Source of the DNA: Paragordius varius | Lineage: Eukaryota > Animalia > Nematomorpha | Reading direction: 5' to 3' | NCBI GenBank assembly: GCA_964247055.1 | Contig: OZ176053.1 | Span: 4,278,001 to 4,342,000 of the forward strand | Length of the DNA: 64,000 nucleotides | Shown: one piece after another, positions 1 through 64,000 of the stretch | How positions within the stretch are numbered: position 1 is the stretch's first letter | Layout: each line of letters begins with the position of its first letter | Program-made: the position numbers and the translations under genes | The notes under the pieces: model-generated | What the model was told of the DNA's origin: nothing | The model's database searches: none | The model's input: the letters and a program-made list of their open reading frames with translations, nothing else

Positions 1-1352
1 CCAATTTGAAAGTAAAACTTGGCAAGCCCAAGATACCACGCAGCGACAAATCATAAAAAGGGTAATAATATAAGGATAAAATCAGTTACTAACTGCCTTT
101 CAGCGCCGTACTTAATTGACAATATCCTTAAAGATCGATAAAATATATTTTGCAACAAACAGAAAAGAATTTGGTCACAGACACGACTTTTTGTTTGCAT
201 GGGTACTCAACACATGGTTACGGCGCTAACCATGTGCTAAGTTTAAAATCTTGACTAAAATTTAGGAGATAAATCAAAATCTTTATCAAATCCATATAAT
301 CCCATTATCGGCTTCAAAGCCACACGTTATTTTTAAATAGTGGTGAACATAGGGTGCGGCTCTAACTCACTGCTTATTCAAAAAAGCTTTTGACCAAATC
401 TTTATCTTTAAGTGGAAAATATTGAATCTATATGATCTCATAAGCTTTCCGTCAAATCCAAAAAACATTTTATTTAGTGGACTTCTTCCAAGAAACATTT
501 TATTTAGTGGACTTCTTTCCATATGGCCCTACCGAAGAGTTTATATGAGAAAAGAGTTTAACTATCTCTTCATGCATAAATTAGCTAAACTATTATTGAT
601 TATTAAAGGGCTAGAAATTTATTGCCTTTCTATGATAGCAAAACTATTTCATCTTTTTGATGTCATAGTTTTCCCGAAAATTTTATTACCGTTCCTGTTA
701 GTTTTACATGACGGCGGCATATTAAAGAGGGTTTGGGGCTCTATTTAGCGGCTAAAACGCTGTGGGGATAGAAGCACTATTAAATTTATATAAACTCATA
801 TGCGAAAATTGATTTTTGGGTTAGTTCGAATTAAAGAATAAGCCGCATATGTTCGGCGTATTCGTAAAAAAATAATTTTTATTATTGAATTCGGAAGGGC
901 CTACACGTTTTCCGGAAATCAGTCACAAACAGACGATTTTCGGAGACTTTTTTCGAACCCATTTTGCATGGGGTAAGGCTTAATTAAGAGACTAATTTGT
1001 AAAAATGGATTTTAATCATTTTTTTAAATAATGCGCCTAAAAGGTCATTGAATGCATATTAAATATAGTAATATATCATAGATCCTAAAAATAAATGCCT
1101 TTAATAATTTCAACCTTTTATTCGATAAATCACCAGTTAATATACATTTAAGTGAATAATACTTTTTACATGAAAAAAACAATTCAATTAAAAATAATAA
1201 TTATTTATATTGATATAAGTAGAAGTTGTAGTATCAAAAAAGCAAAAAACTAAAATTATCTACAAGTTTATAATAAGATTTCTGGAATTTGAAATTTGGT
1301 CAATGTTTGTTTTCATCACTATGGCAAAATTGACAAGTATTGGCAATAAGGA

Positions 1353-2503
1353 TTATAATTCATCCTTTTCCTAAAAATATAAAAAATTTAAAATTATAAC
1401 TTTTGTTACTAGATTATATAAATAGAATTCTAAAAACAAAACAGGTTATATTAAATGGACATTTACAATGTATAATTTTGAATGTTAATTAATATATTTT
1501 TTAATAACAGAATTAAACAATCTAACATTATTCAATAAAATGAAATATGTCTCTAAATCCAAAAACCATAAAAGGGCTGTTAGATTTTTTGGTAAAAAAA
1601 ATATTTGATCTGCAAAGAGACTTTTTAAGCAAATAAATTTCTATGAATAATAAAAAACATCGTTCTCACACGCACTAAATCAAAGACCGTTTCCCTGATT
1701 TGACATTAGTAATGTTTATACAACTTTCACTCTATTTTTTAACTTTTTTTATATATTACCAAAGATTTACACTAAATAATTAATAATTAAGCGCCTTCTA
1801 TTAATGAACATTTGTGATAAAAAACGCGTATATGTATATTAGTTTATAATTATCGGGCACTTTTCAAATGGTGATTGCCCACACCCCAAAAACGAAATTT
1901 AACAAGCTTCCGAATACATATTGTATTAGATGAAATAAATTTTTAAAATGCTTTTGCATAACATCGAAAAATGCCTGTGCTTTTAGTTTATCAAAGGTTA
2001 TATTAGAGCCAACAACCCGAGGAGTAAGCCGTAGAAAACTTATGTAAAAATCATTCTAGTTTTTAAAATCACATAAAACCGTTAAGATTTAATCATGTAC
2101 CTTGTTAAAGAGTTATTGTGATTAATATGTAAAAGTTGTATTTACCATGTTTGTTAAGGGACTTTTATAAATAAAATTATAATTCTCTAAAAGTTGACCA
2201 GGTACCATGTTATAGAAATTATTATAGAAAAATATCATCTAACGCATGAAAAATAAGGCAAAGGCAAATCTTATATAGTAACCTTTTCGGGTATGGTTTC
2301 TTCATCATCCAAATCTTCAGAATCTTTATTATCCGCGGTATCTTCAGGGCTTTCGGGCTCTTCGCTTTCCCCTTCTTCATCCTCCTCATCTTCGAGTATT
2401 TCTTGTTCGGGTTCAATCTTATGAAGAAATAAAATATATATAGAAATAGGGATACCAAAAATTTTTAAAACGATAAAAAGTACATATGGTTTACGATTTA
2501 CTC

Positions 2504-2539
<36 letters not shown>

Positions 2540-5500
2540 CAATCAACCAAACCGAAAATGGAGTTATGCAAAAACTTCGTCAATAACAATTGTATACTAA
2601 TTTCGTGCTTGTAAGCATTTATCAAATTGTTGGAGTTTATCAATGTATTGTTTTAATAAAAACAGTTATGGAAATACTAAATTATAAATTAAGAAAAAAT
2701 TTAACTATAATTCCCGGTTTATTTTGATTTATTTTGTTTAATAAAGTTTACATATGGCAAAATAAAATTTACTAGATAAAATTTTCCAAAATAATGGAAA
2801 CTTAAATAATATTTTAACAATGGTACCCCAAGATTTATATATCGTTCCACTTTAAAACATTAAAACTATAATATTTCAGAGCGTTCAAGAGTGTGAAAAA
2901 AACCTGTTGATCCCCCAAATCAAAAGACATTTTCATCATGCGTTCCACACGCTCGGCATAACCCTTAGTGTCTGAAAGACTGTAACCAGATCGAAGGGTG
3001 GCTGTTTCAAACAACAAAGTTGCCATATCATTGGCTAAATTGTCATCCGGGTTTGTCTGTTTGTTGCAGAAATTAAGAAATATTTGTGTTATGATAAATA
3101 TATTTTTATAGTGTTGTGTGTGCACCAGTTTTAAAAATTTACCTGTACTCTGCGTAATAATTCTTTGATCAATGGATGTCTAGGATTGATTTCTAATGTT
3201 TTTTTCATGTTTGCATAGTATCTATATTGTTTTGATAGAAATACTTTATAAATATGCCATTAAGTTTAAAAAAATTAAATGTTAAAAACAACATGCAGTA
3301 ATAATAAGCATTCACACAAGTTAGTAATTCGTGCATATAATATATGAGAGCCATGCAATAAATAAGTGGTTAAACAATGTATAAAGTTAGAATTTTTATA
3401 AAATAATTAAGTATGCTAGAAAAGGATGAATACAGAGATTTTAAAAAGTAGATATACCTAATAAATATTAAATTACCATTAGATTTACAATTAATAGATA
3501 TTCAAACAGGTACAGGTAAAAAAATTAAAATAAAATTTAATACGGAGAAAAAGAATGGAAATCGGAAATTTAAAAAATATTTTCATAAAATTTAATTAAA
3601 GTGAAAAACTCTGTATTAGCATCATTAGATTTTTTATAAGCCGATGATTTCATAACGCGTTCCATTGCGGCGTCCCACCCATAAGTTTGAGCCAATAAAA
3701 CGAGGGGACTTTCCTCTAATCGCGAAGATATGGTTATATGTTCAAGATTCTAAGCGAAAAAAGGAATATGCATAGATAATATGCCCCCGATAAAGTTTAT
3801 AGCATGTAAAAAAGTAAAATGGCAATTTTTTCAAATGATATGATTTAAGATAAAAGTATAGCGAATTATCAATTAAAATTATAAAATCAAATATTTATCG
3901 ATAAATGAGTTTTTTTATGTAAAAAATTTGAAAAATAGGAATAATGAAGATTAATTATATTATTATATAGGCGAGTGACAAAAATAAAGTGTATTATAAA
4001 CACGATAGAATTATTTTCATTAAAATTATTGCGAAAACGGCCAATTTTGGAGTAAATAAATTTTATTTGTAATATTGCTCCACATTCGCAATAAAGACAA
4101 GATAATCTCTGGATATAAGTCATGTAACTGTAAAATAAGAAAATTCAATTTATAAATGGCAAATTTAAATGGTTAATCAAAGCAGACGAGAAAATTGTAA
4201 TAAATATCGCGAATGAAACGACAGTAGCGCTGACAAAAAAGTAAACATGATGTCAATTAAAAAATGTAGGGTGAAAAACGGTTTTATGAGGACAACAAAA
4301 GGTTTGAAAAAAATTCAAGATTGAACAAGATAAAAAAATATATGGTTTAACTGACATTTATAAAGCATAATGAATATTTTATTAAAAAGATTATATTCTA
4401 ACCAATACTCCCGCGTTGCGATAAATGTATGAGATGGCGATGAAGCTTTTAAATTATGATATTATTTATGCAATTTAAAAATTACTTCAGTTATATATAA
4501 ATCCGAGTTATGAGGACTTCGTAGTAGAACACACTTTTTATGATATATAATAAATTAGGAATGATCCGGCAAAATACTTTTGTTGCATAGTTCAAAATTT
4601 AAATAAAAATTATTTCGACCGGATTTAGGTTTCATGCTTTAGTAAAACCTTTGCGAATTATTCAATATTAAGCAATATGTCTCTTTGCCCAAAATTAAAT
4701 ACAAGTAACACGTAAGAAATATTCAACAGACATGCAATGCATCATGCTTGTATAATGTTAGTGTTCTCAAATGTTAGAAAAAAGCAAAAGCTAAGTTAGT
4801 ATAATACATGCCCTAAATAAAAGATAAGACAATACATGCTGTCACTGTGTTATACACTTAATTACTCAGTCATAGGGTCATTCGATTTGGCATAAGCCGA
4901 AGATTTCATAATACGCTCCATATTACCGCTCCACCCATAAGTGCTGGCTATAAGGGCACAAGGGGAATCGGCTAATCGCTCAGAAATTTGAGATTTTTCA
5001 ATCTTTTCCGTTCATGTGAACAAAAAATTATCATATTTTTTTATACAAAGTATTTATTTAATGTTTGTTAAAGGTTATATTTTAGTAAAATAAACCTTAC
5101 AATTCAACAAATAAAAATTTCAATTATTAATTATAATATAATAACATTAATACTGTGTATTATTATTAAATTTACAATTTATATAGCGAAAAAAGGCAAT
5201 ACCTTATCCTTTAAACCCTTATCCTTAAGCCACGTCATTAAGGGTTCAAATTTTTTCTCCAAACTTTTGCGATGTTTTTCACTCTTTTTACCCTGGTCTA
5301 GGACCAAACCTTCTTTTGCAACATTCTATGAGACAAAATAAAAAATAATATATTTAGTGTTTATAATAATTAATATTAAATTTTTAATAATAAATATATT
5401 ACAATGAATTTTTTCCCTTCGTATTCGGGTAACGCTTGTATGCAATACTCATCAATCGGTTCAATCATGTACAAAACTTCGTAACCCTTTTTCAGTAACC

Positions 5501-8500
5501 TTTCAACAAACGGGGAATTTTTGACCTGAAAAACATATTATGATAAAATTAATATATCTTTTTTGTAAAAATGTTTTAATTTTTGTTCGTGTTTGCGTTA
5601 AGCGCAAAATAAGCAAAAAAACTAAGTTTTAATTTAGCTTTTACGTCCTGGTTATTTATGTCCATACTACCGTTTTTTTCAATAAAAGCGATTTCTATTG
5701 GCATTAGAGTATGGCGATTTCCACATTTTGCCGGCCAAAAAGTAATTACCTAAAAAAACTTTACCAAATTTTGTATGCTCCATGTTTTTACAAAATAGTT
5801 TGAATTTAAAATGTTGCATTTTAGTCTGGAATGTTAATGACTAATTGTTTTGTTATAAAAAATAATTGAGGTCAAAAAATAGAAACTTCTTTCATAGATT
5901 GCCCAGCTACAAAGTATATGCCGTCCTGTTTTTCTTGCATGCGATCTAAATATTCATCCAGGGATGTAGGATGTGTTTCATTATGCGACGAAGAAAATCG
6001 CAATAATTTAGCCAATCGCATTTTATTACCCGTGTCCTCCACGACACCCAATTTAATGCTATGAAAAAAAAGTTTTTGTGGTTAAAATATAAAAACTAAT
6101 AATATTTATTAATTAAAATAGTTTAAATAATATTTTTACTATATTTTAATATTTATAAATATTTAAATATTTTATAAAAAATTTAAAACGCTATATGAAG
6201 AGAACATATAGATTAGTAATTAGGTAGGTTAGATGTTATAAATATATGAGTAAACACCGAAAACTGAAAATTTTAAATATATATTATTTATATAAAAAAT
6301 AAAAAATTATGCCCTATGCAATATACAGAAAAAAAGGGAGCTGCTCCGTGATAATAAACCATTATAAAATTTATTTATTTAATAATTCTATCGCATTCTT
6401 ATCCAATATACTTACTTTGTGCTATATTCCTTCCAGAATTTGGCATAGTCGGTCGAATTGACAGACATACGTTTTATCATCTCCAAGACTTTTCGAACCA
6501 ATTTTCGTTTTATGACTTTCATTAATTTACTGAGCTGTAATGTTTCACGGCTAATATGGAGAGGCAAATCGTCAGAATCAACAACGCCAGTCACAAAAGT
6601 TAGATAACGTGGCATCATGTCATCAAAATCACTTGTTATAAAGACACGACGAACATAGAGTTTGATATTATCCACTTTTTTATCTAATTATATGCAATAT
6701 GTATGTATATTTTTCATTTTGTTTTCTTTCTTGACATATAAATCATAGAGCGTGGCTTTAAATGGGATGTAAAATTAATTTTAATAATTCTACAACGCAT
6801 TTAAAGACAAAATCAATTAGTTAACTAATGCCTAAAAAGTTTTTTCAAAAAAAAGAAAAATGTTGTATCGATGCTGATAATATAAAGTTTACACTATTTT
6901 GGTTTGGCTTTAAGGTACATCAAAAAATAATGATTTTATTTCGTTATTTATATGCAATGTTTATTACAAGATAGAATGTCATCAAAATTCCTAAACTACG
7001 ATTCATTTTGGCACTTATGTGTTTATAAAAAAACTGACCTAAAACAAAAGTTAAAAAAAACAGATTGTATTTATATCCTTAAACTTATAAACTTATGTAT
7101 GATGTAATATGATTACTGTGATCCAACATATTGGGTGTTGCCGTTTTTCCAATGTATAATACGGCTTTGAAACTGACCTCCCCCTCAGCTACAAAGTGTG
7201 TGTAATTAAGGGGTTCAGCGCTATCTTTAGTGATTGATTTGTAAAAATCGACATATTCTTTGTCTGATATGTCCGATGGTCTAAATGTAGGATAAATATA
7301 TAAAAAATATTTCTTAATATACATTTCTGTTTTGAGAAAATGGTATAGTTATAAGTAAGATATTGATACACAGATATTCGTAGTATCTTAGTCAATTAAT
7401 ATTACTAATTTGTCAATTTCTTTCTGTTTGCGTCAAATATGATCGTATATAAAAATAATTACATTAACACAAGTGTTTAATTTAAATATTATTTAAATGA
7501 CCTATTTTAAGATTATATAATTGTATTAATAATTTAATTGTGTTTTTTACATACTTGCGTGTCCAAATAGGTTTAACGTCATTCATTACATTGTATTCCC
7601 AAACTGTCTTTTCGACCGTTTTTGTTTTCTCTTTCTTGGCGTCAGATTCCTCCTCAACCTATGACAAATAAAATATTTTAAAAGTTATCAGAGAAAATGA
7701 ATCCTACAACTTTATCAAAATTCTAAATTATATAGAGTATTTAAAATTTTATCGCGCTGTAACAAAATTTACCAAAAAACGGAAATTATTCATTTAACCG
7801 TATAAAATTGATTTTAAAACTTAAAATAATAATTTTGTATACTTCAACGTCATCTTTGTCTTTTGCTGGTTTTTCTTCTCTAATCGGTTCTATGGGTTCT
7901 TCAACCTTTTTTACCTTTATATAATAAACATCAAAAATGTTAGATAACCGAAAAAAACAACATGTAAAATCCTGATAAAATATTTATGAAATATTAAAGT
8001 CGAATATAGAGGAAATATTAATTAAATAATTAATTCACTTAATCAAAAAATTATATTTTAAACAAAAATCTTTTGGATATATTACCGTTTTCTGATAAAA
8101 GTAAATAGGGAAATTAATGAATTGACTATATTTTTTGATTAGGTTTATGATGGTGGTATCATCCAAATATTCGTGGGCCTCTTCCTTCAAATGTAAACTG
8201 AATTTTAAAAAATATGATTTATTAAATAAATTAAAATATGTGTAAAATTCGTTTAGTTTATTCTATAAATAAATTAACGGTATGCAAGCGAATCTTAAGA
8301 ATGGATAATTATATAACTTTACGAATTGGAATTAATATTTAACAAATATAATTCGATTCAGAGGTAAAAAATATGCTCATAAATCAAGAAATTATTAAGC
8401 AATTATTATTTTATAAAAAGAACTAGGATCTTAAAGAAACGAAAACCTACATTGTTAATTTAAACATTGAAGAACTAAAAGCATCTATTCAACTTAGAGT

Positions 8501-10045
8501 CAGATTAGAGATGACAGTTATAAAAAGTAAGAAATTTATGATAACTTGTGCAATAATTTTTTTAAAAACCTCAATTAAAATTGTATAAATGTTAGAAAAT
8601 AGTGGATATGATATACCTAACTTGGGTTCCCCGATGCAATGTATTTCCTCTCGGATCTTTAGCAATGTTAAATTGAGTTCCATCCGATTCCCAAATATAT
8701 TGATCGTCATCATTGTGTTTCGATATAACTGCCACCTGTAATAAAATATTTATTAATTCTTAAAATAAGATTGCAAACAACCAATATAAAAACCAAAAAA
8801 ATGGTGAACATTTTACAGTAATAATTAAAGGACTTTTGAGGAACATACATTTTTAATCCTTGTTTTTTATATTAATCTGTATATAATCGTGAATTTGCCC
8901 TAAATGCTTGTTATTGTATAAGATACAAAATAAAAATATTAAATTGATATTGGCTCCTATTTTAATAATTTGTTAAACTGTTTTTACACCAAATATTTTA
9001 ATGCACATTTTCTTTATATAATAAAAATTTAATTTAGAACAAAAGTTAAAGTTTAATATGAAACCCATATGTATAACATTATTTTTTATATGATTTTTTG
9101 GGTCGCGAATTACACTAAAGAGATTATGTAAACTGATCCACTGAATATATATAACAATTGAAAAAGACCTCTGCTAAGGCACACATTAATAATAAAACAA
9201 AAATATATTTTATTTTTATATAAGTAAACCTTATCAGCCACCAAAAAAGCAGAATAAAATCCGACACCAAATTGTCCAATCAATTCATTGGTATCAACTT
9301 TCCCATCAGCCATCTCTTTGAGAAATTGCGAAGTGCCCGATTTGGCAATCGTTCCTGCATTAAAAAAACAAATTAATTCATTATTTTTTAGGAAATTAGG
9401 TTTTATGTACTAATACATACCTAAATTTGATACGAGTTCATTTCGTGTCATACCAATACCAGTGTCAATGATATGAATAACTTTATTTTCTTTATCAACC
9501 TATTATAAATTAAAAAAGAATTAATTAGGTCGCATAAAGGATATTGGTTGGTATAAAATATATTACCTTGATTGTTATATTCAACTCTCCTGGAGATTCA
9601 TCGGTTTTTGTTAAAAACAAGAATCTTATTTTGTCCAATGCATCTGATGCATTTGATATCAATTCTCGCAAAAATATCTTAAATAATATATGAAAATAAA
9701 TACTTCTTTATGTCTATATATAAAATTTATTATTATTTTCATTAGTCTTTGGATTTCAGCGTCAAATGGCAAATTTTTTGCTTCCTTTTTCATTTTCTCT
9801 AATTGTTCTTTGCTAAACTCATTGTACAAAACTTCATCAGAACTAATAAAAAAATTATAATAAAGAGGTTGAATGCAAAGTAATAATTAATATAATCCAC
9901 TGAAAATACTTCAATAAATCATCTTTTGGTGTCAAAACCTCTCCATCCTGAAAAACATCCGTGGAAATATAGGCACCTAAATATCAGAAACTAAAATACT
10001 GATAAAAAGCGTCGAAAATCCAATAAAAAGAATCAAAATTCGCAT
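1353..10045 (-). CDS. HSP90B1: Endoplasmin / GRP94 (ER HSP90), 20 coding exons, ~781 aa, plus one alternative exon
   Basis: Exons (minus): 10045-10000, 9976-9910, 9842-9704, 9677-9567, 9499-9421, 9354-9230, 8735-8617, 8197-8086, 7914-7843, 7658-7555, 7280-7117, 6683-6416, 6058-5887, 5525-5403, 5325-5203, 5002-4866 (or 3749-3610), 3221-3143, 3056-2904, 2417-2283, 1370-1353. All junctions are GT-AG and phase-consistent (2346 nt). Signal peptide [16 protein letters not shown], motifs [55 protein letters not shown], and C-terminal EKDEL*. Confidence 0.97.
3610..3749 (-). CDS. HSP90B1: Alternative (duplicated) GRP94 exon 16[48 protein letters not shown]
   Basis: 140-nt open exon with acceptor tttttcgcttag| and donor GA|GTTTTT. 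Same phases (0 in, 2 out) as exon 5002-4866, and 28/46 aa identical to it. Confidence 0.85.
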
Positions 10046-10139
10046 TGGATATGCTAGCCAATAAAAATGCAAGACGTAAAAATGTGTTTCGGCGAATGCA
10101 AAAATGTAGAATGTGTTTTTTTATTATTACAATCTAGGG

Positions 10140-10195
10140 CAGTGGTATTCAAACCGCGGTCCACGGGCCGCATGCGGCCCTAAAAGTGCTTTTTT
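10140..10195 (+). mobile_element. Solo terminal fragment of the Buster/SPIN-like hAT family
   Basis: CAGTGGTATTCAAACCGCGGTCCACGGGCCGCATGCGGCCCTAAAAGTGC is near-identical to the reverse complement of the 45768 end of the hAT at 43446-45768. No partner end or TSD found. Confidence 0.75.
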
Positions 10196-10755
10196 ATGAA
10201 TAAAAATTTTCACTGATAAATTTTACATGATATTTATTATTATATAGTTTTGATGATAAATTCTGGCTTAATTAAATACGGTACTTTTCTAGTTTTATCT
10301 ATTATAAAATTAGTTTTAATTTAAAAGAAAAATTGACATAGATAGTTATTTAAAAATTTTATTCAACAAAAATAATAATTTGGCACGCTTTTGTTTGTAT
10401 TAGGTATTTTCTTTTCTTAGATCTCATATTCATTTATATTTTAACACTGCATAACCTTTTGCGGTGGTAATATATTTTAGAGTGATTAATTTGAGTATTG
10501 TAACAAGTATTTAAGGTTTTAAGACAAATTCAAAGAATTTAAAAAATTAAATTAAATGTAGATTTGCAAAAGTATCTCAATTTTTTTCTTTATATTTTTG
10601 CTAATGTAAATAGGCAAATAAATGCCTTTTATGATTAGACAATGTAAATAATTAGTTTTAGTAAGCTTTTAGCCTACATACCCGCAAAAACTTTATATAT
10701 ATTGATTTAAACGTCGGATGTTCGTTTCTATCTTTTTGAGCTGTCTTAATTTTAA

Positions 10756-10900
10756 CACTTGGATACAACACATTCCTTTCAGTCCCTTCGATTCAAATGG
10801 GTTTACGCCATGCTTGTTCATTAAATATTTTAAAAAATATCAAATAAATTGAAACATGGCAAATATTTGCACCTTTATAACATTAATAAATCGAAATATG
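10756..10900 (+). mobile_element. Partial copy of TTAA-flanked (piggyBac-like) MITE
   Basis: TTAA|CACTTGGATACAACAC...TTCGATTCAAAT matches the left end of 19870-20401. Right end not found and the endpoint is approximate. Confidence 0.6.
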
Positions 10901-11687
10901 AAAAAAAAATCATTCTAAAATGCAGTGGAAATTGGGGGTAATTTTTCTAGGATATCATTCCTAGCTTAATATGAGCCTTGTGACATAAACATCTCAAAAA
11001 TATAAGAATAAAAAAATTGTCAATGTATTTTTTCTACTTTTTCATATATGGTTGTATTCGGAAAAAATCAATTTATATGCATATTACTTGATCAAAAACT
11101 ATAAAACTCACAAATATAAATATGATTAGATATTTTTTGTAAATTATATTCATTTTGAATGGCTAGATTTAGATAATCTTCAATTTAGTAAATCCAGCTA
11201 AATTTAGCCCTTTGTATGTAACATCAAAACTCGGTGAAAATCAATATAATATGTGCCAAAATTTAAGTTTTATTTTATATACCAATATTAATATTTATAT
11301 ATGATACAATTACATTACCAAGTTATAAGTTTTTGAAATTTTTTATTTTACGAAAATAAAATTAAATTTTTTGTGATAAATTTTTGTTTGATCTTGCCTA
11401 GAGATAATAAAATTTTGAAGCGTCCAGGATGAAACTATAATTAAGCTAGAGTTGCTGTAAATTTTATAAAGGCAATTTACGTCTAATCAAATTGATAATT
11501 TACATTATGTTCTTTGTGTAATATATTTACTTTTGATATACATATAATATATTCACTCTCCTCAATCTAAAATATGTTTTTCAATGAATGTTTTAGAAAT
11601 GAGGTTTTTGAATCTTTGTGAATATAACTTTCATTTGCTATTTTTAGTTTTAATGTTAAATTCTGCCAAGGAATTGGCTACTCTTAG

Positions 11688-13641
11688 ATTATCCATTCTT
11701 TTCTTGGGCCATCGAAAAACAACCTATCTTACTTAGGACATATGACATTCAACTCATTCGAAATCCTAATATTGAAAAAGTCTTTTTTTGCCAAATATTA
11801 ATGATAAAATACCTTAATAAAATGTATATCAACGCCTTTTATTAGATTCAAATATAAGAATTTAAAGAAATGGTACTCGGCAAAAAATTTAAAGGGCTCC
11901 AAAAAATATCTTGTCTCAAGAACCCTGCAACATATTACAACTATTAAAACTTGCAGATATTTATACAAAAAAGTATATCATAAAATTTAATTGGTAATTC
12001 AGGGCCATAAATACGCTTTTAGCGCCACAGTTTTCTTAAAGTTTAATTCTTTCCTGGCCAAAACTGTCTTTTTAAAAAATAATTCAAGAAAAATCACCTC
12101 AGAATTTCTATTTAACATTCGTTCGTCTTCAATTTTATGTATAAAAATTGGTTTTTTAAAAAAAATGCACCAATTATTTTAGGCAAAACATTTAAATCAA
12201 AATTCTGAAGCGATAGAAATGTTCAGCATTAGTGAATTATATAGAAAAAATGTTTTATAAAATCCAAAAGCGTTTTTATACCGTGTCCATCATACCTTGA
12301 AATAGTATAAAGTACGCTTCAAGAAAATTTTACTAAAAATTAGATTTTTGAAAAAAGTATGCATTTTTTAAAATATTTTTAGATACTAAAATTTATCATA
12401 TATTTATAATTTTTAAGCGCAATCTCGGTATTTTTGTGTATAATTTAGAACTAGCCTATTTTAAAATAGCAAAACATTTGGCACTTTCCGAACCCACATA
12501 AAATCACCATTTTTGAATCCTTTTTATATGTTGTTTATAATTTATTGATGTTTTTGAATGAAGGCTCTTTTCATCCAAAAAATTATATAAAAAGTGTACG
12601 TAAATTTTGCCATTTTCTGGGTTAACAAAAGTCTTAATAACTTTTTTAAATTAGTAAGGGTCAAAACCAAAAGCACCATCATAACCCTGATACATCTTCC
12701 CATCAGAATATATGTAATTCATCAAATTATTTATATCCTTGGATTTTGGAGGCAGTGTTATTTAAATATGTTATATTTACAATATCTAAATGTATTTTTG
12801 TATTATAATAAAACATAATTTTATAACTTTGGGAGATCTTATGGATATTTATGCATGTTAAAATAAGATTTTAAGATAATAAACCGTTTAATTAAAATTT
12901 AATCCTTTATCAGCTCACTAATTATTTTATTGCAAAAAAAATAAAATGTCCACATATACTTTTCGTCGATCAAAATTTAATAAAGTTTAGGTAAATAAAA
13001 ATCTTCAGCAGTATCAAATCATATAAAAGTCCATTACACTGTTTCTATCTATTTTAAATTAAGCTTTGATAAAATCCTGCTATAACTTTTTTATTTTTGC
13101 TTTACCCCGCTTTAGAAAGGGGATAATTTGAAAGTTTTATAAAACTTAAAAATCTTTAATAATAATTAAATATGGCTTATTATCTATTTTGAAAATTTTT
13201 GTTGGAATAATACATTTCGCATTGACCAAAATTTTATTATTATAATATGCCCTAATCTTGCAATTTTTTATATGAAATATAGTGATATTTTTTAAATGAC
13301 TTGTTCAAACTAAAATAAGCATTCAAAGTCCGTAGTTTTTCCACAAAAAAAGTATATTTTTTCAAAATATTTTTTTATGTGCATTATACACATATTTAAA
13401 AACATATTTCAATTTTTTCATTCTCTTCAGCTTATGATATGCAATCCTTTGCGTCAACGTCTTGTCAAAACCTAGTATCATTCTTGCGTAACTAAACAGT
13501 ATATTACTTGATTATAATACTTTATTATAATAATTCTTTTAATATTAATTAGGTATGTTTTTTTATAATACTCATTAATGATATTTAAAGATTGAATATG
13601 ATAAATTAGATGCATTAACTGAAATGCTTACTCATTCTAAG
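11688..13641 (+). CDS. Candidate upstream exons of the CEP97-like gene (11688-11779, ~13431-13474, 13591-13641)
   Basis: Open AG/GT-bounded segments DYPFFSWAIEKQPILLRTYDIQLI, YDMQSFASTSCQNL and IEYDKLDALTEMLTHSK loosely resemble the post-LRR cap region of CEP97. 13591-13641 joins 14632 in phase 0. Linkage of the first two segments is not resolved. Confidence 0.35.
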
Positions 13642-14631
13642 GTCTTTGGATTTCAACTTTTATTGGCAATTTTAATCCACCTAACTATATAAATTTTTTA
13701 ATAAACAAAAAATATACGATTTATGAAATTATATCCCATATTTTTAAAATCTTTTACCTTTGTTTATTTACCTTTGATAAATTGATTTAAGACCGTATAG
13801 TATATTAACTCATTGTTAAAACGCTATATTATCTTTTATCTTATCTTTTCATTTATTAGCGGCCGTCAAATCTTTTTATGTTTTTCTTATATTTTTAATT
13901 TTGCTTAAAGCTATTGAAAACCTTCAATAAAACTTATTCAAAAGAATCTTTATAATATTCCTTTGATTTTTCTAATTTAACACAATAAGTATCTTTAATA
14001 TCACCCATTAATATGTGTAAATTTTAATATACTAGTTGGGGCATTAATATGTTGCACTACAGATGGGAATAGTTAGGACTGATTTTATATTTTATCATTG
14101 TATGAAGATTACACTAATTAATTTAACAAGATACATAATCCTAAATTATATAAAATTTTAGTAATAACTCTATCATTTTATTGGCAATATTTTAAAGCAA
14201 ATTTTTTAAAATGCCTGCATGAGTTGTATTATATTTTGATTTTAAAATTATTTTTTTTGGGATTATAACCGCAACATTATTTGCCAATAACATTTCCTTT
14301 TATGGTTCATAATATAGTTTTGATTCGGTTCGATTTCGGCATTTCAACTTTACAAATACCGCTATTTCGATAGAATTGTAAGCAGCCGCAAATGAGAGCA
14401 GCCGCAAAATTTAATGCTCCTTTCTTCCTATAAAATATATGCTCTTATAATTTAAATTAAATAAGGAAATAAGGAACCGTGTAGATCCATGGTTTTTCTC
14501 TGAGTTTCCGGTTCCAATTAATGCTTTTTTATTTTGATATATGTAATTATTATTGGTTGTTTGAATACCGATAACCATTCTATTTCCTTTTAACATCCGT
14601 CCCATATCAATTAGATTCGAATAATTAATAG

Positions 14632-17600
14632 TTAAATTCTACATCATACGAAATGTCATCTTACAATAAAATTAAGACAAGTTTAACATCATCAACTCAC
14701 AACTATATAAATCAACATACAACCACAATTAATAAACACCTTGTCCCGGGCTACAGTAATCAAACTCCTCACCATGTAAATACTAAAACGACAAATGGAT
14801 CGCTGTCCAATCAAAAACAACGCATTAACAATTCACATTCGAATTCGCATTTAAATTCGCCCATTAATATGAATGATGAGCATAAACTTATGTCTCAAAG
14901 CTATAATAGTTACAATTACAATAGTAACACAACCCGAACCTCAATACCTACTCCACTCAACAATACGGTTCCCACTGCATACCCAAAAACTAAAAAAGGT
15001 GTGAATAATAAAGATATGGTGGGGTATGAAAAAACTATACCGATTGAAATATATCCTGTTGTCTCTGATAAATCGTTAATAGCCAATAATAAAATAGATC
15101 ATCAATACAATGGTACCGAAGTCTTTCATAATCAAAAGATGCAAAATACGCCATCAGCTAGTAAACAACGATCCTCTATTGATAATAACATTAATCAACA
15201 GTTGCCAGCAGGTCGATATATTACGCCGGTGAAAACGCATATCCGTAATATTTTATTTATTTATTATTTTGATTAAAATTTGAGGTTGACGATTATAAAA
15301 TGTCGTCTTTTTTGTTTAGTTGTCATACTCGGATTTTATTCAATTTTAATCTAATGAATCATTGAAAAATCTTTATAAATTTTAGTTTTTGTTATTGAAT
15401 TATTTGATAAAAAACTTTTTTTAACATTCATGCAGAATTGATGGTAGGTGCTTAAAAAATCATTTTATTATTTTTCAATGATAATCGCTATCAAATATCT
15501 CATGGAAAGAATGAAAATGTTTTTTGATATTTATTTGATTCGATGTTCTTATTTTAGATAATGTATCACATATTGCTCAAAAGGTTAATGGATCCGTTAA
15601 ACAGCCAGTCTTGGTGAAATGCAATCAATTTCCTGGCAATAAAGTATTATCGAAATTCCTAATTATAACTTTTAGTTTTTTATCCTACCTAATAATATAA
15701 TTTATCGATCCAAATTTATAACGTTAACTTTTAGCGTAAATATTTATAGACACCATATCACACTAGCAAAACCATTTTATATATTATATATATATATATA
15801 TATATAATTTAATTTTACCACTTAAATAAATATATTTCGCTTGTTTTTCATATTATAACCAACAACTTAAATTAGTTTTATATGAGAATACTTTTGATTT
15901 GCCAAAAAAATGTAAATTCTGATTTAATTTTTGCGTAACAGGCATTTAATTCCATGGAAAAAATGGTAATTCAACAGAGTCAACGAAAACCGAATCTTAC
16001 AGCAGAACAATATAATTTGCATGCAACTAAAATACAAGCTTGGTGGCGTGGTTGTGCGACCCGTCGGAATCCGCGAATTATTGAAAAGTTATCTCGAATT
16101 CGAATGTCAAGGATTGAGGAACATATCCTAAACATTTATCAACAAATGAAATTGTAAGTATCGTTATTTGTTATCAAATAATTTTTTTTGCTAGCATTAA
16201 AATTGAAATTTGGTTACAATTAACATGGATGCGCGCTTTTTAGTTTTAAGTTTTAACAAAAAACATTATTGTGAGTAGAGTGCGATTGATTATACTTATG
16301 CGACTTTATATGATTACTTTATAATTAATCGAATTTTGTGGTTGTTAAGACTAGCTAAGATTGAGCAAAGTTATATATAATTTTTTAAAGGTTATTTACA
16401 TCAATTATAGATGGGTTACTGATAAGGTGTTTATAATGCTGTCTTATATGTGTAAATCAAATTAGCTTTCAAATATAGAAGTTTATCTCTAGGATTAAAA
16501 TTTTGAATCGTCGTAACATAATTCTCATATTTTTTAAAAATATTGTTCGGATATCTAGGCATTCTTTTCAAACTTGTAAATCGAATGCATTTAACAAAAA
16601 GCAATACACTAAAAACTTAAATGCACCCTCCTCCCCTTCGATTTCGATTCATTATAATTTTATTAAAGGCATGGATGGCTAATATATATATATATATATA
16701 AGCACCTATTTAGCCGAATAGCTTTTAAATAACATTTATGTACTGGGATTAATATATTTTAATATAATATAAAACGAACATACCTTCGTTCATGTTAGCA
16801 ATAATTTCCAATTAAAAACCCAAATATTTTTTTTCTACCATTAGATACAATGAAGAGCGAAAGATTGAAAAAGAAATGCGAAAAACTCAACTAGATATGT
16901 TACAGATGATGTGGGAACAAGTTTGAATTTTTTATTTTATACATAACAGATTAATAATGTACGCCAATCAGTTGACGAAATCAAAATACAGCAGGGAAAA
17001 GGCGTAACAACCAATGAGATAACCAAAGTAAATTTATTATATTAGTTTATATTGATATACTCATAAATTATTAATTTTAAATGCACAAAAGTCTTGGCGA
17101 CAACTATAAATAACTTAAAACATATGTTTCTGTTTGCTGAAAATATAATTTTAAATCTAGGGCATTTTTAAATTTCACTTATATAAAGCTTTAGACTAAT
17201 TAACACTTTTTCATAAATTGTTTTTTATTACTGCAAATATAATCAAATGAATTTTAATAAATTTTGAAGTTGGCCAAAAATCAATTATAGATCTGATAGC
17301 AACCGTAACTTTGTCGTTGAATTTTATAGATTTGGCAGTTTTAAATATAATACTCATACTTTTATTTACTGGCTGCACATAAATGCGTGGAGTCAATTAA
17401 ATTATTTTAACGTGCCACCATTGCCGATTTATTTATATCATATTTATTTTTTTACTCTAATGGCCATTCAAAGTTTTCAGTAATTATATATGATTAATTG
17501 TATATTTTCTATTCAGACCGCATCGGTTGTGAACCACACGAAAAACGATAATGTAGATGAACCCCGTCTTCCTCTCAAAAAACAAGATGAAACAAATATT

Positions 17601-18518
17601 GATGTAACCACCATTCTTCAATCCGAAACTAATCCAAATCATGATGTGCCACACCAAGAAGATGTTCCAACAAAATCCGAAAATATTAAAACTGCGGCGG
17701 TGAAAGAGGACCCCTTTATGGCAGACCTGGATGAACTTGAAAAGCGTGTCAAAGATTATGAGAAATTATCCAAAGAGGATCGAAATTTTTTGCTTAACAA
17801 TGTTACGTCAACTATCATGTCTCTCCAAACTAATTTGGCACAATGCATCATTGAAAAGGGCCTAAAAGATTCAGGGAACGATGAAACGGAGGATAGTAGT
17901 TTATTGAAGGATTCACCAATAAAAGAACAACAAAATAATCCCGTTAATATGAAAACCACTACTCTGTCTGATACCACAAATACTGAAACATCCATAAACG
18001 CAAATAAATCAGGTACTCATAATGAATCAACAACCAATCTGCTATCTAAATCATTAATAATCCCAGAGGCAAAAGAGAAATTATCATCTGAAAATATGAA
18101 AGATTCAATTAAATCATTAGAATCAAGGTTAGTCTCCAACAAAATGGACAGAAGTGTGAGTTTGGATAAGGCATTAGAACAATTAGATGTGAATAAGGAT
18201 TGTCCAATAAAATACCCTCAACTTTTTAGCTATCTCCTTGCCACAGGGAGTAACGTGGCTAAGGCTGCCGGGGATGATATAAAATTAAATCAATCCACAA
18301 ATGGTGAAATAGTCAATATATCAGAATCTCCAAATCCAGGCCAGAATAATTTAACTGAAACAGACGAACTAACACCACCAAATGTTGATCAGATAACGGA
18401 AGATATAGTTAATAGTATTCTACTTAAGGCTGTAAAAAAGTATAAGGATTCACGAGCTTATAGGAGTGTGAGTGCACGTCCAAACCGTTTTTTGGATATT
18501 GATTTGACACAGTTGTGA
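14632..18518 (+). CDS. CEP97: CEP97-like centriolar protein (IQ motif + coiled coil + long low-complexity regions)
   Basis: Phase-consistent exons 14632-15244, 15558-15643, 15942-16153, 16845-16920, 16950-17027, 17517-18518. ATKIQAWWRGCATRRNP...IRMSRIEEHI...EERK...MLQMMWEQ matches my recollection of CEP97 (ATKLQACWRGFYARNYNP...IRLRRMQEHI...DEERI...FRFLWNQV). Confidence 0.65.
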
Positions 18519-18829
18519 TTAACATGCGTAAACTATATTTTTGCCATTTTAGTTAATAAAATTTATATTTAATATTTTTTATATAGGAATTATTCTATGC
18601 ATTTTACATAACTTGAATAATTTATTCTCAAAATATTATTTTTTATATATGATGTATGCTTCTTAGCAAAGATATTGCCTGCCATAGCATTCCAATTATA
18701 CATAATGTCCACGAATTTTTAAATAATTAATTTAATTAATGTAAAGAATTCTATATATTCTTAATGGCTCAAGAATAAATTGCATTAATAAATATTTTAT
18801 TTATGATAATCATTTTTAAGATTGGTAGT

Positions 18830-19150
18830 TCCTATAACAGTGTCATATACATCTTCTCGTTTTAAGTTTTGCCATATTCGTTTAAGTGTATCTATCCACG
18901 GCGTTTTAAAGCGACCTCTTACCTTTAACGTTAAAATCATCGTTTCTCTTTGTAACAATATAATTACCATCTGTTTCAGTGTGTCCAAACCACCTGAGTC
19001 TATTTAACAATATTTTTTGTATCTGATATACTGATTTCTAAAAGACGAATTCTTTATTCCATATTTTCCTATTTAATCTAAGCACTCCCATTTCGGTGAC
19101 TTTAAAATGTTTGTACTCCAATTTTATGAGCTCCCAAGTTTGTCCTTTGT
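18830..19150 (-). mobile_element. Decayed RTE-clade LINE fragment (3' part of the RT ORF)
   Basis: Across stops and frameshifts reads QTWELIK...VTEMECL...RNQYIR...RLRWFGH...VKGKR...WIDTLK, the typical RTE C-terminal pattern. Confidence 0.7.
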
Positions 19151-19869
19151 ATTTGTTGGCTGTGAATTCGCAAGTTTTATTTTAACTTTAAAAACAAAAA
19201 TCGCAAAAGTATATAATTCGAATTTATGTTTCTATATCATGCTTTAAAGAGTCATCTGCTTCTAAAATCATTCGTAAAATGCAGCGCTTTTCATGTTTTT
19301 TCCAATTTTATTTATTATTTTTTTCACCAAAATTTATGAGTTCCGCTATCCTTTCTAGTGTAAACCGTATCGTTACATTATTCTCCATTTGTAGCCCATT
19401 TTTTTGATCACTCCGACAGCACTATTAACTTATCTGTATAAAGGAAATCATTGTCCTACATCCTTCAAAATTAGTCGATTAGAACAGACCGATTAAAGAG
19501 CTCTGATACACCCCCTGATTTATATCAATATATAACATTCTCGGCTTTTCACTTTGGTATGGTGAAAACGGTCCATTTAGAATTTAATACAGTGCACGCA
19601 AATAATTAACTTTTTGATTTTTTTATATGATATAAAAACGCATTATGGTGCTTTTTGTTTTGGGCCTGACAACTCATTCTAAATAATATTTTTAATTTTT
19701 AGTATTGTCTCTATGAAAATTTTAGCAAAATCAGAGCACAGTATGCTAAATATTTTTTTTGGCGCAAGTTAAATACATTCCAAAAATTATTTCAAATATA
19801 TTGTAAACTCTATAAAACAAATTATATTTACATATGGCTCAAAGACGATGCAGCGTATTGACACTTTAA

Positions 19870-20401
19870 CACTTGGATACAACACACTCATTTAGTCCTT
19901 CGATTCAAATTGGGGTAGTTAAATACTTCAGGCCTGTTTCAAATCAAATACTTTAAAAAGTATGGAAGGAATCGAAACCATGGCAAAATTTTGCATTTAT
20001 ATAACATTAATAATCCGAAATATATAAAAAAATTTTATTTAAAAATACTTGATATTACTTATTTTAAGCTGAAACCGAAAGGTAAAAATTTCGTCAACGT
20101 GACATGTGTGAAATTATAAAATCAAAAAATAATACAAAATAAACCGCTCTTTCTAATTCTATCAATGTTAGATGTAATTTAAAATAAAAAATTAGCTTTA
20201 ATTTTACCCTTCGAAGTAGTTTGACATGGAACTTATTTTTCAAAACAAAATTTTATTAAGATATTTTGGCATATTTATATAATTTTTATTAGGATAGAGG
20301 CATAAATTTAAATTGGGACCGTTTCCTTCAATGGTTTTTTTTAAAAATATTAATTTAAATTTAGTCTGGGGTATTTAGATACCCCAATTTAAATCGAAGT
20401 G
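19870..20401 (+). mobile_element. TTAA-flanked (piggyBac-like) MITE, full copy
   Basis: TTAA|CACTT...AAGTG|TTAA termini. Internal sequence is homologous along its length to the inverted copy at 36378-36958. Confidence 0.8.
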
Positions 20402-20581
20402 TTAAATATGTGATTCGTGCAAAATTAATTCAATTATTTAATTTTTAACAACTTTGTTTAAATTTAAATGGGAACTTTTGTAAATGTTAATTTTCGGCAA
20501 TATGGAAACGTTTTATATCATAAAAGCTTCAAAATATTTTTTTACAAGAATTGGTGTCATAATCTGGCATATAAAAACTTG

Positions 20582-20786
20582 TCAAGATTAAAATTACCTA
20601 TATTTTTAAAAAATAAATTTTTGTTCTAAATTAAAATAATACTGAACAAATAATAATCTATGCCATAAAGATATATCATATTTCGAAAACACATAATTTA
20701 TTTTAAAGTGAATTTGAATTGGTCAAGGCTGAATTTAAATTATTCAAGGGTGAATTTGATTTGTAAAATGGTGAATCTGTAAATGG
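20582..20786. mobile_element. Partial copy (right part) of the 21-bp-repeat foldback MITE
   Basis: Matches the interior and right arm of 28647-29036, ends TGTAAATGG|TA and is followed by a (TA)n run. Confidence 0.7.
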
Positions 20787-22295
20787 TATATATATATATA
20801 TATATATACACCATTCATAAAGGTATTATTTGGTTTGAAGGGTATCTATAGATGCTCCTTTTTCTCTCCTTGAGTTTTCTTTTGAGTTATATCTTAATTT
20901 TCTACTTTTAATGGCAACAATTTGTTGGAAACTTCTTATCTTTAGCGCGATATATTAAGCTTTCACCCATGACTGACAGCTGTGTTCACTTTAATCTACG
21001 CTAGCAAACTACTGACTCTTTAACAAATACCTTTAGCTGTCTCACACCGAACTATCTGAGCTTCCTCATTCATTAATTTTACATATCACTCTATCCTATT
21101 GTACAGTGCATAAAAAAGGGGTACAAAATGTTATGATAAAAAATAGCAAAATTAGCGCACATTAGGCTATATTATAACTATTTTTTAAAGGCTAGATGCT
21201 TCATTCCAATTATAATTCAAAAATGTAATTCACTGAATAACAAGCAAATGAAAATTATAGCGTTTAATTTATAGATATCGATGAAAGATTCAAATTTTTT
21301 AACTCCAAAAAAGCGTCCATTATATAAACCCGAGATTTCAAAGTAGTCATTCTTTATTTCAATAAATATGAATTGTGTTTTTACGAAACATATTATTAAA
21401 TAAATCTAGATTGTTCATAATCGTCAAATATAGAAAAAATATTTTAAATTACCATACCGTTTCGACCATTCTTCAAAATATTTAAAATTCAGTTGATTTA
21501 TTTATAGTATAATCACAGTTTTTCTGGTAAAACTTTTTTGATATCACAAGGTAGCGAATATTTATTATATTTTGATGATATTTTAGTGTGTGTTTGTAGT
21601 AATTTTTTATGTTTTTAGATTAATTATGCAAAAATCACTAAGGTTTAAAATGATATGTTTAAAATCATGTCTAGTCAGAATTCTAATTTTATAATAATGA
21701 ATCTTATTAAATGGTTTGGGACCATAGGTGAGTTAATCATTTTCTGTCTGGGTCCGGAGATATAAAGTTGTAAATTGCTTACATCCAATGAAGATTCTAT
21801 CTACGTTGTATGTGGCTGTAGAAACTAACTCCCTTATATATATATATATACCTATTTAGTCGTATGTCAATATTGTTACGCTGAATATTATGACTTTCAA
21901 TAATTAGATTGATAATTTTATTTAAAATACTGGTAAGTTTTTGTCGTGGGTCCGTTTAAATTGGATATGTATTTTTTTAAATTATTAATAAGCTTGGAAT
22001 GTTCAACATCTCAAATTGCAATGACTGAAATAGGTCTAATAATCATAACCTTAAATTACTATTGATGGTTAATAATACTGGTTATCGTAAGGTTCAATAA
22101 TTACCGATGATGATAATAAAGTTATTCCTGCTTATTAAATAATTTAAGAAACTTTCATAGACATTTTTACAAATTTTAGATTGATTGATTATCTGTGTTT
22201 TATAATATCTCTTTAATTATTCTAATTCACTAGAAATTAAATATATATCATATTTTGTTTCATTCCTTGTGGTTATTACATTTTCCTTAATTGAT

Positions 22296-23696
22296 ATGAG
22301 TTCCAATCAAGCTATCCAAGAACCAAAGGCTTCAGAAAATGATTTATACAAACAGTATGGATTAATTTTGGAAAAGAAAATACGGAATTTAGAAAAACGA
22401 AAGCAAAAATTGGATGATTATAGAAGTAAACAAAAAGCTGGTCAAGAATTAAATGAAGATCAAAAAACGGCGGTTTCACACTACAACGAAGTTGTTGCTC
22501 TTTTAGAAACATTAAATGACTTACATAAAACATATGCTAATATTACTTCCGAAATATCAAGAAATAATAAAAAGTTTGCAAAGAAAATCAAAACTGAAAA
22601 AGAAACCGATCAGAATTCAGTGTTTGTCTTTATAGTGAAAATGTATTACATTTACAGCAATTTCGCAAACAATGTCATTAAAAATAAACTACTCACAATT
22701 ATTTCTGAAAATGATTTGGACAGTCTCTTAACCTTCTTGAAGTCAATTTTCTCTTATTCGGAATCTAAGTTAAAATTTGATGAATACATAACATTGGCTT
22801 CTGAAAAGGCTTTGCCAATTATAAACTATAGGTCTAAATCCAATACTGAATCAGAACTTGGCAAAATGAAAGCCGCTATTGACAAATTATGCGCCTCAGA
22901 AGCATTTGATCAAATTATGGAGCTTTGTAAATCTCTACCGCCTTTAAAGGTCGCAGCTATTAATTCAGAACCAATATCGGTTGAAAAAAGTTTGATTACA
23001 ACAACCGTTACTACACAGGTGGCGAAATCAGTAACCTCGACAGTGCCCCAAACATTACAAGCTCAACCAATTCATAATGGTAATGTGACTCATTCTCAAA
23101 ATATGACCACCACTAATATCAAACAATCAATAGCGACAACCAAACAATTAGTTTCATCTGCTTCTTCTAATAGTGGCATCTCTTTCAATGGGAATCAGTA
23201 TTCTCAACCTCATCATGGCAAAAGTGTGTCTAGTCATAGACCAATATCACACTCCCAACAACATTTCAACAATAATAATCCGAACAATATCATTAGTAAT
23301 AAATCTGTTAATGCTGCCCCTCAGCACCACCAAAGAGATTTGGTTAATGGTCATAGCGGAGGAAATATAAATTCTGCACCTATTAAAACGGCCGGAAATC
23401 AATTTGTACGTCAAAATGTTTCGCATCAAGAGAATGGATTTGTATCGAATAACCCTCATCATCCGTTGAGTCAAAGCCAGAATTTTAATAATGCATCGAT
23501 GAATGTTAACAACAACGTACCCTCCTCTACATCCGCAGTGCAAATGAACCCAAATCTTAGCAACAGTAACAATAATCCAACTTGTACCCTTAATGATCTT
23601 ATTTCCACGTTTAAAAGTAGTTTCAACTTTTTGCAGGAATCGTTTGTCGATCCCAATGAAAGACAGCAGCAGCAACAACCCCAAGCCTATTTCTAA
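22296..23696 (+). CDS. CAPRIN1: Caprin-1-like stress-granule protein, single coding exon
   Basis: LEKKIRNLEKRKQKLDDY...ELNEDQKTAV is the Caprin N-terminal domain. DLISTFKSSFNFLQESFVD matches the G3BP-binding motif region (human YNFIQDSMLD). First ATG is at 22296. Confidence 0.88.
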   Translation: MSSNQAIQEPKASENDLYKQYGLILEKKIRNLEKRKQKLDDYRSKQKAGQELNEDQKTAVSHYNEVVALLETLNDLHKTYANITSEISRNNKKFAKKIKTEKETDQNSVFVFIVKMYYIYSNFANNVIKNKLLTIISENDLDSLLTFLKSIFSYSESKLKFDEYITLASEKALPIINYRSKSNTESELGKMKAAIDKLCASEAFDQIMELCKSLPPLKVAAINSEPISVEKSLITTTVTTQVAKSVTSTVPQTLQAQPIHNGNVTHSQNMTTTNIKQSIATTKQLVSSASSNSGISFNGNQYSQPHHGKSVSSHRPISHSQQHFNNNNPNNIISNKSVNAAPQHHQRDLVNGHSGGNINSAPIKTAGNQFVRQNVSHQENGFVSNNPHHPLSQSQNFNNASMNVNNNVPSSTSAVQMNPNLSNSNNNPTCTLNDLISTFKSSFNFLQESFVDPNERQQQQQPQAYF

Positions 23697-25767
23697 TCGT
23701 GTCAAGTCTACCCCTTTTCCTTTTTTTTATTCGGCACATAAAACACCCATGTTTTCTGTGTTTCTCCCTGTTTTTTATGCAATTAGGTCGTCGATTTGAT
23801 TTTGCATATTTATAGCCTCTCCCCACACCACACCAATTTTGATGCTTTTATTTGATTGATCATTTTACCTATACATATACATTTAAATACATCTTTGCCC
23901 TATAAATGCTTTTAGTTTTACCCCTTACTAATTTTGTGTAAACAATGAGATTTTTGAAACTTAATACGTTTTAATTTGCCATTCATTTTTAGTCACATCT
24001 TGATTTCATGATTGCAAAATAAATTTTGAATTTATATTTTTATTTGTCCCATCTAAATAATTATAATCTAAAATTTGATTATAAGGCTAGGGGATAAATG
24101 GCGAGTTTTTGGAAATGATTTGGACTAGGGGTGCTCAACTTAAATGACTTCGTGGACTTTTGAACAAATTCAGCATTCTGTATTAGATATATCGGCACTA
24201 ATACTATATTAATTAAGAATGTAGGATAATTTTCACCAATTTTTGCTAGCTCGTAACCAAGAAAACACGATTCGGCCTAAGGAAGATTTAAGATTTTCAT
24301 TAATAGCGATATTTTGCTCAAGATCAATAGCCAAAATGGCACCAAAATTATTAATCGTAACTTTGGGGCATTGTATAGGAAAAGTATTCATAATTGGATG
24401 TTTTGTAAAAATTATACGCTACTTCCGCTTTGGTGCAAAAAGCCAAAAAAATTATTTTTTATATAAGCCTTAAACGCGATACATTAGCGCCAAGGTTCTA
24501 TTTTATTCCTATAAGTCTAGCTTAAAAATTGTAAAATCTTTATTGATAATATTTTGCATTTAGTATTAACCTTATGGTATAAAATGAAATTTTGTTAACG
24601 GGTTTTTACATTTAATTTTATTCGACCTAAATGCCATTTTTTTTAGCAGAAAAATTAAATAACCCTTTTTCTAGCCTGTTAATCGCATTTATTTTAGATA
24701 TTTAGTATCTTAAAGCTTTTAGCTATCAATTAAGAAATATATTTCATGAATTCTTCATTTTTTTTCCTCATTTTTGCCGCATAGTGAATAAATCTTACAT
24801 TAAACTTTATCATAGTGTTCAAAACTTTATAATACTTTATTATGGTCCTATTCTTTAAACTCCAAACTTTTTTACACAGACCTTTTAATCATATTTACAT
24901 CATTGCCGTCTGAAATATAATTTCTGGTTTCTGTTGGTTTAAATCAAAAGGCGCATTTCCAAAAATTTAGTCTTTGCCACAACGATGTGCAATGTACATA
25001 TATGTGTGTCAAAAAAAGATCATGTGATGCCACAGAAGAATGGAAACGTTTAAAAATATTTGTAGTAAGACGGACTTTAAACCGAAGAAAAAAGAATAGA
25101 GCGCTTATCAGGGGCACATAGAAAAAAAATTGAAAATATCCCACCGAAATGAAAATAAATTAAATTTGAAGGTAAGATGAACCAGACTAGAACCAAACGG
25201 ATGGACAACGCTAAATTTTATATAGTTTTATCTCACTCATTTTTTTTTTGGGGGGGGGGGGGGGTGCTTATGATTTTTTGACGTGCCTTAAACAATTTTA
25301 TCTTTCTCTCATTTACGGTTTTTGCAACTTTAAAATCAATAAATAATAATATTATATGCGATTCATTTATTTGAGATATTTCATTTCAATATGATCTTTT
25401 TCAGCAAGTTAGGATTGGTAGGGTAAGGCACATTTTATCATAAGAAAGTTTGAGCGCAACATTTTTCTTTTCATTGTTTAAATAAATGTATTCGGAACTC
25501 ATTTATGTTTGTTATGGTTTTAAAATAATTGTATAAAAACTTCTTGGTATAAAAGCTACGTTATCAAAAAATATTTTTTCGACCTTTGTAATGCTAAAAC
25601 TTAATAAAATCTTTAGATACAATATTTTATCAATCACTTAGACCTGGAAATATTGACAATAACAATACTTAAACCAAATTATACATCATATAAAGCCATA
25701 TCATTTTATTTAAATAAATGATCAAAATTTTGGCATAAACCAATATGGTTGTAAAAAATTAAAGCAC

Positions 25768-28442
25768 TTAAGCAGTATAAGAGGTATCACAAGTAATTAA
25801 GGCATTGCTTTGAAGGCGAGATTTCAAAATACCAATTTTATTTTGATATTTCCGTTGAATTTCTTCCACTTTATGCTTTTCCTCGTCGTCCAGAATCTTC
25901 ACAAAGTTCTTAAGTTCTGGTACACTAAAATTATCCCACTGTCAAAAGTTTGTAATTAATAATTTATAGATAGATTAAAGAATTTAAAATTAACTCCAAT
26001 TAAATAATTTTCCCATAAAATCCAAATCAAAATAAATGTTTTAATTTGTTTTTCAAATATTTTTGGAGAAAAAATAAATTTTTATTTGTTGTCGCATAAA
26101 ATTTATTATATTTTATACAGTAAAAAGCTTCGTTTACCACTATATGACTTTCATCGTGATCTTTGATTACGAAATAAACAGACGTTGGCGGTTTCGATTC
26201 ATAATCCAAATATTTTCGTTCTTTTTGTTCCTCGATGGGTAATAAATCCATTATACACTCGTTTGATTCCACTTTCTTCATCCACACTGAATTTAAGATA
26301 TAGTATGAGTAAGTATACATTGGTAATTTTTCATTAATTAGTGCCGAATAGAATAAGCAGCAAAGAGAATAATTATCGGCTAATAATAGTATAGAGTGCA
26401 AAAAATATCTATATGCCAATAATACTACCCTTTGCCATATATATATAATTTGGCAATAATTACAGAAAAACTAGCAATGTAGACTATTACTCATACTGTA
26501 AATTAATAAATGGAAAAAATTACAAAAACAGTTAAATTATGATAAATTTTAAATGTTTTTTATAACAAGTGACAGGCAATTGTTTTTTAATTATATAACA
26601 ACACAGCTGACCAGTAATCATTCAATGAAAAAAGGATTTCTATACTGATTGCCGAAAATTAAATGGATAATAAATAATTTATTTCTCAAATTTTTAAGAC
26701 AAAAATTTTTTTCCAATTTTTTAATCTAAAAATAGGGTCGGTTTGGGCCGGTTATACCAGTGATGAAATTGTTTAAGAATGCAATCAATTTGATCTAGCC
26801 AGAATATAACCACAATTAAAATAATATTTAACTCCTTAGGACACAATAACAACCGAAATTCTTTCAAGAGTTTTATTTTCCTTTATTTATGAAAAAAAAA
26901 GGTATTAATATATGTATGATTTTCATCTTCTTTTAATTAAATTTTATAATGACATTTTTCATCATATAAATAAGTAAAAATATTATCAGTTATTTTAGAA
27001 GTTTAATCGATTAGATCATTATAGTTATAGCCGGTCAGACCCAATTCTATATGAAATAAGAGTATATTCGCGTATTAAATCAAATTCAAAATAAAATTTA
27101 ACCTTTGTTTTCGCCCAATTTCATGCGTTGGTATAAATGAAATAATTTGGTGTTTGCCCATGAAAACTGTTTAGCAAAACCATTTATTATATCTTTGGCA
27201 CATGTGTACCTGTTTATAATGATGGTATATCTATATAGCTAAAAAGATTTTTTTATTTGAAAAATATAATTAGCTAACTATGTTATAAATCGAAAATACG
27301 TTGATCTATGATATAAAATATGAAATAAACCCCTTTATGGTATTCTAAATATAATGAATTTAATATAATATTCAAAAAATTTAAATTCAAAAATAGTTAA
27401 GGAATTTTATATTACATGATCTTTAAACCGTATAACTTAACAATTAGGAGAAGGGAGATGAAATGGTTTATTTTACGTTTTGTTACAATATTCTATTAGG
27501 ACCTCTTTTTTAACATTTCATCCAAGAAGAAACAAATACGTGTTGATCAAGTTAGTTTTTATTATTAGTCAAATTTTAAACAATATAAACTTGATGGTAA
27601 AAAGCGTCAAAAAGGATACACAAAACTAGACCAATAATAAATTTAATTCGGTTAAATAAATCTCATAGAAATAGTGCGAATTATGCCCAAAGCTAATAAA
27701 ACCACATATAATTATTCCATTATCTTATTTGGATTTACCATTTTTGTATTAGTGGATTAATAAGTAAATATTCGTTTTAACTTCTCGTATTAATAAAATT
27801 TTGATTTCTGAGCAACATTATACATAATGTCGATTTGGGATGAGTTTGCACGTTTTAGGAGATTCGAATTTTAAGAAAAGCGAATAATGGGGCTTTTAAA
27901 ATCTAATTAAAAACGAGGGTGAAACGCCATATAGGAGAATCAAATGGTCACAACCAAAATGCGCTAAACAGATGGTTATAAATATTTTGGCTTAATAATG
28001 GCTCAAAATTTTGTAATAGATAAAAATAATATTAGGTAAACGCTTAAAGTTAGAACACCAATGAATTCGTATTTTGAAATTATTTTGTGCAAAATATCTG
28101 GTCAAAATTTATTTTTAGTTAATACATGCTACAACCTATGTATATAATCGTAATATTGTTAACGTAGCTTATATTTTAAAAGCTCGTCAAAAATGTTAAA
28201 AGTACAATTTACGGGGACCCTCACAAATTATTAAAATAACCAATTCTTATAAACCGCCATGCTTTTATAATTATCAGTACCGCTCATTACTTTTAAGATT
28301 TGATCCAAAAAAATCTTTCATAAAAAATTTTAATTATCGAACTTTTGTGATAATAATTTTAACATGCTAAAATTTGGTAAACACAAAAAATGCCATTTCA
28401 CAAAGTAAAATTTGACTTTCATTTGGTGTTTTTACATATCTC

Positions 28443-28489
<47 letters not shown>

Positions 28490-30472
28490 TAAAAAGTTTG
28501 AGCCAAAATATTCATCAATTTTATAAGGAAATTCTAATTAATTTTTCTCATATAACGTTTGATCCAAATTTTTTTGTACTGAAAGCCCATCAACTTTGTC
28601 TAAAAATTGTTTCCAAAGTACAACGAATTCTAAAATTTGATATATACCATTTACAATTCAAATTCACCCTTAAACAATTCAGATTCACCCTTAAACAATT
28701 CAAATTCACCCTTGAACAATTCAAATTCACCCTTAAACAATTCAAATTCACCCCTAACTAAAATATATGTTTTTTAAGATTAAAAATTACCAATATTTCT
28801 ATATTTTTTTAAAAAATAAAATTTTGTATTAAATTAAAATAATACTGAAAAAATAAATAACTATGCCATAAAGATGTATTTCATACTAATAACGAGTTAT
28901 ATTAGTTGGAAAACACATAATTTATTATTAGGGTGAATTTGAATTGCTCAAGCGTGAATTTAAATTGTTAAGGGTGAATTTGAATTGTTTGAGGGTGAAT
29001 TTGAATTGTTCAAGGGTGAATTTGAACTGTAAATGGTATATTATATTCATTATTAAATAAGATTTACTCATCAATCAGGACGACTTTAACCAAATTTGAT
29101 GGCAAAAAATACGAAGCTTTTTGATCCGACATTTCATGATAGCCAGAATCAGAGTTGTTCTTAAAATCTGTTTGGAATACAACAAATTATTTTTAGTAAA
29201 ATTGGGCTGCCTTAAAAAAGCCTACACGCTAACTTACCTTTGGCAAAGCTTGGTAGAGCTGCATCTTCCAAATGTACTGGTCGTAATAAATTTAAACCGA
29301 CATTAATGTGGACTTTGAGATTACGTTCTGATTCCTTTTATATATATATATATATAGTGTTTAGAAGTAGCTATGAATATTCATAAGATTTTTAGGCCGT
29401 AAGTCAAAATGGGGAAAAATATTAGTTATCGACGTATAACAAAATGTGTAAATTTATAAAAAGGGGTGCATAATCAACACATTTATTTTAATATTAAAAT
29501 GATGCCATAAAGAAATAGTTGCCTTTGGACAGTTCGAATATTGTTTAATTATGCTATCTGTTTGTAAGAAATAGCTTAAATTTTTATAAAAACCAATTAA
29601 TAATGACATTATAACAATTATTATATATGATATGCATTTGAGCGTCAAATTGATTTATATATAGAGTGTACCTTATTGGCTGGATCTGATTGATTTTTTG
29701 TTTGTTGTGGCTCCTCCTCTTTTTCAAGGAAGGATTCATTATTTTCGTGATCATCTTCTGTATCAAAACTAATGTATGAATTTGTCATGATGCCATATTC
29801 ATTTGTCATTATTGGATTTCCTTCTACATCGAAAGTTAATTCTTCTTCTTTTTTGTAACCGTTTTGTGATATAATTAAATTTGTTGTTGAACATTCCCAG
29901 GGGTCCTGATCTTCTTGACAACAACTAGCAATGGTATCATTGCTTCCAAAAGAGCTGGCAGAAAATATGGAGTCACAATCTTTTCCCTCTTCTTCTGTAG
30001 TGCAGTCAAATAGATTGTTTGTTAAAATGTGTATTTCATTAGCATTCGCATTCCCAATCATTGAATTTCCACGTTCCTCTGTACAGTCTTGGTTGGTAAA
30101 ATCGGCCAAATTAGATTTTGATGATATGCGTTGCAAAGAATACTTTGTCTTACACGGCCTATCCACGATGCTGTTTGGCTTCTGATTTGACGCCAAAGGT
30201 GTAAGACTCGACTGTATGCCCAATGAGTTTGGGATGGCGATAGCGTAAGAATCAACTGTAAGTGTCGCTCCATCATTTATATTTAAATTTTTTGATCCGT
30301 CTGTTGTTGTAAGGCGAGATAAGTGATTGTTTTTTGGTGGTTCAGACTCTGAAAGTATTAAGTTATTATCACATGAAGTTAAATTGGCTCCACATTGAAA
30401 AGATTTCCAATGCTTTAACGTTGTTTTAAGGAATTGGATGAACTGAATACTGCCTAAAATATTTAAAGGCAT
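25768..30472 (-). CDS. RASSF1/3/5-type Ras-association + SARAH domain protein; middle exons not resolved
   Basis: Exons 30472-29672 (acidic low-complexity region), 29334-29238 (HINVGLNLLRPV ~ FIKVQLKLVRPV), an exon ending at 26138 (VWMKKVESNE...SVYFVIKDHDE ~ VYLRKLLDDE...LSFVLKEND), and 25938-25768 WDNFSVPELKNFVKILDDEE...IQRKY (SARAH). The last junction falls just before the W, as I recall it does in vertebrate RASSF genes. Confidence 0.8.
28647..29036. mobile_element. Foldback-like MITE whose ~110-bp inverted arms are 5 x 21-bp tandem repeats; TA-flanked; intronic in the RASSF-like gene
   Basis: TA|CCATTTACAATTCAAATTCACCC ... GGGTGAATTTGAACTGTAAATGG|TA, with unit ACAATTCAAATTCACCCTTAA. Confidence 0.88.
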
Positions 30473-30865
30473 GGATTTAACCGTAAGGCAAAACACAAAA
30501 TTTGCGAAGAAAGATAGTGTAAATTAATTCCAAAACCCGAAAAAATCAATAAATAATGTTTTTTTGCCTATTTATATAAGAATAGTGTTATATCCTATAC
30601 GGACAATATCCTCTAGTTATTCTGTTACTCTTGCGTCCCTCTCATTTCATAGTCTGTTATTTGTCTCTCATGGATGCTTTATAACTTCTATAAAATATCA
30701 AAAAAATAATTACCTTTTATTTTGCAGGTAAGTTTTAACGATTGACTAATGGGTTATCGATCTTTTTTGATATATATATAATTATATAAAATTATTTATA
30801 TATGCTGATGTGAATAATTGTATTATATTTATATTTTTATTTTAATAACCTAAAATATCATAAAG

Positions 30866-32995
30866 TAAAGTGACCAGATAGGCTGTTTTTCGCAGTACAG
30901 TACTGGGTTTTCGAAAAAAAACCGCGCCTGTACTGCGCTGACTTTTGTACTGCTTTTTGAAATAATTTTTTTTATATAAATATGTTTTAATTCCCATTTA
31001 TTTATACAAGTTTTGTTTGTAAAATTCGATAGAGTACCCTTAGTTAAAATAAATAAATGGTTTTTTTTGCTGTAAAAAACTATGGCCTTTAATTTTAATA
31101 TTTTATTTTCTGCTCTAATTATACATGAAGTTGAGTTTTGGACCGGCCAAATCGTTTATGAATGCCGCCATTCGCGCAGTGGCGGAACTAAAAATATCAG
31201 ACTCCAGATTTAGGCCAACCTTTCACTCAGGGTTTCCGCAAAAGCGACATCAAAAATAAACAAAAAATAAATTAATATTTTAGTAATTTTATCTTTTGAA
31301 AATTCATTTTGTTTCATATAAGTTTCAGCTAAATTAAATTTATTTGAGTTTATTTAATTATAATTATCAAACGGAAATTTTTTATATTTCCGCAATATAT
31401 TATTTTTAAAATTCATTATATTTGGTTTCGATATAACCTTTTTTTATAGGAATAAAACAACTTTTTTATGTTTTGGGTGGGAGGTATGTTCCTTAATTTT
31501 TTGATTCCCTAAACTTTAATTTTTAGTCAGTTTTCTTTTCATTCTTTTGTGCATAAACAAATTTATAGACCTATTTTAATTTTGGCACACACACACACAC
31601 ACATAATATTTTTTTATTAATTCTCTTTTTAATTTTCTTTTCCGTGCCTTTTCCTATAAACAAAATATGGACTACGGAAAAAACACAACTCACAATAGAT
31701 ACTTAGAAAGCAATTGTAATAGTCAAAAATACAGAAGAAAATTGTGAAGCTTTTTTAGATAAAATTTCGCAAAACCATAAATTATTGGGACAAATACATA
31801 AATCTGAAAAATATATATAATTTATTATTTTTAAATATTATTACTATTATAAAAAAATAATTATTTATAAATAATTATGTCACGTCATATACTATTGATT
31901 GGGTAGACTCGGAACTACTTGAATTATTTCTAAATTTTACACTGTAGCAAAGTCGGCATTTGAATAATTTTCTATCCATTCACCTATCTTTTTTTCATCA
32001 ACGCATAGTTTTACCTGCTGTCAAATAGTAATTTTTTCTAAAAAGCTATGGAACAGAACTTTCATTAGATCGTGTGTGAATGATTTTATCTGCACGGCAA
32101 CATCTTATAAAAACCAGATATATTCATTCCCTCTATTTTTATTATCATATATTGGTAATTATATTGTTTTTGGCAGCATTTTTTAAAACAATCATACCAT
32201 TATAATCTATATATTTATAAAAATGGAAAGTAGGGGCTTGGTGATCTGTTTCCGGGAAACCGGTAGATCCATTCAAATCCAAATGTCGAAAAAATATAAT
32301 AATTAATGAATGCCCCGACAATAGCTTCGCCCTTTTTTTGAATTAGGCCCCCAGTTCGGGCCTACCCCGTGTAAAAAACGGTTTTTTTTGAAAACAGAAG
32401 TCCACAAAAATCGGTCTTTGAGAAAATTTTCTGGAAAACGTGTTGGACCATTTAATTTCAAATAATATTTTTGTTTACTTATTTTCGATTGTGCCGAACA
32501 TAATCCGCTCGCTTTTTTAATTAAGGCCCTCTTTTTACCCGCTCCTCCCGTAAAATGCCATTTTTCCAAAAAAATTCAAAAGTAATTGTTTGAATCTATT
32601 TTTCGCCCAAGTAAACAATATATTAGTATGAATGCACCGTTTTGAAATTCCTATGTGATCATAGCTAATAAATAATGTTTCGAAATAATCCACATATGTG
32701 GATCATTTTATTGTCCCTTTTTTCAAATAGCCCCCCCAGTCCAAAGAACTTCCTCGGGCTGCGTAGCAGCACGAGATTTACGCTAGTATTATTATATATC
32801 CATATATATAACATATGATATAATTATATGTGCATACATTTATAATAAATTTATTGTTGGATATTTTAATTGTAATGAGCTTATAAATAGTAAACAATAT
32901 CATTTAATATAAAACACCGAAAATCCGGTTAAAAAATAGGCAAAGTATGTTTTAATTTTGTACAGCGCCAGGGTTCTAAATATCTGGTCACATTA
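30866..32995. mobile_element. Non-autonomous hAT element
   Basis: 15-bp TIRs TAAAGTGACCAGATA / TATCTGGTCACATTA (14/15 match) and a perfect 8-bp TSD TCATAAAG (30858-30865, 32996-33003). Confidence 0.9.
32206..32786 (+). mobile_element. Non-autonomous Helitron nested in the hAT
   Basis: Starts A|TCTATATATTTATAAAAATGG. Ends with hairpin CTCG-G-GCTGC-GTA-GCAGC-A-CGAG (32753-32775), then 7 nt and CTAG|T. Inserted at A^T without a TSD. Confidence 0.85.
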
Positions 32996-35900
32996 TCATA
33001 AAGCCTTTTTTTGGACCAATTAAAGATATCAAGATGGTGTTTGTTTTGAGGCATGGCAAGTCTCGCGCAAAAATATCTGAATCAGAAAATAATGGTTTAA
33101 AATTCATCTCACTTTGGAAAAATTTATTTATTATATGAATATTAAAGCAATTTTACTTTTATATTACATATAAGCTCTCAGATCTAAAATCTAAAATTTT
33201 TATTTCAAATTTAGCGCCATTTCGTAAAGTCTTTCAGGAATTTATCAATAATTTATAAGTTTTTAAAATACCTTTTCAATAACTATACCGCTAAAGCTAT
33301 TTGTCACACGAAAATAAAAATAGTTTTCCCATTGAAAGGTACACCCCCCTTATTTTAATTAAAATTCGCAGGCAAAACGCTTTTAAATACTATGCCCTAT
33401 CAAAATATGGCTATAATTTAATAGCTTCCATGGATTTTTATAGAGCCAAAAACTTAAATATCAGCTCATGTTGGGAAAAGTTGAAGGTTTTAGAAAACGC
33501 TATAGGTGCAGAACGCGTTGGAATGATAATTTGACAAAAAAACCAAGCCAATAATGCAACAGTTGATATACTTCACACCTAACTGTAAAAGCTGGCCAAA
33601 CATTCGAAATAGCGACAAATTTACTTTGATTTCACATCTATATTTGGTGTTTATCTTAACGACTTATACCCGTAATCTTGAAATTTAATAAAAAAACACA
33701 ACACTATGATCACATAGTTTATAATATTTATTTTGGTTAAATAATAATTAACATAATTTGCGATTGTTTCACTGGTTAAATAGGGTTTCGATACTTAGTT
33801 TAAAAACAAAACATTAATGGAAACCACCATGAACTGTAGTATTCTGAAATCTTGTAATTTTATTTCCAACATCGTCACACAGATGATTAACATTTCCCAG
33901 ATTTGAGCCTATTTGTTTCCAGTCTAGTTGTTTCAAAATGTATCTATTCAAAAACCTCATTTTAAGGGGCGCTTTTTTGCGATTTTTTGATATGGTGCAA
34001 TAGACCAAAGTGAAGTAACTTTCTTAAAATAACTCGTAAGCCACATAATCAAAAGCAACAAAATCCTGACACATATTAGATATATATTTCATCAAAATTA
34101 TATGTGCACTATATAATAAACAAAATGTTAAATACTTTTAGCAAAAAAATTTTTACAATAATTTTTTTACATGTTTAAAGCTATCGGACAAAAAACATCC
34201 CAATATATGACCGCCAATTAACACTTCCTTCCTTTTAAAATGGGCTAATTTGCTTAAAACAAACCTAAAAATCCGAAATCTCGCTATATATGAGGTATGT
34301 TATGACATTTAAAATTTTCTCTGAAAAAATGCATCTTCATTAAAAAATATAATTTATAGCAAAATTTGATGAACCGTATTTTATAGTATTTCGGAGCATG
34401 GTAAAAACGGTGGAAATACACTTTAAGATTTACGCTTCAGGGATGCTAAACATTTCTATCACCTCATAATTTGATTGAATCTTTTCTTCTCTTCTTAAAT
34501 TTTAATCTAAAATATATTCTCTACAAATCTATCTAAATTTGAAAACGATTTGGTTACAGTTTATTATACGACCCAGTTCTCCTGTATTGGATATTAAAAG
34601 TTATGTTTTCTACGGTTTAAATTTTAGAGTCCCGAATTCGGATAGCTTCGAATCATGATTGAAAGAAACATCTAATTATAAATCTTGCTGGTAAATATAT
34701 AAAAGCTTTCAAGTTAATTATTTTTTAACCGTAATATTTTATTTGCCAGATGTATTATCGATTTAAAAAAATCCAAAGAAAATAATTGAGGAAAAAGGGG
34801 TTTATTGCGTTTCGAAATTTTTTATCTTGTGCTTAAATGCGAAAAAAGCATAAGGTACAATATTTTTAGCTCAAACAAATTTTAATGATATTATGTATAA
34901 AACTAGCCATAAAAATGATCTTACTTCGAAATCGCATTTTTGCGCTTTTCAAAACTCCATTTTAACACTTCTTTATGTTTACGGATATATTATACAACAT
35001 AGGCATTAAAATTTAATTATCTCAAAATTTAATTATTATTGGCCAACTTTCAAACATACTTAAGCTTTTTAAGCGCATGATACAAAATGCAAATTGCAAA
35101 AAACCTTCGTCTCAAACTATCGCCGCCATTTTTCTTGTGATTTTAACACCTCATTATAATTTTATATTTATTGCACTTGATAACCTTTTGGGGTAGTTTT
35201 GAACCTCTAAGGATTGGTTACAATTTAATTATCAAACCCTCCTCTTTTGGTATTATATAAAAAAAAACTCATTTCTTGAGTTCAAAATTTAGATCCAAGA
35301 CACGATTGGAACAAACAGCTGATATTACAATCACAAACCATTGCTGGATTGTAATTTAAAAGTTTCCAAAGTTATTTATTTACACTTTTAGACCATAACA
35401 TAGAGTTATTATCTTGTTCTACACGATATAAATAAAATAAAGAAAAAATGGCAGTGAAAAAGTTTGAAATAGGGATTTTTACAATTTAAAATTTAAAAAA
35501 ATATTTTGTATCATGCTGAAGGAAAGAAAGCATATTTTCAATTTTGACAGCTAAAATTATTTTTGATGGTTATATTTTATATGACCCTGGGATATAAAAC
35601 TGTGGAAAACACCAAGTGTTAAGTACCCGAATTCGGGATTACAGAGTTTAGATATTGTTGAAAATTAAATTTTTTTATGTTAGAGAAGATCTTTTGTTAA
35701 ATAAATTTTAACCAGAAAACTTCTATTAGCGATTTTCCGTGGTAAAAAACTTATCTCAAAAGATCATCGACAAGAAATAAAAATGTAAAGGTATGAGGCC
35801 AAAAATTAAGACTTTGGCGCATATTTAAAAATAAAAATGTTGTTTGATTTTTACATATATATTGCGTCCTAAATCAGGGGTATAAAAAATAGCCTGTGAA

Positions 35901-36377
35901 AAATATATATTTTTATATAAAAATGTATCAGGATTATCATGGTCTTTTTGATTTTGGCCCTTACAAGTGATATAAGAAAGTTAGTTGAAATTTTGTTGTA
36001 ATTACTCCATATCAAAAAATGGTAAAATTTGCTCATTTTTCTTAAAAGTTTTTTCTGGTAAGCTAGCTCCAAAAAAAATCAAAATTTATTACAAAACACA
36101 TTTAAAAAGTAAAATTTCAAAAAACTTTAATTTTTAGATAAATCTTTTCGCTCTTCTAAAATGAGCTAGCCCTCCTAAAATGAACGTAAAATAGCCAGGA
36201 TTGCCCGATAAATTTTAATAAATGCCAAATTTTCTATCAATGAAAATATTTTTAAAAAGATACATAGTTTTTGAAAGAAATGAATTTTAACACATTTTTT
36301 TGAAATCCTCATATACTCATTATGGAAACGGTATAACAATTTTACATATTATAATAACATCTTCTCTATATAATTAA

Positions 36378-36958
36378 CACTTCGATTCAAATTGGGGTAT
36401 CTAAATACCCCAGACTAAATTTAAGTTAGGATTTTTAAAAAACTACTGAAGGAAACGGTCCCAATTTAAATTTATGCTTCTATCCTGATAAAAATTATAT
36501 AAATATGCCAAAATATCTTGATAAAATTTTGTTTTGAAAAAAAAGTTCCATCTCAAACTACTTCGACGCCATTTTTATTTTGCAAAATTTTTGCAAAATA
36601 TCGTTTTCATTTAATTTCAAGGATAAAACTATAGCTAAATTGTAATATAAATTACATCTAACATTGATAGAAATAGAAAAAGCGCCTCTTTTGTATTATT
36701 GTTTAATTTTACCATTTGAAACATGTGACTTTGACGAAATTTTTACCTTTGGGTTTTAGCTAAAAATATTTAATATCAAATATTTTTGAATAAAATTTTT
36801 TATATATTTAGGTTTATTAATGTTATATAAGTGCAAAATTTTGCCATGGTTTCGATTCCTTCCATACTTTTTAAAATATTTGATTTTAAACAGGCCTGGG
36901 GTATCCAACTACCCCAATTTGAATCGAAGGACTAAAATTAGTGTATTGTATCCAAGTG
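36378..36958 (-). mobile_element. TTAA-flanked (piggyBac-like) MITE, inverted full copy
   Basis: TTAA on both sides and reverse-complement homolog of 19870-20401. Confidence 0.8.
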
Positions 36959-37786
36959 TTAAGGATGCTGAACATTTCTATGGCTCACAAAACTAATTAA
37001 AAGGTTTATTTGCTTATTTTAGTTAATTTTTGTTAAAAACGCAATACTAATGGAAGAGAAATGAATGTTTTAAATTATGATGCAACCGTTTCCATCATGA
37101 AAAATAGCATGAAGTACGCTTAAACAAAATTTTGCTAAAAATCAAATTTTTGAAAAAATGATCCATTTAAAAATGTATTTATGTTTTTATCTTGCAACAA
37201 GGCACTTTTGCGCTTATTTGAAGGGGAATAGCCCTTATATACAGAGAAAAAATTTGGAGCGTCAGATCACACATCCGAAATTAAAATTTTTTGAAAATAT
37301 ATTTTTGCTGTATAAATGAGTTTATACTATATTTTAAAAATATTTTTTGGAAAGCCTCTAGATTTTGCCAAAAATTTATTAAACATGCACAAATTTTGCC
37401 ATTAGATATGGAACACTTACCACAAAAGAGTAAATACCTTAAATCACTCTTAAGGCTTAAAACCAAAAGCAGTATGAAATTCATTTATTTTTCTATCAAA
37501 ATATATTTTCATCAGCTTAAATTTTAACTGTATATACTGTTTGACATACAATGGTATTTTTGAAATGAAGCATTTGATATTTTCATATGTAGCAATTAGC
37601 ATAAAAGTTATTATAAATGGCATATAAGGCCGAAAACCAAAAGGGCCAGAGATTTATTTACATTTTTCTATTTAATTACATATTTTTGTGTCACTACTGT
37701 ATATATTTAGATATTTACGACAGTTACAGAAATGTGTTAAATTATGATTTAAATACCAGGATTGGCCTGGTATCCAGTCAAAAGTT

Positions 37787-38095
37787 ATGAACTTTTATTC
37801 AATATCTTTTATCCTCTTGTTGATTACCCTGTATGATGGATTATCAATCGGACTTACTTTTTACCAAAAATACTTTATAAAGGTAAATTTCTTTCTATTT
37901 TAAGGAATTTCCATATCCTTTATCAATTGTTATCGGACACTTAGCGCTTAAATTCTTGTACGCAACTGTTATCAGATTAATTTTAGCTTTGATGAAGCCA
38001 AAAAAAGAAAAAAGTTTTGTTATCGATAAAAACATGTATTGGAAAACCATTTTTCCAACCGGTAATATATAAATTTAATTGTTTTAATATTTAAT

Positions 38096-38137
<42 letters not shown>

Positions 38138-41100
38138 TAAGGTATAACAAGTGGCTTGGATATTGGATTATCAAATTGGAGCTTTGAATTTATAACCGTT
38201 TCTTTGTACACAATGTCAAAGTCATCTTGCATAATATTCATATTTATTTTTTCCGTCATTTTGGGACTGGATTATTTGGTAAGTCTATTCTCGTTTTGCC
38301 TCAACAATCTTTATTATATGATATATATGAATATAAAAGCACATCTGTGATTATAAACGTGGGGCAAGCGAATTTGATGATTTACGAATATTTTTTCAAT
38401 ACGAGACCATAAATTTGCTAGTTATAAATGGAATTATCATCAGCAATCATTCATTTTTTAGAATATTGTTTACATTCTTACATTTTAATTATAAATCATT
38501 TTCCCCATATAAAAACGTGATAAATATTTTTTAAACGTTACGCTTGTGAACATCAAAGTTTGTGGGGTTTCTTTAAAAGTTGTTTATATCATATAAAATA
38601 TAATTGATATTCATTTCCAGCACTTGTATGAATTAGAACGCAAATAAGCGGTTAATTAAACTTGAATCATATGATATTAGACAAATACCTTAACATATAT
38701 TCAAAGATTGGATCCGGAATCGTTTATGGTTCCTGTTCTAATTTCCTTTTTTATTCAATTATATATGTGTAAAATTTTATGATTTCATATTTACATATCG
38801 TCGAGTTGTAAATTCTCTTTAAAAATTTGCCAAATATGTTTATCTTAATTAAATTTATCATTATTTATTTAATTACATTTTGACTGGCCAAGAAAACAAT
38901 TATAATCTCTTTAACTTTTCATATAATGTAAACAATCGAAAATATTCCTTTGATATCAAATATATATATATATATTACTAATTTTTTTGATATATAAATT
39001 GTAGAAATTCAGTAATTGTTTCTCAGTTACGTTGATTGCAACTGGTTTGTTTCTATTCACTTATCATTCCACACAATTTAATGCCAAAGGCTTTTCACTC
39101 GTTATGATTGCCGCGATGGTTGGTGGCATGAGATGGACTTTGGCTCAATTAGTCACTCAACATCATAAACATGGTATACTTATCTGCTTTTTGCCTAATT
39201 TTATAAATAGTTGACTTTGTCCCCTAAAAATACATGTGTTTTATTTGCATCAAAATGAGCTTTTAAAATTGTTTTTGGTTATTATAAGGGTATTATACTC
39301 ACAATACTGAGTTTGTGGGATGCTTTTCTCAAATTTGAAGTATTATAACTTAAAACTTAGCTAGCTTATTTAAATTTCTTATGAAACATTTTGCAAACTG
39401 AACCTGATTTAGGTTATTATATATGAACCTTTTTTCTAAGTAGGGGTTGTGGGCACCATTTTTTATATATAATTTTGGAGTTGGCCCATTACCTAGTTTT
39501 ATGAATAAATTTTTGGATTTTTTTGTACAGTGCTATATGCGCCTAAATTGGCAAAAATAATTTTTAAAATTTTCCGTCCATATATCGAGTATATTAGCTG
39601 TTTTTTGAATTTTTATGTAGATATACTTTTATGCCAACAAAAGTAGTTGGTGATATTTCTAAGCTTTATACTTTTTTTGTCGTTTCATTACAATAAAATT
39701 TGAAATTTTACGGTAAAAATTAAAAATATGAATACAAATATTTTTTTCTAAAAGACCACCATACTTTTTAAATCTTGATTTTTTTTAAATATAACTCATT
39801 GTTTTATACAACAAAGTATAAAATTGAGATGTATATTGGTAATACAACCAATTATATATATTATAATTGTAAATATATCATTTATATGGAAATAAAAATT
39901 TAAATTTAAAAAAAGTATGGTTGTACGTTTTGTCCGTATAATTTTAGTTTTTACTGTATTTTATATAATTTAGTTTTTTTATTGTAATATTTAGCCATCA
40001 AAAATCCATTAGATGTTATATTTTATGTGCAACCATGGATGCTTTTGATACTAATGCCTCTTGCATTTATTTTTGAGGGTAAATTTCTATTTTTATATTT
40101 AATTAAATGTAAGCTATATAGATAAATATATATTATCTGTCATTTTTGGATGTGAATCTCTTTTATACATTTTAAAATTATTATTTCAAAGAATATTTGG
40201 CAGATAATAATAAAAAACTGTAGCCTCTGGTCAAGGTTAGTGTTGTTAAAATTACACCTACACATTGGTAAACAAATCAATGGCAAATAAAATGTAATGG
40301 TTTTTTACAAAATACCTTTGTTTTTATTTATTGATTGGTTTATACAACGTTTAAATAAAACTAAAAGAAATAAAGATGGTATTGCTGGTTAATATTTTTA
40401 GATGCTTTATATTTATTATATTCTTTTATATGTAATAATATATGCAACAAATTAAAATGCATATTTTTAATTTCCCTAGCTTTTGAATTATATATATACA
40501 TATATGGCAAATAAGATTTATTTTCTCAAAATTGGTTGGAGCCGTTATATTTGGATTTATTATCAGTTATTTAATATCAATTTTTTTGAACTATGAGACT
40601 AAAAGTATATGTAAACCGATTATATTTTATAGGAATTTTAAGGAGATTTTTAAAATCATATTTTTGATAAAATAGGTCCTTATGCATTTATTTATATAAT
40701 TTTCAATATTTTCTAGCTGTCCCGTATGCTTGTTTTTAGGTTATTTGATTAATGCCATCAAATTTTTCAAATTTTTGATAAAAATTTAGGCTTTATGGCA
40801 CTAGATTATAATAGTCTTTGAAAATTTCATCTTGAAAATATTGAATTGAGTATTATGAATTGTATGGAAATTAATTATATCGTTTATTAATAATATCCTA
40901 TATCGGATTCAAAACTTTATCTATATATATTACATTCGATTTCATTGTATAAAAATAAATTTCCTATTTTAGAACCACTTTATGCTACACTTTTTAATAC
41001 TAATAATCCACTCTACAGTCATTTCATTCTGGTCAAAATATTTATTGGTAGTCTCATAGCTTTTGGCATGGAAGTTTTTGAATACATTCTAGTCTCCCAC

Positions 41101-42421
41101 ACATCTGGTCTTACGCTCGCAATTTCAGGCATCATAAAAGTATGTTTTACATAATTCAATAAATTGATAAAATTAAAGTTTAACTATTATTGTTTAGGAA
41201 AAATATTATTTTAATACATTACCTTTTTACGACTGAAGTTTTAAATATTTTTTTACTAAATCTATAATTATATAGAAGTGCAATTTCATTAACTTTTCTT
41301 TTTATAGGAAATCATTACTCTATATCTCGCATCCACATACAATGGTGATCAATTTTCAACCATAAATATGATTGGATTGGTCCTTTGTTTAATGGGAATC
41401 ATCCTGCATGTTATCTTTAAATTTGTGGCAAACGAAACAAATACAAAAAGTACGATAAATTATTAATAATTATTTAGAAAAAATTTATTAATTAACCTAA
41501 ATGTGTTCACTCCACAACACAATTATTCTTTTTTAATTTTTCACAATATCCTTATAAAAAGGTAGATGGAAAAATTGTTTATACAAACTAAGATATTGCC
41601 CCAGAGATCTCATTATCAAACCCCAAGAGGGTAGCGTGTTAAATGGTGAAGCGATATATTTACAAAAACAACCTAAAACACCAATTTTTACCAATGCCAA
41701 AAATAAAGTGTCAATTAAGAACGTTGTTGATAATGGCAATATTGAAAGTTTAAATGAATACGATGATCATATATGTTATGATAGTGATGTTGAAACTTCG
41801 TTTGAATATGATAAATTATTACCAGAAAATGTGAATGATGCCAAAAATAATGGGTATAATATACAACCCAAAAGTATAAACGATATCTGTTACCAAAGTT
41901 TGGATAGTGATGATGAAATTATACACTATTCTAAACGAGGAGATGGGGCAAAAACTATTGATATGACAAAATCCTTTAACCCTTTAAAAAATATATTTGG
42001 TAAAATGTTTTACAAAAATAATGTATTTAAATATGAGCACATTGATAAAAGTAAACCCAATACGAAAAACAAAAGTAATTTACCTCTTAACATATCAAAT
42101 GATAATAAAGGAACCTTTAAACCGAAAATATTACATAATTACAAAACCATGATTGACCAAAAAATACAGGCTTTAAAAAATGACATATCCTCAGACAGGG
42201 TGATTGAACAAAACAATAATGATGGTGATATATTATTTGATTGTGAAAAAACTAATACATTAGCTGTGAAAACTGATGATCCAAATTATTCTTTGGTTAA
42301 GAAAAGACATGGAAGTTATAATGAGGAATTCCGTGATGGACAAAGTGATAGTATTATTGGTATAGTGTCAAATACCACCACTTTAAATGGTGATAATCTA
42401 TATCTAACAAATTTAACATAG
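37787..42421 (+). CDS. SLC35C2: SLC35C2-like nucleotide-sugar transporter family member with long C-terminal tail; one-base phase conflict at intron 1
   Basis: Exons 37787-37883, 37905-38061, 38142-38278, 39005-39173, 39995-40078, 40973-41139, 41308-41449, ~41562-42421. Motifs [74 protein letters not shown]. Confidence 0.9.
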
Positions 42422-43262
42422 TTAATTTTACCCAATAAAATAACTACCATTATCGATGGATAAATTAATTTCTCGATTGATTTTATATTTACGATGAAAT
42501 ATTTTGCATCACATAATCTACAAAAAAATATATATCATCCATTACTATATATATCTGATATAATGTTAAAATGCCAAATGTTTACATTACAACTATTTAT
42601 GATATTTCAGGCAATCCAATAACATGATAATAATTATATCTAAGTCAGTGAGTGTTCATTTATTTACATGATTACAGCATATTTATTTGGTATTAATTGG
42701 GTATTATATTTATTTTACTATCATAAAACACAACAATAAATGACTAAACTGATTATATTTTTTATGTAAAATATATGTTTTGCAAATGTAGAATTTTACT
42801 TAGGACTTTGCTCCTTCTTGATTCGGTATTTAATCGTTTTAAAATCAATCTGCAAATTTGTAATATATAATCAAAAAGAAAAAGGTCATTCATTATATTG
42901 TATTTAAATTATAAATGCTTAATTATAAAAAGTAAAATACTTAAATAAATTTAGATTATTAATTTTTAAAATTTTAAAACTAAAATATTTCAAACATATT
43001 GTACTTTTCGTTAAATTAATAATTTGAAAAAAATATTACTTTTTTATGAATACGTGCATTGATCTACTAGGATATGATGCAAACTTCATTAATATATATT
43101 TGATAATGAAAGGCCAGGAGACACTTTGAATGAATTTCTGCGGAACTAAAGTGATAAAATTATACTAATTAAAAATTGAATATGATATATCGCAAGGTTT
43201 CAGAACAGCCCGACAATTCCTGATAAAATAGAATGGGAACTGGATAATAATTATATAATATA

Positions 43263-43345
43263 CCATTTACATAAATTCACCTTTAAACATTTAAATTCAC
43301 CCTCGAACATTCCAAATTAACCCTCAAACAATTCAAATTCACCCT
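43263..43345. mobile_element. Left-arm fragment of the 21-bp-repeat MITE
   Basis: TA|CCATTTACA followed by about four degenerate AAATTCACCC units. Confidence 0.65.
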
Positions 43346-43445
43346 GAGTTAAATTAGGTGTTTTTGAATATAAAAATTTTTATTTATAAAATTTATATAA
43401 AATGAAACGTTGTTTAAAATTAACATAATACAGAAGAAGATAAAC

Positions 43446-45768
43446 CAGTGATACTCACCAAAAAAATTTGACGGGCTAAATTAAATATATTTTTTTTTCG
43501 AGGGCCATGAACTTTATACTGGCAAATATCCTATAGCTATTTGACACATATGCACATATTTAATACTTTAAATCAGCACAATGATTTTTCTAAAAACTCG
43601 TTTTTCACCATTTAGTTTAAAAAATTAAAATATTTTGATAACAACATTTATTTTGATATTAACCAATAATTTAAGAATTTGTTTCGCCTCACAGGCCAAT
43701 CTTAATACATCGCCCATATGATCATCGGTTAAGCGAATTCTGTATGTATTCTTGACATACTTCATCTTTGAATATGCCGTCTCAAACGTGTAAGGGTAGG
43801 GAAAAACAGTTAGGATAACTTGAGCACATTTTTTTATATTTTCATATTTATTTGGCACAAAAACTCTACATATATTTCTAATTTACGTTCTCCTTAAATA
43901 TAGCCTCCATATTGAAATTATATTTAAAATCTACGAATCAATGATACCTGATCAAAATTGAAATGCTCAGGTTGCTTAATATTGGATATATCCATATGCC
44001 AGGGATTTTCAACGAATTTTAAGCAATATTAAATATTTCTTAATTCCTGAAATCTGAATTTCATCTCATTAGATAAAATTAAATAAATGTCTATGATTAA
44101 ATTAATCTCCATTAGCAAATTGGATTATTATTTATCTCCCTTGACTGTATTTAAAATGCTTAGTTTATAAGTAATGTCACAAAGGTAGGCTAATAAAACC
44201 CACCATTCGTCACTATTAATTTCCTCATCATCTGTTATCATTTATAAATAATATTTCATGTCTTAAAACAAAAAATCTATTTAATACTTTGCTAAAGCTT
44301 AACCATCTCACAGTGGTATACAAAAGAATATCATCAAACTCACTGTGGATATCTTTCAGAGGGTTTTTTTAATTTACGGCGGTACAATCTCTGCCCCTGT
44401 GGTTTACTATATCCACCACCCTTTTTAATTACTGAGAATTGAATATTCATTTTTACACTCGAAACCAAGTTTTGCTTATGAATAAAGTAGTGAAATGATC
44501 AAATATTTTGCAAATTATATTTGTTTCTCAAAAGAGGATTAAATCTTTTGTTTCCAATCATAGAGGGACAGCCATCTGTGCAGATCGAAACCAATTTTTT
44601 CAAAGATATACCATTATTATCGAAAAAAGTGCTAATTATTCGAGAAAATCACTCTCTTTCGTGGTATTATACATTGGTAAAAATAATAAATATTCCCCGT
44701 TGATAATGTTGTCGTTGCGAAATCTCACAAGAGCGCACACTGTGGAGCTGAACTAATATCAGTGCTCAATCAATAGTAATACTAAAATATTTGCAGTTTT
44801 TCAGAGCCAATAAATATATTTAGATAATGCGTCGATCACATGTTGAATCAGAAAGTTAAAGTATTTTAGTTTGCCTCATGATTAGATCTTCACTATGGAA
44901 TTTATCAAACAAAAAAATGCAACCATTTATTAGACATTATTTTATTAGTTGACAATCAGTAAACGGTTTCATATTTTTTCCTAAAATATAGCAAATTTCA
45001 TACGAAGTTAATGTTACAGCTTTTTCCTGGGAGAAAGCTATGGATATAATAGATTTTTCTTCCTGGTATATTCCTTAATCTTTTATTCGTTTCTTTCCTC
45101 ATGATTTTCTGGTTTGTGAGAATGCTGGATTGTAAAATGTCTTTCAATATTGTATTATAATTATGTTGTCCTTACATATAAGGCAGGTGACATTTTTATT
45201 TAAAACGACAAAAATTTTTTCTTCCCATTCTCTTTTTAAAAGGAGCGATTTTCATCGGATAATTTACGTTTTTCAGCATTAGATATCATCCTTTGAATTT
45301 ATGTTTAAATATTGTGTAAATTTTTTTCAAAAAAACGGGAATATAATTTGAATTATGCAATAAAAAAACAGATAAAAATTTAATGATGTGATTTATATAA
45401 AATGATGTAGGATAGCAATGAAAAGAATAAGTATATGCAAGTTTGGATGAAAGGATTGCTTAAATACAAAAAAAGAAAAGCAATAATTTTTTAAAAAAAG
45501 AAAATAGAATGCAGAAACAAAAACAACGTGTTCCAAAATTTTGAAATTATTTTAATGTAGGGATTTTCTACATTTCAAATTGGGTAAAAATAAAAATACC
45601 AAGTAAATCTAAATAAAATAAATTAATATTAAACTAAGCTAAAATCCGATTATGTGTATTTTAAAATTTCATCAATAAAAAAATATAAGTATCAATATGG
45701 TCATAGGGCAATTTTAAAGCACTCTTAGGGCCGCATGCGGCCCGCGGGCCGCGGTTTGAGTATCACTG
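43446..45768 (-). mobile_element. Full-length-ended but decayed hAT transposon, Buster/SPIN (Charlie/GTF2IRD2-like) group
   Basis: 12-bp TIR CAGTGATACTCA / TGAGTATCACTG and a perfect 8-bp TSD AGATAAAC. Minus-strand relics include KRKLSDENRSF, CLIC...RHF (N-terminal zinc finger) and FETAYSKMKYVKNTYRIRLTDDH (dimerization domain), with many stops. Confidence 0.92.
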
Positions 45769-45799
45769 AGATAAACTATGCGATAAAGAAATATTTGAT

Positions 45800-46124
45800 A
45801 TCATAAATATCAAAGGAAAGTTAACAAACACAACCACAAAGTGTGTCTGTACAGATGATGAATCTCGATAATGATAATATAGAAATAATAAAAGACCTCG
45901 TATATTTGGGGGACAAAATCAACAATGATGGCAAGTTCGAGAAAGCAATTATTATCGCGTTTACCAAGGACGGGCTAAGTTTCACCAACTAAAGCCAATT
46001 TAAAATAAGGTCTAAGAACAATAGGTAGTATATAAGGCATCAATCTTATATGATAGAGAAATATGGGCGACGACGCAGACAAAAAAAAGTTTATGAAAGC
46101 CGAGGAAAGATTTATAATGTTAGC
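45800..46124 (+). mobile_element. Decayed RTE LINE fragment, upstream part
   Basis: LDNDNIEIIKDLVYLGDKINNDG (~VxxFxYLGSxIxxDG) and ILYDREIWATT (~LLYGxETWxxT). Cut off by a hAT TIR at 46125. Confidence 0.65.
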
Positions 46125-48741
46125 TAGGGTGACCAGATTTTTTGAAAAAAAAGGCGGGACAAATCTAAGAAAAGGGAGGGGGGCATGGGGAGGGGCGGGT
46201 ACAATTAAAAATTTTTATACAAAAAATTTATTGTAATATTATTTTACTTTTAACACAAATACATTTAAATATAAAAAATTTTTATTCCTTGGTCTCAGGT
46301 TATTCGTACCTTATTCAATTAATTTACATGTGCACGAACAAAGGGTGAAGCGATTGTATGCAATGTCCTTTCACCACATGCATTTTCTGAAATAGAAAAA
46401 GATTTGCAGAAAATAAATTTCATAACGCTATATTCTAATGCACAAAATTATTTCCCACTCTCATTCTCTACTTAGTAAAAATTCTGACATAAATTTTACT
46501 TCAATAATGAATTTCTGGAAAAAAATAATATAAAACACAAAATCATTGCAAAGTGCGCTGGGGAAATGTAAGGAGTGGCACAAAAAATATTTTTAATAAT
46601 TTAGCGAATAATTTTAATAAAAACATTATTGGCGGATACAGAACGCTTTTCAAAGAGCTGTTCACTTGTTACACATGGATGTGGAAAATGTAGTTCTTAA
46701 AATGCTTGGATATTGCAGAACTCGTTGGTTAGCTCTTTTGTCGGCTATGGAAAATTTTGAAAAATATATGAGCTAAAGACTTATACAATATTTTAAAAAA
46801 TTTTTTTATTTTTTAACAAGATAAATATTATAAAATATGTTATTCTTTGGTATATTTTTTATTTGGGTGAATACGTTTTAGCAGATTGTCATTATTTTTT
46901 AAAATAAAGTCTTCACAAGAATTTTTCAAATTATATTTGTCAAATAAAATGGCCTTAAAAGTTTCAACATTTAAATTTGATTTTTCCGAACAACTGATTT
47001 ACTGTGGAAAATACGCACTTCATAGCAGCGTTGGTTCCAGGAAAGAGAGTGCGAATTCCACAATTTTTGGATATTATTGTATGGACTATAGTTTGTTTAA
47101 TGATGAAATATTCCTAACCATTTCTTTTCTACTGTATATTTTCTGTTAACTATAATTTAAGTTTTTCATTATTTATGTATTTTTTAATTAATGATATTTT
47201 AGAAAAAAGATCATTTTCTGAAAGATTACTTTTTGTGAGATGCAGATAAAATGATTTTTGTATCGCACCAATTATATTCTGGTTTTAATGTTATCCAATT
47301 AAAACGATCAATTTCATTGAATTGCATCCTCCAGTTCTCCAAATAATCTTTACAGTTTGTATAAAACATTTTTATATAATACAGCATATCTTGGTGATTT
47401 ATTAAGCCTTGTTTTTCTAAATTATTTATAAAATTGCGTTAATGGTATAAATTATTTTCTAACCTTTCTTGACATTGGAATTTTAGGTTACTAACTTCAT
47501 TGGCTACTTCGATAGCTGAAATTTTGTTTGATAACATTTTGAAAGAGATAAGCTTGATTATGTAGGAAATATAATTTTATTTTTGAAAAATCACTTTTTA
47601 AAAACTTTATCAAAGTTGTAGGACATTTGTCCTGTAATAAAAAATAGGATTTTAAAAGATCATACTTTTATAATATTCTTTCGATAGCTGGCACAGCTAC
47701 AAGAGTTTACAATATCCAACATTTTTTGATATTGAACTTCAGCATTTTCACATTCCTTAAGCGTTTCAACGCGTACCGTATATAAATAAAAATAGGAATG
47801 TATTTTTACAACTACATTTTCCACATCTAGAGGTAACAAATCAGCAGCTGTTTGAATAGCGTTGTCTATTATATTCGCTGCACACCCCAACGCCAATAAT
47901 GTGATTAAGATTATCTGCTAATTTATGATTATTCGTTCCCCTCCTTGCTTTTTTACCGAAGATTGGTGTTGTCAGCGCAATATGCGATAATTTTGTCTTT
48001 TAAATTATTTTTTTCTAGAAGATGCATTAATGAAGTAAATATTATTTCGTAATTTTCACCGGGTAGAGAAATAATATTTTAATTTTTACTCCGGTTTCTG
48101 AATCAAAATATCTTATTAAAGTGGGAAATAATTTTGTTTCATGGTGATTTGATGCATCAGAGTATAGGGATAAAAAATTAATTTTCAGCAAATCTTTTTG
48201 TATTACAGAAAATTCATGTGGCGAAAAGACATTGCATACAATGGCTTCGACCTTTGTACGGCCACATCTAAATTTTTTATCGCAAAGGTACGAATAACCT
48301 GTGAGCTACAATCCATAGATCTAAAGGAATGATTGTGATTAACGGCGTGAAAAGATAAAACGCCTTCGGCTAGTGCCAAATTCTTTTCTTCTCCAAAAGC
48401 GGTTTTTCGATAAAAATCGCTCATTTTGTAAGATGATGCCGCCATATCTAAACATTTTTTATGTTTCTGTGTTTCCATATGCTTTGTATCATGCTTGCCG
48501 CCATGTGCTAGGGTGGATTCCCCCTCGCATAAAGAACATTTAACAAATGATTCATTCCTCGTTTTTTTGATAAAAGGAAACTCTTTTATAATTCATCGTT
48601 GAATTTACAACCTCTTTTTGTACTCATATATTTAAACTAATATCAGTATAAAAAATATTTTTTTTATAATTATGAAAAAGTGGGACATTTCAAAAACGTA
48701 GCGGGATAGTCCCGCCAAAAGCGGAACGTCTGGTCAGTCTG
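46125..48741 (-). mobile_element. Defective hAT (TAGGGTGACCAGA-ended, CARTK-type transposase), left copy
   Basis: TIR TAGGGTGACCAGATTT at 46125 and degenerate (T)GACCAGACG end near 48740. Transposase fragments on minus (48203-48478, 47660-47896) plus an inverted extra transposase segment at ~46290-46800. No TSD found. Confidence 0.85.
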
Positions 48742-48844
48742 CCCTCCAATCCTATATTTCCGAAATCAGCTATTAAAGATCCATCCACGAAAATCTAGCA
48801 CACGAGAGTGTAAGTAATTTAACTATCTTTATTTTGACTTCATC

Positions 48845-49005
48845 TGTAACGATTCATTGCGTTTTGAAGAATCTATACACAAGAGAAAGTACATAAATTA
48901 AACGATAAAGCAAAGGATTTTGTTGAATCGTCTTAAGTCATTTGGGCATATAGAAATGAGAGATGGTAACTATACTTATACGTTTACTCCAGAAAATTAA
49001 GGTAA
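48845..49005 (+). mobile_element. Decayed RTE LINE fragment, downstream part
   Basis: DSLRFEESI...RILLNRLKSFGHIEMRDGN, similar at the nucleotide level to the RLRWFGH segment near 18950-19010. Confidence 0.6.
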
Positions 49006-49009
49006 TTTA

Positions 49010-51955
49010 ATATTTTATTAATACTAATATTAGCTTAAAAATATGAATACAAAAAGAGGTTGTAAATTCAACGATGAATTAATGGAAGAGTTTCCATTTA
49101 TCAAAAAAACGAATGAATCATTTGTTAAATGTTCTTTATGCGACGGGAAATTTACCCTAGCACATGGTGGCAAGCATGATCAAGCATATGGAAACACAGA
49201 AACATAAAAAATGTTTAGATATGGCGGCATCATCTTACAAAATGAGCGATTTTTTTCGAAAACCCGCTTTTGGAGAGGAAGAAAAGAATTTGGCACTAGC
49301 TGAGGGCGTGTTATCTTTTCACGCTGTTAATCACAATCATTCCTTTAGATCTATGGACTGTACCTCACAGGTTATTCGCACGTTATTCCATAAAAAATTT
49401 ACATGTGCCCGTACAAAGGCTGAAGCCATTGTGTGCAATGTCCTTTCGCCACATGCATTTTCTGAAATACAAAAAGATTTGCTGAAAATTAATTTTTTAT
49501 CCCTATACTCTGATGCATCAAATCACCATGAAACAAAATTATTTCCCACTTTAATAAGATATTTTGATTCAGAAACCGGAGTAAAAATTAAAATTTTATT
49601 TCTCTACCCGGTGAAAATTACGAAATAATATTTACTTCATTAATGCATATTCTTGAAAAAAATAATTTAAAAGACAAAATTATCGCATATTGCGCTGACA
49701 ACACCAATCTTCGGTAAAAAAGCAAGGAGGGGAACGAATAATATTCATAAATTAGCAGATAATCTTAATCACATTATTGGCGTTGGGGTGTGCAGCGCAT
49801 ATAATAGACAACGCTATTCAAACAGCTGCTGATTTGTTACCCCTAGATGTGGAAAATGTAGTTGTTAAAATATATTCCTATTTTTATTTATATACGGTAC
49901 GCGTTGAAACGCTTAAGGAATGTGAAAATGCAGAAGTTCAATATCAAAAAATGTTGGATATTGTAAACTCGTGTAGCTGTGCCAGCTATCGAAAGAATAT
50001 TATAAAAGTATGATCCTTTAAAATCCTATTTTTTATTACAGGACAAATGTCCTACAATTTTGATAAAGTTTTTAAAAGTGTTTTAAAAATATAATTATAT
50101 TTCCTACATAATCAAGCTTATCTCTTTCAAATTGTTATTAGACAAAATTTCGGCAATCGAAGTAGCCAATGAAGTTAGTAACCTAAAATTCCAATGTCAA
50201 GAAAGGTTAGAAAATAATTTATACCATTAACCATCTGCAATTTTATAAATAATTTAGAAAAGAAAGGCTTAATAAATCACCAAGATATGCTGCCCCATAT
50301 AAAAATGTTTCATACAAACTGTAAAGATTATTTGGAAGACTCGACGGTGTAATTCAATGAAATTGATCATTTTTATTGGATAACATTAAAACCCGAATTT
50401 AATTGGTGCGATGTTCATTTATCATTTGATTATATCTGCATCTCCCAAAAAGTAATCTATCGATATGTTTTCTGAAGTATCATTAGTTAAAAAATATATT
50501 AATAATGAAAAACTTAAATTATGGACAACAGAAAAAATATAGTAGAAAAGAAATGGTTAAGAATATTTCATCATTTAACAAACTATAGTCCATACAATAA
50601 TATAAAAATTGTGGAATTCGCACTCTTTTTACCTGGAACCAACGCTGGTACTGAATGCGTTTTTTACACAGTAAATCGTGGACATCGGAAAAATCAAATT
50701 TAAATATTGAAACGTTAAAGGCCATTTTATCTGTCAAATATTATTCTTGTGAAGACTTTTACAATATTTTAAAAAATGATGACAATCTGCTAAAACGCAT
50801 TCACTTAAATAAAAAATATTACTTAAAATATTGTATAAGTCTCCATAATAATTTGTCAAATTATATTTAAAAACATAAAATGGCTTTTAAAGTTTCAACA
50901 TTTAAATTTAATTTTTCCGTTTCCATACTTGATTTACTGTGGAAAAACGCGTTCAATAGCAGTGGTTCTAGGTAAAGATAATGCAAAATCTACAATTATT
51001 AAAATATTATTGTATTGAATATAGTTTGTTTAAAAATGATTATTTCAAACCATTTCTATTCGACTGTATTTTTTTCTGTTGTCCATAATTTAAGTTTTTA
51101 TAATCAATATATTTATTAAATAATGATACTTCAGAAAATAGTGTCATTGAATTACACCGGCTTGTTTTCCAAATAATCTTTTCAGTTTGTATAAATTTTT
51201 TTATATCCTGGCTATTCTTTGAGCCTTGTTTTTCTGGATGATTTATGATGCTATTAGGTAATGGTATAAAATTATTTTCTAAACTTTCTTGACTTGGAAT
51301 TTAAACATTTCAAAAAATAGGATTCTAGGCGATCATACTTTTTTAAAAGCTTTTCATTAGCTAAACTAACGCGTTTTACAATATCCAAGCATTTTAACAT
51401 CTATATTTTCCACATTCAGGGGTAACAAATCAGCAGTTGTTTGGATAGCGTTGTGTATCCGCCAATAATGTTTTGATTAAGATTATTCGCTAGATTATTA
51501 ATTTTTTTGTGCCGCTCCTTGCATTTCCACCCAGCGCATTTTGCGATGATTTTGTCTTTAAATTATATTTTCCCAGAATATTCATTATTGAAGTAAATTT
51601 TATCTCAGAATTTTAACTAGGTAGAGAATGAGAGTGGGAAATAATTTTGTGCATCAGTATATAGCGTTATGAAATTTATTTTCTGCAAATCTTTTTCTAT
51701 TTCAGAAAATGCATGTGGTGAAAGGACATTGCATACAATCGCTTTACCCTTTGTTGGTGCACAACTAATTCATTGAATAGGGTACGAATAACATGAGAAC
51801 AAGGAATAAAATATTTTTTATTTATAATGTATTTGTGATAAAAATAAATAAATATTGCAATAAATTTTGTATAAAAATTTTTGGTTGTATCCCCTAGCCC
51901 CCGCCCCCTTTCTCAGATTTGTCCGGCTTTCTCCTTAAAAAATCTGGTCACCTTG
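49010..51955 (+). mobile_element. Defective hAT, right copy (5' TIR missing), inverted relative to the left copy
   Basis: ORFs 49164-49628 (FTCARTKAEAI...LYSDASNH) and 49777-50013 are near-identical to the left copy. Ends AATCTGGTCACCTTG at 51955 and carries the same inverted extra segment (~50870-51800). Confidence 0.85.
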
Positions 51956-52892
51956 GGTAAGGGGACTGTTAATTTTTATATCAGGGCTGTCCAACTTGCG
52001 GTCTTCCAAAATTTTTAAAGCTCAAGAAAAATTTGAAACAAAAAAAGAAATAGATAATTATAAAATTTATATCGACTTTTAAATATAATTTTTTAATATT
52101 ATTCAAAATTTGTAAATTAACACCGTATTTTTAAGGCGTTAAATATTAATATATACCACATATCCTTAAATTAATTTTGTTGTAGTAAAAAATTTTTAAG
52201 TAAAAATCACATTTTTTTATAGATGAGATCTGTAATGATAAGTTAATTTAATTTTTTTTTATTGATAAACCTATTCTTGATTTTAAAAATGTAGCCGATA
52301 TATCTTTCCAAATCTTGCTTGCTAATTAGAACATATATTGTGGTCATGAAATTAATGTACAATGCGGCACGCGAAATCATTTGCATTGGACATCAACATT
52401 GATTTATATTAAACTAATTGTTTGTATAAATCCTTACATGATTTAATAATTATATGATAATTTATATGAATTTGAATGTCATTGCATTAAGATACAAAGG
52501 ATATTCTAATTTAATTAATTGCCAATTATTTCTTTCAAAAACATATAAATAATTATACATTTATAATAGACAACGGTTAGTTATTAATTTAAAATAAATT
52601 ATAAAATTGGTATTGGTCCCGTTATAGAAAATAAAATTTGCAAGATAACTACTTTCAAGGAATACGACCCAAATAGTTTTAATAACATTTGAGGTATATG
52701 CATATTTTAATCGCTTAAAATATCAATTCAAAATTCACCTTCCATGGTCAGAACTCAATATAATTTCGAAATTGGAAAACCAAGCCTTCACAACAAAAAT
52801 AAAGGAGATGAGATGGGCCCAAATTCAAAAAGCAAAACTTTGCCCCTTATAAAAGTGTATCGTCTTTAAACGGTTTTACCAACGTTTAAATT

Positions 52893-55360
52893 CTAACCTG
52901 AAAAATAAATCAAGTTATCCATTTTCCCGGCACCTGAAATAGCAGAATCTAATGAAATTGAAAAATCCCCATAGATTGACACATTTTTTTTGAAATAATA
53001 ACAAATACCTCTTAAATAAATAAAAAGAATAATATTGATCGTACCCACAATATTCCATGGTGTTTTTGTGCACAAAATGCCATACATAATAAAGTTGTAT
53101 AATGTTTTATCCAAGGGCGCAAGTAATGAGGTTTTGCGTTCAAACGATGTTATAAGGTGGGCATAATGATCTAAAAGTTTAACGACAAAAAGTGTTGCAG
53201 TATCCTCTTTTATCAATTGTTGAAAGACGGGTCGCCAATATATGGTACGAAACGTTCTCCGATCTATAAATTGGTATTGAAACAAATAAATTTATCCAAA
53301 AGATAGTTTTGAGGAATAAATGCTTTATTAATTAAATAAATTTGTCAAATACCCTGATCTTAGGACGACTTTTTTGACTATTAATGTGATAATACATAAA
53401 AATTTATTCATATTGAATTTGTTGATATTCATGTAATAATCCAACTTTAATAAATTTTCAAATAAAATAATATATTTAATATATTAAATGTTATGTAAAA
53501 TATTCAATTCAGTAACTAAAGTTAATTTATATAAATTCCTTAAAAAACTATAGGTTAATTAGTAAATTTAATATGCATGTTTTGTAAATATAGGTATTTC
53601 AGGTAAAGGAACCATTGGCTTTTTTAAAACCAAAAATGGCTCTAAAACCGTTTTATATTGAATTCTATTTTAATTTTTTTTGATAAAGCTAATATCTTTT
53701 TTCTTTGATTCATGTCTGACTTTTCATAAAAAGTAGCAAATTTTTGTTAATAAATATGCTTATATCTTGGAGGCATTTTATCCACATTGTACCTAAATAA
53801 TAGGTTATACTCAAAAAAATTTGAACGAAGACTGAAAAACTATGGAACGCAAGAAAAATTTGGCAAATTTTTTTTGAAACTTAAACGGTTCGGTTCCAAT
53901 CTCTTTTATATAAACATAATTTGACATATAGGAATATTGTGGTTTATTATCAAATTTTATCAAATTCGCGAAAAAACTTAGGTCAAATATTAATCATAAA
54001 AAATATCGAGAAAAGGCATTTTAATTATATTTATACTTTTGGCTATGAGATCCAATCGGCAGAATGCATTGCACAATGGTATAATATTAGGGATTACATC
54101 CTGTATTAGATAATTAGTTTCCATTTTATGAGAATCAATAAGGGTTGTTGTAATCTAATTATGTAAAACATACATTTAAGTAAGGTAAACAAAAACCAGT
54201 CTAACCACTTGCATTTATTCATGGTCATCGTCAATCAATTAATACCACAAATGCAAATACCAACTAGAAAAAATTGAAATTAACAAATTTATTACCTAAC
54301 GATATAAATGATACACAACTGGCCAAAATTAAAGCTTTACTAATGATGATTTTAAATATTTATAACACTTGTTAAACATTTAAGGTTATTTTTGAATTCC
54401 GTCAGAGTCACGGTCAAAACGCATTCAAGTCTTAATGTAATGTTGTTTGAGTCTTAGGGAAACACTATTGTAAACAATCTAGTTTTTTTGTCACATAAGT
54501 TTATATCAATAAAATCTCTTTTAAATTGTTTTTTAAAAAGCTGTATATATTCATCTAAATGTTAAACCAAACTATACAACTATAAATAAGACGACTTGTA
54601 CTTTTCTGTAAGGAATTAAAAATATTTTTTACACATTAGATACAAATAAAATGAATAAGCTGTAGAAACAATGTTGCATTAGAAAATATGGTAAAGTAAA
54701 ACTTTTATTGCATATAAATATTAACAAAATATTTTATTATATTCCTTATAAAGAAATATAGAAAAAAATCTAATCCAAAATAAATATTAATTACATTATT
54801 TTGCATTTCAACAATGTATTCGTCTGCTGTAAAATGCCGAGATTTATTGGACGTTTTAGAATTGTATTGAATCCAAAAATTTTCCTAATCTCCTAAATAA
54901 ATATTAATACCTCTAACCACTGTAACGCATAATACACGCCTAACCGTAAATTTTCTACCGTAGGGATATTACCATGTGCGGCATCATGCCGAAGATTAAT
55001 AACCCACTCAGGAATATTTAATTTTTTTCCGTGCTTTGTCAACGGTTCTTTAGATTCTACCAAAGTGTTTGATAGTTGTTTAGATGTTTCAACAATAAGA
55101 TTAACAAATCTAGCCAAATATCATGATAAGAAAATACCTAATCAATGCCATAGATGATATAAATGAGAATAATTCGTCGGAGGAATCATGGTAAATGGCT
55201 AAAGCTAAATCACAAGTTGCTATTATGCCAATTGATAGGGCATATCTTATAATAAAAATGCTATAAACGGTTTATTTTGGTTGACCAAATCCAATCCTTC
55301 CCGTAAATCTTCTTTATTTTTTGAATATAATTTTGAATATAGGGTTTCCATATCATCCAT
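52893..55360 (-). CDS. LAS1L: LAS1-like pre-rRNA ITS2 endoribonuclease (HEPN); 3' exons partly unresolved
   Basis: Exons 55360-55269, 55245-55138, 55109-54911, 54884-54795, and a later exon from ~53263. Motifs MALIRFVNLI, IPEWVINLRHDAAH (HEPN RxxxxH), ALQWLEENFW, YWRPVFQQL. Confidence 0.85.
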
Positions 55361-55365
55361 TCATA

Positions 55366-58151
55366 ATGGCAATCAATCGGCGTTTTTTTCAAAATCCCTG
55401 CCCCAAAGATGATAATTTTTTATTAACCCCAACGCAAATTAGGGGACATATATATACTTACATTCAAAACATATTAGAAAGATTTAAACCTGAAGTTGGA
55501 AATTGTGATGGAGGCTTATATGTTGGTTTACCTGGCGTAGCCTTTATGCTATATAAACTTTTATCACATGAGATAACAACGAAATCCAAACTATTTAGTG
55601 AAGATGAAGAAACATTGTATCATGACTATATGCTTAAATATCTTGAGATATCCTTGAAAAATATGGAAAAATATAAAACTGAAAGCAATTTTGGATTTTT
55701 ATTAGGCAACGCTGGAATTAACGTGCTGTCTACTGTCCTGTATCTTTATCTCAGCAAAACCGGTGATAAATTGTCCACATTTTCCCCGGATATTGGGAAA
55801 TATTGTTTAAAACTATTTTATATTATTAGTTGTGCTAACTTCGCAAAATACATTTGATTTATTCGTATCAGCGGCTTCAATAGGTTACCCTATTAATTTT
55901 CTAAAATGTGGTGGTGATGAATTATTTGTTGGAAGAGCTGGTTATTTAAACGCCATTTATTTTTTGGAGAAGGAATTACCGTATTTGAAGGTATTTTTTG
56001 CAAAACTTAAAAAATTTAAAATATGGGCAAATCAGAAGCTTTAACCGTATCTGCTTTAGAACCGTTTGTTTAATGAAATCAACTTTTTAATTTTGTTTTC
56101 ACTTAAATATCAAGTGTTTTATAAAAGTTTCTATCAATATTTTTTCATATAAAAGGGTATATTATGATTATGACAATGGATCGAAAACCAATTTTGTCAA
56201 TATTTAGATTAGAATAATTTTGAACCAGAAAAAATAGGATTTACTCCGTATGAATATTTGTTAAAATCATCAAAATCTCATTTATATTCTTCACGCAATT
56301 AGATATGCCATTTTTTAACGAGGCCAATTTTTTATTTCTTATAAAAAAATTTTGAAGGCAATAATTTTTTTTACTGTTTTGAGGTGATAGAAATCTTCGG
56401 TAGAAAGGGTTCTATAATATTTTAAAGTTTTTATACAGTTTCACTTTACTCTAAAATACCATAAAATACACTTAAACAAAATTTTGTTAAAATTAATATT
56501 TAACAAGGCGTGTATTTTTAGATAAATTATTTTTATGTTATAGTTTAGCGTATGTAAAAATTCCTAGAACAAATCTCGGCATTTTGCGTAAAAAATCAGC
56601 CCATTTTAGGCGAGTTTAAAGCAAATTATATTTTGAATATTGTTTATGATATAGTGATATTTTTGCAATAAACCATTTAGCCTACATTAATAAATTTCAT
56701 AATTCTCGCTAATTATGCCACTTTTCTATGTGGGGAAATTACCAAACTCGTTAAAATAATTTTTAAATGACTTGTAAACAGAGGCGTAGATAGAGGGGAA
56801 GGGGGCGGATACACCGGGCGCCATAGTTGAAGGGGCCCCGGATTTTAAAATTTTTAATTCAATTGGAAAGAGAAATAAACATATCCTCTAATTTGGCACA
56901 CAGTATAAAACATAGTTTGTGGGCCTTTAATAGCTAATTTTTTGTAATTGTTTTTTTAACTAAGAACTTTATGTATTCTACTTAAAATGTAGATTGATGA
57001 TGGCATAAAACGAACATTAATTCAAAGTATGTTAGAATCTGGATCAAAGTTGGCTCAACAATCAACTAAACCAAATAAAAAATTTCCACTTATGTATAGT
57101 TATTATGGAACCAAATATTTAGGTTAGCTCAAATAGTTATATTTTAACCCTTTTACAAAGTATTAAACCTCAGTTTTTATTTAAGCGCCATGACTATTTT
57201 TAAAATTTAAATAGGTTTTCATATAATTTACTTATTTTATTTAAACATTCTGTTTCCCATACACTTGCCTTATGATGAAATTATTTTTTGAATTTGAGAA
57301 AAGAAGCATGAATTTTCGCAATTATTTATTTGTTTATTTTTTGGGGCTCTTTATTGACCTTTTATAAAATCGGCCGATAATAAACTTATACCAACTTTTC
57401 TGTAAAGTTATCTAAAACTAATTTTTGAAAAAGGGATTTATAAACCAAAATGTTATTCATCCATAATTTTCTCATATTTTATTTTATAAATGACATCACT
57501 TATAAACACAGTTCCTAAATATGTCGTTTTTTATTAATTCAATCCTTTTTCAAATGTTAAATTACGGGATCTTTTGAATTGGCAAAATTTTCTAAAATTG
57601 GAGCTAATTTTTTAAATAATTTTACCATTAATTTTATCCTTTAAGTAACAGTACACACTCTTTAAACAATGGTCTTAAATATGTCGTTCAATGTTGCAAA
57701 ATCATCTAGAAAAATGATTTTAAAAAATGATTTGTTTTAAAGTCTTTTATACTTAAACTATTACATTTTACCATTATTTTTTAACCTTTTCAAAGTGCAT
57801 TGAAAACTGTTCATTGTTATAAATAATACTTTTAACCATTATTTTCTCCTTTAAGCAGGTTCTTAAATATGTCATTTTATGGCATTGAATCATTCCTTTA
57901 CAAATGTTAAATTGCATATTTAAAAATTGGAATGATTTTTACTTTTTAAACAAAAAATCATAAACATACTAAATATTTTGTTTTTCTTAGGTGCCGGACA
58001 TGGATTTAGTTATATCCTTTTTGTTAAATTATAAGGAAATTCTATAAAACATACAAAACTCTTTAAAAACTTGAACCATTATTAAAAATGATTTTGTCTT
58101 GTAATCTCCTACGCTTAATTTCTTGCATTTGTACCCTTTAAACATAGTTCC

Positions 58152-58199
<48 letters not shown>

Positions 58200-59591
58200 T
58201 GCGGGGCATGGAATTAGCTCAATCCTTTTACAAATGTTAAATTACAAAGAAATTCTCGAAACCATACCCCAAGGACTTGAGTTGGTTCGCGCCAGTTGTG
58301 ATGCCCTTCTCTCCTACCAATGGGCTAACGGTAATTTTGCACCGACTCTTGATGAGGTGGGTGAAGAACCTTCACTCAATAATGAACTCATGCATTGGTG
58401 CCATGGTGCTCCTGGTAATATAATATAAATGGTGGATATGAACGCTAAATAAGCGCGTATTTTTCTTAATATTTAGGTTAATTTAACAATTGCTTTTACC
58501 TTGAATTTGTTAGTAAATTTTAAGTTAAAACTTGGGTTATTCTATTAATGGGGAGTTTATGGCTTAAGTATTAGTTAAATTATTTTGGCGACATTTTGTC
58601 ATAGCATATGTAAATTGTAAAACTTTTCTTGACACTTGTTTTGGAACTTTAAAACAGTCATTGTGACAATGTTAATATTTGATTTATATGTCACATGCGC
58701 CCTCATCGACAATTAAATGTGTACCAAAATAATCTAATTTTTTTCGACCGTTGTTTATTTTTTACCATGCTAATACTATAAATATTTGCAGGTATCATAT
58801 ACTTGATGGCTAAGGCATTTTTGGTGTTTGGGGACCAAAAGTATTTGGATTGTGCAAAAGCATGCGGAGAATGTATTTGGGAACGAGGGCTATTACGCAA
58901 AGGACCAGGACTGTGCCATGGTATAGCGGGAAATGCTTACGCTTTCCTCCTTTTATACAGACTCTCTGCGTGTCAGGATGTGAAATGGGTCCATCGAGCA
59001 CACCGTTTTGCTCAATTTATGTTTTCGGGTAAAGTTTTTATCAAACTAATTGAATTTATATCTTGGAAAGTTTTAGATTTTTTAACAGTCACATTCAACA
59101 AGAATATAGGGTGGGTGGGTTTAAAAGGTTATACACAGGCATTCGTGATTAAAAAGTTTCATATGTTTAGCATGTAAAATACAAATATAAGGATGAAAAT
59201 TTAATTTAAATGTCAAAAATTATATTTTAATTAACACCAAAAAAAGGGATTAATTACATATTTTATCTAGCTAAAACATATAGGTGCTACCTTAAACACA
59301 CCTTCATTGGCAGAAAAAGCCATCTTTATATTAAATAATTGTAGTATCTGACTCCATAATAAACTATCAGACTGGTTATTACGAATTTAACCTTAGCCCT
59401 AAAATATATTACTTATATTTAATTTTTATTTTAATATATATATCGGAAATTATTTAGATATGTTCCAACATGAAAGTCGTGTACCCGATTCTCCATTCAG
59501 TTTATATGAAGGCTTAGCTGGTACTGTCTGTTTTCTTGTCGATTTACTGTACCCAGAAAAAGCAGCTTTTCCGTTTTATGATATATTTTAA
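55366..59591 (+). CDS. LANCL3: LanC-like protein (LANCL3-like), ~438 aa, 6 exons
   Basis: Exons 55366-55804, 55830-55990, 56993-57122, 58199-58414, 58792-59028, 59458-59591 (1317 nt). Motifs DGGLYVG, DELFVGRAGY, PLMYSYYGTKYLGAGHG, WCHGAPG, GLCHGIAG (Zn ligands), SLYEGLAG...FP. Confidence 0.92.
57991..58046 (+). pseudogene. Degenerate duplicate of the 5' end of LANCL exon 4 (pseudo-exon)
   Basis: ttttcttag|GTGCCGGACATGGATTTAGTTATATCCTTTT-----TGTTAAATTATAAGGAAATTCT aligns to 58199 onward with a 5-nt deletion, giving TAA at 58032. Confidence 0.8.
58152..58197. repeat. (TA)n microsatellite directly abutting a splice acceptor; others at ~2506-2532, 15784-15806, 16682-16699, 20787-20808, 28447-28482, 29340-29356, 38101-38135
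   Basis: Dinucleotide runs read directly from the sequence; run boundaries are approximate. Confidence 0.95.
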
Positions 59592-59983
59592 TACACATAA
59601 AGTTAATTAATAAAGACAGAATATTTATTTAATTGAAAGAATAAATTAAAATAATATATAATAATGCATATAGTTTTGGGTTTTATTAATCTTTATAATC
59701 GTAAATGGATATACATCTTCCCTGTTTGCAAACCTATATATGAAATAAAAAAATATATATTAATTAACGATAAATGTGATTTTTTGTCTTATTTATCTGG
59801 TATCATTAAAATACTTTTCTCCATATGGTTTATTTCTAACGTAAAAACTATCAAATAATTTTGATCCATATTAAAGTTAAATTTCCAGATTTATCAATAA
59901 TTAACACCTTTTCTCATCGATTGATATCCTTAAGATGCTATTTTCAACCAATATCATAAAAACGAAAATAATAATTTATTTTG

Positions 59984-62900
59984 TTATTTACGAGCTCTCG
60001 TATATTTTAGTGTTTTTAAAGGAATTATGAATATAGGAAAATATATAAAGTGCAATCTTACAAATTCTGTTTTCGAAGGGTACAATTTACCATTCAAGCA
60101 ATATACATTATCAACTACTGATGGTAGGGAGTCATTATAATTGTTATCCGGATTGATACAATACATATCCATACAGTTAGACTAAAATTAAAAAAATGTT
60201 TTTATTTTTTAGTCTTAATAGACTACAAGAAATAAAACAGAAACGTAATTGCTACTTCTTATACCCATATGGGTTATTTCGAATCATAGATGATTTAAAA
60301 TCAAATAAAAATTGCTCAAAATTCTAATGCATTCAATTGCCTATTAAAAAATATCAAAACGAAAAATTTGGTTTTTGCGGCCAAATATTTTGTGTAGTTT
60401 TTGAAAATTAATCATATTTCCCGTCAAAATAAAATATTAATTATTTTAAAATCCAATTATATGTCGTAAATCTTTCTTTAAAAGCTTTTAGATTGACAAC
60501 CCAAAGTTGTTTAAAAATATATTTGCACGAAATTAAGTTGGTCCTTAAAACTTTTATCATTGTTTATAAATAGTCCCTTCCCTTTATCTTTCACTATTAA
60601 TATTTTTTGCTAATTATAAACTTGTTTTGTAAAAAAACCATTTTTTTCCATTCAATTTGACATTAATATGACCTTAACAATTATAATTTATTATTTTATA
60701 CGATTCGCAATAATTTACCCAATAAAATATTTTTTCGGTCTATAGCAGTTAAATATAATTTTTTTCTTTAGTTAATGAATCCACGGTGTTCTAGGACCAA
60801 CTTAAAATATTCATGTTTTAAAAAAGCGATTTTAAAAAGTAAATGGTATATATTCAGAACTTATTTAATTAAATTACATTCTGATAATCGCAGAAATATT
60901 TGGGATACGTGGTATGGCATAAATCTTGGCAAAACCTTCTTGGTAGATGGAAGTATTCCTTTTTCAAAAATGAATCACCCTTGCCTTCAATCAATAAACA
61001 GCTCCCATTACTTCTAAATATTTTTAAAAAATTTATCATATATTCGCTATCCTTAAATATTTTTTGAATTTTAAAAATAATGCTGATAAGTTAAAACAAA
61101 ACCATTATCAACATAAATTAGTTTTAAAAAACTTATATTTGTTACCCCCATACGCCATATTAGAAAATATATAAAAATTATAAATTCTCCATTATTAATT
61201 TATTTTTAAAATTTTTTTTAAATTACTACTTACTCTAAAGTTTCTTTGATATATTTGGCGCTACACTTTGACCATGTATACCGTTCTTTGTAATGCGGGT
61301 AATGGCCCATGATACCTCGATTTCCATTTTTATTAAGGAATTCGCAATCTACAGTATCCGTGGCTCCAAAGCCTTCATCGTGATGTGCTCCTAGTCTAAA
61401 ATAATTTTATCACAATATAAAATATCACTTTTTTGCATAGTTTGTTTAATTAGCTATGTTTTTGTTTTATATGATATATTATCATTTAATGGCGTGCCAC
61501 GGTTGTTTTTTTTTGAATTCAAATAGCTGCTAGGAAAATTATTATTTTTTCATCAAAAATAAATATATTTATTTAGTTTTTGGGTGGGGTGTTGACTTGT
61601 AAGTCAAGCCTGGCAAGTTGAGGAAGTTTATTTAAGCCAGCAAAAAAACACTTAAGTCAAGTCTTTTGCTTATGAATGTAACATTTTTTTGCCACCCAAT
61701 TTGAATTTTATGGAAATTTTTTTATTATTTTCAGCCAAAATTTATGAAAAAGGCACAAAAAGATAGACAATAAATACAATATGCATTTATTGAAGTTTTT
61801 CAAACTCACTGGCACGTATCTTATTAAATATTATAGAGTTTTCGAAATATTGAGCCAGGTAGTAATTTTTAGATTTATGAAACTATTCGCCCTTAAAACA
61901 CTTTCCATTATTTTACCATACTACTTATTTTGTTTGGAGTCCAGTTGCAAATATAATGGGAAGATGTTTATACAATATAACATATTATTATTTTTCGTTG
62001 ATTATCAACATTACATTTGAAATAAATTTATGATGAAATAATTTCTTTACATTAATTAATATAACTTTTAGCGTTCAATAAATGAAGATTTAAAATTTTA
62101 CAAGAATATGATTAAATTATTAACTTAAAGAAATTTTCGAGAATCAAATTTTTTTGCGTTCACGAAATCGATATATTTAGCATATTTATATCCCATGCTC
62201 TTAGATATTGGCAGAGTGTTTCTATAAATTTATCTACTTTTGTATCCGCCCAATGAATAGTTTAATTAGCCAAATATCAAATTAACATTTTATAGCATTA
62301 ACAAAGGTTTGAATTACTTATAAAACCTAAATTTTATACATATATAGTTTCCAAAATAATTTATCCATATTTTTAAATCTGTCAAGTGTGCCCTGCACCA
62401 CACTTGCAAAATCTTTAAGTTTTACTTAATCATATGATTTTTATCATCTCCTTATCAAGTTTTCTCGCTTGACTTAAGTCGTCTAATGTTAAATTTTTTT
62501 TATCACATGAAAGCAAGCCATGATTTGAAAAACTTGCAAGTCAAGTCAAAAAATTTATCACCCCACCCTTTATTGAGTATTAGATTAAAACATACACATG
62601 TCCCAATTCATGAGTAAACGTAGTGGATGATCCTAAGCCAAAGTAATCGCTTACATATCCATTTTCTTCCATATTACAAATCGATCCAGTGTATGCAAAA
62701 CCTAAAAATCAGACCGCCTTAATTAACCTGTAGGATCTCCGAATCCAGAAACAGCTCTATAAAATAATATACCATTTATAGTTTAAATTCACCCTTGAAA
62801 TTCTAATTCACCCTAAAAATAAATTATGTCTTTTCGAACTAATATGACTCCTTATTAATATGAAATATATCTTTATGGCTTTGTTTATTATTTTTTCAGT

Positions 62901-63544
62901 ATTTTAGTTTAAAAAAAATTTTATTTTTTGAAAATATATAAAAATATAAGTAATTTTAATCTTGAAAAACACTTAATATATTTTAGGGTGAATTTGAATT
63001 GTTTAAGGGTGAATGTGAGTGAAGGGTGAATTTGGATTGTAAATGGTATATTAGAAAAATAGCGATTAATATAAAAATTTAAATTGGTTAAAAAAATTAT
63101 AAAAGATATCTTACAGCGAAAATTGAAATTATTCGGACAAACGTAAAACATAAAGAAAAGTATTTTTTTGAAAAGACGTCTCTACTTTTTTAATTTTTTA
63201 ATCTAATTGTTTTTAATTTCAATAAATACAGATTTTCCATGGTTACATTATAAATTATATATTTTACAATTGAAAAATAAATTTATAGCTGAAATATCAA
63301 GTGTTAAAAATATGGTTGTCTTTTGAAAAAAATATTTGTCCAAATATATATTTATTCATTTTGTCTGTATAATTTAAATATGTAATGTATTTTTTGATTA
63401 ATTTTGATCAGAAATAGTAATAATATACGGAGAAAGGTATGCCGCAACATCCCAAATATTGTTTGTATACACCTTTCGAAATTCCTTGAGATATTTATTG
63501 AAATTTATCAGGGCTGTTTCTACACCAGAGTAAGGTTTCAAAAC
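59984..63544 (-). CDS. ADAMTS/reprolysin (M12B)-type zinc metalloprotease, partial (5' exons not located)
   Basis: Phase-consistent exons 63544-63429, 62756-62728, 62701-62596, 61395-61234, 61013-60878, 60181 to ~59984. They encode WDVAAYLS...GFAYTGSIC...TFTHELGHV|LGAHHD...GIM (Met-turn)...WSKCS...CL...LP...C...C...CMDMYC...D.VYCLNGK. Confidence 0.85.
61582..62568. mobile_element. MITE with GGGTGGGGTG termini and subterminal TTGACTTG(T/C)AAGT motifs; intronic
   Basis: 10-bp TIR GGGTGGGGTG / CACCCCACCC and inverted subterminal motifs. Flanks are T-rich and the TSD is ambiguous. Confidence 0.6.
62772..63046. mobile_element. Shorter full copy of the 21-bp-repeat foldback MITE
   Basis: TA|CCATTTATAGTTTAAATTCACCC ... 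GGGTGAATTTGGATTGTAAATGG|TA, with fewer repeat units than 28647-29036. Confidence 0.8.
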
Positions 63545-64000
63545 CTAATTTATTATTAAAACACATTTTATGTTATTATAAATTTTATAAGGGTAGTGTA
63601 GTTATCTGCGCAGTTTAAGGCCCAAACCGCATGGATTTAAATCGATTGTTTGATTGTGCGGGTATGTTTGTAAGATAATATTGGTAATTAAAAATTTGTT
63701 ATTATCAAAGAATATTCAGGAATATGCGTGTCTAGTTTTGTTTAATTTCAGGCCGCCCGACTTATTTTAAGTTAAATCCCGGTATATAATTAATTTTCAT
63801 TAAAATATTATTGATAATAATTTATTTACACTTATGATTTTTACTATTTAACAAATAGAATCACATTTTCTAAATAAATATAGAGTGTAATTTATTCCTC
63901 TTGATTTAGAAAATGGAATAATAATTTATCGCACAAATTCGTTTTAATCATTCGACATTCTATTAGGATTCGATATTAACCATTTAAACTTTGGATTTTA

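What the first reader, a model, noticed from the sequence alone, without database searches (positions are those of the whole stretch)
3610..5002. Candidate mutually exclusive exon pair in GRP94 covering the client-binding region
Seen: exon 5002-4866 ([46 protein letters not shown]) has an intact paralogous copy at 3749-3610 ([46 protein letters not shown]), 28/46 aa identical, with no stop or frameshift and good splice sites. Both exons are phase 0 in and phase 2 out, so including both or neither shifts the frame and only one-of-two works. Established: this segment opens the C-terminal dimerization domain and overlaps the GRP94/gp96 client-binding stretch with the MERIM methionine pair. Inference: two ER chaperone isoforms that differ at the conserved SPC cysteine (to L) and at WSGN (to WDAA), possibly with different client or redox behaviour. 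I know of no described cassette of this kind in HSP90B1.
Basis: partly seen in the sequence, partly recalled or inferred. Interest (0 to 1): 0.85.

Follow-up and report, generated by a model that had tools for sequence, protein, structure and literature searches.

The report
Alternative client-binding exons in hairworm GRP94
A horsehair-worm gene for the ER chaperone GRP94 carries two tandem versions of the exon for its client-binding/hinge segment; both are kept intact and under selection in a second, distant hairworm genus, so the gene very probably makes two chaperone versions, though no RNA has yet been seen.

Summary
A complete 21-exon GRP94 gene lies on the minus strand (10045-1353). Exon A (5002-4866, 137 nt) and exon B (3749-3610, 140 nt) are paralogous (28/46 aa). 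Both enter in phase 0 and leave in phase 2. Including both or neither shifts the frame to an early stop.

The Gordionus GRP94 locus (whole protein 62% identical) has the same arrangement, with an intact B-type exon and the same GTTTTT donor. The B orthologues keep 75% identity at codon positions 1+2 against 33% at position 3 (p = 2e-6). They form a 100/97-supported clade and are the only alignable island in otherwise unalignable introns. They share residues (L15, Q20, D25) seen in none of 251 other HSP90-family segments.

A neutral pseudo-exon is therefore excluded, and only B-instead-of-A use explains the conserved frame. The segment equals human GRP94 631-676, covering the 652-678 client-binding stretch and the position homologous to the Hsp90 C-terminal switch point.

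No library protein is B-type, and the Gordionus annotation uses A only. No paper describing this was found. The scan has flagged similar exon pairs in other genes of this genome.

The parts
1353..10045 (-). Whole GRP94/endoplasmin gene: 21 exons counting both A and B, signal peptide to KDEL stop
   Evidence: Gene model built from tblastn anchors and GT/AG boundaries. It gives 777 aa with A and 778 aa with B. The N-terminal exons 1-2 are the least certain.
5203..5325 (-). Constitutive exon 15 upstream of the pair; ends in phase 0, donor GTATTG
   Evidence: Aligns to Gordionus L001 at nucleotide level.
4866..5002 (-). Exon A, the canonical version (SPCAL...[10 protein letters not shown]), 137 nt, phase 0 in and 2 out. 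Its purine-rich acceptor lacks the T-rich run that most acceptors of the gene have. Donor GTAATT.
   Evidence: It is 39/46 aa identical to Gordionus exon A. It matches endoplasmin PDB chains at E about 1e-13.
3750..4865 (-). Intron between A and B, 1116 nt, far longer than most of the gene's introns (as short as 26 nt)
   Evidence: Not alignable to the 1232-nt Gordionus counterpart. No further exon copy inside it.
3610..3749 (-). Exon B, the divergent version ([17 protein letters not shown]), 140 nt, phase 0 in and 2 out, strong polypyrimidine acceptor, donor GTTTTT
   Evidence: The orthologue at L001:13130-13266 is intact. Purifying selection is shown.
3143..3221 (-). Constitutive exon 18 downstream of the pair. 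Its first base completes the split Glu codon left by either A or B.
3429..3442 (-). Intron stretch able to pair (13 of 14 positions) with 3617-3604, the end of exon B plus its donor. A weak candidate for masking the B donor.
   Evidence: z = -2.06; 5 of 200 shuffles fold as well. No equivalent significant fold in Gordionus. Listed as a lead only.

Best explanation
Exons A and B are an old tandem duplication of the GRP94 exon that encodes human-equivalent residues 631-676. That segment holds the C-terminal hinge strand (SPCAL) and the amphipathic client-binding helix (GW..MERIM). Each mRNA is expected to carry exactly one of them. The result is two ER chaperones, identical elsewhere, that differ at about 18 of 46 positions in this segment.

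Shown here:
- Both exons are intact and in the same phase.
- Both are flanked by usable splice sites.
- Both have been kept as protein-coding sequence in two deeply diverged hairworm lineages.

Inferred:
- One-of-two use is enforced at least by reading frame. Transcripts with both or neither exon hit an early stop several junctions upstream of the last exon, and so should be removed by nonsense-mediated decay.
- The choice may be biased by exon A's weak acceptor set against exon B's strong acceptor and weak donor.
- The B isoform most likely alters the conformational cycle and/or client range. It replaces the Cys and the neighbouring Ala, the latter homologous to the yeast Hsp82 A577 / human Hsp90 C598 switch point, with bulkier Leu and Val. 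It puts an Asp before the client-binding helix while keeping the Trp and both Met residues.
For: - Structure and frames.
- GTT-type donors at 5 of 19 constitutive introns of this gene, including an identical GTTTTT.
- Gordionus locus L001 has A at 11761-11897 and a B-type exon at 13130-13266. The B exon is 137 nt, has an AG acceptor and a GTTTTT donor, and sits in the same phase. One whole codon differs in length from the window's B.
- B orthologues: 31/46 aa identical. Codon positions 1+2 are 69/92 identical against 15/46 at position 3, Fisher p = 2.4e-6. dN is 0.29 with dS saturated.
- Across 2.2 kb only exons 15, A, B and 18 align between the species.
- The tree gives (B,B) 100/97 and (A,A) 94/90 support.
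- B keeps the residues that are most conserved across the HSP90 family: S7, R9, L10, P14, L17, G23, W24, M28, R30. Both B copies share L15, Q20 and D25, each found in 0 of 251 other sequences.
- Both B exons pass the Pfam HSP90 cut-off.
- Functional mapping.
Against: - No RNA evidence of any kind.
- No run on record as RNA holds the region.
- No B-type protein turned up in four large protein-library searches or among the 296 proteins they returned, nor in two metagenome scans.
- The RNA-seq-guided Gordionus annotation lists only A-type products.
- B evolves about 3.5 times faster than A at the protein level (dN 0.29 against 0.083).
- In the window, B has lost the otherwise invariant Asn27.
- No conserved RNA pairing that could enforce the choice was found.
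Confidence: 0.85

Rival explanations
1. Exon B is an unused, decaying duplicate (a neutral pseudo-exon) that merely happens to be still open.
For: No B-type transcript or protein was found in any search. Annotators of Gordionus did not call it. B diverges faster than A.
Against: Synonymous positions between the two species are saturated, yet positions 1+2 stay 75% identical (p = 2.4e-6). Both copies are free of stops, and their only length difference is one whole codon. The acceptor, donor hexamer and phase are conserved. Flanking introns are unalignable. Most family-invariant residues are retained.
Confidence: 0.03
2. Exon B works mainly as a poison exon. It is spliced in together with A to create a premature stop and tune GRP94 output by nonsense-mediated decay, rather than to make a second protein.
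For: Inclusion of both exons gives a stop at aa 655, inside B. B has a strong acceptor. No B-type protein was seen.
Against: A poison exon is constrained at nucleotide level or at its stop, not in one particular reading frame. Here the conserved frame is the one read only when A is absent. Third positions are free to change, and HSP90-invariant residues are kept. In the A+B frame this conservation pattern has no explanation.
Confidence: 0.05
3. The pair was a working alternative-exon pair in the hairworm ancestor, but B has recently fallen silent in the window's species. It would be intact only because too little time has passed.
For: The window's B changed the otherwise invariant Asn27 to Ala and has the longer branch (0.42 against 0.18). 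A window-specific stem could mask its donor.
Against: The exon is intact with good splice signals. In the k-mer index, a close relative (organism B) and all runs of the species hold most of its sampled words. Part of the long branch may reflect the fast evolution of this lineage in general.
Confidence: 0.05

Closest known systems
Tandem-duplicated mutually exclusive exons, for example FGFR2 IIIb/IIIc, tropomyosin, and the insect Dscam, 14-3-3 zeta and MRP clusters (from my own knowledge of the splicing literature; no paper read here)
   Same: Neighbouring homologous exons of nearly equal length and identical phase. The frame survives only if exactly one is included. Both copies are conserved across species. 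A defined structural module of the protein is swapped.
   Different: The host gene is an HSP90-family chaperone, for which I found no reported case. No RNA proof yet. No conserved docking/selector RNA pairing, no steric (short-intron) constraint and no U2/U12 incompatibility is visible. Frame plus nonsense-mediated decay is therefore the only enforcement that can be read from the sequence.
Other candidate exon pairs flagged by this scan in the same genome (Piezo, Cav1, P4HA, integrin beta, hexokinase, lysyl oxidase, numb)
   Same: Same genome, same architecture of tandem same-phase exon copies. Two of the follow-ups also report conservation in other hairworms and a lack of RNA data.
   Different: Different genes. 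These are unchecked AI notes that I did not re-test. They suggest that exon-pair diversification is common in this lineage, which lowers the surprise of any single case.
Yeast Hsp82 A577I and human Hsp90 C598 S-nitrosylation, the C-terminal 'switch point' (PMC7375816, citing Retzlaff 2009 and Martinez-Ruiz 2005)
   Same: Exon position 16 is eight residues before the conserved Trp, which is where A577 lies relative to W585 in yeast. It is Ala in the A type and Val in both B types. The neighbouring Cys becomes Leu. In yeast, a bulkier hydrophobic residue at this position raises the closed population and the ATPase rate several-fold.
   Different: That is an engineered mutation or a post-translational modification in cytosolic Hsp90. 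Here the change would be delivered by exon choice in the ER paralogue. The positional equivalence rests on a gapless alignment and on yeast numbering recalled from memory. No biochemical effect has been tested.
GRP94 client-binding domain 652-678 with Met658/Met662 (PMC7465916, citing Wu et al. 2012)
   Same: Exon positions 22-46 correspond to residues 652-676. Both Met residues and the Trp are kept in A and in B.
   Different: The mammalian work used deletions and point mutants of a single-isoform gene. No natural isoform variation of this stretch has been described.

Membership tests
Mutually exclusive exon pair arising by tandem exon duplication | Two neighbouring exons in one gene, on the same strand, with recognisable sequence homology | tested here: met
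   28/46 aa identical. Both hit Pfam HSP90 profile positions 377-418. They are separated by one 1116-nt intron.
Mutually exclusive exon pair arising by tandem exon duplication | Similar length and identical splice phase, with the frame kept only when exactly one exon is included | tested here: met
   137 and 140 nt, phase 0 in and 2 out. Both included gives a stop at aa 655; neither gives a stop at aa 618.
Mutually exclusive exon pair arising by tandem exon duplication | Each exon has its own acceptor and donor | tested here: met
   AG acceptors on both. Donors are GTAATT and GTTTTT. GTT-type donors serve 5 constitutive exons of the same gene, and the B donor hexamer is identical in Gordionus.
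Mutually exclusive exon pair arising by tandem exon duplication | Both copies maintained by purifying selection in other species | tested here: met
   Gordionus L001 has both copies. For the B orthologues p = 2.4e-6 for positions 1+2 against position 3. The (B,B) clade has 100/97 support.
Mutually exclusive exon pair arising by tandem exon duplication | Transcripts contain one or the other exon, never both, in productive mRNA | not tested
No run on record as RNA holds the region.
GRP94 / endoplasmin (HSP90B1) | HSP90 domain organisation with an N-terminal signal peptide and a C-terminal KDEL-type retention signal | tested here: met
   The gene model has a hydrophobic N-terminus and ends in EKDEL. 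Exon 12 hits Pfam HSP90 at 6e-42. The signal peptide was judged by eye, not with a predictor.
GRP94 / endoplasmin (HSP90B1) | Closer to endoplasmin than to cytosolic HSP90 or TRAP1 | tested here: met
   Exon A scores 53-54 bits against endoplasmin PDB chains and about 40 bits against HSP90 alpha/beta. The model is about 62% identical over 684-758 aligned residues to named endoplasmins.

The most novel reading that the evidence does not exclude
Hairworms use exon choice to switch their single ER HSP90 between two mechanical and client-binding states. The B isoform would carry a naturally 'locked' hydrophobic, cysteine-free C-terminal switch point and a recharged entry to the client-binding helix. 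It might be deployed at a particular life stage, such as the parasitic juvenile inside the insect as opposed to the free-living adult. That would be a natural counterpart of the engineered Hsp82 A577I mutant and the first isoform-level tuning of the HSP90 C-terminal domain by splicing.
Probability: 0.25. Interest if true: 0.7.

Novelty: new member of a known kind. Interest (0 to 1): 0.55.

Why it matters
HSP90-family diversity is normally explained by gene duplication (cytosolic alpha/beta, GRP94, TRAP1) and by post-translational modification, not by alternative exons.

Here evolution has kept two versions of exactly the segment that mammalian work ties to client binding (652-678, Met658/662) and that yeast work ties to long-range control of the ATPase cycle. 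The pair has persisted for the whole divergence of two hairworm lineages.

The roughly 18 differences, six of them shared by both B orthologues, form a ready-made, selection-vetted mutation set. It could be used to ask which residues of the GRP94 C-terminal domain set client range and conformational equilibrium.

The finding also corrects the Gordionus annotation, which misses the exon. It adds to signs from this scan that tandem exon pairs are frequent in Nematomorpha.

Tried and rejected
1. RNA evidence. The first run search found no RNA holder. The second, on exon B alone, found a 24-Mb contig set (X11, same species) holding 11 of 11 sampled words. Whether X11 is RNA, and whether it carries the junctions, remains unknown.
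Local scripts did read the whole window for gene modelling.
3. Library searches for B-type proteins: exon B against 1.84 billion representatives, the exon B ORF against the 90% clusters, and two profile searches with longer first rows to reach 88-875-aa proteins. None returned a B-type sequence. They did yield the Gordionus protein that led to L001.
4. Exact look-ups of ten window ORFs found nothing.
5. Two degenerate-pattern scans of metagenome contigs for the B signature gave 0 hits.
6. Competing RNA structures. Inverted repeats in both species are AT-rich low-complexity matches with no shared docking or selector element. A stem over the B donor in the window is marginal (z = -2.06), and Gordionus has no significant fold (z = +0.52). 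I reject this as a demonstrated mechanism.
7. Steric hindrance and U12-type incompatibility are rejected from the intron length (1116 nt) and the splice-site sequences.
8. The nematode Bursaphelenchus xylophilus has a single copy of the exon, so the duplication is not shared with that nematode.
9. The GC-rich block at 10140-10180 is not a tRNA.

Full report
**What is there.** The window is AT-rich (about 27% GC). It carries a GRP94/endoplasmin gene on the minus strand. From tblastn anchors and GT/AG boundaries I built a model of 21 exons from 10045 to 1353. With exon A (5002-4866) it encodes 777 aa. With exon B (3749-3610) it encodes 778 aa. Both versions have a hydrophobic N-terminus and end in EKDEL.
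- A is 137 nt and B is 140 nt. Both start in phase 0 and end in phase 2.
- Both leave 'GA', which the first base of exon 18 (3221) completes to Glu.
- With both exons the frame stops at aa 655, inside B. With neither it stops at aa 618.
- The copies are 28/46 aa and 62% nucleotide identical, with third codon positions the most diverged.
- tblastn over window 1-12000 finds only these two copies.

**Splice signals.**
- B has a good polypyrimidine tract plus AG.
- B's donor is GTTTTT. That would look weak elsewhere, but this gene's constitutive exons use GTTTCT (exons 1 and 13), GTTTAC (exon 6), GTTTTT (exon 19) and GTTACT (exon 20).
- An earlier scan note (s1-326614) on an altered U1 snRNA, and on exons often ending in A, fits this pattern. 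Both A and B end in A.
- Exon A has a purine-rich acceptor (..ACGGAAAAG) without the T-rich run that most acceptors of the gene have. The Gordionus counterpart (..GCAAAATAG) is similar.
- The A-B intron is 1116 nt, whereas most introns of the gene are much shorter (down to 26 nt).

**The decisive comparison.** A profile search that combined a long GRP94 fragment with the window's exons returned an annotated endoplasmin of Gordionus sp. m RMFG-2023, which is G. montsenyensis (P0071 and P0184).
- Its two annotated products differ only by two N-terminal residues, and both are A-type.
- Its locus (L001, from OX940784.2) contains exon A at 11761-11897.
- 1232 nt further on lies an unannotated, intact B-type exon at 13130-13266. 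It has an AG acceptor, is 137 nt long, is in the same phase and has the same GTTTTT donor.
- The two species are far apart. Whole GRP94 proteins are 62% identical, no closer than to molluscs. Synonymous sites are saturated.
- In the 2.2 kb from exon 15 to exon 18, only the four exons align, including B at 72% over 107 nt (E = 1e-10). The introns do not align.

**Selection on B.**
- Between the B orthologues, codon positions 1+2 are 69/92 identical and position 3 is 15/46 identical (Fisher p = 2.4e-6).
- dN is 0.29 with dS not computable because of saturation. The A orthologues have dN 0.083.
- The only length difference between the B exons is one whole codon.
- A maximum-likelihood tree with 16 outgroup segments groups the two B exons (100/97) and the two A exons (94/90). 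The duplication therefore predates the split of the two hairworms.
- A nematode (Bursaphelenchus) locus has one copy.
- Against 251 HSP90-family segments, both B exons keep the family's most conserved residues (S7, R9, L10, P14, L17, G23, W24, M28, R30). They share L15, Q20 and D25, which occur in none of the 251.
- Each B exon alone passes Pfam HSP90's curated threshold.
- This pattern excludes a neutral pseudo-exon. It also does not fit a pure poison exon. The conserved frame is the one read only when A is left out.

**What the segment does.** Exon A aligns to endoplasmin PDB chains; in entry 9n9j the match covers chain residues 631-672. This puts exon positions 28 and 32 at Met658 and Met662.
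[quoted passage not shown] - B keeps the Trp and both Met residues. It changes the residues just before the helix: SGN becomes DAA in the window and DAN in Gordionus.
- B also changes the preceding strand: SPCAL.AS becomes SPLVL.AQ.
- Exon position 16 lies eight residues before the Trp, as A577 does before W585 in yeast Hsp82. The yeast numbering is from memory.
- PMC7375816 equates A577 with the S-nitrosylation site C598 of human Hsp90. It reports that A577I raises the closed population from 13% to 51% and the ATPase rate several-fold.
- Both B exons carry Val at that position, and Leu in place of the neighbouring Cys.
- The inference that isoform B has a shifted conformational equilibrium, no thiol at this site and a modified client surface is reasonable but untested.

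**How exclusivity would work.**
- Shown: the frame arithmetic.
- Inferred: removal of A+B and skip-both products by nonsense-mediated decay.
- I looked for competing RNA pairings of the insect type and found only AT-rich chance matches.
- A 14-nt stem that would cover the B donor in the window (3617-3604 with 3442-3429) is marginal (z = -2.06). Gordionus has no significant fold (z = +0.52).
- Steric hindrance and U12-type incompatibility do not apply.

**What is missing.** There is no RNA evidence.
- The two run searches found only DNA-type holders. They also found one small contig set (X11, 24 million letters, same species) that holds all 11 sampled words of exon B. It may be a transcriptome, but I could not look.
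- Local scripts did read the whole window.
- No B-type protein exists in the libraries searched or in the metagenome contigs.
- The RNA-guided Gordionus annotation has A only. B may therefore be a minor or stage-restricted isoform.

**Novelty and context.** Full-text searches pairing mutually exclusive exons with endoplasmin, GRP94, HSP90B1, Gp93, enpl-1 or HSP90 found no description of such a cassette. The mechanism class, tandem exon duplication giving alternative exons, is well known. This scan has also flagged similar pairs in several other genes of the same genome. I therefore rate this a new member of a known kind. Its interest is specific to chaperone biology.

**Organism.** That the organism is a horsehair worm comes from earlier scan notes. 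My own support for it is the shared derived exon pair, the shared lineage-specific KSSAY motif and the similar base composition with Gordionus.

Noticed in passing
window 9992, 9230, 5887, 2904, 2283 (minus-strand exon ends) and 3610: Five of the 19 constitutive donors of this gene are GTT-type (GTTTCT, GTTTAC, GTTTCT, GTTTTT, GTTACT) rather than GTA/GTG. The Gordionus B exon also uses GTTTTT. This may relate to the unusual U1 snRNA noted elsewhere in this genome.
   Followed up: partly
L001:13130-13266 (Gordionus sp. m RMFG-2023, OX940784.2): The public Gordionus annotation (CAK9294784/5, XP_065316574) lacks the intact B-type exon. Its two listed products differ only by two N-terminal residues.
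   Followed up: yes
window 10140-10180 (minus strand): A 41-nt GC-rich block (about 66% GC in a 27% GC region) lies about 100 nt upstream of the GRP94 start codon. It is unique in the window and not a tRNA. It could be a promoter element.
   Followed up: partly
window 4866-4924 / 3610-3668 and L001 13208-13274: The 3' halves of all four exons (MKSS.Y.K.ND..TE) are much more alike than the 5' halves. Ser/Thr at position 40 co-varies within species (S in both window copies, T in both Gordionus copies). This hints at occasional gene conversion or shared constraint.
   Followed up: no
window 2500-2535: A (TA)n microsatellite lies in the intron between exons 19 and 20.
   Followed up: no
P0001 and P0006: Two library proteins contain this HSP90 segment twice. 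P0001 is a perfect 100-aa direct repeat and looks like an assembly artefact. P0006 is a degenerate cytosolic-HSP90-like read-through. Neither is B-type.
   Followed up: partly

Follow-up and report, generated by a model that had tools for sequence, protein, structure and literature searches.

LAS1 and LANCL3 of the Horsehair Worm Paragordius varius: Two Diverging Genes with Start Codons 5 Nucleotides Apart

Introduction

Where are the promoters and the leaders of two diverging genes located, if the start codons of these genes are separated by 5 nucleotides? This question is raised by a locus of Paragordius varius (Nematomorpha), which lies in a stretch of 64,000 nucleotides (assembly GCA_964247055.1, contig OZ176053.1, positions 4,278,001 to 4,342,000 of the forward strand; hereafter the window, whose own numbering is used throughout). 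The two genes are LAS1, a gene of ribosome maturation on the minus strand, and LANCL3, a LanC-like gene on the plus strand.

Two kinds of known system come close to this layout. In humans, many head-to-head gene pairs reportedly have their starts less than 1 kb apart and are served by bidirectional promoters. As in such animal pairs, two unrelated housekeeping-type genes diverge here from a short shared region; however, the classic pairs keep tens to hundreds of non-coding bases and separate leaders, whereas here the start codons themselves are 5 nt apart, so the regulatory DNA must coincide with coding DNA of the partner. Transcription also overlaps in compacted eukaryotic genomes, such as those of microsporidia and nucleomorphs: as proposed for the present locus, transcripts begin inside neighbouring genes because compaction has removed the DNA between them. 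In those genomes the compaction is general, whereas the genome considered here has 110 Mb, kilobase introns and repeat-filled spacers, and the compaction is found at gene starts only.

The Junction Between the Start Codons

Read on the plus strand, the junction (55358-55368) consists of CAT at 55358-55360 (the minus-strand ATG of LAS1), the spacer TCATA at 55361-55365 and the ATG of LANCL3 at 55366-55368. Direct reading of the letters and a script agreed on this, and thereby upheld the claim of an earlier note on this DNA that the two starts stand back to back with 5 nt between them. Two further claims of that note also proved correct: an in-frame TGA (55363-55361, minus) directly precedes the LAS1 ATG, and the first in-frame ATG of LANCL3 is that at 55366, as after the upstream stop the list of open reading frames holds just a TTG, at 55321. 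In any frame, the closest plus-strand ATG before the LANCL3 start is at 55258. Thus, the genes form a diverging pair on opposite strands with starts less than 1 kb apart, the ATG-to-ATG distance being 5 nt. Inspection of the sequence at the junction revealed neither a gap nor a run of N nor a long repeat.

The string CAT-N5-ATG alone means nothing in statistical terms. The junction is non-trivial because each ATG opens an intact gene and is supported as its start by homology or by logic; the analyses below confirm that LAS1 and LANCL3 are two intact head-to-head genes with true starts 5 nt apart (14 nt if the fourth codon of LAS1 is the start).

The LANCL3 Gene

For both genes, exons were searched one at a time, and joined models served, within scripts, to check that the frames stay open. 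Exact look-ups of proteins from the window gave no entry in a database that may leave out records of its own genome. LANCL3 comprises six exons. Exon 1 (55366-55804, plus; 146 codons and 1 nt; alignment A1) begins MAINRRFFQNP and is followed by a micro-intron of 25 nt (55805-55829, GT..AG). Exons 2 to 6 are at 55830-55980, 57028-57122, 58199-58414, 58792-59028 and 59458-59591, the later introns are 1047, 1076, 377 and 429 nt long, and the stop codon is TAA at 59589-59591. The script gave a coding sequence of 1272 nt (423 codons plus the stop) in which every intron is GT-AG.

The start of LANCL3 is supported by homology. For exon 1, 47 relatives were found. In alignment A1, R6, F8 and N10 do not vary and Met1 hardly does, so the N-terminal match to the family, which had been claimed from the sequence, stands. 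The ATG lies 4 residues ahead of the conserved R-x-F-x-N motif, the family N-terminus M-x3-4-[KR]-R-[YF]-F-x-N is present, and in many relatives residues 2-6 align with residues 2-6 of the query. The LANC_like profile (PF05147) scored above its cut-off on the exon pieces, reaching 62.8 bits; the pieces cover profile positions 5-75, 158-235, 226-303 and 310-349, and the zinc-ligand motifs HWCHGAPG and LCHGIAGN are present in exons 4 and 5, respectively. The best relative is a horsehair worm (nematomorph) protein named lanC-like protein 3, and LANCL3 of Gordionus has an identical six-exon layout. A LANCL paralogue is present on contig 2; it is too diverged to inform the N-terminus of LANCL3.

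The LAS1 Gene

In the Las1 family, a conserved N-terminal helix contains a Trp, and the C-terminal tail binds Grc3/NOL9. The most strongly supported part of LAS1 at this locus is exon 3 (54911-55109, minus), which encodes the HEPN nuclease core. This exon matched PF04031 (E 4.7e-15; 56.3 bits against a cut-off of 22.7, and 55.7 bits in the genome search) and aligns with residues 120-184 of human LAS1L, the catalytic R-x4-H (RHDAAH) being present in NLRHDAAHG, aligned with human DLRHELTHK. In the genome profile search PF04031 matched nowhere else, i.e., Las1 is single-copy.

Upstream of this core, the gene is interrupted by two very short introns. With micro-intron 2 (55110-55137, minus; 28 nt) removed, ...SMALI-R runs on into FVNL, where the block matched in Pfam and PDB begins. 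Exon 2 (55138-55245, minus) is in a frame that contains no ATG ahead of the conserved part. When single-intron solutions were examined by script, micro-intron 1 (55246-55268, minus; 23 nt, GT..AG) was the unique stop-free GT-AG join of the ATG exon to the exon-2 frame. Exon 1 (55269-55360, minus) comprises 30 codons and 2 nt, with Met1 at 55360 and Met4 at 55351. An upstream coding exon is excluded, because no acceptor AG is available before codon 16: the sole AG between the upstream TGA and that codon is at 55313 (minus). Since, in addition, the TGA abuts the ATG, LAS1 starts either at Met1 (spacer of 5 nt) or at Met4 (spacer of 14 nt). Spliced together, exons 1-3 gave 133 open codons in the script. 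Downstream of the core, removal of micro-intron 3 (54885-54910, minus; 26 nt) gives QWLE-ENFW, which corresponds to the end of the family domain, WL...YW; in exon 4, the start portion (54794-54884, minus) is the part of the gene resolved in the model.

The segment before RFVN is short, as had been claimed: it has 67 residues, whereas yeast chains have about 93 and human chains about 120. Exons 1 and 2 gave no match in Pfam or PDB, being too short for one; the earlier note proposed that the N-terminal MDDMETLYSKLYS resembles the family stretch EWDQVTVYLF and that the conserved Trp may have been lost through erosion by the neighbour. Exon 4, searched as a single exon, gave no Pfam or PDB match, and the usual C-terminal tail and the 3′ part of the gene were not found at the locus. 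Exon 1 contains a perfect 11-nt direct repeat with 12-nt spacing (55319-55341; TTTTGAATATA twice; repeat family D2), which encodes the repeated YSK.. of LAS1 and lies 25-47 nt upstream of the LANCL3 ATG. An upstream open reading frame of 3 codons (ATG AAT GGA TGA; 55353-55364, minus) overlaps Met1 and stops 1 nt short of Met4; it would be of consequence only with a LAS1 leader that starts upstream of 55364.

Promoters and Leaders

A spacer of 5 (or 14) nt leaves no room for a promoter or for two leaders. Therefore, any longer leader is antisense to a coding exon of the partner, unless the mRNAs are leaderless or trans-spliced or have an intron in the 5′UTR. The core logic of the earlier statement that there is no room thus holds; the 5′UTR intron has to be added to the ways out which it offered, and the sequence alone does not choose among them.

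The explanation which we favour, and to which we give about an even chance of being right, is that LAS1 and LANCL3 have ordinary promoters within each other's 5′ ends and mRNAs that cross. Each gene would be transcribed from an ordinary core promoter, placed in the 5′ end of the partner because the spacer is too small for a promoter or two leaders, and the mRNAs would be mutually antisense over some tens to about 130 nt. We infer the positions of the promoters, the transcription start sites and this overlap from candidate elements on the two sides. The LAS1 promoter would be marked by a candidate TATA box, TATATATA, at 55450-55457 (minus), 90-97 nt upstream of the LAS1 ATG and within LANCL3 exon 1 (codons 29-31). 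The LANCL3 promoter would lie in intron 1 and exon 1 of LAS1 and comprise a candidate TATA box, TATAAA at 55262-55267 (plus; 99-104 nt upstream of the LANCL3 ATG), together with a candidate CCAAT element at 55291. The TATAAA is the reverse complement of the donor of LAS1 intron 1.

Ordinary promoters do occur in this genome, and two genes offer a comparison. In HSC70, TATATAAA stands 68 nt ahead of the ATG, along with a CCAAT and a heat-shock element; in beta-tubulin, TATAAA stands 95 nt ahead of the ATG, and the interval contains no AG. The candidate TATA-to-ATG distances of LAS1 and LANCL3 are similar to these. Against this reading, TATA-like motifs are frequent in DNA of 27% GC, with a background of 5.85 per kb per strand, which amounts to a chance of about 20% per 40-nt interval. 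The predicted leaders are free of ATGs except for the 3-codon frame described above, although this freedom is not significant (P ~0.15 for LANCL3). Moreover, the mere crossing of leaders would not keep the ATGs of many pairs at a small positive spacing; leaders of very small length, or a bias towards deletion halted by coding sequence, would account for such spacing at least equally well.

Possibly, though this is rather unlikely, a compact two-way promoter fires in or beside the 5-nt spacer, such that the leaders are a few bases long and the mRNAs scarcely overlap. The recurrence of small positive spacing in other pairs would be explained most easily by such tiny leaders. Furthermore, TATA-like copies of TTTTGAATATA (55324-55331 and 55335-55341) sit 25-42 nt before the LANCL3 ATG and would therefore place a start site at or just before the ATG, and BiP, in the same genome, has a similar word, AATATAATTTTG, about 20 nt before its ATG. 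However, HSC70 and beta-tubulin suggest leaders of about 35-65 nt, and direct reading revealed no clear initiator word within the spacer. Cap-dependent translation from leaders shorter than about 10 nt is not known to us as the norm in any animal.

It is improbable that the encoded leaders are replaced by a trans-spliced leader, or skipped by a 5′UTR intron, with nearby AGs as acceptors and distant promoters beyond or inside the partner. Spliced-leader trans-splicing is known from nematodes, flatworms, rotifers, hydrozoans and ctenophores, for example Hormiphora (PMC8527503), and a leader supplied in trans at an AG near the ATG would, as in those systems, permit genes to start beside foreign sequence. 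Each gene has one possible acceptor nearby: the AG at 55341-55342 (plus) is 24 nt before the LANCL3 ATG, is the sole plus-strand AG between 55238 and that ATG, and has a T-rich tract before it, and the AG at 55398-55399 (minus), 37 nt before the LAS1 ATG, is the nearest upstream on its strand. In two actin genes of the same genome, the sequences ...ttttttag and ...cctttag, which resemble acceptors, stand 23 and 57 nt ahead of the ATG. In contrast, the roughly 100 nt ahead of the ATG contain no AG in HSC70, BiP and beta-tubulin; the addition of a leader near the ATG is therefore not general. Nor, unlike in the known systems, was a spliced-leader gene or a shared leader found among two known leaders sought in the genome and Rfam families in the window: the published Hormiphora leader was absent (genome search and 290 kb scanned locally), as was, in a weak test, a rotifer leader, and the Rfam scan of all 64 kb returned nothing. 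A literature search found no report linking Nematomorpha with spliced leaders. Even with trans-splicing or a 5′UTR intron, the primary transcripts would still run across the partner gene.

That exon 1 of LAS1 is not its real first coding exon, that LAS1 is decaying or that the assembly is wrong here is very improbable: exons 1 and 2 have no homology support of their own and the 3′ part with its tail was not found, but no second Las1 match occurs in the genome, the catalytic motif of this copy is intact, all three micro-introns restore the frame and family motifs, the junction is clean as described above, and similar pairs exist elsewhere.

Other Diverging Pairs and Start-to-Start Packing

In Gordionus, there was no LAS1 within 10 kb of LANCL3; nor was there on a metagenome contig. 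Within the genome of P. varius, the opposite-strand genes BUD31 and RPL32 have Pfam match edges 74 nt apart, and the edges of the pair RNase H2A and fucosidase are 176 nt apart, both pairs being judged by Pfam match coordinates only. The layout of LAS1 and LANCL3 had been called striking for this window, which is fair locally; as these two pairs indicate, it is not unique in the genome. This genome thus tends to pack diverging genes start to start, with introns of 23-28 nt near the starts, and LAS1/LANCL3 is an extreme case of that tendency. Tentatively, and with the balance of our judgement somewhat against it, this may be extended to a rule for start zones: diverging ATGs would be 0-30 nt apart, core promoters would lie inside coding exons of the partner, up to about 0.5 kb from the shared start introns would be 22-30 nt long, kilobase repeat-filled introns would be tolerated elsewhere, and LAS1/LANCL3 would be among the tightest pairs. 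A 264-kb screen for tight diverging pairs of open reading frames was discarded, its yield being mostly antisense frames within long exons (DOCK, ATR).

If both starts are used as read, the promoter and leader information of each gene sits in the coding or splice-site sequence of its partner, although the genome has ample space elsewhere. Together with its sister pairs, the locus would then be a test bed for the minimal size of an animal two-way promoter, and would raise the questions of whether coding sequence can double as core promoter and whether unrelated genes become coupled in expression where their 5′ ends cross. Trans-spliced or near-leaderless mRNAs, if these were the case, would be new for a little-studied lineage.

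The packing of starts would also be linked to the unusual micro-introns near them. Ultra-short introns are known in myxobolid myxozoans and Dicyema (PMC13644364, PMC6736024, PMC6543705). The four micro-introns described here resemble these in length (23-28 nt) and in having signals of little beyond GT and AG, but differ in that they occur alongside introns of 0.4-1.1 kb in one gene. Searches for the R&R cuticle domain and for Col_cuticle_N, run without a positive control, gave no match. The GC content also differs, being 36.7% in D. japonicum compared with 27% here, and the best relative of LANCL3 is from a nematomorph rather than a myxozoan.

The start-codon junction

LAS1 (minus strand) and LANCL3 (plus strand) lie head to head, and direct reading of the plus strand at their junction gives ...ATATCATC CAT TCATA ATG GCA..., i.e., the complement of the LAS1 ATG (CAT, 55358-55360), a spacer of five bases between both start codons (TCATA, 55361-55365) and the LANCL3 ATG (55366-55368). 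An earlier note had described start codons back to back, 5 nt apart, within 55269-55440, a span which corresponds to the modelled LAS1 exon 1 plus the first 25 codons of LANCL3; the sequence reading bears this spacing out, and the observation is real, with good support for both starts. A three-codon upstream open reading frame on the minus strand (ATG AAT GGA TGA, 55364-55353) overlaps the first candidate LAS1 start codon (Met1, 55360) and ends one base before the second (Met4, 55351); the ATG of this frame is the CAT of the TCATA spacer read on the opposite strand.

The LAS1 gene

The minus-strand exon at 54911-55109 matches Pfam Las1 (E 4.7e-15), with no other Las1 match anywhere in the genome (110.6 Mb), and aligns to residues 120-184 of human LAS1L, the HEPN motif being RHDAAH compared with RHELTH in human. 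Upstream of this exon there are two frame changes, each spanned by a GT..AG segment: a micro-intron of 28 nt (55137-55110, minus), whose excision joins ...SMALI-R to FVNL, and one of 23 nt (55268-55246, minus), which bridges the ATG exon to the frame of exon 2 and is the only stop-free single-intron link between them when all GT/AG pairs are tried by script. Excision of a third micro-intron, of 26 nt (54910-54885, minus), yields QWLE-ENFW, which we take to fit the WL...YW domain end of the Las1 family. Exons 1-3 comprise 399 nt, or 133 open codons. Exons were searched individually, joined sequences being used just for open-frame tests in local scripts; exons 1, 2 and 4, each too short or too diverged to match Pfam or PDB alone, were therefore assigned to LAS1 by frame and splice logic. 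The 3′ end and C-terminal tail of LAS1 were looked for and not found.

The codon preceding the ATG at 55360 is TGA, as the earlier note had stated and a script check confirmed, and the sole AG from there to codon 16 is at 55313, so no upstream coding exon can be spliced ahead of the conserved part. Since exon 2 lacks its own ATG, LAS1 must start at Met1 (5-nt spacer) or at Met4 (14-nt spacer), the latter having the better start context (G at -3). The N-terminal part of LAS1 is short, with 67 residues before RFVN, where yeast chains have about 93 and human about 120. Exon 1 contains a perfect 11-nt repeat with 12-nt spacing, TTTTGAATATA (55319-55341), which codes for the repeated YSK residues of LAS1.

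The LANCL3 gene

The first in-frame LANCL3 ATG is that at 55366; past the upstream stop, the ORF listing gives just a TTG at 55321, and a script scan found no plus-strand ATG in any frame between 55261 and 55365. Exon 1 alone, as query against 1.84 billion representative proteins, retrieved 47 relatives, and in many of these matches query residues 2-6 pair with the relatives' own residues 2-6. In the alignment of the exon 1 product with its relatives (MAINRRFFQNP in the window versus MSAPKRYFVNK, MSESRRYFNN and MENTRCFANP), the initiator Met is conserved almost throughout and R6, F8 and N10 without exception, which upholds the match to the family start proposed in the earlier note. The best relative is an annotated lanC-like protein 3 from the nematomorph Gordionus sp. 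(46% identity in exon 1, with a common insertion), whose locus has 27.7% GC and shares the six-exon layout.

The exon-by-exon model (plus strand: 55366-55804, 55830-55980, 57028-57122, 58199-58414, 58792-59028 and 59458-59591) comprises 1272 nt, i.e., 423 codons and a stop, with every intron GT-AG and Pfam LANC_like matches spanning the exons. The introns measure 25 (at +440), 1047, 1076, 377 and 429 nt. Intron 3 has, within 57498-58267, a number of degenerate tandem copies of a segment made up of the intron's 3′ end and the initial ~55 nt of exon 4: those at 57533-57565, 57892-57916 and 58022-58054, for example, resemble 58213-58267, and one near 57989 retains the exon-start look-alike AG|GTGC.GG.CATGGA.TTAG. 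A (TA)23 microsatellite (58152-58197) extends directly to the acceptor AG of exon 4. A second, far more diverged LanC-like gene (LANCL1/2-like) is on another contig of the assembly (C2:13848720-13852377).

Micro-introns near the starts

This locus, too, follows a pattern of micro-introns close to the ATG and long ones later in the gene: the three LAS1 micro-introns (23, 28 and 26 nt) all fall within 480 nt of its ATG, and LANCL3 has one of 25 nt, then introns of 0.4-1.1 kb. All four GT..AG micro-introns, within 54885-55829, are no more than about 480 nt from both starts. Myxobolid myxozoans and Dicyema are the only groups for which introns below 30 nt have been published (PMC13644364); D. japonicum differs in GC content (36.7%) from the genome studied here (about 27%).

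Other head-to-head pairs

Two further diverging pairs, on other contigs of the assembly (C1 and C3), were compared by Pfam match coordinates only. Profile position 1 of BUD31 (C3:9937882, plus) and that of RPL32 (C3:9937807, minus) leave 74 nt between match edges on opposite strands, and the RNase H2A edge (C1:4979866, plus) and the fucosidase match (up to C1:4979689, minus) leave 176 nt. The Pfam domains of these four proteins have usual N-terminal offsets, given which both pairs would fit near-touching starts. The LAS1/LANCL3 locus is not unique; rather than a singular oddity, it is probably an extreme member of a genome-wide habit. Synteny in relatives, which had been suggested as a check, fails in Gordionus: there is no LAS1 within 10 kb of its LANCL3, so the pair itself is not conserved.

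Promoters and leaders

With a 5-nt spacer, a leader of more than 5 nt has to run antisense to coding sequence of the partner gene, except where it is supplied in trans or joined by splicing from a distant site; the argument of the earlier note that there is no room is right. Three housekeeping genes of this genome (HSC70, beta-tubulin and BiP) look conventional: upstream of the HSC70 ATG are CCAAT, a heat-shock element and TATATAAA (68 nt), and upstream of the beta-tubulin ATG is TATAAA (95 nt). A leader length of roughly 35-65 nt seems usual in this genome. The stretches nearest the ATG in all three genes have very few G.

At the focal pair, a candidate LAS1 TATA word, TATATATA (55457-55450, minus), falls within LANCL3 codons 29-31 and precedes the LAS1 ATG by 90-97 nt. 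A candidate TATAAA for LANCL3 (55262-55267, plus) precedes the LANCL3 ATG by 99-104 nt and is the LAS1 intron-1 donor in reverse complement; there is a CCAAT at 55291. These distances are comparable to those in HSC70 and beta-tubulin. If these words drive transcription, starts would be near 55290 (plus) and 55425 (minus), and the overlap between the two mRNAs would be about 130 nt. No ATG occurs in the predicted leaders save that of the three-codon frame, although such ATG-free stretches are not significant and TATA words of this type occur at 5.85 per kb per strand; the motifs thus lend weak support to crossing leaders.

Alternatively, the leaders may be very short and the promoter centred on the pair, as the duplicated TTTTGAATATA provides two TATA-like words that precede the LANCL3 ATG by 25-47 nt. 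The lone nearby AG on each side (55341-55342, plus; 55399-55398, minus) may instead be used as acceptor for a leader or 5′UTR intron, but HSC70, beta-tubulin and BiP have no AG in the last ~100 nt before the ATG, so leader addition beside the ATG is not general. About 4 AG would be expected by chance in such stretches (background 38 per kb per strand). A search of the genome for the published Hormiphora californensis spliced leader found none. Lastly, there is a small chance that the tight spacing is an artefact.

Other content of the genome and window

A domain search of the genome (110,561,105 bases in 44 pieces) found neither the arthropod cuticle domain nor the nematode cuticle-collagen domain. 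A long single-exon ORF at 22296-23693 (plus) is a Caprin homologue with a weak Pfam Caprin-1_dimer match, its best relatives being arthropod caprins (about 30% identity), and has an Asn/Gln-rich tail after the caprin-like part. ORF fragments at 49164-49628 (plus) and 51620-51769 (minus) have a common peptide, ...AIVCNVLSPHAFSEI.KDL.KINF..., and probably represent decayed copies of a single transposase-like element.
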